Assembly (NCBI GenBank): GCA_029862975.1
Contig: JAOTWP010000003.1
Location: forward strand, 5,904 to 69,903
DNA: 64,000 nt
Reading direction: 5' to 3'
Origin: Acidobacteriota bacterium
Lineage (GTDB): Bacteria > Acidobacteriota > Thermoanaerobaculia > Multivoradales > JAHEKO01
Part shown: positions 1 through 64,000 of the stretch, piece by piece
Layout: each line of letters begins with the position of its first letter
Numbering within the stretch: position 1 is the stretch's first letter
Notes under the pieces: generated by a model
What the model was told of the DNA's origin: nothing
Seen by the model: the letters and a program-made list of their open reading frames with translations, nothing else
Databases searched by the model: none
Made by a program: the position numbers and the translations under genes

Positions 1-400
1 CGTCTGGGCCCGCGGCGACGGCTACCGCTCGGGAGGGAGCCTGGCGGCGCGATGGATCGCCGGGCTGTCCCGCGCCTCCTGGGCCGCCGTGCTGCCGCTC
101 GCGGCCCTGGGGATCGCGATCTTCCCCTACCGCCGCCGCCCCTTCGGTTGGTGGGTCCTCGGGTTCCTCGCCTCACAGTGCGCGCTCTTCCTCGTGCTCC
201 ACGTCAAGACCCGCTACCGCGTGCAGATGCTCCCGGCCTTCTTCCTCTTTGCGGCCTACGCCGCGGTACGGCTGCGCGACCTCTGGTCCCGCCGCCGAGC
301 CGCCAGCCCCCTCGCCGATCCTCCTCCCGTCCCCGCCTGGCGCTGGGCCACCGGCGCCGCCCTCGCCGGCCTGCTCCTCTTCCTGGCCTTCGGTGGTTGA
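1..400 (+). CDS. 3' end of an integral membrane protein gene that starts upstream of the window (family unresolved)
   Basis: Frame 2 is open from the window edge to TGA at 398-400. The tail has several TM-like hydrophobic runs (AALGIAIFPY, WWVLGFLASQCALFLVL, MLPAFFLFAAYAAV, ALAGLLLFLAF). It sits next to glycan genes. Confidence 0.55.
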   Translation, partial: VWARGDGYRSGGSLAARWIAGLSRASWAAVLPLAALGIAIFPYRRRPFGWWVLGFLASQCALFLVLHVKTRYRVQMLPAFFLFAAYAAVRLRDLWSRRRAASPLADPPPVPAWRWATGAALAGLLLFLAFGG

Positions 401-590
401 GCAGGCTCCGAGCCGCGTTCAGGCAGGGCTTGCCAGGTAGATTCCTCCGCGGGGCCGATCTCGGTCGATCGAGCCCAGGACGTTCACCGCCCTACCTGGA
501 AAGCAACCGTGGTAGGTCTCAGCGGGTGCACCGGGCGTAGGAGCTGAGGGGGACCCGCGCCCGGCCGCTTCAGGCGAAGATCTCGGCCTG

Positions 591-1046
591 CTAGGCGCCG
601 TTGCCCGCTGGCTCGGCGTCTGCGTCTTCTCCCTCTGCGGGGAGCTTGGGCTTGGCGAAGATGATCGGCGTGAAGTCCTCGCGAACGCCTTGCAGCGAGA
701 TGCTCTCGACGTAGTAGTAGTAGCCCCGGGTGGGGTCGATCGCCCGGTCGACGTACTCGTAGGCGGAGGTCAGGTCGGTCGTTCCGGCGCCTTCGATGGG
801 GGACTCCGTGAGGCGCTCGAAGGGGCCCTCTTCGCTGTCGCCGCGGTAGACGTCGAAGCCGAAGTTGTCGACCTCGCTGGCCGTCGTCCACTTCAGGGTG
901 TTGGTGTAGACCTCGGGTGCCGGCTCGGCCGGCGGCGGTGGCGGCGCCGGCTCCGGCGGCGGGAGGGGCGCCGAGGCGCAGGCGGCGAGAACGAGCAGCG
1001 CTCCGGCGGTCGTCGCCGGGCGGCCGAGTCGGGTCGGGAATGCCAT
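591..1046 (-). CDS. small lipoprotein with one FN3/Ig-like beta domain
   Basis: ATG at 1046 is preceded by an AGGAGA RBS. There is a signal peptide with lipobox LAAC, a Pro-rich linker, then a beta-rich domain (KWTTASEVDNFGFDVYRG...YYYYVESISLQG). The upstream part of the 615-aa track ORF is Arg/Pro junk. Confidence 0.7.
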   Translation of the reverse strand: MAFPTRLGRPATTAGALLVLAACASAPLPPPEPAPPPPPAEPAPEVYTNTLKWTTASEVDNFGFDVYRGDSEEGPFERLTESPIEGAGTTDLTSAYEYVDRAIDPTRGYYYYVESISLQGVREDFTPIIFAKPKLPAEGEDADAEPAGNGA

Positions 1047-1202
1047 CAGGGGAATCTCCTTCGGGTGTCGGGTCGCAATGATCGATCGCCGATTGTGCCA
1101 GGACGGTCCGCCAAAAGCTACGGCTCGCGCGAATCGCGGATCGCGGAGCGGAGCGGGATACACTGAGGGTCTCGAAGGCGGCGTTGCGAAAGGGGATCCG
1201 GC

Positions 1203-2585
1203 GTGGGAGGAGCGCACAGTCAGAGGATTCTCGTCTGCGGGCTGTGCCCGCTGCCGTTCGAGAACACCTCCCGCAACTACGGCCCGGGCATCCGTACCTG
1301 GCAGCTGGCCAAGGGGCTGGCCGGCGACGGCCATTCCGTGCGGGTCGTCGCCATGGTCATCCCGGGGGTCTACGAGGAGGGCGAGCTCGCCGCCGCGGAG
1401 ACCGTCGACGGGATCTCGATCCGCCGCCTCGACGGGGCGGCGTTCCTCGATCCGGCGGTGATCCGCCGCGAGATCCGGCAGCTGCGGCCCGGCGCCCTGG
1501 TCGGCGCCACCATCTACGGCTCGCTCGCCCTCGCCCAGTGCGGCCCGGCCCAGCCGCTCTGGGCCGACCAGTTCGGTCACGTGATGGCCGAGGCGCAGGC
1601 CAAGGCGGCTCTCGAGGGCGAGAACTGGCCCGTGCCCCGGTGGTGGCGCATGGTTCTGCCGGTCGCCAGCCGCGCCGACCGCATCTCGGTGGTCTCGGAG
1701 CGCCAGCGCTACGCGGCGATCGGCGAGCTGGGCGCCATCGGCCGGCTGACCGGGGAGACCTGCGGCTACGAGTTCACGTCCGTCATCCCCTGCGGTCTGG
1801 TGGAGGAGCCGCCCTTCGCGAGCGGGTCGGCGGCGGTCGTGCGCGGGCGGGCGGTGCCGGCGGACGCCTTCATCGTCCTGTGGAGCGGCGGCTACAACGT
1901 CTGGAGCGACGTCGAGACGCTCTTCGCCGGTCTCGATGCGGCGATGGAGGCGGAGGAATCGGTGGTCTTCGTGTCGACCGGGGGGGCCATCGACGGCCAC
2001 GACGACTCGACCTACGCCCGTTTCCGGGAGCTCGTCGCGGCGTCCGCCCACCGCTCCCGGTATCACCTGGCAGGCTGGGTCAAGCGCGAGGCCGTGCCGG
2101 CCTACGTCGCCGAGGCGGACCTCGGAGTTCTCACCGACCGGCCGATGTACGAGGGCACGCTGGGCTCGAAGAACCGGGTCGTCCAGTGGCTGGCGACCGG
2201 CCTGCCGGCGGTCTACAACCGGGTCGGGGACATCGGCGACTACCTGGCGCGGGGCCGCTTCGGCCTCACCTTTCCGGTCGGGGACGCCGCGGCTCTGGGC
2301 GAGCGCATCCTGTGGGCCGCGCGGAACCGCGACGAGCTCGCCGAGATGGCCGAGCGGGCCCGGCGGGCCTGCCGCCGCGACTTCTCGTTCACGGCGACGA
2401 CCGTCGACCTGCGGGCCTGGGCGGCGGCGCCGAGCCACGCGCCGGACTTCCGCCCGGCGGCCGTGCGCTCGCCGTTCGACTTCGAAGAGGCTCCCGCCGC
2501 GCCGCCGCCGCCGGATCCGGCGCCCCGGCCGCGGGGCTGGCGCCGGCGCCTGCGCGCGGCGGCACGGGCTCTGCTCGGGCGCTAG
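1203..2585 (+). CDS. GT-B fold glycosyltransferase (GT4-like)
   Basis: GTG start. The N-terminus RILVCGLCPLPFENTSRNYGPGIRTWQLAKGLAGDGHSVRVV is typical of a GT4 acceptor domain. The C-terminal half has the E-x7-E-like region (GTLGSKNRVVQWLATGLPAV). Confidence 0.75.
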   Translation: MGGAHSQRILVCGLCPLPFENTSRNYGPGIRTWQLAKGLAGDGHSVRVVAMVIPGVYEEGELAAAETVDGISIRRLDGAAFLDPAVIRREIRQLRPGALVGATIYGSLALAQCGPAQPLWADQFGHVMAEAQAKAALEGENWPVPRWWRMVLPVASRADRISVVSERQRYAAIGELGAIGRLTGETCGYEFTSVIPCGLVEEPPFASGSAAVVRGRAVPADAFIVLWSGGYNVWSDVETLFAGLDAAMEAEESVVFVSTGGAIDGHDDSTYARFRELVAASAHRSRYHLAGWVKREAVPAYVAEADLGVLTDRPMYEGTLGSKNRVVQWLATGLPAVYNRVGDIGDYLARGRFGLTFPVGDAAALGERILWAARNRDELAEMAERARRACRRDFSFTATTVDLRAWAAAPSHAPDFRPAAVRSPFDFEEAPAAPPPPDPAPRPRGWRRRLRAAARALLGR

Positions 2586-2622
2586 AAGGCCCGAGGTCCG
2601 CGGAGCGGACCGCGGCCGCCGC

Positions 2623-4062
2623 TCACGACGGCGAGGAATCCGCGGCGGCGCCGCGCCGCAGCAGGCCGCGCAGCCGGGAAGCGATCCGGCGCAGCCAGGG
2701 GCGGCGCCCCTCGAGCGCCGAGATCCGGGCTTCGAGGCTGGCGAGCCCGGACTCGACGTGCTCGGCGTGGCCGAAGAGGGCGCCGGCGCGGTCCCGGGCG
2801 GCGTCCGCGCGCCGGGCGAGGTGGTCGAGCGCAGCCTCGGCGACGCCCAGCTTCTGCTCGATCGTCACGAGCTTCTCCTCGATGCCGACCTCGACCTCCC
2901 AGCGGACGACCTTCGCCCGCAGGTCCGCTTCGCTCGTCCGGAGGTGGCGGATGCCGCCTTCGGTGGCGGCCAGCGCCGCCGTCAGATGGCCGAGGGTGCG
3001 GTCGACCTCCGCCGTCCGCTCGCCCCGCTCGCCGGCCTGCCTGGCCAGCTCGCGCTCCAGCAACGCGAGCCGCTCGACGAGCGAGCCGAGGTCGCGCTCG
3101 ATCGCCTCGAGGCCGCCGCCGAGGCGCTCCGAGGCGGCGGCCAGCTGATCCTGCAGCGAGCCGCCCCGCGCCCACATCTCGCGCTCGGCCTCGCGGCGGG
3201 CGAACTGGTGGAGATGCTCGAGCATCACGGGATCGACGCCGGCCACGACCTCCGCGAGCTCGCGGGCCGCCCGGTCGAAGGGCCCGGTGGCGCCGGGATC
3301 GCCGGCGGCGCCGGCGAGCGCCGCGACCAGCAGGGGGACGACGCCCGCCAGCCGCCCCCAGCCTTCCTCGGCGCCGGCGTCCCTGGGACTCTGGTGCCGC
3401 AGCCCCGAATCGAGGAACTCGGCCAGCGCCGCGCCGGCGGCGGCCGGCTCCCGCGGCCAGCGGACGCCCAGCTGCCGGCCGGCGCGAGTCAGCGCCGCGG
3501 TCGGGTCGCCGAGCAGGCCCTCGAAGTCGACGAAGGCACGCGGCAGGTGCCGGCTGGCGCGCTCGGCTTCGAGAACGTGAAGGCTCCAGAGCCGGGCCGA
3601 CTTCTCGCGCGAGAAGCCGTTGCGGCGGGCGAGCGAGCTCGCGATTTCGACGACGGCGCGGCTCGCCACGAGGACGTGGGGCGTCGCTCCGACGGCCTCG
3701 AGAACAGGCAGCCACAGCGGCAGCAGCCGCGACAGCCGCGGATCCTTGACGCCCCAGAGCTCGCTCGTGCCGAACTCCTCCTCGAGGATCGAGCGCAGCT
3801 CGCCGCGAAACAGCTCGGCGCGGTCGCGCCCGGCCGCGGCCTCCCAGTCCCGCGGCGCGGGATCGTCCCAGCTGCTGCCGCAGGCGGTCAGGAGCCGGTC
3901 GTGGAGCGCCAGGATCCGTCGGTGCTCGTAGTACCCGCGCACGTTGTCGTGCTGCGCCGCGACGAGATTCGCGCCGAAGTCGACGCCCAGCCGATGGAGG
4001 GCGCCCGCGAGGGCCGAAGTCCCGCTCCGGTGCATCCCGACGACGATGAGGCAGTCCGGCAT
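2623..4062 (-). CDS. sulfotransferase-family protein with a ~170-aa C-terminal coiled coil
   Basis: ATG at 4062. The N-terminal LIVVGMHRSGTSAL matches the PAPS 5'-phosphosulfate-binding loop of sulfotransferases. The last third (LGGGLEAIERDLGSLVERLALLERELARQ...LASLEARISALEG) has heptad-like Leu/Glu/Arg periodicity. Confidence 0.7.
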   Translation of the reverse strand: MPDCLIVVGMHRSGTSALAGALHRLGVDFGANLVAAQHDNVRGYYEHRRILALHDRLLTACGSSWDDPAPRDWEAAAGRDRAELFRGELRSILEEEFGTSELWGVKDPRLSRLLPLWLPVLEAVGATPHVLVASRAVVEIASSLARRNGFSREKSARLWSLHVLEAERASRHLPRAFVDFEGLLGDPTAALTRAGRQLGVRWPREPAAAGAALAEFLDSGLRHQSPRDAGAEEGWGRLAGVVPLLVAALAGAAGDPGATGPFDRAARELAEVVAGVDPVMLEHLHQFARREAEREMWARGGSLQDQLAAASERLGGGLEAIERDLGSLVERLALLERELARQAGERGERTAEVDRTLGHLTAALAATEGGIRHLRTSEADLRAKVVRWEVEVGIEEKLVTIEQKLGVAEAALDHLARRADAARDRAGALFGHAEHVESGLASLEARISALEGRRPWLRRIASRLRGLLRRGAAADSSPS

Positions 4063-4188
4063 TGAGGCGCGTCTCGCGGACCCCCGGGTCCGGCTTCGCG
4101 GATGCTAGCAGGCCGCGGCCTCCACCGCGGGCGATCGGCCGGAGCCTCGTTGCATGCGGCCAGCTTCGCTACTACAGTCACGGTCCCG

Positions 4189-6231
4189 ATGTTCCTGTTC
4201 TCCCGTGTCCGCGAACGTCTCGGCGCGCTGCGGCGCAGGCGCCGCGAGGCCGGGCAGCCACGGGCCGCGGAGCTGGCCCTGGAAGTGGCGATGCCCTGGA
4301 TCGTCTCGGAGAGCAGGTTTCCCGAGGTGCGCTCGGAGCCCGACCCGCTCGTCTCGGTGGTGATCCCGGCGTTCGGCGAGCTGCCGATGACGCTGCGCTG
4401 TCTGCACGCCGTCGCCCGGGCGGCGGGCGGCGCGTCCCACGAGGTGATCGTCGTCGACGACGCTTCGCAGCCGTCGCTCGTCGATGCCCTCGGGTCGACC
4501 CGGGGTCTCAAGGTCGAGCGGCTGGAGGCGCAGCGGGGCTTCGTGGGCGCGGCCAATCGCGGCGCCGCGGTGGCGCGGGGCCGCCTCCTGGTCTTCCTCA
4601 ACAACGACACGGCCGTCTGCGACGGCTGGCTCGACGCGCTCTCCCGGCGGCTGCTCGGCCGCGACGTCGGGATCGTCGGTGGCCAGCTCGTCTCGCCGGA
4701 CGGCCGGGTCCAGGAGGCCGGCGGCATCGTCTGGCGCGACGGCTCGGCCACCAACTACGGCCGCGGGCTGCATCCGGAGGCCCCGGCCGTGGCCTTCGCC
4801 CGCCCGGTCGACTACGTCTCGGCCGCCTGCCTGATGATCGAGCACAGGCTGTTCCGCGAGCTCGGGGGATTCGACGAGCGCTACGCGCCGGGCTACTACG
4901 AGGACGTCGACCTGGCGTTCCGCGTCCGCGCCTCCGGCCTGCGCGTGGAGTACGAGCCCGCGGCCCGCGTCTACCACCTGGAGGGCGGTACCGCGGGCAC
5001 CGATCTCGGCAGCGGCATGAAACGCTTCCAGGAGCGCAATCAGCGCGTGTTCCGCGATCGCTGGCCGCACGTGCTGCTGCAGCAGCCGACCCGCGAACTC
5101 GGCCCCGATCTGGCGCGCGTCCACGGCGCCGGCCGCGCCTGTCTGGTGGTCGATCGCCAGCTGCCCACGCCGGCACGTGACGCCGGCTCGCAACGTCTGT
5201 CGCGAATGCTCCGCGAGCTCCTGGAGATGGGCTGGCAGGTCACCCTCGCCGCCTTCGACCTCGCCGACGGCGCGGAGCGGCCGGCGCTCGAGAGCGCCGG
5301 CATCGAGGTGCTCCGGCGGCCGTTCGTCCACTCGCTCGAGGCCTATCTTCGCGCGCACGGCAGGCGCTTCGACCGCGTGCTCCTGAGCCGGCTCGGTGTC
5401 GCTCGCCGGCTTCTGCCGACCGTGGCCCGGTTGTGCCCGAGTGCCGGAGTCGTCTTCGACACGGTGGACCTGCGCTCGCTGCGCGAGGGCCGGGAGGCCG
5501 CGCTGCGCGACGACAGCAGGGCTCGCAAGCGCGCCGAGCGCACCCGCAAGGCGGAGCTCCGGATGGTGGCGAAGGCGGACGCCACGCTCGTGACCTCGCC
5601 GATCGAGCGCGAGTATCTGGCGCGCCAGAATCGGATCGCCACGATCGCGGTGGTCCCGACCAGCTATCCCGTCGTGCGGCCGCAGATGGAGTTCGAGCGC
5701 CGCTCCGGAGCGCTGTTCATCGGCGGCTTCGGCCATGCGCCGAACGTCGACGGCATTCTCTGGTTCCTCGACGAGATCTGGCCCCGCGTGAAGATCCTCC
5801 TGCCGGAGTTTCAGCTCCACGTCCTGGGCGAGGAGCCGCCGCAGGAGCTCTACCGCCGGGCCCGGGCCGGGGTGCACATCCACGGCTTCGTGCCCGACGT
5901 GTCGGCGTTCTTCGAGCAGGTGCGGATGTCCGTCGCGCCGCTGCGCTTTGGCGCCGGCCTCAAGGGCAAGGTGCATCAGAGCCTGGCCCTGGGTCTGCCG
6001 TGCGTCGCCACGCCCATCGCGGCCGAGGGGCTGGGGCTCATGCCCGATCTCCACGCCGTGCTGGCGGCGGGCGCCAACGACTTCGCGGAAGGCGTGATCC
6101 GGCTCAACTCCGACCGCGACCTGTGGCAACGGCTGTCGATCGAGGGCAGGGCCCACGTCGGCCGCTACTTCTCGGACGACGCGATGCGGGCCGGCCTCGT
6201 CCAGGCCCTCAGCGCCCGGCGAGGCTCGTAA
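4189..6231 (+). CDS. two-domain glycosyltransferase (N-terminal GT2 / GT-A, C-terminal GT4-like / GT-B)
   Basis: ATG at 4189 (MFLFSRVRERL). The GT2 part has VSVVIPAFGE...VIVVDDASQPS...NNDT...YYEDVDLAFR. The C-terminal half has FIGGFGHAPNVDG...APLRFGAGLKGKVHQSLALGLPCVAT, a GT-B nucleotide-sugar-binding region. Confidence 0.75.
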   Translation: MFLFSRVRERLGALRRRRREAGQPRAAELALEVAMPWIVSESRFPEVRSEPDPLVSVVIPAFGELPMTLRCLHAVARAAGGASHEVIVVDDASQPSLVDALGSTRGLKVERLEAQRGFVGAANRGAAVARGRLLVFLNNDTAVCDGWLDALSRRLLGRDVGIVGGQLVSPDGRVQEAGGIVWRDGSATNYGRGLHPEAPAVAFARPVDYVSAACLMIEHRLFRELGGFDERYAPGYYEDVDLAFRVRASGLRVEYEPAARVYHLEGGTAGTDLGSGMKRFQERNQRVFRDRWPHVLLQQPTRELGPDLARVHGAGRACLVVDRQLPTPARDAGSQRLSRMLRELLEMGWQVTLAAFDLADGAERPALESAGIEVLRRPFVHSLEAYLRAHGRRFDRVLLSRLGVARRLLPTVARLCPSAGVVFDTVDLRSLREGREAALRDDSRARKRAERTRKAELRMVAKADATLVTSPIEREYLARQNRIATIAVVPTSYPVVRPQMEFERRSGALFIGGFGHAPNVDGILWFLDEIWPRVKILLPEFQLHVLGEEPPQELYRRARAGVHIHGFVPDVSAFFEQVRMSVAPLRFGAGLKGKVHQSLALGLPCVATPIAAEGLGLMPDLHAVLAAGANDFAEGVIRLNSDRDLWQRLSIEGRAHVGRYFSDDAMRAGLVQALSARRGS

Positions 6232-7216
6232 AGAGCTCGCGGTAGGCGGAGAGGCAGCTGGCGCGGGAGAAGGCCTCGAGGTCGAGCCCCGCCGTGGCCG
6301 CCCGGTACGCCGGATAGTCCCTCTCGAGGCGGTCGAGCGCGGCGCCGAGAGCCGCGGGGGAGCAGGCGGCGACGACGCCGCAGCCGCGGTCGCGGACCCA
6401 GTCGGAAAGCGCGATCTCCGGGCTCGTCAGGACCGGGCGGCCGGCGGCCAGCCCCTCGAGGAGGGAGTGGGGGTAGGCCTTGACGACCCGCCGGGACGTG
6501 GCCGCGAGGACGACGACGTGCGCCCGGCCGAGCGCCTCGGCGACGTCCACCGCGCCGGCGGCGATCTCGACCCGGTCGCCGAGTCCGGCGCGGCCCACCC
6601 GGCGCTCGATCTCCGCGAGCAGGACGCCCCGCCACAGCAGGACGAGACGCAGGCGCGGCCGCGACCGCACGGCCGCGAGCAGGGCGTCGATCCCCTTGGT
6701 CGCGAACTGGCGGCGGGTCCACGGTGCCGAGGCCATCATGAGGGTGAAGGGACCGGCGGGCGGCGGGCCGACGCGCCGGAAGCGCGGGAGGTCGAGGCCG
6801 GGTGGGATCACCCGGACTCCGTCGACGCCCCACGAGCGCAGCCGATCGCCGTCGGCGGGCGACGACACCACCACCGCGCGGTAGAGCCGAGCGGGTGCGA
6901 TGGCGTCGCGCGGCCGCGGGGGGCAGACCAGCAGGCGGCAGACGAGCGGCCGCTCGAGACGGCGCAACGCCGGATGGTCGAGCAAGAAGTCCGAGGTCAC
7001 GTGGTGGAGGTCGACCCGGCCGTCGGCCTCCGCCAGCGCCCGGACCTGCGCCCCGCGCAGCCAGCGCCGGGGGATCCAGGGCCGGTAGGCGGCCGCCGGG
7101 TAGAGGTGGGCGAGCGAGCCGCCGAACTCGGAGCGCAGCAGCTCGACCTCCTGCACCGCGGCATCGAGACCGGGGACCGGCGGCGGCGGCGTCGTGAGAT
7201 GGAAGGCGATCTTCAT
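6209..7216 (-). CDS. GT4-like glycosyltransferase (last gene of the minus-strand glycan operon)
   Basis: ATG at 7216 (MKIAFHLTTP) overlaps the upstream stop as ATGA. The C-terminal motif is AYPHSLLEGLAAGRPVLTS. The 842-aa track ORF extension is junk. Confidence 0.7.
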   Translation of the reverse strand: MKIAFHLTTPPPPVPGLDAAVQEVELLRSEFGGSLAHLYPAAAYRPWIPRRWLRGAQVRALAEADGRVDLHHVTSDFLLDHPALRRLERPLVCRLLVCPPRPRDAIAPARLYRAVVVSSPADGDRLRSWGVDGVRVIPPGLDLPRFRRVGPPPAGPFTLMMASAPWTRRQFATKGIDALLAAVRSRPRLRLVLLWRGVLLAEIERRVGRAGLGDRVEIAAGAVDVAEALGRAHVVVLAATSRRVVKAYPHSLLEGLAAGRPVLTSPEIALSDWVRDRGCGVVAACSPAALGAALDRLERDYPAYRAATAGLDLEAFSRASCLSAYRELFTSLAGR

Positions 7217-8250
7217 CGCGCCCCGAGCCGGCGCAGGATCAGGCGGCGCAGGGGAGGCTCGCCGAGCTCGCGACTCAGCAGCCGGCGGAAGCGCTCGACG
7301 GGGATCCGCCGGCGGCGCTGGATCCGGCGGCGCTCGCGCAGGATCGCCGGCAGCCGGCGCAGGAAATCGCCGTAGCCGGCGAGCGAAGCGAGTGGCCGCC
7401 GGTAGGCGGCGGCGAAATAGCACTGGCCCCAGACGAGGGCCGGCAGGTGACGCAAGAGCAGGCGGCCGGGGAGGTTCTTGACGACGGTGGCGGCGCGATT
7501 GGCCGTCAGCAGCCGGACGTAGCCCGGCCGGGGGAGGGCGGAGCCGCCGCCCTCGTGCAGGACCCGCGCCGCCGGCACGAACAGGCACTCCCAGCCCGCC
7601 AGCTGGGCTCGCAGGCCGAGGTCGACGTCCTCGAGGTAGCTGCCGAAGGACTCGTCGAAGAGGCCGACGTCGTCGAGCATCGAGCGCCGGTAGAGGGCCG
7701 CGCCGGCCGAGGCCGACAGCACCCGCTCCGGGCGCGTCCAGCCGGCGGCCGGCTCGCCGTGTCCCCGCTTGCGGGCAGAGCCGTAGCGGCTGAACGTGTC
7801 GCCGGCGCCGTCGATGCGCTCCGGCACCGCGAGCTGCAACATCTTCGAGGCGGCAAAGCCCACGGAGTCCGGCGCGGCCTCGAGGTGGGCGGCGAGCTGT
7901 GCCAGCCAGTCCGGGGCGGCCTGCGTGTCGACGTTGAGCAGCGCCACCAGAGGGGCCGTCGTCGCCCGGATCCCCGCGTTGGCGGCGGTCGCGAAGCCGC
8001 CGTGCACCGGCTGGCGCAGCAGCCGCATGCGCGGCGGCCGGCTGCCCGGTCCGGCGCCCGGCGGCGCCCCGTGCCCGGCTTCGAGCCGGGCCTCGAGCCG
8101 CGCCGCCGTGTCGTCGGTCGAGGCGTCGTCGACGAAGACGATCGCAGCGGGCGCCAGCGTCTGGGCCGCAAGTGCCGCCAGGCAGCCGTCCAGCCAGCGC
8201 GCGGAGTTCCACACCGGAACGACGACGTCGACGGCCGGCCGGCCGGTCAT
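7213..8250 (-). CDS. GT2 family glycosyltransferase
   Basis: ATG at 8250 ([20 protein letters not shown]) overlaps the upstream stop as ATGA. Motifs: VFVDDASTDDT, GGFATAANAG, LNVDT, SYLEDVDLGLR. Confidence 0.8.
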   Translation of the reverse strand: MTGRPAVDVVVPVWNSARWLDGCLAALAAQTLAPAAIVFVDDASTDDTAARLEARLEAGHGAPPGAGPGSRPPRMRLLRQPVHGGFATAANAGIRATTAPLVALLNVDTQAAPDWLAQLAAHLEAAPDSVGFAASKMLQLAVPERIDGAGDTFSRYGSARKRGHGEPAAGWTRPERVLSASAGAALYRRSMLDDVGLFDESFGSYLEDVDLGLRAQLAGWECLFVPAARVLHEGGGSALPRPGYVRLLTANRAATVVKNLPGRLLLRHLPALVWGQCYFAAAYRRPLASLAGYGDFLRRLPAILRERRRIQRRRRIPVERFRRLLSRELGEPPLRRLILRRLGAR

Positions 8251-9173
8251 CGCCGCACCCGCTCGTCGGCGGGGCCGAAGCGTCCCCGGAGTCCGTCGGC
8301 GACGGCGAGAGCCAGGGCGCGGCCGCGGTCCCGGCGTCCGGCGGCGAGCGCGCCCAGGCAGCCGCGCAGCGCCCAGACGGCGAGCGCCGCCGCCGGCGCG
8401 GCGCGGCGCCGGCGCACGAACAGGAACCGGTTGCGCAGGCTGTAGTAGGCGTAGAGCACCGCCCGCTGGTCGGCCGCGGCGTCCAGATCGTGGCGCGCCC
8501 GCGCGGCCGGCACGATGTAGCTGCCCAGGCCGGCGTCGCCGGCCCGAGCGCACAGGTCCGCCATCTCGCCGGAGAAGAAATAGGCCTCTTCGAAGCCGCC
8601 GATCGCGGCGAGCGGCGCGCGCCGCAGGAGGGCCGCGGTGCCGGGCACGTAGTCGACGCGGTACGGGCGGCCGGCCGCGAGCTCGGCGGCGCGCTCGGCC
8701 GCGCGCGCGTGGGTGCGCCCGTGGCGGCCGGGGTCACGGCCGCCGGCGGCGATCACCTCGTGCGGAGGCGCTGCGGCCTCGAGAACCGGGCCGGCGACGG
8801 CCGCTTCGGGGTGCGCCACGAGGAAGGCGAGCAGCTCGCCGGCCGCGTCCTCGCCGAGCTCCGCGTCGTTGTTGAGGAGCAGAACGAACTCCGCATCGGT
8901 CGTCGCCAGCGCGCGGTTCACCGCCGCGCCGAACCCGGCGTTGGTCGGGTTGGCCAGGACCCGGGCGCCCGGCAGGGCCTCGCGCAGGCGGGCGACGGCA
9001 GCCGCTCCCGACGCGTTGTCGACGACCGTCACGGCAGGCGCGAGCAGGCGCCAGCCCAGCAGCCGGCGGGCACATTCGACGGTCGCCCGCTCCTGGCGCC
9101 AGTTGACGACGACGGCGGCGATCGCGGCTTCGGCGCCTGGTCGGTGGCCGGCGTCAGAACGCGCCGCGGCCAC
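8247..9173 (-). CDS. GT2 family glycosyltransferase
   Basis: Motifs: VVVNWRQ...VTVVDNAS...[12 protein letters not shown]...LLNNDAEL...[17 protein letters not shown]. The start overlaps the end of the PGT gene by 20 nt. Confidence 0.75.
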
Positions 9174-10605
9174 TCAGTACCACCGGCACGGTCCGGGCGA
9201 GGATCTTCAGGTCGAGCAGCGGGCTCCAGGAGTCGATGTACTCGAGGTCGAGCTGCATCCAGCGCTCGAAGTCGACGTCGCTGCGGCCGCTGATCTGCCA
9301 CAGGCAGGTGAGGCCGGGCCGCATCGACAGCCGCCGCCGCTGCCAGCGCTGGTACTGGGCCACCTCCTCGGGGATGGCCGGCCGCGGCCCCACGAGGCTC
9401 ATGCTGCCGGCCAGCACGTTCCACAGCTGCGGCAGCTCGTCCAGGCTGTAGCGGCGCAGGAGCCTCCCGAGGCGGGTCACGCGGGGGTCGCTGCGGACCT
9501 TGAAGACGGGGCCGTCCATCTCGTTGAGGTGGCCGAGATCCGGACGCCGGCTCTCGGCGTCCTCGACCATCGTGCGGAACTTGTAGAGCGTGAAGCGCCG
9601 GCCGTTGAGGCCGCAGCGGGTCTGGCGGAAGAGCACCTCGCCGCCCGAGGTGAGGCGGATCGCGAGGGCGATCGCGGCCATCACGGGGAGGGCGGCGGCG
9701 CAGAGGACCAGCGAGAGCGCCAGATCGACCATCCGCTTGACCGCCAGGAGGGCCGGGCTCGAGGGCGCCCGCGAGAACGTCAAGAGCGGCACCCCCTCGA
9801 GATCGCCGACCTCGACGCGCGCTCTCGTGTGGGGGAAGACGTCGAGCGCCAGCCGGACGAGCACGCCCTGCTCCTCGAGCTGGAGGAAGAGGTCCTCGAG
9901 GCGATCGAGCTCCGCCCGCCGGACGGCGAAGACGACCTCGTCGACGACCTCCCGCTCGATGATCGCCGGAATGTCGGCCAGGGTCCCCAGGACCGGATGC
10001 GCGAGCTCCCCGGGGGGCGCCTCGGCATCGTCCTCGGCGCGCACGAAGCCGAGGACGCGGTAGCCCCAGTAGCCGTGGCGCTCGATGGACTCGACGAGCG
10101 ACTGCGCCGCGGGTCCGGTGCCGACGACGAGCAGGGTGCGGTAGTTGTAGCCGCGCGCGCGCACGTAGCGCGACAGCAGGCGCACCGCCGTCCGCCCCGC
10201 GAGGACGAAGGCCGTGGCGCCGAAGGCGACCAGCACGATCCAGATCCGGCTGATCTGGTCGTCGCCCAGCAGCGCCGCGTCGAGCCGGAAGAGGTAGATG
10301 CAGAGCACCAGCAGGATCGCCCCGAGGGCGCTGACGCGGAGGATCGACCAGGCTTCGTCGAGCAGGCTGATGGTGCGGTGCGAGCGGTAGGCCCCGAGGC
10401 GCGAGAGCAGCACTCCCCAGAGCGCCAGGATCAGCGGCAGCAGCGGCAGGTAGAGCGACAGCGGGTAGAGGTGCCGCGGTCTGAGGCCGAGAGCGGGCAC
10501 GACGCTGTCCCGCAGCCAGTAGGCGACGAAGAACGCCGCGGCGACGCCGGCCAGGTCGATGACCAGCAGCACCGAGGCGATGAGTCTGGACCGCTCCTTC
10601 AGCAT
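9154..10605 (-). CDS. polyprenyl-phosphate hexose-1-phosphate transferase (WbaP/WcaJ-type phosphoglycosyl transferase)
   Basis: There are N-terminal TM helices and a central Rossmann-like region ([11 protein letters not shown]). The C-terminal bacterial sugar transferase signature is [23 protein letters not shown]...[21 protein letters not shown]. Confidence 0.85.
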
Positions 10606-10732
10606 GGGTGGACGGGGTTGCCGAACCCGCGACGAGCCCGCACGTTGGGGAAGAGTATCTCATGGCGGGCGGGCGGCGCAGTCCAGTCCCCGGTCGCCCG
10701 CCCGGCGGGGCGGCTGCGGCGGCGAGCGGCCG

Positions 10733-11845
10733 TCAGAGGGCCGCCGTCGCGAGCCGGCGCAGCAGCTCCGCGTAGGCGTCGGCGACCGCCTCCCAGGAGT
10801 AGTGCTCCCGGGCGCGGGCGGCGGCGGCCTCGCCGCGCGCCACGGCGAGCGCCGGGTCCCGCGCGGCCTCGTCGAGGGCTCGGGCGAGGGTCCGCGGCCT
10901 CGCGACGTCGAAGTAGACGCCGCAGTCGGCCGCCACCTCGCGGTTCTCCGGCGTGTCGTGGACGACGACGCAGGCACCGTAGCCCATCGCCTCGACGAGG
11001 GCCGGGTGCGTGCCGCCCACCTCCGTGGCCTGGACGTAGGCCAGGGAATGGCTCAGGAGCTCGCGATAGCCGCGGCCGTAGATGGCGCCCGGAAAGAGGA
11101 TCCGCGGGTCGGCGCCGCGGGTGAAGCCGCGGATGAACCGGCTCGCGTAGGGCGCGTCGCCGAGCATCACGAGCGGCAGCTCGCTGGTCACCGACCGATA
11201 GGCCTCCGCGACCCGGTGCGGATTGTTCTCGGGCTCGAACCGGCTCACGTAGAGGAAGTAGCGGCCGGGCTCGAGGCCGAGGCGGTCCAGGGTCTCGCCG
11301 GGCGGCACGGGCTGCGGGTCGACGCCGTAGACGAGGGTCTCGGAGCCGGCGCCGTAGCGTCGGCGGTAGTGCTCGGCGATGACCGCGGCGTCGGTGATGA
11401 GGACGTCCGAGAAGAGGATCGCGAGCCGCTCCGACAGGGCGTAGACGAGGCGCCCGGCCGGGCCCCACTTGGCGCGGCGCTTCTCGATGCCGTCGACGTT
11501 GAAGGCGATCGGGATGTCGGCGGCTCGCAGCACGGGCACGAAGACGGCGTTGGCGGCATTGACGACGAGAGCGGCGTCGAACGGCTCGGCCGCGGCGTGG
11601 AGCACGGAGAGCAGCGTGTGCAGCGGGGTGTCGAGATACTTGCTCCGGATCGTCGGCAGGACGACGAGACGCATGCCGAGATGCTCGCTCTGCCGGCGAT
11701 CGGTGTAGTGGGAGCGGCAGTAGACGGTGACTTCGAAGCCGCGGTCGACGAGGCGCCGGCCGAGCTCTTCCATGAGCGTCTCGTAGCCGCCGTAGCGGGC
11801 CGGCACCCCGCGGGTGCCGATCATCGCGACGCGCGGCCGCCTCAT
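10733..11845 (-). CDS. GT4 glycosyltransferase (DUF1972-type N-terminus, rhamnosyl/mannosyl-transferase-like)
   Basis: The N-terminus is VAMIGTRGVPARYGGYETLMEELGRRLVDRGFEVTVYC. The C-terminal motif is EVGGTHPALVEAMGYGACVV. Confidence 0.8.
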   Translation of the reverse strand: MRRPRVAMIGTRGVPARYGGYETLMEELGRRLVDRGFEVTVYCRSHYTDRRQSEHLGMRLVVLPTIRSKYLDTPLHTLLSVLHAAAEPFDAALVVNAANAVFVPVLRAADIPIAFNVDGIEKRRAKWGPAGRLVYALSERLAILFSDVLITDAAVIAEHYRRRYGAGSETLVYGVDPQPVPPGETLDRLGLEPGRYFLYVSRFEPENNPHRVAEAYRSVTSELPLVMLGDAPYASRFIRGFTRGADPRILFPGAIYGRGYRELLSHSLAYVQATEVGGTHPALVEAMGYGACVVVHDTPENREVAADCGVYFDVARPRTLARALDEAARDPALAVARGEAAAARAREHYSWEAVADAYAELLRRLATAAL

Positions 11846-11882
11846 CGGGGTCGCTTCATCGAGTCCGCCTCATCGGGTCGCT

Positions 11883-12893
11883 TCACAGGGGCAGGCTCCG
11901 GGTCCAGAACCAGCGGTCGACGTCGCGCTGCGGCGCCGAGCGCCGGGCGCGCAAGGCCCGCCGCCGCGCCAGGATCTCGCGGCGATGACGCCACAGCCAG
12001 CCGTAGACCGCGAGCGAGCCCCGCTCCCGGAGCAGCACCCAGGCGAGCGCGGCCAGATCCCGGAGCAGGGTGGGCAGGAAGGTCAGGACGAAGTTCGCCG
12101 GGCCCTGATGATAGGCGCGCAGCAGGTAGCGGTTCTTCAGCGAGTGGTAGTTGACGTGCGGCGGCATGGCGCGGCGGCGCCGGGGGGTGTTGACCCGCCG
12201 ATGCTCCGCGCCGGCGGCCGGCTCGTAGAGGATCTCCCAGCCGCGCTCCCGCAGCCGGAATGCGAGCTCCGCGTCCTCGCGATAGGAGTGGAACTCCTCC
12301 GCGAAGATATGGCCGCCGACGGCGACGTCGTCGAGCGCGGCGCGGCGCAGCAGGAGCGCCGCGCCGGTCGAGCCGAAGACCCTCCCCGGCTCGCGGAAGG
12401 CGCCGCCGTCGATCGCCTCCGAGCCGCGGTCGTGATGGCGCCAGCTCATCGTCAGGTACATGCCGCAGGCGTCGAGACGCGGCGGCTCGCCGGGCCTTGC
12501 CGGGCGCCGCAGGCGGCCCGTCACCGCGCCGACGGCGAGGTCGGGGTGGCGCGCCGCGCGCGCCAGCAGGAGGGAGAGAAAGTTCGGCTCCGGGCGGGCG
12601 TCGGCATTGAGGGCCAGGATCCAATCGGCCGCCGTCAGGCCGAGGGCGCGGTTCATCCCGGCGGCGAACCCGATGTTCTCGCCCGCTTCCTCGAAGACGA
12701 ACGGAAGGGCGATCGCGGCCGAGCGCAACCGCGATGCCGTCCCGTCGGTGCTGCCGGAATCGACGACGATGAGCTCCAGGCGGGGATGCTCGAGCGCCGC
12801 GAGCGATCGCAGGAGCGGCTCGACGTCGGCCTCGCAGTCGTGCGTGACGACGCAGACGGCGACGCTCGCCAGCGGGACCGGGGTGCTCTCCAT
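11883..12893 (-). CDS. GT2 family glycosyltransferase (WbbL/rhamnosyltransferase-like)
   Basis: Motifs: VCVVTHDCEAD...LIVVDSGSTDGT...NIGFAAGMNRAL...LNADA...YREDAELAFRLRERGW. Confidence 0.8.
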   Translation of the reverse strand: MESTPVPLASVAVCVVTHDCEADVEPLLRSLAALEHPRLELIVVDSGSTDGTASRLRSAAIALPFVFEEAGENIGFAAGMNRALGLTAADWILALNADARPEPNFLSLLLARAARHPDLAVGAVTGRLRRPARPGEPPRLDACGMYLTMSWRHHDRGSEAIDGGAFREPGRVFGSTGAALLLRRAALDDVAVGGHIFAEEFHSYREDAELAFRLRERGWEILYEPAAGAEHRRVNTPRRRRAMPPHVNYHSLKNRYLLRAYHQGPANFVLTFLPTLLRDLAALAWVLLRERGSLAVYGWLWRHRREILARRRALRARRSAPQRDVDRWFWTRSLPL

Positions 12894-12909
12894 CCCTGGC
12901 CGCGGCTCT

Positions 12910-13713
12910 CTACAGCGCGTCCGTCGGGCTCACGACGGACGCCCGATAGGGCTCGAGGACCTGCCCCGGAGGACCGATGTCGACGAGCCTGCCGTGCTCG
13001 AGCCAGGCGACCCGGTCGCAGTGGTGGGCGAGCGTCTCGAGCTCGTGGGAGACGAGCAGGATCGAGGTGCCGCGGGCGCGGAAGCTCTCGATGCGCTCCA
13101 GGCACTTGAGCTGGAAGCCCGTGTCGCCGACGGCGAGGATCTCGTCCAGGATGAGGAGGTCGGGCCGGAACTGGGTGGCCACCGAGAACCCGAGCCGCGC
13201 GAGCATGCCGTTGGAGTAGTTGCGCACCGGCATGTCGATGAACCCCTCGAGCTCGCTGAACTCGATGATCGCCGGCAGGTGCTCGGCGATCAGGCTCTTC
13301 GCGAAGCCGAAGAGCGTCGCATTGAGGAACACGTTCTCGCGCCCGGTGAGGTCGAAGTGGAATCCCGCACCGAGCTCGAGCAGCGGGGCCGCGTGCCCGC
13401 GGACGATCACCCGGCCGAGCGTCGGCCGCAGGACCCGCGCCATGACCTTGAGGAGCGTGCTCTTGCCGGCGCCGTTGCGGCCGACGAGGCCGAGCGTCTC
13501 GCCGCGGCGGATCGTCAGGTCGACGTCGCGGAGCGCCCACAGCTCCCGGTGCTGGATCTGGTTCTTGACCCGTCGCAGGATGTACTCCTTGAAGCTGACG
13601 ATCCGCTCGGTGGGGACGACGAACCGGACACCGATGCCGGTCAGCTCGACCACGGCCTCCCGGGAATCGGGAGTCGCGGCGCTCGGGCCGCGGGAGTCAG
13701 CTGCGGTAATCAA
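12910..13713 (-). CDS. wzt: polysaccharide ABC exporter ATP-binding protein (Wzt/TagH type, NBD only)
   Basis: Walker A is GRNGAGKST, the signature-like motif is YSNGMLARL, Walker B is LLILDE and the H-loop is LVSHE. It is only 267 aa, so there is no C-terminal carbohydrate-binding domain. Confidence 0.9.
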   Translation of the reverse strand: MITAADSRGPSAATPDSREAVVELTGIGVRFVVPTERIVSFKEYILRRVKNQIQHRELWALRDVDLTIRRGETLGLVGRNGAGKSTLLKVMARVLRPTLGRVIVRGHAAPLLELGAGFHFDLTGRENVFLNATLFGFAKSLIAEHLPAIIEFSELEGFIDMPVRNYSNGMLARLGFSVATQFRPDLLILDEILAVGDTGFQLKCLERIESFRARGTSILLVSHELETLAHHCDRVAWLEHGRLVDIGPPGQVLEPYRASVVSPTDAL

Positions 13714-14566
13714 AGGCGTTTCTCCAGTGGGTGAAGACGGCCCATCCGGCCACGAGGACGGAGATGCTGACGCCGCCGGCGATCAGCCAGTGCTCGGCGG
13801 GGGCGACGACGCCGTCGTAGATCGGCTTGCGCACCAGCTCGACGAGGTGCAGGACGGGGTTGAGCCGGAAGATCCAGTGCCTGCTCTCGGGGACGATCGA
13901 CAGCGAGTAGATGATCGGCGTGGCGTAGAACCAGCCCGTCAGCAGGACCTGATAGGTGAGCCGGATGTCGAGGAAGAAGGCGCCCATGGTCGCCACGATG
14001 AGGCCGATGCCGAGGGCGAAGAGCGCGGCCAGCAGCATGCCGGCCGGAATCGTGAGGATCGAGGCGTTGACGTCGCGGCCGAAGACGAGCGCCAGCCCGA
14101 TGAGGGGCAGGTGGGCGATCAGCCAGTTGACGAGATAGGTGACCACCGCGGCGACGGCGAAGGCGCTCCGCGGGACGTGGATGCGCTCCGCCAGGCTCTG
14201 GCTGGCGATGATCTCCTCGACGATCTGCAGCGTGGAGCGGCTGAAGAAATCGAAGAGGATGAGTCCGGACAGGAGATAGACGGGGAAGTCCGAGATCAGG
14301 TCGCCGAAGGCGTTGGAGAAGACGAGCGCCAGGATCGTCATCAACATGAGCGGCTCGAGCAGGGTCCAGACGACGCCCAGGACCGACCGCTTGTAGCGCA
14401 GCTGGATGTTGCGGCGGCTCCACTGCACGACGAGGTCGCGGTAGCGGAAGATCTCGCGCAGCTCTTCGACGAACGGATGGGGGCGGGCCGCCGAATCGTA
14501 GATCGGGGTGAGAGGACCCCGTGCGGAAAGCCCCCGGCCCGACGTGTCGTCGTACTCTCGGATCAT
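13697..14566 (-). CDS. wzm: polysaccharide ABC exporter permease (ABC-2 / Wzm type)
   Basis: ATG at 14566 (MIREYDD). About 6 TM helices and an ABC-2 N-terminal pattern (LVVQWSRRNIQLRYKRSVLGVVWTLLEP). It overlaps wzt by 17 nt. The rest of the 566-aa track ORF is junk. Confidence 0.85.
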   Translation of the reverse strand: MIREYDDTSGRGLSARGPLTPIYDSAARPHPFVEELREIFRYRDLVVQWSRRNIQLRYKRSVLGVVWTLLEPLMLMTILALVFSNAFGDLISDFPVYLLSGLILFDFFSRSTLQIVEEIIASQSLAERIHVPRSAFAVAAVVTYLVNWLIAHLPLIGLALVFGRDVNASILTIPAGMLLAALFALGIGLIVATMGAFFLDIRLTYQVLLTGWFYATPIIYSLSIVPESRHWIFRLNPVLHLVELVRKPIYDGVVAPAEHWLIAGGVSISVLVAGWAVFTHWRNAFDYRS

Positions 14567-14683
14567 GGTGTGGTCGCCGACGGGCTCCCTCGGCGCGGAG
14601 CGCGAGGGCTCATTTTTCAGCTTAGCACGCGCGCGAAGGGCCGAATACGGGCTCGGTGGCGGGCCCTTGCTAGGATGTGCCGA

Positions 14684-15289
14684 ATGATACGCGACGTCGC
14701 GGGAGCGGTCCTGGCGGGTGGTGGGAGCCGGAGGATGGGCCGCGACAAGGCGCGGCTGGCGCTCGGCGGCGTCGCCCTGGCGCGGCGGGCGATGGACGTG
14801 CTGGGCGCGGTGCTCGCCGACGTCGCGCTGGTCGCCGGCTCCGAGCGCGACTACTCCGACCTCGGGGGCGTCCAGGTGCGCGATCGCCACCCCGGCGCGG
14901 GGCCGCTCGCGGGGCTGGAAGCGGCTCTCGGCTGGGCCGGCTCGCGTCCCCTCTTCGTGCTGGCCTGCGACCTGCCGCGGGTCGGCCGTGTCGTCGTCGC
15001 CCGCGTTCTGGAGCGGGCCGGCGGAAGGCGCGATCCGGGGGGCGCGGCCTGGGCGCGCGTGGCGCGGCGCGACGGTCGCGACCAGCCGCTCTGCGCGCTC
15101 TACTCGCCGCGCTGCGCTCCTGTGGCCGCGAGCCTGCTGGCGGCGGGGCGGCGCTCGGTCCACGAGCTGCTGGCGCGGGTGGAGGTCGAGGCGGTGACGT
15201 TCGATGACGTGACCCCGGACCCGTTCTTGAACGTCAACACCCCGGCGGACCTGCAGGCGGCGGGCGGCGGCCCGGAGATCCGCCGATGA
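14684..15289 (+). CDS. mobA: molybdenum cofactor guanylyltransferase
   Basis: MIRDVAGAVLAGGGSRRMGRDKA matches the MobA N-terminal motif. AGGA lies 9 nt upstream. An alternative ATG is at 14675. The stop overlaps the fdhD start (ATGA). Confidence 0.8.
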   Translation: MIRDVAGAVLAGGGSRRMGRDKARLALGGVALARRAMDVLGAVLADVALVAGSERDYSDLGGVQVRDRHPGAGPLAGLEAALGWAGSRPLFVLACDLPRVGRVVVARVLERAGGRRDPGGAAWARVARRDGRDQPLCALYSPRCAPVAASLLAAGRRSVHELLARVEVEAVTFDDVTPDPFLNVNTPADLQAAGGGPEIRR

Positions 15290-16149
15290 GCGCCGGCGGC
15301 GCCGGCTCCCCCGGCGGCACCCAGGCCGTCGAGGCCGAGACCCTGACGGCGTCGGGGCGCGAGCGGCGCCGGGAGCTCCTCGCCGTGGAGGAGCCACTGG
15401 GGATCCGGGTGGTGGCCGAGCGGGGCGGCCGGCCCGAGCGCTTCGACGTCGCCGTGACGATGCGCACCCCGGGCGCCGACCGCGAGCTGGCGCTCGGCTT
15501 CCTCTTCACCGAAGGGGTCGTGACGGCCGGCGACGCCGTGGCGCGGGTCCGGGAGTGCGAGGCCCCCACCGCGCAGCCCGGCAGCGTGGTCGAGGTCTAT
15601 CTGCGGCCGGGGGTCGACTTCGACGCCGATCGCTTCCGGCGCAACGTCTACACGAGCTCGAGCTGCGGCATCTGCGGCCGCGCGGCCATCGAGCAGGTCC
15701 GCATGCTCTGCCCGGCGGTGCCGGGGGACGGCCCGCGGATCGCGAGGGAGACCTTGTGGACGCTTCCGGCCCGCCTCCGCGCCGGCCAGGCGGTGTTCGC
15801 CGACACCGGCGGCCTGCACGCCGCCGGCCTCTTCGACGCCGCGGGCGAGCTCCTGGTGCTGCGCGAAGACGTCGGCCGCCACAACGCGGTCGACAAGGTG
15901 ATCGGCCGCCTGCTGGCGGACGACGCCCTGCCGGCCGCCGGCCGCCTCCTCATGGTCAGCGGCCGCGTCAGCTTCGAGCTCGTCCAGAAGGCGGCCCTGG
16001 CCGGCATCCCCGTCCTCGCCGCCGTCGGCGCCCCGAGCTCGCTCGCCGTCGAGCTCGGCTCCGACCTCGGGATGACGATCATCGGCTTCCTGCGCGGCGA
16101 GCGTTGCAACGTCTACTGCGGACAGGGGCGCGTCGAGGCCATCCCGTGA
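15286..16149 (+). CDS. fdhD: formate dehydrogenase accessory sulfurtransferase FdhD
   Basis: Motifs: LGFLFTEG, SSSCGICG, EDVGRHNAVDKVIG, GRVSFELVQKAALAGIP. Confidence 0.9.
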   Translation: MSAGGAGSPGGTQAVEAETLTASGRERRRELLAVEEPLGIRVVAERGGRPERFDVAVTMRTPGADRELALGFLFTEGVVTAGDAVARVRECEAPTAQPGSVVEVYLRPGVDFDADRFRRNVYTSSSCGICGRAAIEQVRMLCPAVPGDGPRIARETLWTLPARLRAGQAVFADTGGLHAAGLFDAAGELLVLREDVGRHNAVDKVIGRLLADDALPAAGRLLMVSGRVSFELVQKAALAGIPVLAAVGAPSSLAVELGSDLGMTIIGFLRGERCNVYCGQGRVEAIP

Positions 16150-16193
16150 GACGGCCGTGAGACGCGGCGGCGCCGGGCGGCGCCCGCTTGCGC

Positions 16194-17375
16194 TCACGGC
16201 ACGGTCTGCGACCAGCGGGAGGTGTCGCCGGACTCGAAGCCGTCTTCGAAGATCGTGAGCGGCAGCCTGAGCTCGAAGGCGCCGACGTCGCAGTCGGCGG
16301 TGCCGTCGTGGTCGCCGTCGAACGGCCGGCCAAGGCCGCGCTGATCGAGGTCGGGGCACAGCGGCGTCTCGGCGGTGTCGATCGCGGGGCTGCCGGTGAG
16401 GAGCGCGTGGGTGTCCGTCTCGCCGCCGTTGTCGGCGAGCGGGCCGAGCTCGGGGCTGGGCACGCCGACCTGGTCGGAGGCGGCGTCCAGGCCGCAGGTG
16501 TCGCCCGGGCTCTCGAGATTGCCGCCGTTGCTGGTGGCCACGGCCCCGTCGCAGGAGCCGGCGAGCAGCGTGTTGGTCACCGCCGTGGTGCCGCCGTTGT
16601 GCAGCGCGCTGCCGGCGCCCGCGCTGTTGCCGGTGATCGTCGCGCTGAGCACGGTCATGCTCGTGCCGCCGAGGTTGTAGAGCCCGCCGCCGGCGCCGCC
16701 GCCGTCGACGGCATTGCCCGAGACGGTCGAGTTCTGGACGAACGACGTGCCGTGGTCGTCCATCCCGCCCCCGTGGTCGGCGGTGACGTTGCCGGCGAGG
16801 GTCGAGTCGAGGATGAAGATGTCGTTGTCGTTGCGCACGCCGCCCCCCGGGCCGCCCGCCGTGTTGCCGGAGATGGCGCATCCGAGGACGGTCAGGGTAC
16901 CGGCGTTGCGGATGCCGCCGCCGTTGCCGCCGCCCGCGTCGCCCCCGCGCAGGGTCACCCGCGAAACGGCGGCGGGCACGTTCGCGACGTCGAGCACCCG
17001 GTCGATCCCGTCGGCGTCGATCACCGTCGAGCGCGCCCCGGCGCCCTCGAGCGAGACGGAGTCCGTCAAGTCCAGGTCGCCGCTCGCGGCCTGGTCCTCG
17101 CCGCTGCCGGCGATCGCCAGGACGTAGATCCCGGCCGGCACGGCAACCACGTCCGTGATCCCCGGGCCGGGCTGCCCGGCCGCGCAGCCATCGACCGGGG
17201 CGTTCGTGTTGGCCGCCACGATGGCTTCGCGTAGGGTGCAGTTGCCGTTGGGCGGCTGGTCGAGATCGTCGAAGGTCGAATCGACGACGATGGTGGCGGC
17301 GGCGGCCGGACCGGAGACCGCACAGGCGACGACGCACAGACCTCCGGCGACGCGTCGCAGGCGGGTTGCACTCAT
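16194..17375 (-). CDS. secreted right-handed beta-helix protein with a CSLREA-like N-terminal motif (choice-of-anchor-Q-like) and a distinctive C-terminal tail
   Basis: AGGAGG RBS and signal peptide (CVVACAVSGPAAAAT). NGNCTLREAIVAANTN resembles the CSLREA motif. It has repeated GGG(I/L)xNxGTLT...SGN PMP-like units and ends IFEDGFESGDTSRWSQTVP. Confidence 0.8.
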   Translation of the reverse strand: MSATRLRRVAGGLCVVACAVSGPAAAATIVVDSTFDDLDQPPNGNCTLREAIVAANTNAPVDGCAAGQPGPGITDVVAVPAGIYVLAIAGSGEDQAASGDLDLTDSVSLEGAGARSTVIDADGIDRVLDVANVPAAVSRVTLRGGDAGGGNGGGIRNAGTLTVLGCAISGNTAGGPGGGVRNDNDIFILDSTLAGNVTADHGGGMDDHGTSFVQNSTVSGNAVDGGGAGGGLYNLGGTSMTVLSATITGNSAGAGSALHNGGTTAVTNTLLAGSCDGAVATSNGGNLESPGDTCGLDAASDQVGVPSPELGPLADNGGETDTHALLTGSPAIDTAETPLCPDLDQRGLGRPFDGDHDGTADCDVGAFELRLPLTIFEDGFESGDTSRWSQTVP

Positions 17376-17552
17376 GGGTTGCCTCCTCGGTTCTCTCGGT
17401 CCGCCGGCCGCGGCGCCGCTATCGTCGCAAACGCCCCGCGCCCCCTCAATGGAAGCCCAACAGGGGTCCGCGGAGCGCCGCTTCCCTCCCTACCTGGCCC
17501 ACCCGCGGCACGGCATGGCGCGGGCCTCCCGGGCGAGGGCGCAGGCGCTCGC

Positions 17553-17981
17553 TCAGCCGGCCAGGGTGGCCTGGAGCTGGATGTCGACTCCGGCCAGGGC
17601 CTTCGAGACCGGGCAGTTGGCCTTGGCGCCGGCCGCCTGCTCCTGGAAGGCCGCGTCGTCGATGCCCGGCACGGCGGCCTCGCAGGTGAGCTCGATGCGG
17701 GTGATGGCCGGGCCCTTGTCGGTGATCTCGAGGTGGGCGCGCGCCGACGTCGAGACGCTGGCCGGCGCGAAGCCGGCCTTGCCGAGCGCCGACGCCAGGG
17801 CCATCGAGAAGCAGCCGGCGTGGGCCGCCGCGATGAGCTCCTCGGGGTTCGTCCCCGGGTCCTGCTCGAAACGGGAGCCGAACGAGTACTTCCCCTCGTA
17901 GGCGCCGCTGCCGAGCTTCATGGTACCGCCGCCGCCCTTGAGATCGCCCTTCCAAACGGCACTTGCGCTGCGTACTGGCAT
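17553..17981 (-). CDS. osmC: OsmC-family peroxiredoxin
   Basis: ATG at 17981 with a GGAGGA RBS. MPVRSASAVWKGDLKGGGGT...NPEELIAAAHAGCFSMAL...ANCPVSKAL carries the two conserved Cys of OsmC. Confidence 0.85.
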   Translation of the reverse strand: MPVRSASAVWKGDLKGGGGTMKLGSGAYEGKYSFGSRFEQDPGTNPEELIAAAHAGCFSMALASALGKAGFAPASVSTSARAHLEITDKGPAITRIELTCEAAVPGIDDAAFQEQAAGAKANCPVSKALAGVDIQLQATLAG

Positions 17982-18132
17982 GGTGATGTTCCTCCGAAAA
18001 ATCCTTTGGTGGGAGAATCTGGGAGTGGAATCCGCGGCAGGACCGCGCCGCAGACCCGGGAGTCTAGCAGCTCCTCGGGGACCTTGCCGGGCTTGGGAAG
18101 CGGCTTCGTTCGGCGGCGGCCGTGGTGCGCCG

Positions 18133-18316
18133 GGTGGCGAAAAGACTCCAGGTAAAGAAAAGAACAGGGAGAGTCCTCGCCGCGGCCCTGTTCCCGGTCT
18201 TGCACAACGGTGACGAATGTGACGACCGAGTCCAGAGGGGCGCGCGCCGTGCACTGCATGGCTCATCCGCCACGGCATCCCCTTCCCTTTTCCTTACTTG
18301 GAGTCCTTTCGCGACC
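18133..18316. mobile_element. MITE-like element copy E1 (184 bp) with 30-bp terminal inverted repeats
   Basis: The left end is GGTGGCGAAAAGACTCCAGGTAAAGAAAAG (18133-18162). The reverse complement of the right end (18287-18316) is GGTCGCGAAAGGACTCCAAGTAAGGAAAAG, 26/30 identical. There is an internal hairpin GAACAGGG...CCCTGTTC (18162-18193). The element is intergenic and has no credible ORF. Confidence 0.7.
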
Positions 18317-18478
18317 TGACGCGCAACGCCTTGGGCCGGATCGACGATCCTGCAACGACGCCCCGGGGTGGCTCGACGGTCTCGATCCCGAGACTGCACT
18401 TGGACGAACCCCTTTTTCCTACCTGAAGTCCTTTTCGACCTGACGCCCCAAGGTTGCGGCCGGATCGGCGATCCCGGC
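18287..18478. repeat. two direct copies (~66 nt, ~125-nt period) of the E1 right end plus flank
   Basis: 18287-18353 CTTTTCCTTACTTGGAGTCCTTTCGCGACCTGACGCGCAACGCCTTGGGCCGGATCGACGATCC aligns with 18411-18478 CTTTTTCCTACCTGAAGTCCTTTTCGACCTGACGCCCCAAGGTTGCGGCCGGATCGGCGATCC. Confidence 0.65.
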
Positions 18479-18561
18479 CACCGTCATCGCAAGGCCGCGT
18501 CGTGGCGTGCCCGGCGGCCGGGCACGATGCCGCCCGCGGCGGGGGCGGTAACATCGTCGCG

Positions 18562-21396
18562 ATGGCAAGCTCGGTCGCCGCGGTCGTCGCCGGTCTGCGC
18601 CGGGACCCCGGACTCGGAGGCCAGCTGGCCGGGAGCCTCGTGCTGCCCGCCGCGGCTCGGCGGCTGGACGTGCCGGATCCCCCGCTGGCGCCGGCGGCGG
18701 CGCGGGCGCTCGCCGGCCGCGGCATCGTCAGGCTCTGGTCCCATCAGGTCGCGGCGCTGGCGGGGGCGCGGGCCGGGCGCGACGTGCTCGTCACGACGCC
18801 GACGGCGTCGGGCAAGTCGCTCGTCTTCCAGCTGCCGGTGCTCGAGGAGGCGGCGCGCGGCGGCCGGGGACGCGCGCTTTTCCTCTATCCCTTGAAGGCC
18901 CTGGGGCACGACCAGCGGGCCAAGCTGGACCTCCTGGCGGCGGCCGGCGGGCTCGACGTCACGACGGCGGTCTTCGACGGCGACACGCCGCGCGAGGACC
19001 GGGCGCGCACGAAGAGCGTGCCGCCGCGGGTGCTGATCTCGAATCCCGACATGCTGCACGTGGGGATCCTCGCCCGCTGGGCGGAGTGGGAGCCCTTCCT
19101 GCGCGACCTCAGGTGGCTGGTGCTCGACGAGCTGCACACCTATCGCGGCATCTTCGGCAGCCATTTCCACCACGTGCTGCGGCGCCTCGAGCGGGTCTGC
19201 GCCCGGCTCGGCAGCCGGCCGTCGATCATCGCGTCCTCGGCCACGGCGGCCAACGCCGGCGAGTTCGCGAGCCTGCTGGCCGGCCGCGACTTCGAGTGGG
19301 TCGGCGAGTCGGGGGCGCCGCGGGCGCGGCGGCACCTGCTGCTGTTCCAGCCGGCGTCGAGCCCCTACACGACGACGCTCGATCTCCTCGTGGCCCTGCT
19401 CGCGGCCGGCCTCAAGACGATCGTCTTCACCAAGGCGCGGCGGATCACGGAGCTGCTCTACACCTGGCTGCGGCAGCAGGCCCCGGCGGCCGCGAAACGG
19501 GTCGCCAGCTACCGCTCGGGCTTCCTGCCCGAGGAGCGGCGGCGCATCGAGCGGCGGCTCTTCGACGGCGAGCTCGACGCCGTGATCTCGACCTCCGCGC
19601 TCGAGATGGGGATCGACGTCGGTGGCCTCGACGCCTGCATCCTCGTGGGCTTCCCGGGCAGCGTGATGGCGACCTGGCAACGCTCCGGCCGGGCCGGCCG
19701 GCAGGAGCGCGAGTCCCTGACCGCTCTCGTGGCGCTGCCGGACGCCCTCGACCAGTACCTGCTCGCCCACCCCGACCAGTTCGCGCAGCGCTCCTGCGAG
19801 CAGCTCCTGCTCGATCCGTTCAACGAGCCCGTGACCCGCGCGCATCTCGTCTGCGCGGCGGCGGAGCGGCCGCTGTCGAGGGACCTCGACGCCGCCTATC
19901 TGGAGCGCCATCGCGCGGTCGTCGACGACCTCCTCGCGGACGGCGAGCTGGGCGAGTCCGAAGCGGGGCGCGAGCTTCACGCCCGGCGACCGCGACCCCA
20001 CGGCGGCGTCAACCTGCGCGGCGGCGGCGGCGCGACGGTGATCCTCGAGCTCGGCACGGGCCGCCTCGTGGGCACCGTGGACGGCGTCCGGGTGCTCCAC
20101 GAGTGCCACCCGGGAGCGATCTACCTCCACGCCGGCGAGCAGTACCTCGTGCGCCAGCTCGACCTCGACCGCCACCAGGTCTTCGTCGAGAAGGTCGACG
20201 TCGAGTACTTCACGACGCCGCGCACCCGCAAGGAGACGGAGATCCTCGAGGTCATCGCGGAGGCGCGCGACGGCCGGCTGCGCCGCGGCCTCGGCAGGCT
20301 CAAGGTCACCGAGTGGGTCCTCGGCTACGAGCGCAAGCGCATCTCCGGGCGCGAGACGATCGACGTCCACGAGCTCGAGCTGCCGCCGACCCGGCTCGAG
20401 ACGGTCGGGCTGTGGTGGTGGGCGCCGGGCGCGATCCAGGCGAGCCTCGAGGCGCTCGAGGAGGACCCCATGGGCGCCCTCCACGCCGCCGAGCACGCCG
20501 CGATCTCGCTCGTCCCGGTGCTCGCCGTCTGCGACCGCGGCGACGTCGGCGGCATCTCGCTGCCGTTCCACCCACAGCTCGGCTCGGGCGGCGTCTTCAT
20601 CTACGACGGCCACGCCGGCGGCGTCGGCATCGCCGCCCGCGCCTTCCGCGAGCTCCCCGACCTGCTGGCGCGGGTGGTCGATCTCGTGGCCGCCTGCGAC
20701 TGCGAAGAGGGCTGCCCGGCGTGCATCCAGTCCCCCAAGTGCGGCAACGGCAACCGCCCCCTGGACAAGTCCGGCGCCGTGCGCGCCCTGCGCATCCTGC
20801 TCGGCCGCGAGGAGCCGCTGGGCGAGTGGATCGAGGCCCCCGCGGTCGAGATCTTCGAGGAGTCTCGAAAGAAGGAAAGGACTCCAGGTAAGGGAGCGCA
20901 GGTCTCGTCGACCGGTCTGCCGGTGCGAACGCTCCTGGTCCGGGTTCTACCGGGCGCCGAGCCGGGCGGCGTGGCGGCCGTCGCCGTCCATCATCTCGAG
21001 AGCGGCTCGAGCGAGACCCTGGATCCCGCCGACGCGGACGGCCTGCTCGAACGTCTGGCCGCGGCCACCCACGTCGTCGGCCTGGAGCTCGACGCGTCCG
21101 CCGTCGTCAGGAGCTCGGGGTTTCCCTACCTGGATCTGCTGGCGGAAGTCGAACGCTCCCTCGGCCGCCGCCTGAGCTTCAGCCACCTCGCCCAGCACAC
21201 CCTGAACCGCCGCCTCGCCGCCCGCGCCTTCGAAGTCCGCCAATGGCTGGCCGAGGGCGACCTCTCACGCCTCGAGAAAGCCTGCCTCGAAGACCTCGAC
21301 ACCCTCCGCGCCCTCTACCTCCACGGCCGCGTCCACGGCCACGTCATCCACCGCGACGGAGAAGGCCGCAACCTGAAGCTACCCGTCGAGTGGTGA
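18562..21396 (+). CDS. MrfA/YprA-type DExH-box helicase (DUF1998 zinc-finger C-terminal domain) fused to a MrfB/YprB-like RNase-H-fold domain
   Basis: ATG at 18562. Helicase motif I is TPTASGKS, motif II is DELH, motif III is SSAT and motif VI is QRSGRAGR. The four-Cys cluster is CDCEEGCPACIQSPKCGNGN. The last ~160 aa match the end of the PF13482-type pattern as I remember it (YLDLL...LAQHTLNRR...ACLEDLDTLRALY). Confidence 0.8.
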   Translation: MASSVAAVVAGLRRDPGLGGQLAGSLVLPAAARRLDVPDPPLAPAAARALAGRGIVRLWSHQVAALAGARAGRDVLVTTPTASGKSLVFQLPVLEEAARGGRGRALFLYPLKALGHDQRAKLDLLAAAGGLDVTTAVFDGDTPREDRARTKSVPPRVLISNPDMLHVGILARWAEWEPFLRDLRWLVLDELHTYRGIFGSHFHHVLRRLERVCARLGSRPSIIASSATAANAGEFASLLAGRDFEWVGESGAPRARRHLLLFQPASSPYTTTLDLLVALLAAGLKTIVFTKARRITELLYTWLRQQAPAAAKRVASYRSGFLPEERRRIERRLFDGELDAVISTSALEMGIDVGGLDACILVGFPGSVMATWQRSGRAGRQERESLTALVALPDALDQYLLAHPDQFAQRSCEQLLLDPFNEPVTRAHLVCAAAERPLSRDLDAAYLERHRAVVDDLLADGELGESEAGRELHARRPRPHGGVNLRGGGGATVILELGTGRLVGTVDGVRVLHECHPGAIYLHAGEQYLVRQLDLDRHQVFVEKVDVEYFTTPRTRKETEILEVIAEARDGRLRRGLGRLKVTEWVLGYERKRISGRETIDVHELELPPTRLETVGLWWWAPGAIQASLEALEEDPMGALHAAEHAAISLVPVLAVCDRGDVGGISLPFHPQLGSGGVFIYDGHAGGVGIAARAFRELPDLLARVVDLVAACDCEEGCPACIQSPKCGNGNRPLDKSGAVRALRILLGREEPLGEWIEAPAVEIFEESRKKERTPGKGAQVSSTGLPVRTLLVRVLPGAEPGGVAAVAVHHLESGSSETLDPADADGLLERLAAATHVVGLELDASAVVRSSGFPYLDLLAEVERSLGRRLSFSHLAQHTLNRRLAARAFEVRQWLAEGDLSRLEKACLEDLDTLRALYLHGRVHGHVIHRDGEGRNLKLPVEW
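20866..20896. repeat. solo or partial copy of the E1/E2 terminal repeat inside the helicase inter-domain linker
   Basis: CGAAAGAAGGAAAGGACTCCAGGTAAGGGAG matches the TIR core CGAAAGGACTCCAGGTAAGGAA. It is translated as SRKKERTPGKG between the DUF1998 and MrfB-like parts. Confidence 0.55.
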
Positions 21397-21446
21397 CGCT
21401 GGGCACCCCGAAGCCGGGCGCCTGGAATTCGGGAAGAGCCGGTGAC

Positions 21447-21519
21447 AGGATACCGATCTCGCAAGAGTCCGAAACGGCGGCCCCGCCCGTCACTCGGTGG
21501 ACCCGAGATCGGGTATCCT
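21447..21519. terminator. long hairpin between convergent genes (possible bidirectional terminator)
   Basis: AGGATACCGATCTCG (21447-21461) pairs with CGAGATCGGGTATCCT (21504-21519), giving a 15-bp stem with one bulge. There is no clear U-tract. Confidence 0.4.
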
Positions 21520-21535
21520 TGACCTCCAGCGCCGG

Positions 21536-22780
21536 TCAGGGCACCGTCTGCGACCAGGCTGAGGTGTCGCCCGACTCGAAGCCGTCGGCGAACAGGCGGC
21601 GGAAGCAGCGGGCGAAGACGTCGCTCTGACCGCCTGCAGCGCCCTGACTCCAGACGACGATGAACTCGCGGGCGTCGGCCCCGCGAACCGCGAGATCGGC
21701 GGGGGAGGGGTAGGGGTACGGGCTGGTCGCGATCTCGAACGGCGGCCGGAGCTCGTTGTCGCGCGAGCCGAGCCGGCCCTTGATGTCGAAGGCGTACTGG
21801 CCGTCGCCGTAGGCCACGACGAAATCGCCGGTCGCCGTCACGTCGATCGCGAACTCGCCCGTGTCCTCCGCCAGACGCACCCGCGGTCCCAGGCCCCCGG
21901 CGCCGGTTGCACGCGAGACCACGTCCGAGCGTTCGAGGTGGATCTGCTCCCGCCAGACCACCCGGAAGCTGTTCTCCTCGTCGGCGGCGATCTTTGGATG
22001 GTAGGAAAAGACGCCGTGGAGCGGCGGCCCGACCTCGAAGGCGGGCTCGAAGTCCCCTTGTGCCGCCACGAAGCGGCGCCCCCAGACCTCGGGCCAGGTT
22101 TCTTGCTGCTCCCAGGTCACGAAGTAGTCGCCGTTCGGGGCCAGGCCGGCCGGCGCGATGTCGTTCGAGCTCGCCTGGTCGGTGACACGGACCCGGGGGC
22201 CCGCCGGCTTGCCGTCGGCCTCATAGCCGCGGGTCCACACCGAGCGCCCGGTACCCTCGACGGTCATCCACGAGGCGAGGAACGAGCCCTCCGCGGCGAC
22301 GCTCACGGAGCCCCCGCCGAACGGCTCCGCCGCGGCCGGCTCGATCACGAACTCGTCGTCGATGGGACCGGGGCCGAGGAACCGGCGCCCCACCAGACCC
22401 TGGTCGCTGCTGCGCCAGACGGCGACGACCCGGCCCGACGCGTCCACGCCCACGTCGGGGGCGTACTGCTGGCCGGTGGTGTACTGGTTGAGCTGCACCT
22501 CGTTCGACAGCGGCTGGCAGTCGCCGTCGTACCAGCGGCCGAACACCCCGGACTCGTCGCCATCCTGCCCGCCCGAGGATCTCCAGACGGCGACGAAGCT
22601 CCCATCCCCCGACGAGGCGACTCGCGCCCAACTCTGATGGTCTGGCGTGTACTGGTTGACCTGGAACGGATCGGTCGCGGGCGCCTGCGGCACAGCCGCC
22701 CGCGGCGCGAAGGTCAGGAGCGCGACCAGCACGATGGTCAGGACCCGAACGGGGGGCCGGGCGCCGGCCCAAGCAGTCAC
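21536..22780 (-). CDS. secreted repeat protein (about seven ~50-aa propeller-like repeats) with the same C-terminal tail as 16194-17375
   Basis: It has a signal peptide (VRVLTIVLVALLTFAPRAAVPQA). The repeated unit is QVNQYTxxxQ...G(S/D)F(V/L)(A/V)VW...G(V/L)(F/V)GRRF. It ends LFADGFESGDTSAWSQTVP. Confidence 0.75.
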   Translation of the reverse strand: MTAWAGARPPVRVLTIVLVALLTFAPRAAVPQAPATDPFQVNQYTPDHQSWARVASSGDGSFVAVWRSSGGQDGDESGVFGRWYDGDCQPLSNEVQLNQYTTGQQYAPDVGVDASGRVVAVWRSSDQGLVGRRFLGPGPIDDEFVIEPAAAEPFGGGSVSVAAEGSFLASWMTVEGTGRSVWTRGYEADGKPAGPRVRVTDQASSNDIAPAGLAPNGDYFVTWEQQETWPEVWGRRFVAAQGDFEPAFEVGPPLHGVFSYHPKIAADEENSFRVVWREQIHLERSDVVSRATGAGGLGPRVRLAEDTGEFAIDVTATGDFVVAYGDGQYAFDIKGRLGSRDNELRPPFEIATSPYPYPSPADLAVRGADAREFIVVWSQGAAGGQSDVFARCFRRLFADGFESGDTSAWSQTVP

Positions 22781-22878
22781 CGGAGCAGTCTATCTCGACC
22801 CTGTGCGCTCTCGAGTCAGCTCCGCCACTCGCGGCCGGGCCCCGAATTCCGGCTGCGCCCGCGCACTTCGGGTGGGAC

Positions 22879-24099
22879 TCAGGCCGTGAGGACTCTCTCG
22901 AGGCGCACGAGCGCCCAGTCGAGCTCTTCGCGAGTGATCACCAGGGGGGGTGCCACGCGGATGACGTTCTCGTGGGTCTCCTTGCACAGCACGCCCTCGT
23001 CGCGCAGCGCCTCGCAGAAGCGGCGGGCGCCGCCGGCTCCGGGTACGAGCTCGATGCCGACCCACAGGCCGCGGCCGCGGACCTCGGCGACGTGCGGGGA
23101 GTCGACGGCCCGCAGGCGGTCGAGGAGGTAGCGGCCGAGCTGCGCCGAGTTCTCGATCATCCTCTCCTCGACGAGGACGCGCAGCGCCGCGAGGCCGACG
23201 GCGGCGGCCACCGGGTTGCCGCCGTAGGTCGAGCCGTGGTCGCCCGGCTGGAAGACGTCCATGATGGGGTTGTCCGCGACGATCGCCGAGACCGGGTAGA
23301 GGCCGCCGGAGAGGGCCTTGCCCATGATGACGACGTCCGGCCGGATGTCCTCGTGCTCGTAGGCCCACATCTTGCCCGTGCGCCCGAGACCGGACTGGAT
23401 CTCGTCGACCACGAGCAGGGCGTCGTGGCGGCTGGTGATCTCCCGCAGCCGCTTCAGGTAGCCGTCCGGCGGGACGACGATGCCGGCCTCGCCCTGGATC
23501 GGCTCGACGAGGACCGCGGCGACGTTGGGATTCATCGCCGCCTCGACGGCGTCGGCGTCGCCGTAGGGCAGCATCGTGAACCCGGGAGCGAACGGGCCAA
23601 AGCCGCGCTTGTACTGCTCCTCGCTGGAGAAGCCCACGATCATCGTCGTGCGGCCGTGGAAGTTGCCCGTGAAGACGAGGATCTCCGCCTGGCCGGCCGG
23701 CACTCCCTTGACCTCGTAGGCCCACTTGCGCGCCGCCTTGATCGCCGTCTCCACGGCCTCGGCGCCGGTGTTCATCGGCAGCACCCGGTCGAACCCCGTC
23801 AGCCGCTTGAGCTCCTGGAAGAAGGGGCCGAGCTGGTCGTTGCGGAACGCCCGCGAGGTCAGGGCCACGCGGCGGCTCTGGGTCACGAGGGCCTCGACGA
23901 TGACGGGGTGGCAATGCCCCTGGTTGACCGCCGAGTAGGCCGCGAGACAGTCGAGGTACTTCTTGCCGTCGACGTCCCACACCCACACGCCCGCGGCGCG
24001 CTCGATGACGACGTCGAGCGGGTGGTAGTTGTGGGCGCCGACCTCGTCTTCGAGGGCGACGAACGCTGCGGTCTTCGAGAGATCGGCTGCCTTGTCCAT
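22879..24099 (-). CDS. rocD: ornithine--oxo-acid aminotransferase
   Basis: It is near-colinear with the RocD/OAT proteins I know: GAHNYHPLDVVIERA, YSAVNQGHCHP, LTSRAFRNDQLGPF, LPMNTGAEAVE, DEIQSGLGRTGK, HGSTYGGNP, CKETHENVIRVAPPL. Confidence 0.9.
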   Translation of the reverse strand: MDKAADLSKTAAFVALEDEVGAHNYHPLDVVIERAAGVWVWDVDGKKYLDCLAAYSAVNQGHCHPVIVEALVTQSRRVALTSRAFRNDQLGPFFQELKRLTGFDRVLPMNTGAEAVETAIKAARKWAYEVKGVPAGQAEILVFTGNFHGRTTMIVGFSSEEQYKRGFGPFAPGFTMLPYGDADAVEAAMNPNVAAVLVEPIQGEAGIVVPPDGYLKRLREITSRHDALLVVDEIQSGLGRTGKMWAYEHEDIRPDVVIMGKALSGGLYPVSAIVADNPIMDVFQPGDHGSTYGGNPVAAAVGLAALRVLVEERMIENSAQLGRYLLDRLRAVDSPHVAEVRGRGLWVGIELVPGAGGARRFCEALRDEGVLCKETHENVIRVAPPLVITREELDWALVRLERVLTA

Positions 24100-24197
24100 G
24101 GGTCAGGTTCTACCACACTGTTCCTTGGGCGGGAACAGGCCCGCCGCCGCGCCCCCGGGCCGGGCGAGCGGAGCGTCCGCGGCGCGGCCGCCGGCTC

Positions 24198-24944
24198 CTA
24201 GCCGGCCTCGCTCCCGGCGCCGGCGGCGGGCTGGCGGGTGCTCTCCGGCGTCATCGGAGAGTACAGGTCGCGGCGCCGGTCGAGATCGGCCTTGACGGCG
24301 TTCTTGAAGCCCGCTTCGGCGCGGCCGCCCGTCGCCGCCATCTCGGCCTTGTAGTCCGCGATCTCGAGCAGCTCGAAGTTCATCCGCACGGTGCGGAAGA
24401 GCCGGGGGAAGAGCTGGCCCGGCATCTGGACGTGGTGCAGGCCGCCGCTGTAGGCCATGAGCAGCTGTCCGTCGTCGATCACGCGCAGGATGTCGGCGAT
24501 GCCGCCGCGCGCGGTCATCGGACGCCCGTTGACGTCGAGACCGGTTCGCCGCCGCATCCGGCCTTCGGGCAGGATGAGGACCATCGAGTCGCTGTCGATG
24601 CGGCTCAGCATCGTGTCCCAGGTGTGGTCGGCCTCGCGGGTGATCGAGACGGGATGCGGAATGACGACCTTGAAGAAGCGCCCGACGATGGGGCGGTTCA
24701 GCGTCTTCTCGGCGGCGGGGACGACGGCGCGTTTGGCGATCTCCCAGAGCAGCCGGTTGGGGACGGCGGCGGCGAAGATCGGCTCGTAGAGGCTCGTGTG
24801 GTTGAGAAACACGATCACCCGAACCCGCTTCCAGGGCCGGCCGGGTACCGGGCCGCCCCGGATGTCGCGCCCCCGGAGCCGGAAGAACGTCATGGAGACG
24901 GCCTTGATTGCGAGCAGGATCGCGAAGCTGATGTACTTGCCCAC
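24198..24944 (-). CDS. PlsC-like lysophospholipid acyltransferase
   Basis: Acyltransferase motifs FLNHTSLYEP (HX4D-like variant) and LPEGRMRR, with an N-terminal TM segment. The GTG start at 24944 (GAGG upstream) was chosen because the longer track ORF would run into the fabI start and translates as junk. Confidence 0.6.
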   Translation of the reverse strand: MGKYISFAILLAIKAVSMTFFRLRGRDIRGGPVPGRPWKRVRVIVFLNHTSLYEPIFAAAVPNRLLWEIAKRAVVPAAEKTLNRPIVGRFFKVVIPHPVSITREADHTWDTMLSRIDSDSMVLILPEGRMRRRTGLDVNGRPMTARGGIADILRVIDDGQLLMAYSGGLHHVQMPGQLFPRLFRTVRMNFELLEIADYKAEMAATGGRAEAGFKNAVKADLDRRRDLYSPMTPESTRQPAAGAGSEAG

Positions 24945-25080
24945 AGGTGCCTCGAAGCGACGCCGGGAGTTCGTTCGGTCTCGCCGGGCGATGATGCCAC
25001 AGGGCGCCGCGGCAGGCCCCCGGCCGGCCTCCGCCGCCGCGAGTGGTGCCCGGCGGAGGCTCGCAGTAGGATAGCCGTCC

Positions 25081-25869
25081 ATGCTCGCGATCGACATGAG
25101 CGGCAAGCGCGTCCTGGTGATGGGCGTGACGAACCGGTTCAGCCTCGGCTGGGCCATCGCCGACCGGCTGCACGCCGCGGGCGCCGAGCTCGCGTTCAGC
25201 TACCAGGGCGAGCGGCTGCGGGAGACGATCGAGAAGCTCACGGCGGACCTGGGCGGCTGCCCCCTCTTCGAGGTCGACGTGACCGTGGAAGACGACCTGA
25301 CGGCGATGTTCGCCGCCCTCGCACAGCGGTGGGGGCGCCTCGACGGCGTCGTCCACGCGATCGCCTTCGCGCCCCGCGACGCCATGCTCGGCCGCTACGT
25401 GGAGACGACCCGCGAGGACTGGCTCACGGCCCTCGAGGTGTCGGCCTATTCGCTGGTCGGAGTGGCTCGGCACGCCGAGCCGCTGCTCGCCGAGGGCGCG
25501 AGCCTCGTGACGCTGACCTACTTCGCCGCGGAGAAGGTGGTTCCCAAGTACAACGTCATGGGGGTTGCCAAGAGCGCCCTCGAGGCGAGCGTGCGCTACC
25601 TCGCCTACGACCTCGGCAAGAAGGGCGTGCGCGTCAACGCCGTCTCGGCCGGTCCCGTCAAGACCGTGGCCGCGCGCTCCGTCCCCGGCTTCATGAGCAT
25701 GTACAGGGAGTTCGTCGAGCTGGCGCCGCTGGCCCGCAACATCAGCCAGGAGGACGTCGGCAACCTCGGCCTCTTTCTGCTCTCGCCGCTGGCCTCCTCG
25801 ATCACCGGCGAGGTCGTCTACGTCGACTCCGGCTACCACGTCATGGGCATGAAGCTGCCCGAGGAGTAG
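25081..25869 (+). CDS. fabI: enoyl-[acyl-carrier-protein] reductase (NADH), FabI
   Basis: Motifs: GKRVLVMGVTNRFSLGWAIA, HAIAFAP, YNVMGVAKSALEASVRYLA, NAVSAGPVKT, GEVVYVDSGYH. Confidence 0.92.
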   Translation: MLAIDMSGKRVLVMGVTNRFSLGWAIADRLHAAGAELAFSYQGERLRETIEKLTADLGGCPLFEVDVTVEDDLTAMFAALAQRWGRLDGVVHAIAFAPRDAMLGRYVETTREDWLTALEVSAYSLVGVARHAEPLLAEGASLVTLTYFAAEKVVPKYNVMGVAKSALEASVRYLAYDLGKKGVRVNAVSAGPVKTVAARSVPGFMSMYREFVELAPLARNISQEDVGNLGLFLLSPLASSITGEVVYVDSGYHVMGMKLPEE

Positions 25870-25875
25870 CGCCGC

Positions 25876-26802
25876 TCAGAGGCTCGTCGCCGCCGACCGG
25901 AGCAGAGGCGCGAGGGCTTGGCGTCGCTCCCGCTCCAGGCCGGCCAGCAGCTCGTCGAGGGCCGCGACCGCGGCGCGGGCCGGCCGCGAGCGACCCGCCA
26001 GCCGGTGTAGCGTCGAGCGCTGGAACGAGAGGTCGTTGAGGTCCCCGAGCACGTCCTGGAGCACCTTCAGGGCCTCGATCTTCCGGGCCGTCTCCGCCTC
26101 GTCGTGGAGCGAGCGGAAGAACTCGGAGAGATAGCGCAGCTTCTTGCAGGCGATCCGCAGCTTGTGCAGATCGGCGGCCGGCGCCGACGGCCCGCTGCCG
26201 GCGGCGAGCGCCAGAACCCGGCCGCGGGCGCGGGCGATCCGGTCGGCGGCCACCTCGGCGATCGGGAGCCTTCCGGCCGCGAGCCCGGGCTCCGCGGCGG
26301 CGGCGAGGGTGCGCGGCCAGGCTCGGACGAGGCGCCGGTAGCGGCCGGAGTCGAGCTCCGCGGCGAGCAGCCGTCGGGCTCGTGCCCGCAGCTGCGCGAG
26401 CCTCTCGCCGACCGCGCCCGCATCGGCGGCCAGGTGGGCCGGCAACGAGGCCAGGTAGGCGGGCAGCTTCTCCATGAAGACGTCGAGGTCGCGGCTGGGG
26501 CCGGTTGCCCCCGCGAGCCAGGACAGCTCGCGCCGCAGGCGTTTGCCGGGAGCGGCGGGCAGCACGTCGCGCAGCTGCCCAAGTGCCGATCGCGCGCGCC
26601 GCACCGCGACCCGGAAATCGTGAAGCGGCTCCGGATCGTCGGCGCGGCGCACGCCCTCCTCGTGGGCGCGCACGATCTCGAAGAGCGCCCCGAGAATGGC
26701 GACCGTCGCGCTCGCGGCCGGCTGGTCGGGGTCGAGGTCGACCAGGCCCGGAGGGGGCGCGCTCGCGGGAGGCTCGGTCGGCTGTGGCACGAAGCCCGTC
26801 AC
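25876..26802 (-). CDS. CHAD domain protein
   Basis: It has the helical Arg/Leu-rich pattern with LHDFRVAVRRARSAL and LHKLRIACKKLRYLSEFF, typical of CHAD domains. GTG start 43 nt downstream of the dnaE2 stop on the same strand. Confidence 0.75.
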   Translation of the reverse strand: MTGFVPQPTEPPASAPPPGLVDLDPDQPAASATVAILGALFEIVRAHEEGVRRADDPEPLHDFRVAVRRARSALGQLRDVLPAAPGKRLRRELSWLAGATGPSRDLDVFMEKLPAYLASLPAHLAADAGAVGERLAQLRARARRLLAAELDSGRYRRLVRAWPRTLAAAAEPGLAAGRLPIAEVAADRIARARGRVLALAAGSGPSAPAADLHKLRIACKKLRYLSEFFRSLHDEAETARKIEALKVLQDVLGDLNDLSFQRSTLHRLAGRSRPARAAVAALDELLAGLERERRQALAPLLRSAATSL

Positions 26803-26845
26803 GGCCTCGTGACGTTACTACCCGTCACGAAGCGCGGCAACGCGG

Positions 26846-30361
<3,516 letters not shown>

Positions 30362-30377
30362 GGGGAGCAAGAGCGTA

Positions 30378-30406
30378 GGCGTAAACAAAGCGTAAGTCAA
30401 GAGCTC
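30378..30406 (-). promoter_or_regulatory. conserved upstream element of dnaE2 (shared with imuA): GAGCTC-N5-TTACGCTTTGTTTACGCC
   Basis: The minus-strand sequence GAGCTCTTGACTTACGCTTTGTTTACGCCTACGCTCTTGCTCCCC-ATG aligns with the imuA upstream region. It also reads as -35 TTGACT, a 17-nt spacer and -10 TACGCT. Confidence 0.55.
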
Positions 30407-30693
30407 TCCCAACACGGTGTTCGGGTGCAAGAGCGGCCCTGGGACCGAGGAGAGATCGATTCCGGGGATGGACCCTGCCAGGCGGCCATTCCATCGTCGA
30501 GGCTTCGATCAGCGCTTCCGGGACCCGGCCGGTTCGCTTCGCCGGGATCCCGAGACCGACGGCAAGCCGCCTGGCAGCGACGCGTCGCAAAGCGACTGCG
30601 ACCGAGTACGGTATTCGCTATGCTTGGAGGATGTTCCGGCTCTGCTACGCCACGTTCTGCCAGCCCTGCGATTCCTAGACCGGGATCCCGACG

Positions 30694-31404
30694 GTGTCCG
30701 AGGAGCTCCAGCTCCAGTCCGGCAGGGACCCGGGTGCGAACGCCCTCGCGGAGGGGTCGCTGCTTCTGAAAGCGGCTCTGGCCGCGAGGTTCCGGCGTTC
30801 GGCGCGGTGGCTGCTCGCCAGCGCCCTTCTCGCGGCGGCATCGATCGAGGTCTGGCGGCTCTCGGTACCCACGATCATGCCGCTCTTGAGAGCCGCGACG
30901 TGGGCTCTCGTCGCCATGAGTGCGGTCCCTAGAGGCGCCGCGAGCTGGTGGAGAAGCGTCACGCCCGTGGCGTCCGCGAAGGGGCACGAGGTAACGATCC
31001 GTACCCATCTCCTCGCTGGGTCGAAGCTGTCCGGAGCGGCGGCGGAGGAGCGCGCGGCGGTGAGCAAGCGCTCCCTCGTGCTCTTCGTGCCGGCGTTGGC
31101 GCTGTGCCCCACGTTGCTGGTGTGGTCGGGACTATCGGCCATGGACGCTCTCGCCACCGGCGGCCCGGTTCCCCGGTCGCTGGTTTGGGCCATCAGCGTG
31201 CTCTGGTTGCTGAACGCCGCCGGAATGTCCTGGCTCTGGTGGTCGGCCGGGAGGAATGGCGTGGTGCGGCTCGATTCTCGTGACGAGTTCCGCTTCGCCA
31301 TCACCGCAGGTGCCGTCGTGCTGGGAGATTCCAAGAGCGAAGTCCAGGTGCCCGGGCATCTGCTCGACCTGAGCCCTTGGGATCGCGGCGGCGACGCCGG
31401 CTGA
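30694..31404 (+). CDS. hypothetical 4-TM membrane protein with atypical codon usage
   Basis: GTG start. Hydrophobic helices: WLLASALLAAASIEVW, LLRAATWALVAMSAV, LVLFVPALALCPTLLVWSGL, LVWAISVLWLLNAAGMSWLWW. It has several AGA/AGG/CTA/TTG codons that are rare elsewhere in the window. The antisense ORF looks like junk. Confidence 0.5.
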   Translation: MSEELQLQSGRDPGANALAEGSLLLKAALAARFRRSARWLLASALLAAASIEVWRLSVPTIMPLLRAATWALVAMSAVPRGAASWWRSVTPVASAKGHEVTIRTHLLAGSKLSGAAAEERAAVSKRSLVLFVPALALCPTLLVWSGLSAMDALATGGPVPRSLVWAISVLWLLNAAGMSWLWWSAGRNGVVRLDSRDEFRFAITAGAVVLGDSKSEVQVPGHLLDLSPWDRGGDAG

Positions 31405-31583
31405 CGGGCCGTCGAGTCGCTCTCGGGTGCTCGCGTGAGCGCGGCGGCCCGTCGTCGACGGCTCGCCGCGGAGCTCGGAGTCGAGCCTCCGGAACTCTAG
31501 GCGCTGCCATGCGTAGAGAGGGAGAGCGCCGCTCGCGCGGAGCCAGACCCACATCTCGGGACCACAACCTCAGGAGGCTTTCG

Positions 31584-33380
31584 ATGCACTCTCGGACTCG
31601 CTACTCGGTCTTTCTCGCGGCTGCCATGGTGGTGGCCCTCCCGCTGACGCCCCTCGCCGCCCAGGAGGCGGACGACTGGGTCGCTCGCAGCAACGCCAAC
31701 TCGGCTCTCTTGATGGAGGTCTTCGCCCGTTTCGCTCCCGAGGCCGCCGGGCAGTTCGGGGTCGAGGGGCTCGACGAGGAGGTGACGCAGCTGCCGCTCG
31801 ATCTCAACGAGCAGGCCAACGCCATGATCGAAGGCGTGCTCGTCGAGCTGCGCTCCCGGCTCGCCGCCGAGACCCACGCCGCGGTGCGCCAGGATCTCGA
31901 GATCTTGATCGACGCCGCCGAGCAGCAGATCGAGGGCACCGCGATCACGGACAAGTACGAGCTACCCTACTTCAACCTGCCGCAGACGGTCTTCCAGGGA
32001 ATCCGGGCGCTGCTCGACGACCAGGTCGCGGCCGAGCGCCGGCCGGCGGCGCTCGTGCGGCTGCGCCGCTACGCCGGGCTCGAGGAGGGCTACCCGCCGA
32101 TCGCCGAGCAGGCGACGGCGTTCGTGCGGGCGAAGCTCGGCCACGCGGAGCTGCAGGGTCCCTTCAAGGACGACCTGGCGAAGGACCGCTCGAACCGCGC
32201 CCGCTTCATCGACGGCATCCAGCAGCTCTTCGACAAGTACGAGATCGGCGGCTACGAGGAGGCCTATGCCGCCCTGCGCTCCCAGCTCGACGCCTACGAC
32301 GCCTTCCTCGAGAGCGAGCTCGCGCCGCGGGTGCGCGAGGACTTCCGGCTGCCGGCCGAGCTCTACGCCTTCAACCTGAAGGGGGTGGGGATCGACATGC
32401 CCGTGGCGGAGCTCGTGAGCCGGGCCAAGGTCTCCTTCCGCGAGATCCAGAACGAGATGCAGGCCGTGGCCGCCCTCGTCGCCGCCGAACGCGGGCTGCC
32501 GGCGGGCGACTACCGCGACGTGATCGCGGAGCTCAAGAAGGAGCAGCTCGTGGGCGAGGCGATCCTGCCGCACTACCAGGGGCGGATCAAGGATCTCGAG
32601 AAGCTCATCGCCGAGCACGACGTCGTGACGCTGCCGGATCGCGAGATGCGCATCCGGCTGGCGAGCGAGGCCGAGAGCGCGCAGGTGCCGGCGCCGAACA
32701 TGCGGCCGCCGCGGCTCTTCGGCAACACCGGCGAGATGGGCGAGTTCGTGCTGCCGCTGCGCATCCCCGGCGAAGACGGCGAGGAGGTGGGCTTCGACGA
32801 CTTCACCTTCGAGGCGGCGTCGTGGACGCTGACGGCGCACGAGGGGCGGCCCGGCCACGAGCTGCAGTTCGCTTCGATCGTCGAGAAGGGCGTCTCCCAG
32901 GCCCGCGTCGCGTTCGCCTTCAACAGCGTCAACGTCGAGGGCTGGGCGCTCTACCAGGAGGCCGAGATGAAGCCCTACCTGCCGCTCGAGGGCCAGCTGA
33001 TCGCGCTCCAGCACCGCCTCCTGCGTGCCGCGCGCGCCTTCCTCGACCCCGGCCTGCAGCTCGGCATGATGGACCGCGACGAGGCGTACCGGATCCTCGA
33101 AAAGGACGTCGTCATGTCCCACCCGATGGCGATGCAGGAGGTCGAGCGCTACACCTTCTGGGCGCCCGGCCAGGCGACGGCCTACTTCTGCGGCTACACC
33201 CGCCTGATGGAGCTGCGCACCGACGCCGAGCGCCTGCTCGGCGACGCCTTCGACCGCAAGGCCTACCACGACTTCATCCTCGCCCAGGGACTGCTGCCGC
33301 CAGAGCTCCTGCGCAAGGCCGTGATGGAAGACTTCATCGGCCCCCGAGTCGAGCGCGACGAGCCGGCGATGAAAGGCTGA
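31584..33380 (+). CDS. DUF885-family secreted protein (putative metallopeptidase-like)
   Basis: ATG at 31584 with an AGGAGG RBS. Signal peptide (VFLAAAMVVALPLTPLAAQ). HEGRPGHELQF and the WAPGQATAYFCGY region are typical of DUF885. Confidence 0.75.
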   Translation: MHSRTRYSVFLAAAMVVALPLTPLAAQEADDWVARSNANSALLMEVFARFAPEAAGQFGVEGLDEEVTQLPLDLNEQANAMIEGVLVELRSRLAAETHAAVRQDLEILIDAAEQQIEGTAITDKYELPYFNLPQTVFQGIRALLDDQVAAERRPAALVRLRRYAGLEEGYPPIAEQATAFVRAKLGHAELQGPFKDDLAKDRSNRARFIDGIQQLFDKYEIGGYEEAYAALRSQLDAYDAFLESELAPRVREDFRLPAELYAFNLKGVGIDMPVAELVSRAKVSFREIQNEMQAVAALVAAERGLPAGDYRDVIAELKKEQLVGEAILPHYQGRIKDLEKLIAEHDVVTLPDREMRIRLASEAESAQVPAPNMRPPRLFGNTGEMGEFVLPLRIPGEDGEEVGFDDFTFEAASWTLTAHEGRPGHELQFASIVEKGVSQARVAFAFNSVNVEGWALYQEAEMKPYLPLEGQLIALQHRLLRAARAFLDPGLQLGMMDRDEAYRILEKDVVMSHPMAMQEVERYTFWAPGQATAYFCGYTRLMELRTDAERLLGDAFDRKAYHDFILAQGLLPPELLRKAVMEDFIGPRVERDEPAMKG

Positions 33381-33639
33381 AGACGGAGGCGTCGCGGCGC
33401 AGCCGCAATGGAGATGAGGGGAGAGGTCGGAAGCGACAAGGGACGGAGAGACTTCAGGCCAGGGCCGAAAACGGAGACGGCGGGGCGCGATCCAGAGACG
33501 GTGGCCGGGTCGAGTCTGGCCTGAAGGACAGGGTCGTCCGCGGCTTCGGGACGGGGTAGGTTCTGCGGCAGCGACCTTCGGCATCTCCCCAGTCGTCGCG
33601 CTCGCCAGCTCCAGGCTAGTAGTGCCCGCGAGCTCCAGG

Positions 33640-34692
33640 CTAGTAGAGCTCCAGCTGCTCCCCTCGCCGGCGGAACGCCGCGGTGGAGAGCTCGGGACCT
33701 GCGAGCGCCAGGCGGTTGCGGCCGGCGGCGTTCTCGAAGAGAGCGCGGATCTGCGCCGCGTAGGGTCCCTGGCCGCGGGTACGGCGGCCGAAGAGGGTGT
33801 CGTTGATCCGTCCTTGCCGCACGTCGCGGATGCGGCTCGTCACTTTGGTCCGCCGGTCGGGGAAGTTGGATCGCAGCCATGCGTCGAAGAGCCCCGCCAC
33901 GGCGCCCGGCAGGCGGAGCATCAGGTAGTTGGCGAAGGCGGCGCCGGCCTGGGCGGCGGCCGCGAGGATGGCGGGGATCTCGTGGTCGTTGAGGCCCGGG
34001 ATCACGGGCGCCACGTTGACGCCGCAGGGCACGCCGGCCGCCCGCAGCTCGGCGAGCGCCCACAGCCGGTCGCGGGGGTGCGAGGTCCGGGGCTCCATGC
34101 GGCGCGCCAGCTCCGCGTCGAGGGTGGTGATCGACAGGGTGACGGCGGCCGCTCCGTGGTCGGCGAGTGCAGCGAGGAGATCGAGGTCGCGAGTCACGAG
34201 CCGGTTCTTGGTGATGACCGCCGCCGGATTGCGATGCTCCAGCAGCACCTCGAGGCAGCCCCGGGTGAGCGCGAGCCGCCTCTCGACGGGCTGGTAGGGG
34301 TCGGTGACGCCCGAGAGCGCCACCACCTGCGGGGTCCAGCCCGGCCGCCCCAGCTCGCGGCGCAGCAGCTCGGGGGCCCGCTCCTTGACGAGGATCTTCG
34401 TCTCGAAGTCGAGGCCGGCGGAGAGGCCGAGGTATTCGTGGGTCGGTCGTGCGTAGCAGTAGATGCAGCCGTGCTCGCAGCCGCGGTAGGGGTTGAGCGA
34501 GTAGGTGAACGGGACGTCGGGGCTGTCGTTTCTCGACAGGACCGTGCGGCTGTCGTCGCGCAGGAACTCGGTCTCGACCCTCTCGGCAGGCGGCTCCAGC
34601 GGCTCGATCTCGAGCCGCTCGAAGCGGGCCTTGGGGTTGCCGGTGCTCGCCCGGCCGCGCGGCGCGCCGGCGTTAGACTCGGAATCGATCAT
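33640..34692 (-). CDS. radical SAM protein (PA0069 / Rv2578c-like, DNA-repair-photolyase-related family)
   Basis: The CxxxCxxC cluster is CEHGCIYCYA. The N-terminal NPKARFE motif and the overall pattern (VTDPYQPVE, ITKN, SITTLD) are those of this family. Confidence 0.8.
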   Translation of the reverse strand: MIDSESNAGAPRGRASTGNPKARFERLEIEPLEPPAERVETEFLRDDSRTVLSRNDSPDVPFTYSLNPYRGCEHGCIYCYARPTHEYLGLSAGLDFETKILVKERAPELLRRELGRPGWTPQVVALSGVTDPYQPVERRLALTRGCLEVLLEHRNPAAVITKNRLVTRDLDLLAALADHGAAAVTLSITTLDAELARRMEPRTSHPRDRLWALAELRAAGVPCGVNVAPVIPGLNDHEIPAILAAAAQAGAAFANYLMLRLPGAVAGLFDAWLRSNFPDRRTKVTSRIRDVRQGRINDTLFGRRTRGQGPYAAQIRALFENAAGRNRLALAGPELSTAAFRRRGEQLELY

Positions 34693-35380
34693 GTGCGGAC
34701 GCTACACGGTCTCGAACCCGGGCGAGATCCTGCCGGAGCTCGTGGGGGGCGGCGACTCCCCGGAGATCGCGGCCCGCTTCAACGTGGCGCCGACCCAGCT
34801 GGCGCCCGTGGTGATCGCCGGCGAGGACGGCGTGCGGCGGGCGGTGGAGATGCGCTGGGGGCTGGTGCCCTACTGGGCCGAGGGCCCGGAGATCGGCAGC
34901 CGCATGATCAACGCCCGCTCCGAGACGGTGGCCGAAAAGGCGGCGTTTCGCGACAGCTTCCGGCGCCGCCGCTGCCTGGTGGCGGCGGACGGCTTCTACG
35001 AGTGGCAGAAGGTGGCCGGCGGCAAGCAGCCGTTTCTCCTCCGGCTGACGGGCGGCGCCCCCTTCGGCTTCGCCGGCCTGTGGGACCGCTGGCGCGGCCC
35101 CCGGGGGCGGATCCTCGAGTCGTTCACGATTCTCACGACGACCCCCAACGAGCTGGTGGCGCCGATCCACGACCGCATGCCCGTGATCCTCGCTCCCGAG
35201 GGCCGCGACCTCTGGCTCGACGAGGCGGCGAGCGGCGAAGCCCTCCAGGGGGTTCTGGGGCCGTACGCCGCGGCGGCGATGGAGGCGATAGCGGTCAGCG
35301 ACTACGTCAGTAATCCGGCCCACGACTCGCTCCGGTGCATGCAGCCGCTGCTGCCGCCCGCCCAGGGGACGCTCTTCTAG
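34691..35380 (+). CDS. yedK: SOS response-associated peptidase (SRAP / YedK family, abasic-site DNA-protein crosslink sensor)
   Basis: It starts MCGRY (catalytic Cys2). Motifs: RFNVAPTQ, RWGLVPYW, INARSETV, RRCLVAADGFYEW, FAGLWD, SFTILTT, IHDRMPVIL. Confidence 0.9.
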   Translation: MCGRYTVSNPGEILPELVGGGDSPEIAARFNVAPTQLAPVVIAGEDGVRRAVEMRWGLVPYWAEGPEIGSRMINARSETVAEKAAFRDSFRRRRCLVAADGFYEWQKVAGGKQPFLLRLTGGAPFGFAGLWDRWRGPRGRILESFTILTTTPNELVAPIHDRMPVILAPEGRDLWLDEAASGEALQGVLGPYAAAAMEAIAVSDYVSNPAHDSLRCMQPLLPPAQGTLF

Positions 35381-35393
35381 CCGCTCGCCGGCG

Positions 35394-36902
35394 CTAGTCA
35401 TACATGCCGTCGGCGAACCAGCTCTCGCTGCGGCGATCGCGGTAGATGCGGTAGATGCCGCCGTCGCTGAGCTCGACGTCCCAGTACTCGCGGTCGACCG
35501 GCCGCTCGTTCCACCAGCCCTCCTCCAGCGCCCAGGGGCCGGAGGCGACGCGCACCGTGCCGTCGATCCGCGGCCGGCCCCGGGTGGCCTCCGTGACCGG
35601 CGTCGCCACGCGGCGCGGCCGCGGGTCGACGAGGACCTCGAGGGGGATCGGGGGCCGCAGGGTCCGCACCGCGAGCAGGCCGTAGCCCTCGGGCTCGGGC
35701 TCGCGGACGTCCGGGGGCGGCGGTGGCGCGAAGGGCTCGAGCCGGAAGTCCTCCGGGCGGTGATCGGTACCGCGGCGGGGAGCGCCGGCGCGCTCCGGGC
35801 CGAGCAGGCTGAAGAGGCGCGCCAGGGTCGTCGCCAGGCGGTCGGGCGAGAGAGCGGTGGGGCCGAAGAGCGTGAGCTGCGCCGCGCGCGGCCGGTCGGG
35901 GTGGCCGCGCAGGGTGAAGCCGGCGACCGCCGCTCCCGGGGGATGCGCCTCGACGTCGAGCTTGACGAGGGTAAGGAGCGTCTTGACGTCGCGCGTCGGC
36001 GCCGGCAGCACGACGCTGCGCTCGTGGGTGCCCTCGGGCTCGAGGCGGAGCGAGGTCTCCAGACGGAGGCAGGCCAGGCCGTGCCGCGCCATGCGCTCGC
36101 ACATGCGGTCGAGGGCGGCGCGCGCCACGAAGAGAAAGGGCTCGAGCGTGGTCAGGGGCCATTCGAGGGTCATGCCTTCGTCGAAGGTCGCGGCGGGCCG
36201 GTGGGGGACGAGCGGATGCGGGTCGATGCCGCGGGCCTGGCGGTGGAGCCCCTGCCCGGCCTCCCCGAACCGGCTGGCGATCTCGTCTTTCGGCAGCTCG
36301 GCGAACTGCCCGATCGAGCGGATGCCCCAGCGTGCGAGCCGGTCGAGCACGTGCGCCTCGGCCAGCAGGCGGGTCAGGGGCAGGGGGGCGAGGAAGCCCG
36401 CCTCTTCGCCGGCCGGCACGACGGTGGGGGAGTCGGCCTGCTCGGCGGCGATGTGGGCCGCGAGCTTCGAGCCCGCGATGCCGGCGCGCGCCGCCATGCG
36501 CGCCCGCTCCGCGGCCTGGATCAAGGCGCTTCCGAGCTCGTGGTCGCGCGGCCAGTGGCGCTCCAGGCCGGCGAGATCCAGGTAGACGACCCCCCGGCCG
36601 GCGTTCTCCACCCGCGGCGAGAAGATCTCCGCGATCTCCAGGAGGCTCTGCTGGGCGGCGGACTCGCACGCCGCGTCGCGGCCGCGCACCGCGACCTTGG
36701 GCAGCAGCGCCCGCGCCTGGGCAAGCGACATTCCGCGGCGTATGCCGGCCCGGCGGGCGCGCCGGCTGGCCGCGCTCACCCGCGCGGCCGAGCCGTTGCC
36801 CGCGAGCAGGACCAGGGCCTCGCCGGCGAGCTCCGGCTCGCTGCGCAGGCGGGCCGCGAGCGGGAAGAGGGGCACCCGAAGGCAGGCGATCCGGTGGCTC
36901 AT
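35394..36902 (-). CDS. imuB: ImuB, Y-family-polymerase-like mutasome subunit
   Basis: Motifs: IACLRVPLFPLAARLR, GMSLAQARAL, VVYLDLAGLERHW. It lacks the canonical catalytic acidic triad context. It sits immediately downstream of imuA with a 12-nt gap. Confidence 0.85.
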   Translation of the reverse strand: MSHRIACLRVPLFPLAARLRSEPELAGEALVLLAGNGSAARVSAASRRARRAGIRRGMSLAQARALLPKVAVRGRDAACESAAQQSLLEIAEIFSPRVENAGRGVVYLDLAGLERHWPRDHELGSALIQAAERARMAARAGIAGSKLAAHIAAEQADSPTVVPAGEEAGFLAPLPLTRLLAEAHVLDRLARWGIRSIGQFAELPKDEIASRFGEAGQGLHRQARGIDPHPLVPHRPAATFDEGMTLEWPLTTLEPFLFVARAALDRMCERMARHGLACLRLETSLRLEPEGTHERSVVLPAPTRDVKTLLTLVKLDVEAHPPGAAVAGFTLRGHPDRPRAAQLTLFGPTALSPDRLATTLARLFSLLGPERAGAPRRGTDHRPEDFRLEPFAPPPPPDVREPEPEGYGLLAVRTLRPPIPLEVLVDPRPRRVATPVTEATRGRPRIDGTVRVASGPWALEEGWWNERPVDREYWDVELSDGGIYRIYRDRRSESWFADGMYD

Positions 36903-36914
36903 CGCGCCTCCGCG

Positions 36915-37643
36915 CTACCGGCCGGGGGCTCGCGATCGCCAGGTGAACGGCAGGGACGCGACGGGCGCCCGCCCGAGCGCCTTGACGAGCTGCAACCGGG
37001 TGCAGACGGCGCTCAAGAGCCTGGGAGCGCGGCCGGTCCCCTGCCACCGGGCACCCGTCTTGCTCGACTCGACGACGACCTGCGCGGTGGTGCCGCTGGC
37101 GCGGTAGGGGCTCGAGACGAGCAGGATGCCCTGACGCTGCCGCGCCGTTCGCGCCAGCCGGATCCATGACGCCTCCGGGCCGCGTCCTCCGGGAACGGGC
37201 GGCGAGCCCAAGTCGAGAGCGACGAGCGGAAATCCGGCGTTCAAGAGCAGCTCGGTCGCGATCAGAGCGGACTTCAGGTGCTCCGGGCGAGCCCACAGCA
37301 GGCGCGACAGATCGATTCCGGCGTCGGCGGCGGCCCGCGGGTCCAGCCCGTCGCCGAGATCGACCAGCGCCGTCGTCTCGCCGCGGCGGGTGAACGCGAC
37401 GAGGGTCTGCAGGAGGATGGAGAAGCGGCCGCTCGAGCGGCGCCCGACGATCTCGATCAACCCCCCCGGTTCGAGGCCGCCCGCCAGCAGCTCGTCCAGG
37501 GGACGGACGCGGCTGGCCCGCGAGCTGTCGGCCGGCGCTTGCCGCGGAGCGAGCGTACGGCCGGTCCGCAGCGCGGGATGGATCCGGCGGAGGGCGAGCG
37601 GGGTGGGCGCCATGGCGAGGGCATTCGGGGGAGCGGGGCTCAT
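36915..37643 (-). CDS. imuA: ImuA, RecA-fold/SulA-like mutasome subunit
   Basis: LDELLAGGLEPGGLIEIVGRRSSGRFSIL (degenerate P-loop) and WIRLARTARQRQGILLVSS are typical of ImuA. ATG at 37643; the alternative is 37613. The track start at 37712 runs through an upstream terminator. Confidence 0.8.
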   Translation of the reverse strand: MSPAPPNALAMAPTPLALRRIHPALRTGRTLAPRQAPADSSRASRVRPLDELLAGGLEPGGLIEIVGRRSSGRFSILLQTLVAFTRRGETTALVDLGDGLDPRAAADAGIDLSRLLWARPEHLKSALIATELLLNAGFPLVALDLGSPPVPGGRGPEASWIRLARTARQRQGILLVSSPYRASGTTAQVVVESSKTGARWQGTGRAPRLLSAVCTRLQLVKALGRAPVASLPFTWRSRAPGR

Positions 37644-37655
37644 GGTGAGGGCAAA

Positions 37656-37685
37656 GGTGAAAACAAGGCGTAATTCGAGCTCGAA
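37656..37685 (-). promoter_or_regulatory. conserved upstream element of imuA (shared with dnaE2), including the 12-bp palindrome TTCGAGCTCGAA
   Basis: The minus-strand sequence TTCGAGCTCGAATTACGCCTTGTTTTCACCTTTGCCCTCACC-ATG contains the direct repeat TTACGC-N5-TTTCAC with an 11-bp period. Confidence 0.55.
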
Positions 37686-37709
37686 AAATCGGGCGGCACG
37701 CGCCGCCCG
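37684..37709 (-). terminator. rho-independent terminator of the acidic lipoprotein gene
   Basis: On the minus strand: CGGGCGGC-GCGT-GCCGCCCG followed by ATTTTT, 15 nt after the TAG at 37724-37726. Confidence 0.7.
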
Positions 37710-37723
37710 CAAGATCGGTCGCT

Positions 37724-38038
37724 CTAGTGGACGGGCGGCTCCTCGCCCTCCTCGCCTGCGTCGTCCATGTCTTCCATCGCGTCGTCCATGTCTTCCATCG
37801 CGTCGTCCATCGCTTCACCGGCGTCGTCCATCATCTCGTCGGCCGCGCCCATCGCGTCGTCCGCCGCGCCTTCCATCGCTTCACCGGCGTCGTCCATCGC
37901 CTCACCGGCCGTGTCCATGGCGTCGCTGGCCGTGTCCATGGCCTCATCCGCCGCGTCCTGCGCCTGCTGACAACCGACGGCAACGAACAGAACCAGAACG
38001 GCCACGACGACCATCCAAGGAGTCTGCATCTTCTTCAT
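37724..38038 (-). CDS. small, extremely acidic, Met-rich repeat lipoprotein
   Basis: ATG at 38038 with a GGAGGG RBS. Signal peptide ending VAVGC. The mature part consists almost entirely of D/E/A/M/G repeats (DDAMEDMDDAMEDMDDAGE). Confidence 0.7.
   Translation of the reverse strand: MKKMQTPWMVVVAVLVLFVAVGCQQAQDAADEAMDTASDAMDTAGEAMDDAGEAMEGAADDAMGAADEMMDDAGEAMDDAMEDMDDAMEDMDDAGEEGEEPPVH
37758..37945 (-). repeat. tandem 21-nt (7-codon) coding repeats inside the acidic lipoprotein gene
   Basis: GCGTCGTCCATGTCTTCCATC occurs twice perfectly (37758-37799), followed by progressively diverged units. Confidence 0.8.
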
Positions 38039-38322
38039 CTTTCGTCCCTCCACAGTGCTCGAAAAGGCGAACGCCCTTCCCAGGAGCCCGCAGTATAGCA
38101 AAGCTGCCGGGAGAAGCGACCCCCGGGGGAGGGGGATTCGCTTGCCGGGTCGACGAGCTTCTATGGTACCCTTTGCGCGTTTCGGAGAGATAGCAGCTCA
38201 CTCGGTTCGTTGACGACAGTCAGAACCGGCCCGGTTCGGTGCGCGGAGGCTGCGGCGAGGACCGTTGACAAATAGGGGATGGGCAGGTGTTGGCGAGAAA
38301 CGCAGGTGAAAGGAGCTTGGCC

Positions 38323-39105
38323 ATGAAGCGTTGGATTCCGATGTTCATCGTAGGGGCTCTGATCTTCGGTGTCGCTGCGTTTGCGCAGGGACAGATCGAG
38401 ATCATCCTGAACGGGGAGGCGACCCAGGTGGCCCCGGGGACGACGTTGGCCGATCTCGTCCGTCTCCTCGGCCGTGACGTGGACGACGTCGACGTCACGT
38501 ACAACGGCGAAGCCGTCAAGGACCGCGATCTCGACGACATCATCGTCCAGGCCGGCGACCGCGTCTCGATCGTCGAGGAAGACGACGAGGACCGCTTCGG
38601 GCTCGGCATCGGCATCGGGCTCGTCAACCTCGACGAGGAGTTCCTCGCAGACGACGTCGAGACCTACCTGACCGTTCACCTGAGAATCGCGTTCGGCGAC
38701 CCCCGCGCCCACCGGGGCAGCCGTCCCGGCCTGCGTGGCTACCTCGAGCCTGAGATCGGCTACTGGCAGAGCGACACCGCCAGCGACACGCTGCTCGGCA
38801 TCAACATCATCGGCTCGTTCCCGTTCAACGCCCTCGACTTCTTCGTCGGCGCCGGCGCCGGCATCCACATGCTCGAGACCGACGCCGTCGTCGTCGACGG
38901 CGACTTGGTCCAGGCGGCGAGCGACGACACCGCCTTCGGCGTCAACGCCCAGTTCGGGGTCGACGTCCACCTGACCGAGACGGTCACCGTCTTCGGGACC
39001 GGCCGCTTCGACATCATCGACTCCGCCGACAAGGACCAGCCGGGAAGGGGTTTCAGCGACTCGCTCGAGGCCAAGGTCTACCTCGGTCTGCGGTTCCGCT
39101 TCTAG
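38323..39105 (+). CDS. signal peptide + ThiS/MoaD-like beta-grasp domain + 8-strand outer-membrane beta-barrel
   Basis: ATG at 38323 with an AAGGAG RBS. Signal peptide IVGALIFGVAAFAQG. QIEIILNGEATQVAPGTTLADLVRLLGRDVDDVDVTYNGEAVKDRDLDDIIVQAGDRVSIVE reads like ThiS. It is followed by alternating-hydrophobic strands and a terminal YLGLRFRF. Confidence 0.7.
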   Translation: MKRWIPMFIVGALIFGVAAFAQGQIEIILNGEATQVAPGTTLADLVRLLGRDVDDVDVTYNGEAVKDRDLDDIIVQAGDRVSIVEEDDEDRFGLGIGIGLVNLDEEFLADDVETYLTVHLRIAFGDPRAHRGSRPGLRGYLEPEIGYWQSDTASDTLLGINIIGSFPFNALDFFVGAGAGIHMLETDAVVVDGDLVQAASDDTAFGVNAQFGVDVHLTETVTVFGTGRFDIIDSADKDQPGRGFSDSLEAKVYLGLRFRF

Positions 39106-39135
39106 ATCCCCGCACGACACGGACTCCCCGCGAAG

Positions 39136-39166
39136 GACGGCCGCGAGGCCGTCTTTCTTCTTCTCT
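39136..39166 (+). terminator. rho-independent terminator
   Basis: GACGGCC-GCGA-GGCCGTC followed by TTTCTTCTTCTCT, 30 nt after the stop at 39105. It lies between convergent genes. Confidence 0.75.
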
Positions 39167-39245
39167 GGCCCGCCTGGCAGCGGCGCTTCCCCGAGTCGAT
39201 ACGGCTCGCTCCCCCGAGGCTGCCGGCTCGGGCCGGTTTCGGATC

Positions 39246-42140
39246 CTAGGGAGCTTCGACCCGCTCTTCGTCTTCGACCCAGGCCGCCAGCGGCTCGCAG
39301 GTGCAGACGAGGTGGCGGTCGCCGTAGGCGTTGTCGATGCGCGCGACCGGCGGCCAGAACTTGCTCTCCCGCAGCCAGGGCAGCGGGAAGCAGGCTTGCT
39401 CGCGGCCGTAGGGGTGCGGCCAGGAGTCGGCGGTGGCCTCGAGGCCCGTGTGGGGAGCGTTCTTGAGCACGTTGTCTTCCGGGTCGGCCTCTCCGGACTC
39501 GACGGCTCGGATCTCGCGGCGGATCTCGATCATCGCGTCGCAGAAGCGGTCGAGCTCGTCCTTGGACTCGCTCTCCGTGGGCTCGATCATCATCGTGCCG
39601 GCCACCGGCCAGGACATCGTCGGGGCGTGGAAGCCGTAGTCGATCAGGCGCTTGGCGATGTCCTCGACGTGGATGCCGGCGGTGTCCTTGAAGCTCCTGG
39701 CGTCGATGATGAACTCGTGGGCGACGAGGCCGCCCGCTCCGACGTAGAGCACCGGGTAGTGCGGCGCCAGGCGCCGGGCCATGTAGTTGGCGTTCAGGAT
39801 GGCGACCTGGCTGGCGCGGCGCAGCCCGTCCGGCCCCATCATCGCGATGTACATCCACGAGATCGGGAGGATCGCCGGGCTGCCCCAGGGAGCCGCGGCC
39901 ACGGGTCCGATCGAGCGCTCACCGCGGTCCGCGAACGGGTGGCCGGGGAGGTAGGGCGCGAGGGTCTCGTTGACGCAGATCGGCCCCATGCCAGGACCGC
40001 CGCCGCCGTGGGGGATGCAGAAGGTCTTGTGGAGGTTGAGGTGACAGACGTCGGCTCCGTAATCCCCCGGCCGGCACAGGCCGGTCTGGGCGTTCATGTT
40101 GGCGCCATCGAGGTAGACCAGTCCGCCGTGGCGGTGCACGATCTCGCAGACCTCGCGCACCTCGGCCTCGAAGATCCCGTGCGTCGACGGGTAGGTGATC
40201 ATGAGAGCGCCGAGGCGGCCGGCATGCTCGGCGGCCCTGGCCCGCAGATCCTCGAGATCGATGTTGCCCCGCTCGTCCGCGGCGATCGGGACGACCCGGA
40301 ACCCCGCCATCACGGCGCTCGCCGGGTTGGTGCCGTGGGCCGAGGTGGGGATGAGGCAGACGTCGCGCTCGGCCTCGCCGCGGTCGGCGTGACAGGCGCG
40401 GATGGCGAGCAGGCCCGTGTACTCGCCCTGGGAGCCCGCGTTGGGCTGCAGCGAGGTCGCCGCGAAGCCCGTGATCTCGGCCAGCCAGCGCTTCAGATCG
40501 TCGAAGATCTCCCGGTAGCCCGCCGCCTGGTCGGCCGGCGCGAACGGGTGCAGGTCCGTGAGCTCGGGCCACGAGACGGGGACCATCTCGGCGGTGGCGT
40601 TGAGCTTCATCGTGCAAGAGCCCAGCGGGATCATCGAGTGGGTCAGCGAGACGTCGCGCTGCCGGAGGCGGTTGATGTAGCGCAGCAGCTCGTGCTCGGA
40701 ATGGTGGCGGTGGAACACCTCGTGTGTCAGATACGGCGACGTGCGCGCGAGCCCGGCGGGCAGCGCCTCCCCCGCTGCGGCGAGCAGCTCCTCGACGTTG
40801 GGGACCTCGGCGGAGCTCCCGGCGAACGCTGGCAGGACCCGTGCGAGCTCGTCGGCGACGACGGCCTCGTCGAGAGCGATGCCCACGCTGCCGTCGCCGA
40901 GGTCGCGGAGGTTGATGCCCAGGTCGCGAGCCCGCGCGAGCACGGCCGCCGGGGCTTCGCCGGCGGGGGTGACGCGCAGCGTGTCGAAGAAGCCGTTGCC
41001 GTGGACCGCCGCTCCGATCCGGCGCAGGCCCGCCGCCAGCGCCACGGCCGCGCGGTGGACCCGCGCCGCGATGGCGCGCAGACCCTCGGGGCCGTGGTAG
41101 ACGGCGTACATGCCGGCCATGATGGCGAGCAGCACCTGGGCCGTGCAGATGTTGCTGGTGGCCTTCTCGCGCCGGATGTGCTGCTCGCGCGTCTGGCGGG
41201 CCAGCCGCAGTGCGGGCCGGCCGTGGCGGTCCTTCGAGACGCCCACGATGCGGCCGGGCAGGAGGCGCTCGAGGTCGTGGGTGGTGGCCATGAACGCGGC
41301 GTGGGGACCGCCGTAGCCCATCGGCACGCCGAAGCGTTGCGAGGAGCCGACGGCGACGTCGGCGCCGAGCTCACCGGGCGGGACGAGCAGGGTGAGCGCG
41401 AGAAGGTCGGTGGCGACGACCACGAGGACGCCGTTGGCGCGCGCTCTGGCGATGAGCTCCCGGGGGTCCTCGATGCTGCCGTCGGTCGCCGGAAACTGCA
41501 GCAGCATGCCGCACAGGTCGGGATCCTCGAGGGGGGCGCGGGCCGCGTCGCCGACGATCAGGCGCATCCCGAGGGGCTCGGCCCGCGTGGCCACCACGGC
41601 GCGGGTCTGCGGATGGCAGGCGTCACTCAGGAAGAAGGAGGAGCGTTTGCCGCGGGCGCTGGCGCGGCACATCAGCATCGCCTCGGCGGCGGCCGTCGCC
41701 TCGTCGAGCAGGGAGGCGTTGGCCACGGGCAGCGCCGTCAGATCGGCCACCATGGTCTGGAAGTTGAGGAGGGCCTCGAGCCGTCCCTGAGCGATCTCCG
41801 CCTGGTACGGGGTGTACGGGGTGTACCAGCCCGGGTCCTCGAGGACGTTGCGCTGGATCACGCCCGGCGTGATCGTCGCGTGGTACCCGGCGCCGAGGAA
41901 GGAGCGCAGCACCCGGTTCTTGCCCGCCCGGGCGCGCAGGTCGGCGAGGAGCGCGTGCTCGGTGCGAGCGGCGGGCAGATCGAGCGCGCCGTCGATCCGG
42001 ATCCCGGACGGAATGACCCGCTCGCTCAGCGCGTCCAGGGACTCGAGCTCGAGGAGGTCCAGCATCGAGCGAATCTCGCGGTCGTCGGGCCCGAGGTGGC
42101 GGCGCTCGAAGCGGTCCAAGGGGGAAAGAGGAGATGCCAT
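39246..42140 (-). CDS. gcvP: glycine dehydrogenase (decarboxylating), single-chain P protein
   Basis: ATG at 42140 ([18 protein letters not shown]). Motifs: [41 protein letters not shown] (PLP lysine region). 964 aa. The upstream 560 aa of the track ORF is junk. Confidence 0.92.
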
Positions 42141-42344
42141 GTTCGTTCTCCGCCCGTCCCGGTCGGGGGACGGTTCCGGTGGGCCGTGCAGGATCGCGTC
42201 GACCCTCGGCCGCGGGTCCCGCGGCGAGGCGGATTGTACCCCGGCGTGCCGCTCGGCGCAGGCCCCGCGGCGCGGGGCCCCGCCGGGGCTTTCGCGATAG
42301 GCTGAGGGCTGCGGGCGGTGCAACCACGCCGCCGGGCCGAGATC

Positions 42345-43025
42345 ATGACCGCTGCCGCTCTTCATCACGTGCGCCTGTTCCCGCTCACGGGGACTCTCTT
42401 GCTGCCCGGCACGTTCCTGCCCCTGAACGTCTTCGAGCTCCGGTATCGCGAGCTCGTGGCGGACGCCATGAAGGACGATCGACGCATCGGCATGATCCAG
42501 CCGCTGGCGCCGGCCAGCGACAACTTCGGCCCGGTCGTCGGCGACGCGGAGCGGCCGCCGCTCTACGGCGTGGGCTGCGTCGGCGAGGTCGTCGAGTGCG
42601 ACCCGCAGGCCGACGGCCGCTTCTGGATCGTGCTGCGCGGGGAGTCGCGCTTCCGCGTCGTCAGGGAGCTGCCGCTCGACGAGGGCGGCTACCGCCGGGT
42701 GCTGGCCGACCTCGCGGTCTTCGCCGCCGATCTCGAAGAGCCGGGCCGCGAGATCGAGATCGCGGACTTCCTGGCGACGGCCGACCGGTTCCGGCGGGCG
42801 CGAGGCCTCGAGTTCGACATGGACCTTCTGGCCTCGCTGCCGGCGCCGCAAGCGGTGAACGCGCTCTGCGCGGCGCTGCCCCTGGAGCCGGCCGAGAAAC
42901 AGGCGCTGCTCGAGGCGGCCGGACTCGAGATCCGGCGCGACCTGCTGGCCGGCCTGCTCGAGATGCAGCTCACGACCCCCGCCTGGGAGCCGCGGCCGCC
43001 CTACTCGAGTCCTTCGGTGAACTGA
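42345..43025 (+). CDS. LON N-terminal (substrate-binding) domain-only protein
   Basis: [28 protein letters not shown] and [10 protein letters not shown]...[16 protein letters not shown] match the LON_substr_bdg pattern. There is no ATPase or protease part. Confidence 0.75.
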
Positions 43026-43175
43026 CGCCGGGTCGAGCCGGCGCCGCGGCGCCTGGACCAGGCTCCGGTTGGTGGCCGGCTTCCCGGCCGCACCGATCCG
43101 GGCGCGGGTCCATCGCGGGTCCATCGTGGGTCCATTGTGCGGCGGGCCCGGTTCTGGCAGGATCGGGGTCCTCTC

Positions 43176-44015
43176 ATGAGCGACCCCGGCGACTACGAGC
43201 TCGACACCTTCGAGAAGCACGACACCGCCGATCTCACCGCCGATCTCGCGGGCCGATCCCGGACGCTCTGGCCGTGGCTCGTGGCCCTGGCCGTGGTCCT
43301 GGCGCTCGCCGCGGCCTGGATCTACTGGCGCTACGTCACCGCCGCTCCGGCGCCCGAGGTCGCCGCCCCGACGGCCCCGGCGCCGGAGGAGCCCGCGCCC
43401 GCGCCGGTCGCGATCGAGGCGATCGACCTGCCGCCGCTCGCGGAGAGCGACCCGTGGCTGCGGGACGTCGTCGGCCAGCTCTCGGAGAATCCCCAGCTGT
43501 TGACGTGGCTGCTCAACGACGACCTCGTCAGGCGGCTGGTCGCGGCCGTGGACAACGTGGCCGAAGGCGTGAGTCCGCGCTCGCACGTCGTCTTCCTGCA
43601 GCCGCGCGGCGCCTACCAGGCGGACGGGACGGGAGACCGGCTGAAGGTCGACGCGGCGAGCTACCGGCGCTACGAGACCCTCGCCGCCGTCATCACCTCG
43701 CTCCACGTCGACGGCACCGCGCAGGCCTACCGCACGGTGAAGCCGCTGCTGGACGAGGCCTACCGCGACCTCGGCTACCCCGGCGCCGACTTCGACGCCG
43801 TCGCGGTCCGCGCGATCCAACGGCTGCTCGACACGCCGGTGGTCCCGGAGCCGGAGCTCGAGCGATTCGCCTCGAGCTACAAGTACGCCGACCCGCGGCT
43901 GGAGGCCCTCGACGACGCGCAGAAGCAGTTTCTACGCCTCGGCCCCGAGAACCTCCGCGCCATCCAGGCCCACGTGCGGCGCATCGCCGAGCGCGCCGGC
44001 CTGGCGGTGCGCTAG
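43176..44015 (+). CDS. DUF3014-like membrane-anchored protein
   Basis: Single N-terminal TM ([21 protein letters not shown]), a Pro/Ala linker, then [18 protein letters not shown]..., typical of DUF3014 as I recall it. Confidence 0.6.
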
Positions 44016-44023
44016 CCAAGCGG

Positions 44024-46969
44024 CTACAGGCTCTCGGCGCCGGGCTTGACGATCAGGCCCCGCCCCTCGCGGCCGCGCAGGACGGTCGTCAGAGGCTCGT
44101 CGAACCGGACGTGGCGCAGGTGCTCGGTCGTGCTGGCGGCGGGCTGCTCGTCGAGCCAGTCGAGGTCGATGAACTCCTTGCCCTTTCCGGTGAGGGGGCA
44201 GCCGAGCGGCAGCGTGAAGTAGCCGATGCGCAGCGAGGTGATGTTGTGGAAGAAGTGCGTCCCCTGCGACGGCTCCACGCGGTAGTTGGCGGGCGACGCC
44301 TCGACGATCGCTCGGACGTTCGAGATCTGCGACCATTGGACGGGGATTCCCAGCCACTCGTCGGCGCTGCCCCAGCGTCCCGGGCCGATGAGGAGGAAAG
44401 GCCGCTTTTCGGCTCTGAGGGCGTCGTTGATCCCGCCGATCTCGGCGGCGATCCGGCGGTTTTGGCTCGGCCGCCAGCTCTGGGGCATGACGTACACGAC
44501 GTCCCGGATCTCCCGCTCGACGCCGTGTCCCAGGGTGTTGCTGCTGGCGCACAGGAGGTCCTCGGGCGCAAACCGGCTCTTGGGGGGCGAGGCGAGGGTG
44601 GGCCGGGCGGTCATCGGTCTCACCTGCAGCGCGAGAAGCTCCGGGTTGCACCAGAGGCCGCCGCTGCCGGCCTCGTCGATCTGCAGGGCGAACTCGATCT
44701 CGACCTCGCGCCCGAGGCCGCGGCGGGCGACGGTCATCAGGTGCCTGAGGGTCTCGACCAGGGGCAGCGAGCGGTGCTTCAGGATGTTATGGAAGCTCAC
44801 CACCCGGGGTCCGGGCAGCGAGAGGTCCTCGACCAGCCGCTGGTCGGCGTTGCTGAACACGCTGCCGACGAGACCGAGGACCCCGTCGGCCTCGGCGTCC
44901 TTGAGATCGTAGCTGCGCACGGCATCGAGCGCGTCGACGGTGCCGTCCGCCGTCAAGTCGACACCGTAGAAGTTGCGCTGGGTCGACCGCAGGGCCGAGC
45001 GCGGCGTCGCGATCTGCGGCAGCACCTCGGGGTGCCGCGGACTGAACCGGACGGAGAGGCCGCCGTCCACGATCATCCGTCCCAGTCCCAGCGCCAGGTG
45101 CACGACGCCGTGCTCGGGCTTCTGGGGAGCGATGGGGTAGAAGTTCCGCGTCACGGCGACGCCGGAGATCGCCGGATAGAAGCGGTCGCCGTGGCGGGCT
45201 CCGACGACGCTCTGGATCATCACCGCCATCTTCTCGCGCTCGGCCGGGGCGCCGGAGCGCTCGCGGTAGGTGCAGGCGTCGCGCAGGAAGGTCGAGGCGT
45301 AGACCTGACGGATCGCGCGGGCCAGCTCGTCGCGCCGCCGGTCCGGGGAGCCGCCGATGTTGGGGATCATGAGAGTCGCGTAGATGCCGGCGAACGGCTG
45401 GTGGGCGGAATCCTCGAGCAGGCTCGACGAGCGCACGGCGAGCGGGCCGGGGAGCGTGGTGGCGATCGCCTCGAGGTCCGCCTCGAGGCCGTCCGGCAGG
45501 GGGCGTCGCGCGAAGCGCGCGCCGACCTCCGCGTCGTCCTCGCAGGCGATCGCCCAGCTGACGAGTTCGTCGTCGACGAAGGTGTCGAAGACCTCGGTGG
45601 TCAGGACGACCGTCCTGGGGACGCGGATCGGCAGCGCGCCGCTCGGCGGCCGCCCCAGGTCGCCGAAGCGCTGGTGCAGGAAGGCGAGGCCGCGCGCTTT
45701 GGCGCCCAGGGATCCTTCGCCGATGCTCGAGAAGTGGTCCTGGGAGAGCTTGCCGCGCTGGAACTCGGTGACGATGCCGCTCTTGCCGCGGAAGAGCGCG
45801 TCGCGCAGCCTGCTCAGCAGGTGCCGGCGCAGGGCCTCGATGTCCTCGAAGTCGGAGATCTTCTTGGGCCGGAGCTCCTCGGCCAGCTCGAACTCGCTGC
45901 GCGCCATGAGCCAGACGGAGAAGTCGTCCCTGGAGGCGTGGTGCTCGATGCACTCGGCGGGCACCTCCGCGACGAGGCGCCTGAGCTCGGCCACGTCGGA
46001 GGCGCGGGCGAGCTCGCTGCCGTCGGCGAGCCGGAAGACGAAATCGCCGAATCCCAGATGCTCGACGAGGAACGCCTTGACCCCCGGCCCGATGTCGCGG
46101 CTCGCCTTGTCGATGAACAGGCCCCCGAGCTCGGCCGCCTTCTCCGCGTTCTGTTTCTCCGCCGACTGGAAGAGGACCGGCATGTCCGGGTGGTCGGCGC
46201 GGATGCGCCGGGCGAACCGGAACCCGGCCTCGCCATCGAGCGCGCCCGCGCGCGGTAACCGCACGTCGCAGATCAGGCCGAGCAGGCTGGGTCCGTAGCG
46301 CTCGTAGAGTTCCAGCCCCTGCTCGTAGGACGTGGCATGGAGGATCTTGGGCCGGGAGCGGGTGTAGAGCTTGCGCTGGAGCTCGTTGAGGCCCTCGAAG
46401 TACAGCGACTTCGCCTGCTTCATCAGCTCCTCGTAGAGCATGCCGAGGAAGCCCGAGTACTGGAGCGGGGAATCCTCGAGCACGAGGATCGTCCGCACGC
46501 CGGCCGCGGTGTCGTGGTCGGCGTTCATTCGATCCTCGACCAGCTTGATGAGGCCGAGGAGAACGCTCGAGTCGCCGGTCCACAGGTAGGTCGAGTCGAC
46601 AACCTCGTGGTCGAGCACCGTCTCGACGTCCTCGAGCTCGCGGGGGTCGAGAGCGAGGTAGACGATCGGCTTGTTCGCGTACCGGCGGCGGACGCTGCGT
46701 GCGAAGTCGTTGATGCTCTGGTCGGCCAGCGAGCTCATCACGATGATGAGGTCGAACCAGGCCTTCTCGAGGCGCTTCATCGCCTCCCGGCCCGAAGACG
46801 CCTGGTGCACCCGGGGCGGGGAGGAGAGATCGAGCGCCCGGAACTCGTTGTAGAGCTGCTCGCTCAGCCGCCCGTCCTCTTCGAGGATGAACGCGTCGTA
46901 GGGCGACGAGACGAGCAGGATCTCCCGGACCCGGAACGGGATGAGGTCGTGAAAGCGTTGGGCTCCCAA
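44024..46969 (-). CDS. response-regulator-like protein: pseudo-receiver + receiver + PEP/pyruvate-binding (PPDK_N ATP-grasp) domain + C-terminal domain
   Basis: TTG start with GGAG upstream. REC-like 1 is REILLVSSPYD...FDLIIVM, with no acceptor Asp in the usual place. REC 2 is TILVLEDSP...LLGLICDVRLP. The PPDK_N pattern is GAKARGLAFL...LAVRSSSLLEDS...FAGIYAT...MAVMIQ. Confidence 0.75.
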   Translation of the reverse strand: MGAQRFHDLIPFRVREILLVSSPYDAFILEEDGRLSEQLYNEFRALDLSSPPRVHQASSGREAMKRLEKAWFDLIIVMSSLADQSINDFARSVRRRYANKPIVYLALDPRELEDVETVLDHEVVDSTYLWTGDSSVLLGLIKLVEDRMNADHDTAAGVRTILVLEDSPLQYSGFLGMLYEELMKQAKSLYFEGLNELQRKLYTRSRPKILHATSYEQGLELYERYGPSLLGLICDVRLPRAGALDGEAGFRFARRIRADHPDMPVLFQSAEKQNAEKAAELGGLFIDKASRDIGPGVKAFLVEHLGFGDFVFRLADGSELARASDVAELRRLVAEVPAECIEHHASRDDFSVWLMARSEFELAEELRPKKISDFEDIEALRRHLLSRLRDALFRGKSGIVTEFQRGKLSQDHFSSIGEGSLGAKARGLAFLHQRFGDLGRPPSGALPIRVPRTVVLTTEVFDTFVDDELVSWAIACEDDAEVGARFARRPLPDGLEADLEAIATTLPGPLAVRSSSLLEDSAHQPFAGIYATLMIPNIGGSPDRRRDELARAIRQVYASTFLRDACTYRERSGAPAEREKMAVMIQSVVGARHGDRFYPAISGVAVTRNFYPIAPQKPEHGVVHLALGLGRMIVDGGLSVRFSPRHPEVLPQIATPRSALRSTQRNFYGVDLTADGTVDALDAVRSYDLKDAEADGVLGLVGSVFSNADQRLVEDLSLPGPRVVSFHNILKHRSLPLVETLRHLMTVARRGLGREVEIEFALQIDEAGSGGLWCNPELLALQVRPMTARPTLASPPKSRFAPEDLLCASSNTLGHGVEREIRDVVYVMPQSWRPSQNRRIAAEIGGINDALRAEKRPFLLIGPGRWGSADEWLGIPVQWSQISNVRAIVEASPANYRVEPSQGTHFFHNITSLRIGYFTLPLGCPLTGKGKEFIDLDWLDEQPAASTTEHLRHVRFDEPLTTVLRGREGRGLIVKPGAESL

Positions 46970-47063
46970 GGTTCGACTCCGCTCGTGTCGATTCCGCCGC
47001 CCCGAGCGCAGCGCGCGGGGGCGGCGGACTCATCCTACCGTCCGGCGGTATCCGAGGCCGCGA

Positions 47064-48407
47064 CTAGACGAGGCCCTGGTCGAGCATGGCGTCGGCGACC
47101 TTGATGAAGCCGGCCACGTTGGCCCCCTTCAGGTAGTCCACGAAGCCGTCCTCGCGCTTGCCGTGCTTGACGCAGGTCGAGTGGATGTTCGTCATGATCG
47201 CCTGCAGCCGCTGGTCGACCTCGCTGCGCGACCAGCCGAGGCGCATCGAGTTCTGGGTCATCTCGAGGCCCGACACGGCCACCCCGCCGGCGTTCGAGGC
47301 CTTGCCCGGGGCGTAGAGGATGCCGGCGCCGAGGAAGCTTTCGATGGCCTCCGGGGTCGTCGGCATGTTGGCGCCTTCGGCGACGCAGCGGCAGCCGTTG
47401 TCGAGCAGCGCCTTGGCGTCGTCGTCCCTCAGCTCGTTCTGCGTGGCGCACGGCAGCGCGACGTCGGCCGCCACCGACCACGGCCGCTCGCCCTCGAGAT
47501 ACGCGGCCGACGGATACTCCGCCACGTACTCGCTGATCCGGCCGCGGAGGTTGTTCTTCAAGTTCAGCACCCACTCGAACTTCTCCCGGTCGATGCCTTC
47601 CTCGTCGACGATCGTGCCGCCGGAATCGGAGAGGGTGAGAACCTTGCCGCCGAGCTCGAGGACCTTCTCGGTGGCGTACTGCGCGACGTTGCCGGAGCCC
47701 GAGACGAGGACCCGTTTGCCGGCGAAGTTCTCGCCCCGCGACGCCAGCATCTCGCGGGCGAAGTAGACGAGCCCGTATCCCGTCGCCTCGGGCCGGATCA
47801 GCGAGCCGCCCCAGTTGGTCCCCTTGCCGGTCAGGACGCCCGTGAACTCGTTGGCCAGCTTCTTGTACATCCCGAAGAGGAAGCCGAGCTCGCGGCCGCC
47901 GACCCCGATGTCGCCGGCCGGCACGTCCGTGTTGGGGCCGATGTGGCGATACAGCTCGCACATGAAGGCCTGGCAGAAGCGCATCACCTCGCCGTCGCTC
48001 TTGGCTCGCGGGTTGAAGTCCGAGCCGCCTTTGCCGCCGCCCATGGGCAGCGTCGTCAGGCTGTTCTTGAACACCTGCTCGAAGGCGAGGAACTTGAGGA
48101 TGCTCAAGTTGACGCTCGGGTGGAACCGCAGGCCTCCCTTGTAGGGGCCGATGGCGCTGTTCATCTCGATGCGGTAGCCGCGGTTGACCTGCACCCGGCC
48201 CTGGTCGTCCATCCAGGGGACGCGGAACATGATGACCCGCTCGGGCTCGACGATCCGGTCGAGGATGTTGGCGCTGCGGTACCTGGGATTGCGCTCGACG
48301 ACCGTCCACACCGACTCGACCACCTCGTGGACGGCTTGCTGGAACTCGGTCTCGCCCCCGTTCTTGACGGCGACTTGCTGCAGGAATTCGTCCATAGAGC
48401 GGTTCAT
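47064..48407 (-). CDS. gdhA: NADP-specific glutamate dehydrogenase
   Basis: Motifs: GPYKGGLRFHPSV, LPMGGGKGGSDFNP, VPAGDIGVGGRE, GSGNVAQY, NAGGVAVSGLEM. Confidence 0.93.
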   Translation of the reverse strand: MNRSMDEFLQQVAVKNGGETEFQQAVHEVVESVWTVVERNPRYRSANILDRIVEPERVIMFRVPWMDDQGRVQVNRGYRIEMNSAIGPYKGGLRFHPSVNLSILKFLAFEQVFKNSLTTLPMGGGKGGSDFNPRAKSDGEVMRFCQAFMCELYRHIGPNTDVPAGDIGVGGRELGFLFGMYKKLANEFTGVLTGKGTNWGGSLIRPEATGYGLVYFAREMLASRGENFAGKRVLVSGSGNVAQYATEKVLELGGKVLTLSDSGGTIVDEEGIDREKFEWVLNLKNNLRGRISEYVAEYPSAAYLEGERPWSVAADVALPCATQNELRDDDAKALLDNGCRCVAEGANMPTTPEAIESFLGAGILYAPGKASNAGGVAVSGLEMTQNSMRLGWSRSEVDQRLQAIMTNIHSTCVKHGKREDGFVDYLKGANVAGFIKVADAMLDQGLV

Positions 48408-48546
48408 GCGATGGCTCCTTTGCCTGGGTCTTGGGGATTGGTGGTCGCGGGCCGGCGGCGCGCGGGGGAATGCTCGGCTACCCGGGGCGGAGATGCAACC
48501 CCCCGCAGGGTGGTGCAGGGACGGCCTGGCGGGCGGGGCGCCGGGG

Positions 48547-49179
48547 TCAGGGCGGCGAGCCGCCGGCAGGGGTGGTGGCGCGGCGGCGGCGTGCCCAGGC
48601 TCCGATCACCAGCTGGCTCGGGATGAAGACCACCAGCGGATAGAGCACGATGCTCGCCATCAGGAAGGCCGCCGGCGGCATCAACGTCTGCTCGACGCCG
48701 AAGGGCCGCCACAGCCAGTTGAGGTTGAGCTGCGGATCGGCCAGGAAGCTCAGGGGCAGGACCATCGCGGTGATCAGGCTCTGCACCTTCCAGGCGCGGC
48801 GGTCGAAGCCGAGGCGACGGACGGCCCAGAGCAGCAGGATCGGCACCCACAGGTGAAACAGGGAGAGCGCGCGCACGACGATGGGCTCGGCCGGGTCGAA
48901 CATGTACTCGGTGCCGCCGATCGGGTGGAAGCCGAGCGCCAGACGGCCGGCCACGTCGACGATCCAGAACAGCTGGATGAGCACGACGCCGACGGCCGCG
49001 GTGGAGAAGAGAACCCGGCTCTCGGCCCACAGCGCGAAGAGGATCACGAAGTTGCCCACGTCGCAGAGCCACAGAAAGTTGACCGGCCCGACCGTGGCGG
49101 CGTACACGGGAACCCAGAGCGCGAACCACCCGCTGTAGGCGACCTTCAGCCAGAGCGGAATGGCGCCGCCCCGGGTCAC
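48547..49179 (-). CDS. hypothetical polytopic (about 6 TM) membrane protein
   Basis: It has a protein-like composition with clear TM helices (WFALWVPVYAATVG, FVILFALWA, AVGVVLIQLFWIV, LFHLWVPILLLWAV, ITAMVLPLSFL, FLMASIVLYPLVVFIP). I did not recognise the family. Confidence 0.6.
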   Translation of the reverse strand: MTRGGAIPLWLKVAYSGWFALWVPVYAATVGPVNFLWLCDVGNFVILFALWAESRVLFSTAAVGVVLIQLFWIVDVAGRLALGFHPIGGTEYMFDPAEPIVVRALSLFHLWVPILLLWAVRRLGFDRRAWKVQSLITAMVLPLSFLADPQLNLNWLWRPFGVEQTLMPPAAFLMASIVLYPLVVFIPSQLVIGAWARRRRATTPAGGSPP

Positions 49180-49204
49180 TCGCGACTCCGCTGGCGGACC
49201 GGTG

Positions 49205-49522
49205 TCATTCCGAGCTGCGCTCTGCGAGCTCCTCGCAGGCCCGGTGGATGGCCCGCAGCTTCTGCAGCTGGGCGAGGCGGAAGCCGGAGTGGGTGGCGAC
49301 GGCCAGGATCCCGAGCGTGAAGAGGGTCCGCTCGCCGCCGCCGAGAGTGAGCCCGGCGAGCTCGCCGTCGCCGAGCAGCACGAGAACGAGGATCGCCAGC
49401 CAGTCGAGGATCACCATCAGCGCCGCGCGGCGCCGCGCGCGGGCGAGAGCGCCGGGATCGCCGGCCGGCAGGCCGCCGACGTCCTCGATCAGGATCGACA
49501 CGATCGCCCGAGTTCGCCACAT
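49205..49522 (-). CDS. hypothetical small 2-TM membrane protein
   Basis: It is the only non-junk frame here, with two hydrophobic segments (LMVILDWLAILVLVLLG, LFTLGILAVATH). I did not recognise the family. Confidence 0.45.
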   Translation of the reverse strand: MWRTRAIVSILIEDVGGLPAGDPGALARARRRAALMVILDWLAILVLVLLGDGELAGLTLGGGERTLFTLGILAVATHSGFRLAQLQKLRAIHRACEELAERSSE

Positions 49523-49606
49523 CGCTTCGTCACCAAGAGACCCCGAGCCGCGAGACTACAGAATCTCGTGGCCGTCCGGGGAGATCGCGAGCTCCAGGGC
49601 CGGCCC

Positions 49607-51490
49607 TCAGCTGAGCGCCGGGGCCGCGCGGCCCGGCGGCTCGGGCGTGAAGCCGCGGTCGCGCAGCAGCTCCTCGGCCGCGGCCCGCCGACGCTCGGCG
49701 ATGACGACGGTCAGGAGATCGCCCTCGCGGAGGTTGCCGCGCTCGTCGACGAGGCGCGCCGTGCCGCCGCGCCGATAGCCCAGCGGCAGCACCAGGTTGC
49801 GGGGGTCCTGCTCGCCGCGGTCGGGGGGCTCGCCGAAGCTCGTGGGCCGGCTGGCCCGCCAGGTCTCCACCGTCGCTTCACCCTTGTCGAGCCGCAGGGA
49901 CCATTGGTCGAGGCCGCGCGGCACACCGAACAGGACGCGGGCGTCGAGGTGGTCGAGCACCTTCTGCGGCATCGCCGGGCCGTCCCGTCGCAGCGCCACC
50001 CACAGCCGCTGCGCGTTGTGATCCTCCCGCGCGTGGCGGGCGAAGAGGAGGTTGACCTCTTCGTTCGTCGTGGCCGCGATGCAGCCGGCCCGCGAATCGG
50101 GCTGCGCCCGGGCGAGCAGGCCTTCCGAGAGCGCGTTGCCGTAGAGGACGCGGAAGCCCGCGCGTTCCGCGCGGTGGCAGGCGTTCGGGTTCGAATCCAG
50201 GAAGACGACCTCGTGCTCGGGCGAGCGCAGGAAGGCGCCGAGCTTCAGGCCGATGGTGCTGGCGCCGAGAATGACGTAGCCGCTGTTCGAAGGGCGGCGC
50301 AGTCCCAAGAGCTGCGCGAGCCAGCCGCCGCTCAGCCCCTGGACGAGCACGGTGACGGCGATGACGAGGAACACGAGGGCCCGGAGCTGCGACGCCTCCG
50401 CTCCCTCCTGGTCCGCGAGGCGCTGGGCGAAGAGCGAGGCGACGGCCGCCGCGACGATGCCGCGCGGCGCCATCCAGGAGAGAAAGAGCTTCTGCCTCCC
50501 CGTCAGGGTGCTGCCAGCCGTGGAGAGCAGCACGCCGGCCGGGCGTACGACGAGCATCAGGGCGGCGACGGTCGCCCACCCTCGCCAGCCGAGCTCGCCG
50601 AGCTGCGACAGGCGCACGTCGGCCGCCAGAAGGACGAAGAGGAGGCCGATGAGCAGCGTCGTCAGCTGCTCCTTGAACTCCATCAGCTCGCTGAGAGCCC
50701 GGCTCTTGACGTGTCCCACGACGAGCCCGGCGAGCGTCACCGCGACGATGCCGCTCTCTTCGAGCACGGCGTCGCTCGCCTGGAAGAGCGCGAGGACGAG
50801 CGACAGGATCAGCGTGTTCTCGAGCCCCTCCGGGATCAGGCGGTGCAGGCGCAGCAGGCCCCCGAGCAGCAGTCCGAAGACGGCGCCGAGCGCGCTGCCG
50901 AACGCCAGCCGGAGCAGCAGCTCGCCCGCGCCGTGCGCGGCGCCCTGGGGCGTGACGGCGACCTCCAGCGCGACGACCGCGGTGATCGCGCCGATGGCGT
51001 CGATCAGCACGCCCTCGGCCTCGAGGATCGTGGCCACCCGACTCTCGACCCGCAACCGGCGCAGGAGCGGATTGACGACGGTCGGGCCCGTGACGATCAC
51101 GAGACTGCCGAAGAGCGCCGAGAGGCGCCAGGACCAGCCCATCAGCCCGTAGGCGGCCAGCGTTCCGCCGCTCCAGGTGACGAGGGCGCCGAGGGTGATC
51201 AGCCGCCGGATGCTCCGCGCCGAGCGCCGCAGGCGCTTGATCTGGAGGTTCATGCCGCCCTCGAACAGGATGACGGCCACGGCGAAGCCGATGAGCATCG
51301 GCAGCAGATCTCCCAGCAGGGCCGGGCGCACGACGGCGAGCACGTCCGGGCCGAGCAGGACCCCGGTGCCGAGCAGGAGGACGATCCCCGGCAGGCGCAG
51401 ATGGCGGGCAAACGCCTGGGCGGCCATGCCGGCCGCCAGCGCGAGGGCCAGGGTCAATGCCGGATTGTCGAGATCGATGGGCCAGTGCAT
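49607..51490 (-). CDS. monovalent cation:proton antiporter (CPA1/NhaP type) with C-terminal TrkA-N/TrkA-C (RCK) domains
   Basis: ATG at 51490 (MHWPIDL); the alternative is 51511. About 12 TM with the LFEGGMNL and ILEAEGVLIDAIG motifs. The RCK part is YVILGASTIGLKLG...VVFLDSNP and GDLLTVVIAE. Confidence 0.85.
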   Translation of the reverse strand: MHWPIDLDNPALTLALALAAGMAAQAFARHLRLPGIVLLLGTGVLLGPDVLAVVRPALLGDLLPMLIGFAVAVILFEGGMNLQIKRLRRSARSIRRLITLGALVTWSGGTLAAYGLMGWSWRLSALFGSLVIVTGPTVVNPLLRRLRVESRVATILEAEGVLIDAIGAITAVVALEVAVTPQGAAHGAGELLLRLAFGSALGAVFGLLLGGLLRLHRLIPEGLENTLILSLVLALFQASDAVLEESGIVAVTLAGLVVGHVKSRALSELMEFKEQLTTLLIGLLFVLLAADVRLSQLGELGWRGWATVAALMLVVRPAGVLLSTAGSTLTGRQKLFLSWMAPRGIVAAAVASLFAQRLADQEGAEASQLRALVFLVIAVTVLVQGLSGGWLAQLLGLRRPSNSGYVILGASTIGLKLGAFLRSPEHEVVFLDSNPNACHRAERAGFRVLYGNALSEGLLARAQPDSRAGCIAATTNEEVNLLFARHAREDHNAQRLWVALRRDGPAMPQKVLDHLDARVLFGVPRGLDQWSLRLDKGEATVETWRASRPTSFGEPPDRGEQDPRNLVLPLGYRRGGTARLVDERGNLREGDLLTVVIAERRRAAAEELLRDRGFTPEPPGRAAPALS

Positions 51491-51624
51491 TACGGTTTCC
51501 ACGGCGGGCATGCCCGCGGCGGAGGATACCCCCTCGGCGGCGGCGAGTCGCGGGCCGGTGAAACCTTTCTCCGCGGGCTGCGTCGTAGTCGGAGGACGAA
51601 CCACGAACCCGAGGAGGTGGAACG

Positions 51625-52182
51625 ATGCGACAACTGCACACGCGAGCTCTGATCTGGGCCTTGACCGCCGTCCTGAGCGCCGGCGTGGCCGCGGCGGACT
51701 CGGATCTCTGGCTGCACGTGAAGGTGGACGAGGCCGGCGGCGCCAAGGTCCTCGTGAACCTGCCCATCGGGATCGTCGAGAAGGCGATGACGATGATTCC
51801 GGCGGAGGAGTGGAATCACGGCCACATCATGATCGACGGCGGGCACCACTGGTCGATCTCCGACCTGCGCGAGCTCTGGCAGGAGGTCGGCGCCACCCCC
51901 GACATGACCTTCGTGACGGTGGAAGACGAGGGCGACCGGGTCAGGGTGTGGAAGGAAGGAGGATACCTCAAGGTCCGCGCCGTGGAGGGCGACGGGACGG
52001 ACGTCGACGTCCAGATCCCGTCGCGGGTCGTCGACGCGCTGCTCAGCGGCGACGGCGAGGAGCTGAACATCCGGGCCGCCATCGAGGCGCTGGCCGCGGA
52101 AGGCGAGGGTGAGCTCGTGACCGTCAACGACGACAACGATCGCGTCCGCGTGTGGGTCGACCACGTCGCGGAGGCCGAGTAG
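51625..52182 (+). CDS. secreted hypothetical protein, paralogue of the next gene
   Basis: GAGGAGG RBS and signal peptide (ALIWALTAVLSAGVAAA). The motif FVTVEDEGDRVRVWKEGGYLKVRAVEG recurs as LVTVNDDNDRVRVWVD. Confidence 0.65.
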   Translation: MRQLHTRALIWALTAVLSAGVAAADSDLWLHVKVDEAGGAKVLVNLPIGIVEKAMTMIPAEEWNHGHIMIDGGHHWSISDLRELWQEVGATPDMTFVTVEDEGDRVRVWKEGGYLKVRAVEGDGTDVDVQIPSRVVDALLSGDGEELNIRAAIEALAAEGEGELVTVNDDNDRVRVWVDHVAEAE

Positions 52183-52191
52183 GAGGCCGAG

Positions 52192-52662
52192 ATGACGAAT
52201 CGCCAGCGGATCTTCACCTACGTCGCCGCCTCGCTGGGCGTGCTCGTTCTCGGGTGGATGGTGCTGATCGGCGGCGTCTACCTGGTCGGCGGCGTGGCGA
52301 CGGTCAAGGTGGTCGAGCGCTCCGAGGGGATCGACATCAGCGTGCCCATTCCCATGGCCCTCATCCATGCGGCGGCGGCGACGACCGAGGTGTTCTTCCT
52401 GGACGACATCCTCGACGAGATCGAGATCGAGACCGGCGGCCGCTTCTCCGAGGTCGCGCCGGCGGTGCTGGCGATCGTCGAGATCCTCGACGACGTCCCC
52501 AACGGCACCGTGCTCGTCTCCGTCGAGGACGGCGAGCAGCGCGTGCGGGTCTCCAAGGAGCGCGGCAAGTTCCGTGTCGTGGTCGACTCGCCGGAGGTTC
52601 TGGTCGACGTCGCGGTGCCTACCCGCTCGGTAGAGAGGGTCGTGCGCCGCGTGGTTCGCTGA
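52192..52662 (+). CDS. membrane-anchored hypothetical protein, paralogue of the previous gene
   Basis: The AGGAGG RBS overlaps the upstream stop. N-terminal TM (IFTYVAASLGVLVLGWMVLIGGVYLVGGV). The motif is LVSVEDGEQRVRVSKERGKFRVVVDSPE. Confidence 0.65.
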   Translation: MTNRQRIFTYVAASLGVLVLGWMVLIGGVYLVGGVATVKVVERSEGIDISVPIPMALIHAAAATTEVFFLDDILDEIEIETGGRFSEVAPAVLAIVEILDDVPNGTVLVSVEDGEQRVRVSKERGKFRVVVDSPEVLVDVAVPTRSVERVVRRVVR

Positions 52663-52764
52663 CCGGGCTCGTTCGCGACGCCTGCCCCGCGGGGCGGGCG
52701 GCGGCGCCGGGAAGGCCGCCGTCCGCCCTTCGTCCTCCCCCGCTGGCCGTCGGCGCGGCGGCAC

Positions 52765-52789
52765 GGAAAAAGCCCCGCCGGAACGGGGC
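52765..52789 (-). terminator. rho-independent terminator of the HU gene
   Basis: On the minus strand: GCCCCGTTCCGGCGGGGC followed by TTTTTCC, about 30 nt after the stop at 52820. Confidence 0.75.
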
Positions 52790-52819
52790 CTCGACTCGTT
52801 TGCTTGAAAGTGGCGAAGC

Positions 52820-53113
52820 TCAGTCGCTGACGCGATCCTTGAGACCTTTCCCGGCCTTGAAGAAGGGGTACTTCTTGGCCGCGATCGTGATCGTGGCGCC
52901 GGTCGCCGGGTTGCGCCCCGAGCGGGCCGCGCGGCGCTTCGTGCCGAAGTTGCCGAAGCCCAGGATCTGCACCTCGCGGCCGGCGTCGAGCTCGGTGGCG
53001 ATGATGCCGTGCCGCGGCTTGGTGTCGAACAGCTCTGCAATCACCTCTTGCGCCTTGGCCTTCGACAGATCGCAGTTCTTGGCGAGCTTCTCGGCCAGTT
53101 CCTTCTTGTTCAT
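52820..53113 (-). CDS. hup: HU/IHF-family DNA-binding protein
   Basis: MNKKELAEKLAK...GFGNFGTKRRAARSGRNPATGATITIAAKKYPFFKAGKGLKD. AAGGAG RBS. Confidence 0.9.
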   Translation of the reverse strand: MNKKELAEKLAKNCDLSKAKAQEVIAELFDTKPRHGIIATELDAGREVQILGFGNFGTKRRAARSGRNPATGATITIAAKKYPFFKAGKGLKDRVSD

Positions 53114-53304
53114 TCAGGCTCCTTCCCCTTGTGGAGGGCTGTGGGGCAGGCGGAGTGCACTCGCCCCTGTTCACGTCCAATGCTGCAGGTCACGACGAGA
53201 GTCTGGCTCGTCCCCTCGATGCTCGAATCGCGCGAAGCCTAGCATAGCGAAGGGCCGGGGAGCCAGCGGGAAGTCGACAGCTTGCGACGTCCTTCGGCAT
53301 GGCG

Positions 53305-53976
53305 TCACTCGAAGAACGAGGTGACGTCGCGCAGCGGCCTCTTCGCGATCCTCGGTACGAGCGCCCCGGTCTCGGGATAGCCCGCGACGAGGATCAGGTA
53401 AGGTCGCTCGCGCGCCGGCCGCCCGAGAATCCGGTTGAGGAAACGCATGGGAGCGGGGGTGTGGGTCAGGGTCGCGAGGCCGGCGTGATGCAGGGCGCTG
53501 ATCAGCATCCCCGTGGCGATGCCGACCGATTCGTTGACGTAGTAGTTCTTGCGCTTCTCGCCCTTCTCGTCGACGCCGTGGAGCTCGGCGAAGATCACGA
53601 TGAGGTAGGGCGCGACCTCGAGAAACGGCTTGCGGGCGTCGGTGCCCAGCGGCGCGAGCGCGTCGAGCCAGTCCCGGGGCGCGCGCTCGGCGTAAAAGGC
53701 CCGCTCCTCCTCCTCGGCGGCGAGCCGGATCCGCCGCTTGACCTCCGGGTCGGAGACGACGGCGAAATGCCAGGGCTGCCGGTTGGCGCCGCTCGGGGCC
53801 GACGCCGCGGCCTCCAGGCAGAGCTCGATCACGGCGCGCGGCACCGGGCGGCCCGCGAAGCGGCGCACGCTCCGGCGCCGGCGCAGCTCGTCGCGGAAGC
53901 TGCGGGCGCGCCGCCGCATCTCCTCGCCGGGGTACTCGACGAAGCTGTCCAAGGGCGTGAAGACGGGGTCGTCCAA
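53305..53976 (-). CDS. nitroreductase-superfamily flavoprotein, iodotyrosine-deiodinase (IYD)-like subgroup
   Basis: [63 protein letters not shown] and LILVAGYP are colinear with what I remember of IYD-type proteins. Confidence 0.7.
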
Positions 53977-54064
53977 GGCTCTTTCCGAGAGGGTGCTACC
54001 ATCCGGCCGCGAAGCGGCAGCGGAGCCGTTTCATCGAAACCTTGGAGGCACTCTACTCTTGACC

Positions 54065-54781
54065 ATGCTCTCGAAAACGCGATTCCTGATTTCCATACCA
54101 CTCGTCCTGGCCGTCGCAACCGTGGCGTGCGCGGCCGAGCAGCCCGAGGAGGCCGCGCCCCAGGCGGGCGACCTCAAGCTGACGACCAGCTACGCGATCG
54201 GCTGGCAGGCCGGCCGATCGTTCACCGACCAGGGCCTTGAGCTCGACCAGGCGAGCCTGATCCAGGGCCTTCAGGACGCGATGGGCGGCGCCGCCTCGAA
54301 GTGGACCGAGGAGGAGATGACGGCCGCGATGCAGCAGATGCAGAGCGAGATGATGGCCAAACAGCAGGCCCGGGCGCAGGAGCAGGCGACGGTGAATCAG
54401 GCGGCGGGCGAAGAGTTCCTGGCCACCAACGGCCAGCGTGAAGGCGTCGTGACGACCGCGAGCGGGCTGCAGTACGAGGTCGAGAGGGACGGCGACGGCC
54501 CGTCGCCGGGGCCCACGGACACGGTGACGGTGCACTACCGGGGCACCCTCATCGACGGCACCGAGTTCGACAGCAGCTACGCGCGCGACCAGCCGGCGAC
54601 CTTCCCGCTCGACCGGGTGATCCCCGGGTGGACCGAGGGCCTCCAGCTGATGAGCGTCGGGTCGAAGTGGAAGCTCTACGTGCCGGCGAGCCTCGGTTAC
54701 GGCGAGCGCGGCGCCGGCCCGAAGATCGGGCCTTCCTCGACCCTGATCTTCGAGGTCGAGCTGCTCGACGTGGCGCAGTAG
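54065..54781 (+). CDS. FKBP-type peptidyl-prolyl isomerase (Mip/FkpA-like lipoprotein)
   Basis: Signal peptide with VATVAC. N-terminal dimerisation helix region. The FKBP core is VTVHYRGTLIDGTEFDSSY...VIPGWTEGLQLM...LIFEVELLDV. Confidence 0.88.
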   Translation: MLSKTRFLISIPLVLAVATVACAAEQPEEAAPQAGDLKLTTSYAIGWQAGRSFTDQGLELDQASLIQGLQDAMGGAASKWTEEEMTAAMQQMQSEMMAKQQARAQEQATVNQAAGEEFLATNGQREGVVTTASGLQYEVERDGDGPSPGPTDTVTVHYRGTLIDGTEFDSSYARDQPATFPLDRVIPGWTEGLQLMSVGSKWKLYVPASLGYGERGAGPKIGPSSTLIFEVELLDVAQ

Positions 54782-54832
54782 GCCGCGTCGTGGGGCGGGC
54801 CGGACGCCGGCGGCTTCCCGCGCGCCAGCGGG

Positions 54833-55909
54833 TCAGTCGCCGGCGGGCGGCTGCTTGATCGCGATCTCCCGCTGCGGGAACGGGATCACGATGCCCGCCT
54901 CGGCGAACGCGCGGTACACGCGGCGGTGGAGGTCGTCGACGACCCGGCCGCGCAGCACCGGCTCCTCGATCCAGCCCAGAAGCTCGTGATCGATGGAGGA
55001 GTCGCCGAAGGCCCGGATGCGGACCCGCGGCTCCGGCTCGTCGAGGACGTCGGGCTGCTCGAGCGCCACGGCCATGAGGACGTCCCGGACCTGGTCCAGG
55101 TCGGAGCCGTAGGCGACTCCGACCCTGAGCCGGAAGCGCTCCTTCTCCCAGGGGCCGCCGCTCTCGTTCATGATCTTGGCGTTCGCGATGACCGCGTTGG
55201 GCACCGTGATCTCGATGTCGTCGCGGGTCAGGAGCCGGGTGCTCCGCAGGCCGATGTGGCGGACCTGGCCTCGCTCGCCGCTGTCGAGAACGATGAAGTC
55301 GCCGACCTTGTAGGGGGCGTCGGCGAGGATGAAGATGCCCGAGAAGAGGTTCGCCAGGGTGTCCTTCGCCGCGAAGCCGACCGCCAGGCCGACGACGCCG
55401 GCCGAGGCCAGCCAGCCGGTCACCGGGATGTTCCAGGAGAGGCAGAAGAAGTAGAAGGCGGCGCCGAAGACGATGAGCCGCGCCACCTGCCCGAAGAGGG
55501 GCAGCGTGCGCTCGTTGATGACGGCGAAGCGCTCGTGGTGCCGGCTCGCGAGATCCAGCAGCAGCTGGGCGAGGCGGAAGGCGAACGCCGACCACATGAC
55601 GAGGCCGAGGGTCTTGAGCATCGGCAGAAACAGCTTGTCGAGGTACTCGGCGCGGACGTCGATCTCGAGCAGCGCCAGCCAGGCGCCCACCAGGACGACG
55701 CTGACGAAGATCGGCCGGTGGGCGGCGGCGATCAGCTTGTCGTCGAAGTCCGTCTTGGTCAGCGAGGCCCAGGCGCGCAGCGCCCCGGTGAGAAACCAGT
55801 CGACGAGCTTGGCGAGGACCACGGCGACGAGCACGATGGCTCCGGCGCGCGCCCAGACGTTCATTCCCACGAGCTCGAGAATCTGCTGCAGCCAATCCGG
55901 TGTCGTCAT
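54833..55909 (-). CDS. MscS-family mechanosensitive channel
   Basis: ATG at 55909 overlaps the upstream stop (ATGA). Motifs: GVVGLAVGFAAKDTLANLFSGIFILADAPYKVGDFI and RFRLRVGVAYGSD. Confidence 0.85.
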   Translation of the reverse strand: MTTPDWLQQILELVGMNVWARAGAIVLVAVVLAKLVDWFLTGALRAWASLTKTDFDDKLIAAAHRPIFVSVVLVGAWLALLEIDVRAEYLDKLFLPMLKTLGLVMWSAFAFRLAQLLLDLASRHHERFAVINERTLPLFGQVARLIVFGAAFYFFCLSWNIPVTGWLASAGVVGLAVGFAAKDTLANLFSGIFILADAPYKVGDFIVLDSGERGQVRHIGLRSTRLLTRDDIEITVPNAVIANAKIMNESGGPWEKERFRLRVGVAYGSDLDQVRDVLMAVALEQPDVLDEPEPRVRIRAFGDSSIDHELLGWIEEPVLRGRVVDDLHRRVYRAFAEAGIVIPFPQREIAIKQPPAGD

Positions 55910-57237
55910 TCGTTTCCCTCGAGGTTCGCGGAGGACTCGCGCGTCAGCCTGGCGAGGCCGCCCGCCATGGCGACGAGAGCGATCAGGTTGGGGATCGCCA
56001 TCAAGCCGTTGAGGATGTCGGCCCACGCCCAGGTGAGCCGCGGCCCGGCGACGGCGCCACCGGCGATGGCCGCGCAGTAGAGGACGCGGTAGACGGGCCG
56101 GGCGCGGGGTCCGAAGAGGTAGGCGGCGCTCTGCTCGCCGTAGAAGGCCCAGGCGATCAAGGTCGACAGCCCGAAGAGCACGGAGCTGACGAGCACCAGC
56201 GGGCCGCCGACGGCGCCGAGAGCGCGGGCGAAGGCCTGCGCCGTCAAGGCCGTCGAGTCGAGTCCGGAGTGCCAGGCATCCGTGACCAGCAGCACGAGCC
56301 CGGTCGCCGTCGACACGACGAGGGTGTCGACGAAGACGCCGAGCATCGCGATCTTGCCTTGCCGCACCGGGTTCCCCGTGCGCGCCGAGGCGTGGGCGAT
56401 CGGCACCGAGCCGGTGCCCGCCTCGTTCGAGTAGACACCGCGGGCGACGCCGAAGCGGAACGCCTCGCGGACTCCGGCACCGAGGAATCCGCCGGTCGCC
56501 GCGGCCGGCGAGAAGGCGCTCTCCACGACCAGCTCGAGGCTCGGCCCGATCCGGTCGCGGAAGGCGAAGAGCACGACCGCGGCCCCTCCGAGGTAGAGCA
56601 CTCCCATGAGCGGCGCCAGGATCTCGGAAGTACGGGCGACCGATCGCACGCCGCCGACGATGGCCATGCCGCACACCGCGGCCAGCAGCAGGCAGGTCAC
56701 GAGCGCGCTCCAGCCGAGCTCCGAGGAGACGACGGAGGCGATCGAATTGCTCTGCACGACGGTCGTGGCGAGAAGCGTCTTGACGGCCAGCCCGAAGGCG
56801 AAGAACGCGGCCAGCCGCGGCCACCCGAGGCCGTCGCGCAGGTAGTACATCGGGCCGCCCACGAACAGCCCGTCGGGCTCGCGGCGCCGGTACTTCACCC
56901 CGAGGACCGACTCCGCGAACATGGTGCCCATGCCGACGATGCCGGAGATCCACATCCAGAAGAGCGCCCCCGGGCCGCCGGCCGTGACGGCGGTCGCCAC
57001 GCCGGCCAGGTTGCCGTTGCCCACGATCCCGCCGACCGCCGTCATCAGGGCCCCGAACGGCGTGATGTCGCCCTCGCCGTCGCTGCGCGCCGCAAAGAGC
57101 AGGCGCCACGCGGGGAAGAACTCGCGGACCTGCACCGCGCGCAACCGCACGACGAGGTAGAGCCCCGTGCCGAGGACCAGCGTCAGCATGGGGTATCCCC
57201 ACAGCCAATCGCTGAGCCGTTGGATCCACTCCGCCAT
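55906..57237 (-). CDS. alanine/glycine:cation symporter (AGCS family)
   Basis: ATG at 57237 (MAEWIQRLSDWLWGYP). Motifs: ITPFGALMTAVGGIVGNGNLAGVATA, GGPGALFWMW, SNEAGTGS. Confidence 0.85.
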   Translation of the reverse strand: MAEWIQRLSDWLWGYPMLTLVLGTGLYLVVRLRAVQVREFFPAWRLLFAARSDGEGDITPFGALMTAVGGIVGNGNLAGVATAVTAGGPGALFWMWISGIVGMGTMFAESVLGVKYRRREPDGLFVGGPMYYLRDGLGWPRLAAFFAFGLAVKTLLATTVVQSNSIASVVSSELGWSALVTCLLLAAVCGMAIVGGVRSVARTSEILAPLMGVLYLGGAAVVLFAFRDRIGPSLELVVESAFSPAAATGGFLGAGVREAFRFGVARGVYSNEAGTGSVPIAHASARTGNPVRQGKIAMLGVFVDTLVVSTATGLVLLVTDAWHSGLDSTALTAQAFARALGAVGGPLVLVSSVLFGLSTLIAWAFYGEQSAAYLFGPRARPVYRVLYCAAIAGGAVAGPRLTWAWADILNGLMAIPNLIALVAMAGGLARLTRESSANLEGNE

Positions 57238-57340
57238 GAGCGGGCGATCATACCCCGCGCCCGGCGGGCTCCAGGCCCCGAACGATGGCCCGTCGGCGGG
57301 GAATGGGGAGCGGCGGCCCGCCTGTTGTACCGTGCGCGTG

Positions 57341-59800
57341 ATGCGCAAGACCTTCCTCTGCTGTCTGCTCGCGGGCCTGGCCGCGGCAGTGGGCGCGGCC
57401 GGCGTCAAGGACCTCCCCGAGCGCTACCAGGACTGGCTCGCCGACGTCGGTCCCCTGATCTCGAAAGCCGAGCGGAAGGACTTCCTCGCCCTCGCGCAGG
57501 ACTACCAGCGGGACGCGTTCGTGGAGCGCTTCTGGGCGGCGCGCGACCCCCGGCCGGAAACGCGGCAGAACGAGTTCCGGGATCGCTACTACTCGCGGCT
57601 CGAGGAAGCGCGGGCGCTGTACGGCGGCTTGTTCGACGACCGGGCTCGGCTCTACGTCCTCAACGGGGCGCCGGCGGCGACGATCGAGACCGACTGCGGC
57701 GTCTACACCTGGCCGCTCGAGCTGTGGCGCTACCCCTTCTCGGAGGTCGCCAACCGCAGCGTGACGGCCATCCTCTACCAGCCCGGCGCGGCGGGGCCGT
57801 TCCGGCTGTGGCTGCCCGCAGAGGGTCATGCCGCGCTCCTCGCGCGGATCGACCCGACGCTGGCGCCGTTCGCCCAGCGCAACGCGTTCTACGAGCTCGT
57901 CGCCAAGCACTGCGGCGAGCTCTGGGACGACATCCAGGTGATCCTCACGCAGTTCAGGATGGTGGAGAGCGAGCAGGGCGCGGGCGCGACTCGCGCGATC
58001 GGGACTCCCACCTCGAACGATCCGGAGTGGACGGACTCGTTCCACGCCTTCTCGACCGAGGTCGAGGAGGGCGCCGCGGTGCTCCCGGCGCGGCTCGCCC
58101 TGGCGTTCCCGGGGCCGTACCAGAGCCGGACCCGCGTCCAGGGCACCTTCACGGTGCCCGCCGCCGGTGCCCGGGTCACCGGCGAGGGCGAGACCGCTTC
58201 CTACAACTTCCAGCTCACGGGTGAGGTCCTGCGCGGCGAAGAGCTCTTCGAGTCGTTCCGCTACCGGTTTGACGTGCCCTCCTCCCGCCTGCAGGCGGAG
58301 CAGATCGGGCTCGACTTCGAGCGGGCGCTGCGCCCCGGGGACTACCGGTGGGTCGTGAAGCTCGAGGATCTCAACGGCGGCGCCGTACACCGCGAAGAGC
58401 GGGCCGTCAGCGTGCCGCGGCTGGCCGCGGAAGATGCCGCGCCGAGCGCGGTGAGCCCAGCGTCCGCCGGCGCGGTTTCGATCTCGCTCGGCGAGCCCGC
58501 CGCCGCCGTCCTTAGCGGCGCCGTGCGGTTCACGGCGACCGTCGCCGGCGAGGGCGTGGCGAAGGTGGGCTTTCTTCTCGACGGCAAGCCGCTCTTCGCC
58601 AAGACCCGGCCGCCCTACAGCGTGGAGCTCGACTTGGGCTCGGTGCCGGGCGAGCACACGGTCCGGGCCGTCGCCTACGACGCCGGGGGAGGGGAGCTCG
58701 CCACGGACGAGATGCTCGTCAACCCGGGAAAGCAGAGCTTCGTCGTGCGCCTCGTCGAGCCGCGGGAGGGCGCCCGGACCGGCAGGCAGCTGCGAGCTCG
58801 CGCCGACGTCGTCGTGCCGGAGGGGGAGCGCCTGGACCGGCTGGAGTTCTACGTCGGCAACGAGCGTGCGGCGACCCTCTTCCAGGAGCCGTTCGTCCAG
58901 AGCCTCGTGCTCGCGGACGGCGGGATCGGGTACATCCGGGTCGTGGCAATCCTAGAGAACGGCGGCGAGACCGAGGACTGGGTGATCGTCAACGCCCCGG
59001 AGTTCACGGCCCGGGTCGAGGTGCGGCTCGTCGAGCTCTACGCCGCCGTCCTCGACGAGCGAGGCCTGGCGGTGGACGGCCTCGGAGCCGGGGATTTCGA
59101 GGTCTTCGAGAACGGGGCGCCGCAGGAGATCGTGCGCTTCGACCACCTGCGCGATCTGCCGCTCTACGCCGGCCTGATGATCGACACCTCGGCCTCGATG
59201 GCCGAGAGCTTCGAGGAGGTGAGCCGGATCGGCAGGGGCTTCCTCGAAGAGACCATCGGGGCGCGCGACCGGGCGGCGATCATCACGTTCGCCGAAGAGC
59301 CCAGCCTGGCCGCGGCTTTCACGAGCGACCTGGCGGTCCTCGGCAGCGCCCTCGGCGGCCTGCGGGCGGAGCGCGGCACGGCGCTGTGGGACAGCCTCGT
59401 CTTCGCCGTCGACTACTTCCGCGGCGTCAAGGGGCAGCGCGCCCTCGTCCTCCTCTCCGACGGCGAGGACCGGCGCAGCGGTCACGGCTTCGAGGAGGCG
59501 CTGCAGTTCGCCCAGAGCACGGGGATCACGGTCTACCCGATCGCTCTGGCCGCCGGGGTGCGGCGCTCCGGCAAGGGGCAGCTCACCCGCTTGGCCGAGC
59601 AGACGGGCGGCCGCAGCTACTTCCTGCGCTCGATCGACGAGTTGGCGGAGGTCTACGCCCAGATCCAGCGCGACCTGAGGTCGCGCTACCTGCTCGCCTA
59701 CCAGTCCACGCTGACGGAGGGCGAGGGGTTCCGGTCGATCGAAATCCAGGTGGCGGGCGGCGACCGCGAGGTGCGGGCGCTCCGCGGCTACTTTCCGTAG
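57341..59800 (+). CDS. secreted GWxTD-domain protein with Ig-like repeats and a C-terminal Acidobacteria-type VWFA domain
   Basis: Signal peptide. N-terminal [23 protein letters not shown]...FWAARDP...ELWRY (GWxTD-type). The C-terminal part is [15 protein letters not shown]...[10 protein letters not shown]...[10 protein letters not shown]...VYPIAL...[10 protein letters not shown]. Confidence 0.8.
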
Positions 59801-60077
59801 GGTGCGCCCGGGAGACGGGTCGAGCCCCTCGCGGTCTCGGCGATCGGCTGCCTGGCTCATTTCTTCTTGCAATTTGGCGGGCGCCCGTGCCAGACTTCTG
59901 CCATCGCGGCGCAGTGCCGCGGGGCCAGCCAGGATCCGCCACCACCGATTCCCGCAACAGAAGAGAGTCTGGGAGCATAAGGTCAAGCTGAGCCGTGGAG
60001 TAGCGACGGGGCGAGCGCCGCGTCATGACAGGGCGCTTTCGAGCGCCGGGCGTTACCAAGAAGGAGTTTCGAGCATC

Positions 60078-60284
60078 ATGGCAAAAGAAGGCACCGTAAA
60101 GTGGTTCAACGAGTCGAAGGGCTACGGCTTCATCTCCCAAGAGAACGGCTCGGACGTGTTCGTCCACTATTCCGCCATCCAGGGTGAGGGGTTCCGTACC
60201 CTCAACGAGGGAGACCGCGTCACCTTCGAGATCGGCGACGGCCCGAAGGGTCCGCACGCGATCGACGTCCGTCCCGTCCAGTAG
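60078..60284 (+). CDS. cspA: cold-shock protein (CspA family)
   Basis: [15 protein letters not shown] (RNP1) and VFVHYSAI (RNP2). AAGGAG RBS. There is a ~270-nt upstream untranslated region. Confidence 0.93.
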
Positions 60285-60309
60285 GCAGCTCGCCAAGCAG
60301 GTCTCTTCC

Positions 60310-60347
60310 ACGCCCCGCCGGTCCGACCGGTGGGGCGTTTGTCTTTG
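60310..60347 (+). terminator. rho-independent terminator of csp
   Basis: ACGCCCCGCCGG-TCCGA-CCGGTGGGGCGT followed by TTGTCTTTG. Confidence 0.8.
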
Positions 60348-60371
60348 CGTCCGAGCCCCGAGACCGAGCCC

Positions 60372-61865
60372 CTAGGGTCGCGAGGCCGGGCCGAGCTGGA
60401 GGGAGATGCGCTGGCCGTGGCCGGTCAGGGTGACGGTGCGCGGATCGATCGCGGTCACCTCGAGGCCGAGGACCTCGTCGCCGACCCCCAGCAACGAGCC
60501 GTTGAGCATGGCCGACGGCGCCGCCGCCGACCAGGCGATGCCGCCGAGCTCGATGAGACCGCCGCCGGGCAGGGCGACCTCGCCCACGTAGTACCAGGTC
60601 TCGGCGCCTGCCGAGTCCGCCGGCCAGACCACGGCCGGGCCCGTCGCGGGAGAGTCTCGAGGTGCCGCGTCCGCGGTCATCGCGGACCGGTCGGCCCCTG
60701 CGGAAGATTGCTCTTCCAGGTAAGAAGGGGCCGGGGCTCGGGCTGCCGACGTTGCCGACTCGGCCGGCTCACTGGCGATCCGAGTCGACGCCGGCTCCGC
60801 CGCGGCGGCGCGCCCGGGATCGGCGGGCGGACCCTCCGGGGCGGCTTTGAACGACCAACGGTAGTGGCCGACCACCGGCCAGCGCAGGAGGACGTCGCCG
60901 GCCTCGGGGGTGCCGGGGAACTCGCCGTCCGGCCGGTGATGGTGGACGACCAAGGGCTTGCCGGACGGCCCGATCTCGTCCGTGAGGATGCCGAGATGGC
61001 CGGCCGCTCCAGCCCCGTTCCGGTCCCAGAACACGATGTCGCCGGCAGCCCAGTCGCCGTCGGGACCGGTGGACAGCGAGGTGGCCCGGCGCTCGAAGAA
61101 CGTGACGAGATAGCGAATCCGCCGGTGGTCGATGCTGGGATCGGGCTCCTCGATCCCGTAGGCCGCCGGAGCGTCGAGGATGTCCCTCTGAACGGCCTCC
61201 TGGAGATCGACGCCCGCGTGGCGGAAAGCACGGACGACGACGTCGATGGCTGCGCCGCGGTCCGGCGGCAGATCGCCGCCCGGATAGGCGATCTCGAAAT
61301 AGGCTTGATCGTAGCGGGGGGACCTCTCGACCGACCGCAGAGCCCCCACGACGAGAAGGGGCTTCACCTCGGTCGTCGCGGGCACGGGCTCCGCCGGAGG
61401 CGGAGGCGGCGCCGGCTCGGGCAGGGTGGCGAGGGTCGCCTCCTCGACTGCTGCCGGTGAGTCCGACCCCGCTCGCGCGGCCCCTTCACCGAGCGCGGCC
61501 GGCTCGCTGGCGATCGGCCTCGACGTCGGCTCCTCTGAGGCACCGGGCTCGGGAGCCGTGGGTGGCTCCGCGTGACCTGCCGCACCTGGAGTCCTTACTC
61601 CCGGAAGCTCCCCACTCGGAAGCCCCTGGCTCGAGATCTCCCGACCCGCAGGCGCGGTGCTCGCGACCAGCTCGCCGCTCGTCGACCTCCAGAGCCAGAG
61701 GACGAGAGCCAGCCCGAGCACGGCAGCCGCGGCCCAGGCGACGGGCGCGAGGTGGAAGGAGCGGTCGCGCCGGGCCACCGGCGCCGGGGCCTCAACCCGT
61801 TCGCCCGCCTCGCGGCGCGCGGCCTCGGCGCGCGCCCGGTTGAGGGCGTCGTTGATGAGGCTCAA
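60372..61865 (-). CDS. GspB/ExeB-like membrane-anchored protein with an inserted DUF1287-like domain
   Basis: The TTG start overlaps the ExeA-like stop (CTTGA). (M)SLINDALNRA plus a TM. The central part is RYDQAYFEIAYPGGDLPPDRGAAIDVVVRAF...GDIVFW...HLGILTD (DUF1287-like). The C-terminal part NGSLLGVGDEVLGLEVTAIDPRTVTLTGHGQRISL is like the T2SS GspB C-terminus. Confidence 0.65.
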   Translation of the reverse strand: MSLINDALNRARAEAARREAGERVEAPAPVARRDRSFHLAPVAWAAAAVLGLALVLWLWRSTSGELVASTAPAGREISSQGLPSGELPGVRTPGAAGHAEPPTAPEPGASEEPTSRPIASEPAALGEGAARAGSDSPAAVEEATLATLPEPAPPPPPAEPVPATTEVKPLLVVGALRSVERSPRYDQAYFEIAYPGGDLPPDRGAAIDVVVRAFRHAGVDLQEAVQRDILDAPAAYGIEEPDPSIDHRRIRYLVTFFERRATSLSTGPDGDWAAGDIVFWDRNGAGAAGHLGILTDEIGPSGKPLVVHHHRPDGEFPGTPEAGDVLLRWPVVGHYRWSFKAAPEGPPADPGRAAAAEPASTRIASEPAESATSAARAPAPSYLEEQSSAGADRSAMTADAAPRDSPATGPAVVWPADSAGAETWYYVGEVALPGGGLIELGGIAWSAAAPSAMLNGSLLGVGDEVLGLEVTAIDPRTVTLTGHGQRISLQLGPASRP

Positions 61866-62671
61866 GCCACCTCTCCTTCGAGCTCGCGGATGGCGCGCCT
61901 CACGTGGCGCACTCCCAGCTCGTGGGTCTGGTAGACGTAGCCGCACAGGAGAGCCTTGTCGCAGACGGCGTTGATCAGCCGCGGGACGCCCCGCGAGTAG
62001 CTCTGGACGGTGCGCACGGCCCAGCGCGAGAAGAGCGGGGGGCGCGGCGAGCCGGCCACGTTGAGCCGGTGCTGGATGTAGTACGCCGTCTCGTCGAGCT
62101 TCAAGGGCCGCAGGTGATAGCGCACGGTGATCCGCTGCCGGAGCTGCTCGAGCCGCGCCAGCTTCGCGCGCAGCTCGGGCTGGCCGATGAGGACGATCTG
62201 GAGCAGCTTGCGCTGATCCGTCTCCAGATTCGAGAGCAGGCGGATCTGCTCGAGAGCGCCGAGGGTCAGGGCCTGCGCGTCGTCCACGATCAGGACCACG
62301 TCGCGGCCGGCCTCGAACTCGGCGAGCAGGAAGCGGTTGAGCCGCTCGAGGAGCGTCACCCGATCGGCGCCGTCGGCCGGCAGGCCGAGCTCGCGCAGGA
62401 TCGTGCGCAGCAGCTGGGTGTTGTTCATCTTCGGGTTGAGCACGAGGGCGGTGCGGTAGGCGGCGTCGTCGAGCTGCTTCAGGAGCGCCCGGCAGAGCGT
62501 CGTCTTGCCGGCGCCGATCTCGCCGGTGATCTGGATGAACCCCTTGCGCTCGCGCAGCCCGAACAGGAGGTGGTTGAACGCCTCCCGGTGCTGGGCGCTG
62601 AAGAAGAGGAAGCGCGGGTCGGGCGTGATGTTGAAGGGAGGCTCGAGAAAGCCGTAGAAGTCGTAGTACAA
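61862..62671 (-). CDS. ExeA-like AAA ATPase (no peptidoglycan-binding domain)
   Basis: Motifs: YYDFYGFLEPPFNITPDPRFLF, Walker A GEIGAGKTT, Walker B VLIVDDAQ, QIVLIGQPEL, GVPRLIN. Confidence 0.85.
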   Translation of the reverse strand: MYYDFYGFLEPPFNITPDPRFLFFSAQHREAFNHLLFGLRERKGFIQITGEIGAGKTTLCRALLKQLDDAAYRTALVLNPKMNNTQLLRTILRELGLPADGADRVTLLERLNRFLLAEFEAGRDVVLIVDDAQALTLGALEQIRLLSNLETDQRKLLQIVLIGQPELRAKLARLEQLRQRITVRYHLRPLKLDETAYYIQHRLNVAGSPRPPLFSRWAVRTVQSYSRGVPRLINAVCDKALLCGYVYQTHELGVRHVRRAIRELEGEVA

Positions 62672-62751
62672 GGTGCCTCGCGTGGAGTTCTTACGGCGCG
62701 GGAGGGGCTACAGTCTAGCAGTCGCGGCCGCCGGCCGCGGCAGTGAGCGCC

Positions 62752-64000
62752 CTAGAAGACGCCGACGGCGCGGCCGAAGACGGCGAGCATGGCCAGCGGC
62801 ACGACGTAGCGCAGCGCGATGAGCCAGCCGGCGTAGCCGCGGGCGAAGCGGCTGCCACTTGCGAACTGCTCCCGGCGCAGCGCGGCGGGCAGCCGCCAGG
62901 CCACGAAGAGGGCCATGCCCATGCCGCCGATCGGCAGGCTCCAGTTCGACGCGAGATCGGCGACGAGCTCGAACCAGCTGCGGCCCGCGAGCGATGCGAA
63001 CCGGGGACCGAAGAGGTCGGTGGCGCCGGAGAGCGCGCTGGGGATCGCGAGCGCCGAGATCGTCAGCCCGGAGATCCAGGTGGCGCGGCTGCGCGACCAA
63101 CCCTTCTCGTCGATGAAGTAGGCGGTGGCGACCTCCAGCATCGAGATGGAGCTCGTCAGCGCGGCTACGACCATCAGCGCGAAGAAGATCGTCGCCAGGA
63201 CGCCGCCCGCGGGCATCTGGGCGAAGGCGATGGGGACGCTCGTGAAGATGAGACCCGCCCCTTCGGCGGGCTCGATGCCGTAGCTGAAGGTGATCGGGAA
63301 GATCACCAGGCAGGCGAGGAGCGCGATCAGGGTGTCGAGGCCGGCGATCCCGACCGACATCAGCGGTACGTCGGCATCCCTGCGCAGATAGGAGCCGTAG
63401 GTGAGCAGACCGCCCATGCCGAGGCTCAGGGTGAAGAAGGAGTGGCCCATGGCCTCGATCACGCCGCCTCCGGTCAGCGAGTCGGCGTGGAGGCCGAAGA
63501 CGAAGCCGAAGGCGGGTCCGAAGCCGTCCATCGTCGTGGCCCGGGCGAGCAGCACGAGCAACAGGACGAGCAGGCCCGGCATCATGATGCGCGACCACCG
63601 CTCGAGCCCGTTCCTCACCCCGCGGCCGACGACCGCCATGGTGAGCGCCAGGAAGGCCAGCGTCCACACGAGGTTGAGCGGCACGCTGGTGTAGAGGCCG
63701 CCGAACAGCGCCTGGATCTCCTCCGGTGTGCGTCCGCCGAGGAGTCCGCGCAGGGAGAGCAGCGTGTAGTGGATCGTCCAGCCGGCGACGACGGAGTAGA
63801 AGGAGAGGATCAGGAAGGCGACGACGACGCCGAGGCCGCCGAGCGCCCGCCATGGCGTCCGCGGCCCGGCCAGGTTCTTGAACGCGCTGACCGTCGAGCG
63901 CTGCGCGGCGCGACCGATCATGATCTCGGCGATCATCACCGGCAGCCCGATGAGCAGGATGCAGGCGAGGTAGATGAGGACGAAGAGGCCGCCGCCGTTC
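62752..64000 (-). CDS. sodium-dependent transporter (NSS/SNF family), 5' end beyond the window
   Basis: The frame stays open to the window edge (…NGGGLFVLIYLACILLIGLPVMIAEIMIGR). Polytopic, with the motifs SLGMGGLLTYGSYL and the AALTSSIS region. Confidence 0.85.
   Translation of the reverse strand, partial: NGGGLFVLIYLACILLIGLPVMIAEIMIGRAAQRSTVSAFKNLAGPRTPWRALGGLGVVVAFLILSFYSVVAGWTIHYTLLSLRGLLGGRTPEEIQALFGGLYTSVPLNLVWTLAFLALTMAVVGRGVRNGLERWSRIMMPGLLVLLLVLLARATTMDGFGPAFGFVFGLHADSLTGGGVIEAMGHSFFTLSLGMGGLLTYGSYLRRDADVPLMSVGIAGLDTLIALLACLVIFPITFSYGIEPAEGAGLIFTSVPIAFAQMPAGGVLATIFFALMVVAALTSSISMLEVATAYFIDEKGWSRSRATWISGLTISALAIPSALSGATDLFGPRFASLAGRSWFELVADLASNWSLPIGGMGMALFVAWRLPAALRREQFASGSRFARGYAGWLIALRYVVPLAMLAVFGRAVGVF

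Follow-up and report, generated by a model that had tools for sequence, protein, structure and literature searches.

Two secreted proteins of the window, the stretch of 64,000 nucleotides analysed here from the Thermoanaerobaculia-type genome (G000) of a sediment-dwelling member of the Acidobacteriota, share a tail that is a genuine terminal tag under selection for its protein sequence. It is found on roughly 90-100 Sec-exported, otherwise unrelated proteins, which make up about 2.5% of the proteome. Sequence comparison shows that the tag corresponds to profile positions 2-19 of an unannotated ConA-like jelly-roll domain of about 200 residues, which we refer to as the X domain, and represents the N-terminal leader of this domain in detached form; tag-rich genomes also encode a secreted protein corresponding to the X domain minus the tag. 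This homology between tag and X domain, together with the leader-less secreted partner, is what is new here. We infer that the tail serves as a sorting or secretion signal, and the observations suggest that secreted proteins are addressed or docked here in a manner not previously described.

Both tails are encoded on the minus strand and are present, nearly identical, where the original prediction had located them (16194-16253 and 21536-21595). According to the ORF translations, tail 1 consists of the 19 codons of IFEDGFESGDTSRWSQTVP (16197-16253) and a stop codon (16194-16196), and tail 2 of the 19 codons of LFADGFESGDTSAWSQTVP and a stop codon; a 24-column tail profile matches them at G000:C48:22100-22165 (E 4.5e-14) and G000:C48:27442-27510 (E 6.7e-15), respectively. 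Cargo gene 1 (16194-17375, minus strand, 393 residues) encodes a predicted Sec signal peptide (MSATRLRRVAGGLCVVACAVSGPAAAA, 17295-17375, minus strand, end approximate), a CSLREA region, a right-handed beta-helix and a choice-of-anchor Q domain (residues 308-369; 16269-16454, minus strand) located directly upstream of the tag. NCBIfam and Pfam scans returned CSLREA_Nterm, beta-helix and choice_anch_Q matches for this protein, and the NF041518 match (E 7.8e-23; 80.5 bits, with the cut-off at 25) bears out its earlier assignment to the choice-of-anchor-Q type. Cargo gene 2 (21536-22780, minus strand, 414 residues) encodes a predicted signal peptide (VTAWAGARPPVRVLTIVLVALLTFAPRAA, 22694-22780, minus strand, end approximate), ‘QVNQYT...VAVW’ repeats and the tag, and matched no family model in the same scans, in agreement with the earlier view that the bodies of the two proteins are unrelated. 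A tagged paralogue of cargo 2 is located on contig C75.

The proteome-wide search for the motif that had been suggested as a check was run as a six-frame scan of the whole genome (4.5 Mb) with the strict pattern GFE[STA]G[DN]...W...[VIMF]P-stop. It recovered 84 ORFs that end in [ILV]F.DGFESGDTSAWS.TVP-stop, both window genes included, and the 24-column profile recovered 102 copies in G000 at E<=0.01, spread over at least 60 contigs. The tag is not confined to the two window genes, nor does it occur at random internal positions, either of which would have spoken against it: the stop codon lies at the identical distance, exactly 16 residues past the Asp, in 84 of the 94 loose motif copies of G000, and at most eight residues past the Trp in 124 of the 143 copies from about 100 other MAGs. 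In the logo the stretch between -19 and -1 hardly varies, and there is no conservation upstream of -19. Little or no variation is seen at F-18, D-16, G-15, F-14, E-13, G-11, W-6 and P-1, several of which were fixed by the regular expression that selected the 84 tails; identical invariant columns appear in a MAFFT alignment of 60 full-length tagged proteins, in which mean column identity outside the tail is 9%. The tail IFADGFESGDTSAWSATVP has a mean Kyte-Doolittle hydropathy of 0.11 and a net charge of -3, ends in T-V-P and contains no transmembrane helix, hydrophobic run or basic cluster. In keeping with the original prediction, it is not of the PEP-CTERM, LPXTG or GlyGly-CTERM type and matches no T9SS CTD model. 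The C-terminal location that had been claimed for the tag applies to most copies but not to all, since three proteins bear it right after the signal peptide; the unit is therefore not strictly C-terminal, and in some proteins the motif is also found between domains or at domain borders. Tails in other lineages end at the Trp or just past it, and the residues after the Trp are unconserved across lineages. Copy numbers range from about 40 to 147 per genome in tag-rich relatives, with no copies in other near-complete genomes and intermediate counts in some.

A recent local gene conversion between the two window genes would explain why 47 of the 57 tail nucleotides are identical (the first count had been about 50). 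This explanation is so improbable as to be negligible and is already refuted by the genome-wide count of 84-102 copies. From the peptides and the codon usage of the genome alone 42.9 identical nucleotides are expected in this pair, and tail nucleotide identity is 0.787 against an expected 0.754. Because the DNA identity is accounted for by protein conservation and codon bias, the tails are not products of gene conversion, and a DNA repeat is rejected on the same figures; moreover, position -19 and the stop codon form the exact limits of the similarity, and synonymous sites in the tails vary like those in the gene bodies.

The tagged proteins appear to be exported and are diverse. Signal-peptide-like N-termini were scored in 60 of the 68 complete tagged ORFs, counting only those whose N-terminus falls inside the contig, the corresponding figure for all crude genes being 37%; this scorer, which was also applied to the window proteins, is a crude, home-made one and not SignalP. 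Sixty tagged proteins contain 65 Pfam families, and the cargo includes peptidases, oxidases, adhesin-like repeat proteins and choice-of-anchor B and Q proteins. Tagged M36 peptidases match the models of T9SS-, myxosortase- and rhombosortase-dependent M36 peptidases. Many of the 1857 homologues of cargo 1 carry other anchors in the slot occupied by the tag. Among 120 of these homologues, 52 have the DGFE tail, about 15 have tails with a transmembrane segment and Arg (PEP-, IPTL- or Cys-type), some, all from other organisms, have dockerin-like repeats and others have nothing, which is consistent with the alternative C-terminal anchors originally ascribed to the choice-of-anchor Q family. The tail occupies the anchor slot of the choice-of-anchor and M36 families. 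Tripartite tail families (PEP-CTERM, IPTL-CTERM) were not found in G000. No Pfam or NCBIfam model covers the tail in scans of the window proteins and the 60 tagged proteins, and a full-text literature search found no mention of the motif DGFESGD. Within three genes on either side of tagged genes no untagged family is enriched, and the islands of tagged genes on C167, C200, C289 and C117 have no common partner gene.

Every tag matches positions 2-19 of the X-domain HMM. In hhalign comparisons the tag aligns with X positions 2-19 (probability 98.1, E 1.4e-13) and the stand-alone protein with X positions 22-202 (probability 99.7, E 7e-27). This putative partner is a conserved secreted protein of 203-234 residues in which the signal peptide is directly followed by X positions 22-202. 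Its family comprises 39 database clusters, all named ‘hypothetical protein’ and all consisting of a signal peptide plus [ST]L[AST]V[TN]..G.NF[GK]L; the motif is present in 0/39 and none contains a Pfam domain. The original prediction held that a dedicated system is not encoded between the two window genes, and indeed no partner is found there; the candidate partner gene of G000 lies on another contig (C303:46422-47081). Of the X-domain matches inspected in tag-rich genomes, 18 of 19 show the partner architecture, and in tag-poor relatives the X domain, complete with its leader, is found at the C-terminus of individual cargo proteins. Natural cis fusions (cargo-motif-X) are present in relatives and on contig C99 of G000 itself. 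The partner has no visible anchor of its own and, as a lectin-like beta-sandwich, contains no known catalytic motif.

AlphaFold predicts a ConA-like jelly roll for the partner (pLDDT 82.6, pTM 0.80), and the AF2 models of X domain and partner are all-beta with pLDDT values of 82.6-85.3. Foldseek relates them to jelly rolls of lectin and lyase type, among them PL36, PL7 and ulvan lyases, TtX122, GH16 and BoNT HCN (E 1e-6 to 1e-4, TM about 0.5). In the model of a natural full X domain, which was built on a shallow alignment of 8 sequences, the F.DGFESG core (residues 1-12) is unstructured (pLDDT <50) and the W-x-x-V part alone forms a weak strand (pLDDT about 56). The sandwich is probably complete without the tag, because AlphaFold folds the domain equally well when the tag segment, W-x-x-V part included, is left out. 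A strict ‘missing strand’ model is weakened accordingly, given that the motif core is left disordered in cis and the partner is predicted to fold well alone. The motif segment of the X domain gives sub-threshold matches (E about 0.04, 14 bits against Pfam cut-offs of 26-30) to PF02018 (positions 3-47) and PF14099 (positions 1-37) and resembles CBM22 starts in PDB 4xup; beyond this segment the X domain matches no curated family, PF02018 and PF14099 included.

Tag and X domain largely occur together. Among 201 genomes of the order, 116 have both, 4 the tag only, 6 the X domain only and 75 neither. Among 41 relatives the X domain is found in 19 of 20 tag-rich genomes versus 0 of 11 tag-free ones (Fisher p 1.4e-7). 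Part of this co-occurrence is trivial, given that an X domain containing the motif is scored as tag and as domain alike. It is also phylogenetically non-independent because tag and X domain are both confined to one order; with the tag expansion and the X family in this order alone, the phylum holds no replicate that would provide an independent test. The two states are concordant in five families that contain both (f1, f7, f8, f10 and f11). Three tag-rich genomes (G035, G097 and G134) lack an X-domain match even at E<=10, against 4.3 expected from incompleteness, and it is possible that G035, with 138 tags, 97% completeness and no detectable X domain, is a true counter-example. In G008, G024, G020, G022, G051 and G114 the gene next to the partner gene, directly upstream or otherwise adjacent, is a tagged one, and the cargo types differ. 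G020 and G022 contain just 7 and 5 motif copies, respectively, one of which is encoded immediately upstream of the partner. The partner gene has no universal operon companion. Sulfatase-like lipoproteins are encoded near it in 6 of 12 loci, synteny differs in family f4, and the partner locus of G000 is present in DNA sediment metagenomes alone.

We propose that the tail may bind the stand-alone X-domain protein, the two together making up a bipartite system for docking or sorting, a reading to which we give slightly less than an even chance. Cargo would be exported by Sec first, and its tail would then be bound by the X-domain protein, either by addition of the W-x-x-V strand and leader to the partner or as a peptide in a groove. 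With the lectin-like partner as their shared adaptor, the cargo proteins would be retained, docked or passed on at the cell envelope. Such a scheme would be a non-covalent equivalent of sortase-type sorting, or of cohesin-dockerin docking, with one partner serving many cargoes. In its most specific version, which is clearly more tentative, the leaders of about 100 cargoes would be captured in trans, proteome-wide, by a single leader-less jelly roll, which would couple these enzymes and adhesins to the cell surface or to a step of export. The genome-wide conservation of the tag, its diverse exported cargo, its place in the slot of known anchors and dockerin, the tiling of tag and partner, their co-occurrence and adjacency, the cis fusions, the coherence of the partner family and its confidently predicted jelly-roll fold all argue for docking. 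Against it speak the tag-rich genome G035 without a detectable X domain, the partly trivial and phylogenetically non-independent nature of the co-occurrence, the single partner gene facing about 100 cargo types, the absence of an anchor from the partner, the exclusion of the motif core from the predicted X fold in cis, the presence of the motif after signal peptides and between domains, and the shorter tails of other lineages.

Alternatively, the tail could be a genuine sorting or secretion signal whose reader is a different machine, for example a translocon of the outer membrane, a PDZ-type protein or an enzyme that processes C-termini, and the X-domain protein would co-occur only because tag and domain share ancestry in the order. 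The missing partner anchor, the failure of AlphaFold to integrate the motif core into the X domain, the tag-rich genome G035 without any X domain and the six of Haft's eight sorting-signal attributes that the tag displays (see below) are consistent with this explanation, which we consider unlikely though far from negligible. No candidate machine was found for it and no gene family is enriched beside tagged genes, and it leaves unexplained both the exact tiling of tag and partner and the operon-like pairs of tagged gene and partner in genomes with only 5-7 tags. Type II secretion, with the tail read by the GspC PDZ domain, is very improbable as the reader. In its favour, C-terminal peptides are ligands of PDZ domains, the cargo is of the kind typical for T2SS exoproteins, and the genome contains secretin genes; however, this system is non-discriminating, because secretin-family matches occur in 41/41 genomes whatever their tags, all tag-free ones included, and a bona fide, canonical GspD (TIGR02517 above cut-off) in G000 alone. 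Nor would a PDZ reader be expected from post-Trp residues that are unconserved across lineages and a unit that can be N-terminal.

It is also improbable, if somewhat less so than a GspC reader, that the tail has no addressing role and is a vestige of truncated C-terminal jelly rolls or a shuffled domain-boundary or linker element. Jelly rolls of the CBM4/9/22 and lyase types usually begin with this motif, as the weak matches to PF02018, PF14099 and 4xup indicate, and its presence at domain borders would fit such an origin. Vestiges would nevertheless be expected to decay and to lack uniform ends, whereas 84 independent tails have kept nearly the same 19 residues and an unvarying stop position, with synonymous sites that vary as in gene bodies. 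A copy number that is close to all-or-none, despite some intermediate counts, and the placement of the tail in the anchor slot of choice-of-anchor and M36 families also argue against this reading.

The docking system proposed here can be compared with known ones. Haft et al. (bioRxiv 10.1101/2023.06.07.544157) describe sorting-signal attributes and tripartite C-terminal signals with their enzymes: LPXTG/sortase, PEP-CTERM/exosortase, GlyGly-CTERM/rhombosortase and MYXO-CTERM/myxosortase. The tag shares six of the eight attributes: it lies at the extreme C-terminus, in dozens of copies per genome, with a near-invariant signature, on unrelated proteins with N-terminal signal peptides whose homologues have another signal or none in the slot. 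Like the tripartite signals it is also patchily distributed among lineages, and many tags face one co-occurring gene, which in some genomes is located beside a target gene. The mid transmembrane segment (attribute 4) and the terminal basic cluster (attribute 5) are lacking; the tag has no Arg/Lys cluster and is acidic and Pro-ended. Furthermore, the co-occurring gene encodes a soluble lectin-like beta-sandwich rather than an intramembrane or membrane-anchored protease or transpeptidase, and the tag is homologous to part of its partner's own domain family. Like dockerin, the tag is short, usually sits at the C-terminus and is shared by many unrelated secreted enzymes, with a beta-sandwich receptor proposed here, and dockerin-like repeats fill its slot in homologues of cargo 1. 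It has 19 residues, however, in place of a duplicated Ca-binding F-hand of about 70 residues (about 22 each), PF00404 has no match in the window proteins, and the candidate receptor is a single stand-alone domain without a visible anchor, unlike a multi-cohesin scaffoldin.

The T9SS CTD and the tag both label numerous Sec-exported enzymes and adhesins of a diderm host, and M36 peptidases bear one signal or the other according to lineage. Unlike the tag, the T9SS CTD (TIGR04183/PF18962) folds into an Ig-like domain of about 80 residues, with a dedicated translocon and cleavage by PorU; it belongs to Bacteroidota, whereas the tag is hosted by Acidobacteriota, and both models are absent from the window proteins and from the 25 most frequent families of the 60 tagged proteins. 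In construction the scheme may also be likened to donor-strand complementation and pre-split domains (chaperone-usher pilins; autoproteolysed SEA/GAIN modules), in which a segment is supplied by another polypeptide, as hypothesised for tag and partner. The partner sandwich likewise lacks its terminal segment, and the X domain has natural cis forms beside the split ones, as pre-split domains do. In contrast to donor-strand systems, the partner sandwich is predicted to be complete without the motif core, and the donors would be about 100 different proteins rather than a neighbouring subunit. With the CBM4/9/22 and polysaccharide-lyase jelly rolls the tag shares the pattern ‘..FE.G....W..’ at the very start of the fold and the X domain its predicted ConA-like jelly-roll architecture, but about 87-90% of tag copies are followed by a stop codon and not by the rest of the domain.

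Soils and sediments harbour abundant Acidobacteriota, which have large repertoires of secreted enzymes, and the sorting of their exoproteins after Sec is largely unknown. The tag provides a simple rule for predicting the surface and secreted proteome of a whole order, and the candidate partner makes the question of what reads the tail directly testable with one small soluble protein and one 19-mer. If the docking scheme is true, it would add a new sorting or docking logic to those of sortase-type systems, T9SS and cohesin-dockerin, and protein display would gain a small peptide/domain pair of natural origin. If the split-domain version is true, proteins would be sorted without a protease and without a membrane anchor in the signal, the tag being a piece of its receptor's own fold.

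The window contains two minus-strand genes whose products terminate in a shared 19-residue tail: protein 1 (393 aa, 16194-17375) ends IFEDGFESGDTSRWSQTVP-stop and protein 2 (414 aa, 21536-22780) ends LFADGFESGDTSAWSQTVP-stop. As originally predicted, the bodies of the two proteins are unrelated. Protein 1 carries CSLREA_Nterm (TIGR04214), a right-handed beta-helix and, as had also been anticipated, a choice-of-anchor Q domain (NF041518, 80.5 bits, residues 308-369), and protein 2 has no family match in Pfam and NCBIfam scans, which likewise gave zero matches to either tail. The genes separating the two encode OsmC-like, helicase-like and FdhD-like products, as judged from their sequences, which agrees with the earlier view that no dedicated sorting system lies between them. 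Identical nucleotides number 47 of the final 57 (42.9 expected from the two peptides and genome codon usage), rather than about 50 as first counted. Protein 2 has paralogues on contigs C75, C145, C248, C94 and C140 of the source genome (G000); the repeat of this family, 'FQVN.YT...Q..P.VA....G.FVVVW', is without a Pfam model, and 8 of the family's 11 clustered members bear the tag.

The proteome-wide motif search suggested in the original prediction was positive. The window corresponds to C48:5904-69903 of the G000 assembly (4.49 Mb, 309 contigs, 71.6% GC, 93% complete). A six-frame scan of G000 revealed 84 ORFs ending GFE[STA]G[DN]...W...[VIMF]P-stop, and a 24-column profile detected 102 copies of the tag. 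Random internal placement, which would have told against a tag, is not observed, as 84 of 94 loose motif matches lie at constant spacing to the stop. Information content rises from below 0.8 bits at position -20 to above 3 bits at -19, and is high from there through the terminal proline. Mean pairwise nucleotide identity is 0.787 among the tails and 0.35 in the 57 nt upstream. Since tail identity is close to the 0.754 expected from peptide and codon usage, and synonymous codon variation resembles that of gene bodies, selection on the tail acts at the peptide level. Gene conversion between the window tails is rejected on the same figures, and the proposal that it explains an isolated pair fails against 84-102 genome-wide copies with normal codon variation. 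Four tagged ORFs (on C145, C248, C255 and C291) run 20-45 Pro-rich residues beyond the usual stop, probably through lost stops, frameshifts or assembly errors.

Tagged proteins are predominantly predicted to be exported: a crude scorer assigned Sec-type signal peptides to 60 of the 68 tagged ORFs whose N-terminus lies inside a contig, compared with 37% across the crude gene set of G000. The 60 complete tagged proteins contain 65 different Pfam families, including FG-GAP, Kelch, BNR and PQQ-type propellers, PKD, S8, M28 and M36 peptidases, multicopper oxidase and MauG-like di-haem peroxidases; the set further includes choice-of-anchor B and Q proteins. The M36 cargo matches the NCBIfam T9SS-dependent, myxosortase-dependent and rhombosortase-dependent M36 models. 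In 120 homologues of protein 1, what comes after 'CD.GA.E', the conserved motif closing the Q domain, varies: a DGFE tail in 52, TM plus Arg tails (PEP-CTERM, IPTL-CTERM or Cys type) in about 15, and dockerin-like repeats or nothing in others. A search of G000 for a tripartite tail family found none. The tag shows attributes 1, 2, 3, 6, 7 and 8 of the eight listed by Haft (bioRxiv 10.1101/2023.06.07.544157) but, unlike his small C-terminal sorting signals, lacks 4 (TM helix) and 5 (basic cluster), so that the tail is indeed not PEP-CTERM-like.

An exact degenerate-DNA search, with one genome per species, found the long tag form chiefly in MAGs carrying the label Thermoanaerobaculia, Thermoanaerobaculales, 'Holophagae' or Acidobacteriota; isolated matches came from MAGs of Myxococcota type, Gemmatimonadota, Kangiella and Acidimicrobiia. 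The stop falls within 8 residues of the Trp in 124 of 143 instances from other MAGs, and the post-Trp residues are lineage-specific (TVP in G000; VVED, STG or nothing elsewhere). Distribution among 40 relatives is patchy: many near-complete genomes have 40-147 copies and some, e.g. G014, G017, G030, G031 and G040, have 0. Outside the order, no genome in a 151-genome phylum sample had more than 2. A small-protein family in tag-poor genomes (L178, L180, L186, L193 and L197, in G020, G022, G013 and G015) joins the motif to a basic extension of about 25 residues, with the Cys-containing pattern '...FADGFESG[DN][TV]SAWSYTR.DF.NKKK....C...'.

In tag-poor relatives the motif often marks the start of an approximately 198-aa domain that recurs at the C-termini of unrelated proteins; this domain, here termed the X domain, is covered by no Pfam or NCBIfam family. 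An X-domain HMM matches every G000 tag at positions 2-19. Weak matches come from the motif segment alone, which resembles the opening positions of the CBM_4_9 and Polysacc_lyase models and the beginnings of the two CBM22 modules in PDB 4xup. The sole cargo-motif-X cis fusion in G000 is a 599-aa exported HExxH metallopeptidase-like protein ('FAHEIGHNFGFHHD'; C99:9366-11162), and one stand-alone motif plus X-domain protein occurs on C239. Because three G000 proteins and L169 have the motif unit directly behind the signal peptide, and a few others have it between domains, the tag is an autonomous terminal module and not strictly C-terminal. Side loci are C175 (233-aa ORF), C239:23002-23718 and C303 near 57.8-59.7 kb in G000, and L169.

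A candidate partner is encoded at C303:46422-47081 of G000. This 220-aa protein has a signal peptide (MTKTFRVLSLLGAAALISMAASA) followed two residues later by an X domain running from profile position 22 to the end. By hhalign the partner family aligns with X positions 22-202 (probability 99.7%, E 7e-27) and the tags with positions 2-19 (98.1%, E 1.4e-13), tiling the domain without overlap. The architecture recurs in homologues from 11 other genomes and in 39 database clusters (203-234 aa), all named 'hypothetical protein', with no Pfam domain and the motif in 0 of 39. Matches to the partner locus are confined to DNA metagenomes. AlphaFold2 models the partner confidently as a 14-strand beta-sandwich (pLDDT 82.6, pTM 0.80). 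The solved structures closest to it in fold are of the ConA-like jelly-roll type: PL36 and PL7 alginate lyases, ulvan lyase, TtX122, GH16 and, from clostridial neurotoxins, the lectin-like HCN domain. This predicted fold may point to glycan binding.

When relatives were searched with the G000 partner, matches were found in 19 of 20 tag-rich genomes (at least 20 tags) and 0 of 11 tag-free ones (Fisher p 1.4e-7), and 18 of the 19 inspected matches were small, motif-less and equipped with a signal peptide. Order-wide, 116 of 201 genomes have both tag and X domain, 4 the tag only, 6 the X domain only and 75 neither (p about 1e-42, not phylogeny-corrected); this association is partly built in, as the X profile also detects motif-bearing X domains. 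Tag and X domain are always concordant in the five mixed-state families (f1, f7, f8, f10 and f11). No X domain was found even at E<=10 in the tag-rich G035, G097 and G134, three such genomes against 4.3 expected from incompleteness. Partner gene neighbourhoods have no universal neighbour. A tagged gene adjoins the partner gene in G008, where four surround it, and in G024, G051 and G114; in G020 and G022, with only 7 and 5 motif copies respectively, only a few bases separate the end of one tagged gene from the partner gene downstream, which carries its own signal peptide. As the upstream cargo differs among these genomes, the adjacency does not reflect inheritance of a single gene pair. This linkage matches the pattern by which Haft (bioRxiv 10.1101/2023.06.07.544157) pairs sorting signals with enzymes, where some genomes show a one-to-one adjacent pair and others a one-to-many relation. 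Paralogous sulfatase-fold lipoproteins ('VDTLRADH', C-terminal '...L[RE]ALGY[LV]'; 21 paralogues in G000) flank the partner gene in 6 of 12 genomes drawn from three families (C303:37001-57000, outside the window, L219; also L220, L221, L224, L226 and L228). In genus g1 such a gene follows the partner gene on the same strand after 4-150 bp. These neighbours may point to modification of envelope glycans or lipids.

On the most economical interpretation, the cargo tail would be captured by the stand-alone jelly roll, the partner thereby serving as a shared adaptor for tagged proteins. A serious rival is that a different, unseen reader recognises the tail. Type II secretion was considered for this role, but its genes do not discriminate between tag-bearing and tag-free genomes. 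Among 41 related genomes a canonical GspD occurs only at C64:3313-5004 of G000 (L175; TIGR02517, 446 bits, above cut-off), and may be a horizontal acquisition or a contaminating contig. As to how capture by the partner might operate, AlphaFold2, given a natural full X domain, leaves the F.DGFESG core (residues 1-12) unstructured (pLDDT <50); W16-R20 alone forms a strand, a weak one, while the remainder is modelled well (pLDDT 85.3, pTM 0.85). The modelled sandwich thus appears complete without the tag, which favours peptide binding or edge-strand addition over strict donor-strand complementation.

Pfam and NCBIfam leave the tail, the X domain and the partner family all uncovered, and literature searches found no paper containing the motif and none on Thermoanaerobaculia secreted-protein signals. 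The tag is classed as a probable member of the C-terminal sorting or docking tags; what is new here is the leader-less partner, its co-occurrence with the tag and its adjacency to tagged genes. If split-domain docking were confirmed, it could represent a categorically new mechanism.

Follow-up and report, generated by a model that had tools for sequence, protein, structure and literature searches.

The two transcription units of a split mutasome, imuA-imuB and dnaE2, are preceded by closely similar DNA in the window analysed here (the whole 64,000-nt stretch of an Acidobacteriota contig). This raises the question of what the shared sequence is and which regulator would act on it. The first-pass annotation had taken it for a candidate LexA site of non-canonical, direct-repeat sequence, or for a shared damage-inducible promoter. 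Evidence from lexA promoters, from the imuA and dnaE2 genes of relatives and from the type of LexA that these genomes encode supports this proposal, and we consider it likely that the class Thermoanaerobaculia uses this element as its LexA (SOS) operator, a direct repeat placed so that a bound repressor would block the promoter.

The shared element and its setting

The identities first given to imuA, imuB and dnaE2 were confirmed by family matches (NF004225 for dnaE2, IMS and IMS_C for imuB, a RecA fold for imuA). The genes of the region, together with a hairpin that precedes imuA, are arranged as follows:

26846-30361, minus strand: dnaE2, error-prone DNA polymerase (NF004225, 1248 bits; Pfam domains)
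30694-31404, plus strand: predicted membrane protein gene (GC3 profile and translation; no Pfam match)
31584-33380, plus strand: DUF885 gene
33640-34692, minus strand: PA0069/Rv2578c-type radical SAM gene (NF033668, 449 bits), divergent from the SRAP gene
34691-35380, plus strand: SRAP (SOS-response-associated peptidase) gene, product starting MCGR (PF02586, E 5e-69; translation; GC3 profile)
35394-36902, minus strand: imuB, Y-family polymerase-like (Pfam IMS and IMS_C), downstream of imuA in one unit
36915-37643, minus strand: imuA, RecA-fold ImuA'-like (Pfam RecA, 42 bits; NCBIfam ImuA, 38.6 bits, below the cut-off)
37690-37709, minus strand: terminator-like hairpin and T-run of the gene upstream of imuA

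The hairpin isolates imuA from its upstream neighbour, and a separate transcription unit thus begins with imuA. Homology of imuA with its relatives begins near residue 11, and translation may start at ATG 37643 or at the in-frame ATG 37613, 30 nt further on. imuB and the SRAP gene meet head-on, and the DUF885 and membrane protein genes lie between the radical SAM gene and dnaE2; read-through from imuAB into dnaE2 is not possible because of these intervening opposite-strand genes. The 332-nt spacer between dnaE2 and the divergent membrane protein gene holds the dnaE2 copy of the element. Two long minus-strand ORFs (31962-33584, 540 aa; 34673-35401, 242 aa) were rejected as spurious, having no family matches and the wrong codon-position G+C; they are products of the high G+C content, and the real genes here are the plus-strand DUF885 and SRAP genes.

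The start codons of the SRAP gene (plus strand, ATG 34691) and the radical SAM gene (minus strand, ATG 34692-34690) overlap in a CATG at window positions 34690-34693, so that the promoter of each gene must lie inside the other. TAGACT is found 11 nt before the SRAP ATG and TAGCGT 6 nt before that of the radical SAM gene, an arrangement that suggests a back-to-back pair of leaderless genes.

Both of the upstream sequences on which the first-pass annotation had based a shared dnaE2/imuA block are present on the minus strand, and pairwise alignment confined the likeness of the two regions to ~45 nt. The element common to them is 18 nt long, TTACGCyNNNgTTwNCGCC, and lies 12-16 nt 5' of both ATGs. 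Read on the minus strand, the DNA upstream of dnaE2 is GAGCTC-TTGACT-TACGCTTTGTTTACGCC-TACGCT-CTTGCTCCCC-ATG and that upstream of imuA is TTCGAGCTCGAA-TTACGCCTTGTTTTCACC-TTTGCCCTCACC-ATG. Their parts are:

30372-30377, minus strand: TACGCT, -10-like hexamer (TAnnnT) of dnaE2, 17 nt past the -35 and abutting the operator
30378-30395, minus strand: predicted dnaE2 operator core TTACGCTTTGTTTACGCC, two TTACGC(C/T) heptads with an 11-bp period
30395-30400, minus strand: TTGACT, putative -35-like hexamer for dnaE2, sharing its last T with operator base 1
30406-30401, minus strand: GAGCTC hexamer upstream of dnaE2
37656-37673, minus strand: predicted imuA operator core TTACGCCTTGTTTTCACC
37674-37685, strandless: 12-bp palindrome TTCGAGCTCGAA, adjoining the imuA operator

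Across the order, the consensus of imuA and dnaE2 sites is TTACGCC-TTGT-TTACGCC, a perfect 7-nt direct repeat; the 11-bp direct-repeat architecture originally described for the two copies in the window thus extends to the sites of relatives at these genes. Invariant or near-invariant positions are T1 T2 A3 C4 G5 C6, T11 T12 W13 and C15 G16 C17 C18. The second half-site reads TTACCGCC in most lexA sites and TTTACGCC in imuA and dnaE2 sites. In many lexA promoters this TTACCGCC half-site is one base longer, which makes the repeat less exact at lexA, and given this one-base difference the exact LexA contacts are unclear. In the relatives G030 and G038 the element grows to 3-5 heptads in 11-bp phase.

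A palindromic reading of the element was rejected, since its reverse complement gives no match and its conservation is asymmetric. GAGCTC and the palindrome TTCGAGCTCGAA were likewise rejected as operator parts, neither being kept in four same-genus relatives (G001-G004). The palindrome noted earlier at the imuA copy is present but lies outside the conserved element, and both it and the GAGCTC hexamer are probably incidental.

The first base of the element is the final T of the -35 hexamer (TTGAC|T), and TAnnnT follows it without a gap, which makes the element itself the 17-nt promoter spacer. TTGAC stands directly 5' and TAnnnT directly 3' of the element in most sites of relatives; we infer the role of these hexamers from their sequence. 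A repressor bound in this overlapping position would be predicted to block RNA polymerase. The imuA copy of this genome has no recognisable -35 (TTGAC) or -10 (TAnnnT) in the usual places. A simple sigma-70 scan called neither the dnaE2 nor the imuA promoter, since the -10 boxes conform to no more than TAnnnT (3 of 6 positions against TATAAT at dnaE2).

Start codons lie close to these predicted promoters. In 34 of 42 distinct lexA promoters the start codon lies 12-15 nt past the end of the operator, equivalent to 6-9 nt past the -10, and no Shine-Dalgarno sequence was found in those leaders. The dnaE2 ATG at 30361 lies 10 nt past its -10, and the N-terminus MYRQPP is common to the congeners at the same distance from the operator. 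Both the near-leaderless layout and the 30361 start proposed in the first-pass annotation are upheld by these comparisons, and the transcripts are probably leaderless or have a very short leader.

lexA and the sites of the genome

The genome (4.49 Mb in 309 contigs, 71.6% G+C) encodes one lexA, which matches TIGR00498 with 182.7 bits (cut-off 110.95). Its product combines a winged-helix N-terminal domain (PF01726) with an S24 peptidase domain (PF00717). The Ala-Gly cleavage site (AAG), the serine of GDSM and the lysine of TLKRY align with the E. coli and T. maritima LexA structures, and by this alignment the protein is a bona fide LexA with its cleavage site and Ser/Lys dyad intact. Its promoter, TTGTCT-TACGGCTCGTTTTCACC-TAAGGT-GCGGGC-ATG (also written CTCTTGTC-TTACGGCTCGTTTTCACC-TAAGGT-GCGGGC-ATG), carries the same element as imuA and dnaE2. 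Absence of the motif from the lexA promoter had been named at the outset as an argument against a LexA site; here the element fills the spacer of that promoter, the layout that would be expected if LexA regulated its own gene. The strict pattern TTACG-N4-GTTTWCRCC has exactly three matches in the genome, at imuA, dnaE2 and lexA.

To score sites, we used an 18-nt matrix trained solely on the lexA promoters of relatives, so that its performance at other genes is independent of the training set. Five sites stand apart in the scan of the genome, the next best scoring 15.5 bits:

dnaE2: 27.5 bits, the best in the genome
HD-GYP gene, contig C217:3341-3358: 25.9 bits
DinB-family gene, contig C302:25423-25440, opposite orientation: 24.8 bits
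imuA: 23.7 bits
lexA: 18.6 bits

Four sites in the genome score 23 bits or above, a level that no site reached in six first-order Markov genomes, so that chance does not account for these four. At 18 bits or above, the mean is 1.5 sites per random genome of this kind. A score such as the 18.6 bits of the lexA site is thus reached about 1.5 times per random genome, and the weight of this site comes from its position and orthology, not from its score. Overall, the element is shared by several DNA-damage genes and is rare elsewhere in the genome.

The C302 site (TTACGCTCCGTTTACGCT) lies 33 nt 5' of a DinB-family gene (PF05163), in reverse orientation and 3' of a TAGAGT box. Read on its own strand, the site precedes TACTCT, then 8 nt and then the ATG of a doubtful 62-aa ORF, which GC3 did not distinguish from the overlapping antisense gene. 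The C217 site is followed by ATTGTAGCA and lies 58 nt 5' of an HD-GYP phosphodiesterase gene; in the congeners G001 and G004 a similar site precedes an amino-acid permease gene. Neither the HD-GYP site nor the permease sites have an obvious link to DNA damage.

Enrichment of the motif at recA and SRAP genes, suggested earlier as a check, is not seen. Pattern and matrix scans found no site in the upstream region of recA in this genome, and only 2 of 30 relatives have one (G036, locus L254, 23.3 bits; G039, locus L236, 19.3 bits). No operator was found upstream of the SRAP gene, where no matrix match reached 11 bits, or upstream of the PA0069/Rv2578c-type radical SAM gene. recA is usually a core SOS gene, and its position mostly outside the regulon counts against the LexA reading. 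The recA operator copies of G036 and G039 lie ~190-290 nt before the gene, and control of recA by the element appears to be lineage-specific.

Conservation, LexA type and competing explanations

The lexA promoters of 30 same-order relatives follow a single layout, TTGAC-TTACGC-N4-TTwNCGCC-TAnnnT, with an ATG or GTG 6-9 nt further on, and named Thermoanaerobaculia assemblies in public records show it too. In total, the element stands between TTGAC and TAnnnT at 72 of the 75 Thermoanaerobaculia lexA loci. With the lexA-trained matrix, a sense-strand site of 17.9-27.5 bits was found at imuA in 28 of the 29 relatives with upstream DNA, and one of 17.4-27.8 bits at dnaE2 in 26 of 27. The sole clear dnaE2 exception is G023, in which dnaE2 follows directly 3' of imuB, without a site, and can thus do without a separate promoter.

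A sequence-only model of the promoter-plus-operator block (R1) gave 2-16 matches per genome in most relatives, centred on SOS genes. Peripheral sites in these genomes precede XRE regulator genes, further imuA fragments and, in two congeners, the permease gene; LexA regulons usually have a variable periphery of this kind. Among 200 sampled genomes of the phylum, strong matches (E < ~1e-3) were confined to the class Thermoanaerobaculia and other Acidobacteriota classes gave no match to the element model, in a less sensitive search that scored 37 candidates per genome and possibly missed weak sites outside the class.

The same periphery takes in several kinds of genes downstream of operator copies in individual relatives. 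These include fpg/nei glycosylase genes in G010 (L210) and G032 (L221) and, in G026 (L222) only, mraZ of the cell-division cluster. A conserved XRE-family HTH gene (~165-190 aa) follows strong copies in G037 (L179), G040 (L204) and G030 (L214), and could be a LexA-controlled secondary regulator. G029 (L212, L215) and G008 (L219, L220) contain several operator copies with near-identical flanks, those of G029 standing 5' of transposase-like genes whose products carry DYDSPWKDILE in the N-terminus; in these two genomes the element may be carried along by mobile DNA or may control it.

Genomes that carry the element share a LexA recognition-helix signature, FG[FY]SSYGT[AV][HY]KHLKLL. The LexAs of Holophagales, Patescibacteria, Firmicutes-like bacteria and Bdellovibrio differ at this helix, and their lexA promoters carry other sequences. 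Additionally, two members of the same family as our genome gave no convincing match to the R1 model: G005 (best E 0.27) and G017 (best E 0.22). G005 encodes a LexA of another type (PPTVREVQRHFRFRSVESARAHLEAL) as the first gene of a lexA-imuA-imuB cassette (L230, G005:C345). TTGACA and the palindrome AACAGAC-GTTT-GTCTGTT stand 5' of this cassette; the genome is without the TTACGCC element and without native-type imuA and dnaE2. G017 has a foreign LexA of the G005 type alongside a diverged native one, and the promoter of the native one holds a variant with altered spacing. The foreign-type LexAs of both genomes (the second LexA in G017) have other sequences upstream and no element. In these comparisons the element follows the class-specific LexA type, and the motif appears to change with the LexA DNA-binding domain.

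At the Holophagales lexA loci L080-L082, repeated words of the type CCGAAT(T/G)(A/T)AAT occur just before the ATG, with no TTACGCC element. These words are possibly yet another LexA motif within the phylum.

If the element is indeed the LexA operator of the class, a LexA dimer on the spacer would keep RNA polymerase off the lexA, imuA(-imuB) and dnaE2 promoters, and RecA-stimulated self-cleavage of LexA after DNA damage would release all three units together; both steps are taken over from established LexA biology. The mutasome genes would be co-induced though dnaE2 lies 5 kb from imuAB, past opposite-strand genes, and transcripts would begin on the start codon or only a few bases away from it. 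The runs that contain this DNA comprise only sediment metagenomes and one low-share RNA contig set. We infer physical LexA binding, repression, damage induction and transcription start sites for what would be a new sequence variant, a lineage-specific LexA operator.

A second reading is that the element is the operator of some other DNA-damage regulator, for example an XRE repressor with a partner protease, which also controls lexA. The DdrO/IrrE system of Deinococcus has this composition. The strong sites before XRE-type HTH genes in G037, G040 and G030 would fit such a regulator, as would the fact that recA is mostly outside the regulon. None of the five sites in our genome has an XRE gene beside it, however, and the one gene with the element throughout the class is lexA. 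The class-specific motif goes with the class-specific recognition helix of LexA, and where the LexA type has been replaced, in G005, the element is gone. On balance, we regard control by another regulator as improbable.

We judge it less probable still that the element is a specialised promoter recognised by some alternative sigma factor, or a spacer conserved as part of the core promoter, and not a repressor site. Its invariable position between -35-like and -10-like hexamers at fixed spacing would be in keeping with a promoter element, and in some relatives the second heptad can act as a -10 (TACGCT, G001 and G004). The flanking TTGAC and TAnnnT are nevertheless ordinary and suit the housekeeping sigma factor, and a genome contains only ~3-16 sites, centred on SOS genes. 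The heptad is itself repeated, in arrays of 3-5 in 11-bp phase, and a reversed copy lies beside the DinB-family gene; a transcription-factor operator accounts for these features better than a sigma-factor element does. The element furthermore follows the type of LexA. Finally, chance resemblance or a recent local duplication without function, to which the restriction of the likeness to ~45 nt and the flanking GAGCTC specific to this genome might point, is scarcely credible given orthologous sites at three genes across the entire order and class and the lack of any site of at least 23 bits in random genomes.

Relation to other LexA motifs and significance

No published LexA motif for Thermoanaerobaculia turned up in full-text literature searches. 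Direct-repeat LexA boxes are known from other lineages: GTTC-N7-GTTC is given as the box of the Alphaproteobacteria and also of Acidobacterium capsulatum (Mazon et al. 2006, via PMC7739468; PMC8565304; PMC9578287). The predicted operator of Thermoanaerobaculia resembles this box in being a direct repeat, TTAC-N7-TTAC having the same 11-bp period, and in its occurrence at lexA and imuA-imuB-dnaE2 genes, whose control is predicted here. It does not belong to that motif family, since the half-site is TTACGCC here and GTTC there. Furthermore, the LexA is not of the alphaproteobacterial type, and recA is mostly outside its control. The nearest outgroup LexAs, at 40-50% identity, are those of Holophagales, Patescibacteria and Firmicutes-like bacteria.

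The LexA motif of Patescibacteria is reported to be a further direct-repeat case (Sanchez-Osuna et al. 2017, cited in PMC7739468). At the Saccharibacteria lexA loci L090-L113 we found TTGACA-CT(T/A)CGGnnTTTGTTCGG-TAAGCT, that is, CT(T/A)CGG-N6-TTCGG within the spacer. This repeat agrees with the Thermoanaerobaculia element in promoter position and 11-bp period, has a comparable T-A/T-C-G core, and is close to the lexA site of our genome, TTACGG-N6-TTCAC. The consensus is TTCGG in Patescibacteria but TTACGCC in Thermoanaerobaculia, and the LexAs are ~42% identical with different recognition helices. It is conceivable, if rather doubtful, that the Thermoanaerobaculia and Saccharibacteria repeats descend from one ancestral direct-repeat operator and that direct-repeat recognition is old in a broad LexA clade. 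If this were true, direct-repeat recognition would not be a set of independent inventions, and the phased arrays of 3-5 heptads in some relatives would point to two or more LexA dimers binding cooperatively on the same face of the helix.

In Balneolaeota, binding of LexA to the motif TTACACATATTTTWTACATA was verified by gel shift, and recA is in the regulon (PMC7739468). Both this motif and ours are lineage-specific direct repeats with TTAC-type half-sites, found by comparative genomics and associated with translesion polymerases. They differ in spacing and sequence, and in the kind of support: gel shift for Balneolaeota, sequence comparison here. The arrangement of the genes is shared with mycobacteria, where imuA'-imuB and dnaE2 are likewise split into separate units with a common damage-responsive site (predicted in our case); the ImuA protein here is RecA-fold and ImuA'-like. 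Mycobacteria use a palindromic box related to GAAC-N4-GTTC, plus PafBC, whereas the operator proposed here is a direct repeat predicted to fill the promoter spacer of leaderless genes.

Few bacterial regulators have had their binding motif rewritten as many times as LexA, and every further motif adds to what can be learned about joint change in a global repressor and its operators. Within one family, G005 provides a natural replacement for comparison, in which a foreign LexA is found with a palindrome. The predicted operator would also be a clean system in which to study the recognition of head-to-tail half-sites by a LexA dimer, in a promoter where the operator is the entire spacer and the transcript is probably leaderless. 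The regulon it outlines is a minimal one, built around lexA and the split mutasome (imuAB, dnaE2) and mostly without recA. More generally, the element would give the Thermoanaerobaculia, a class that is widespread in soils and sediments and has hardly any cultured members, a usable SOS box, with which the DNA-damage regulon of the class would become readable from metagenome-assembled genomes.
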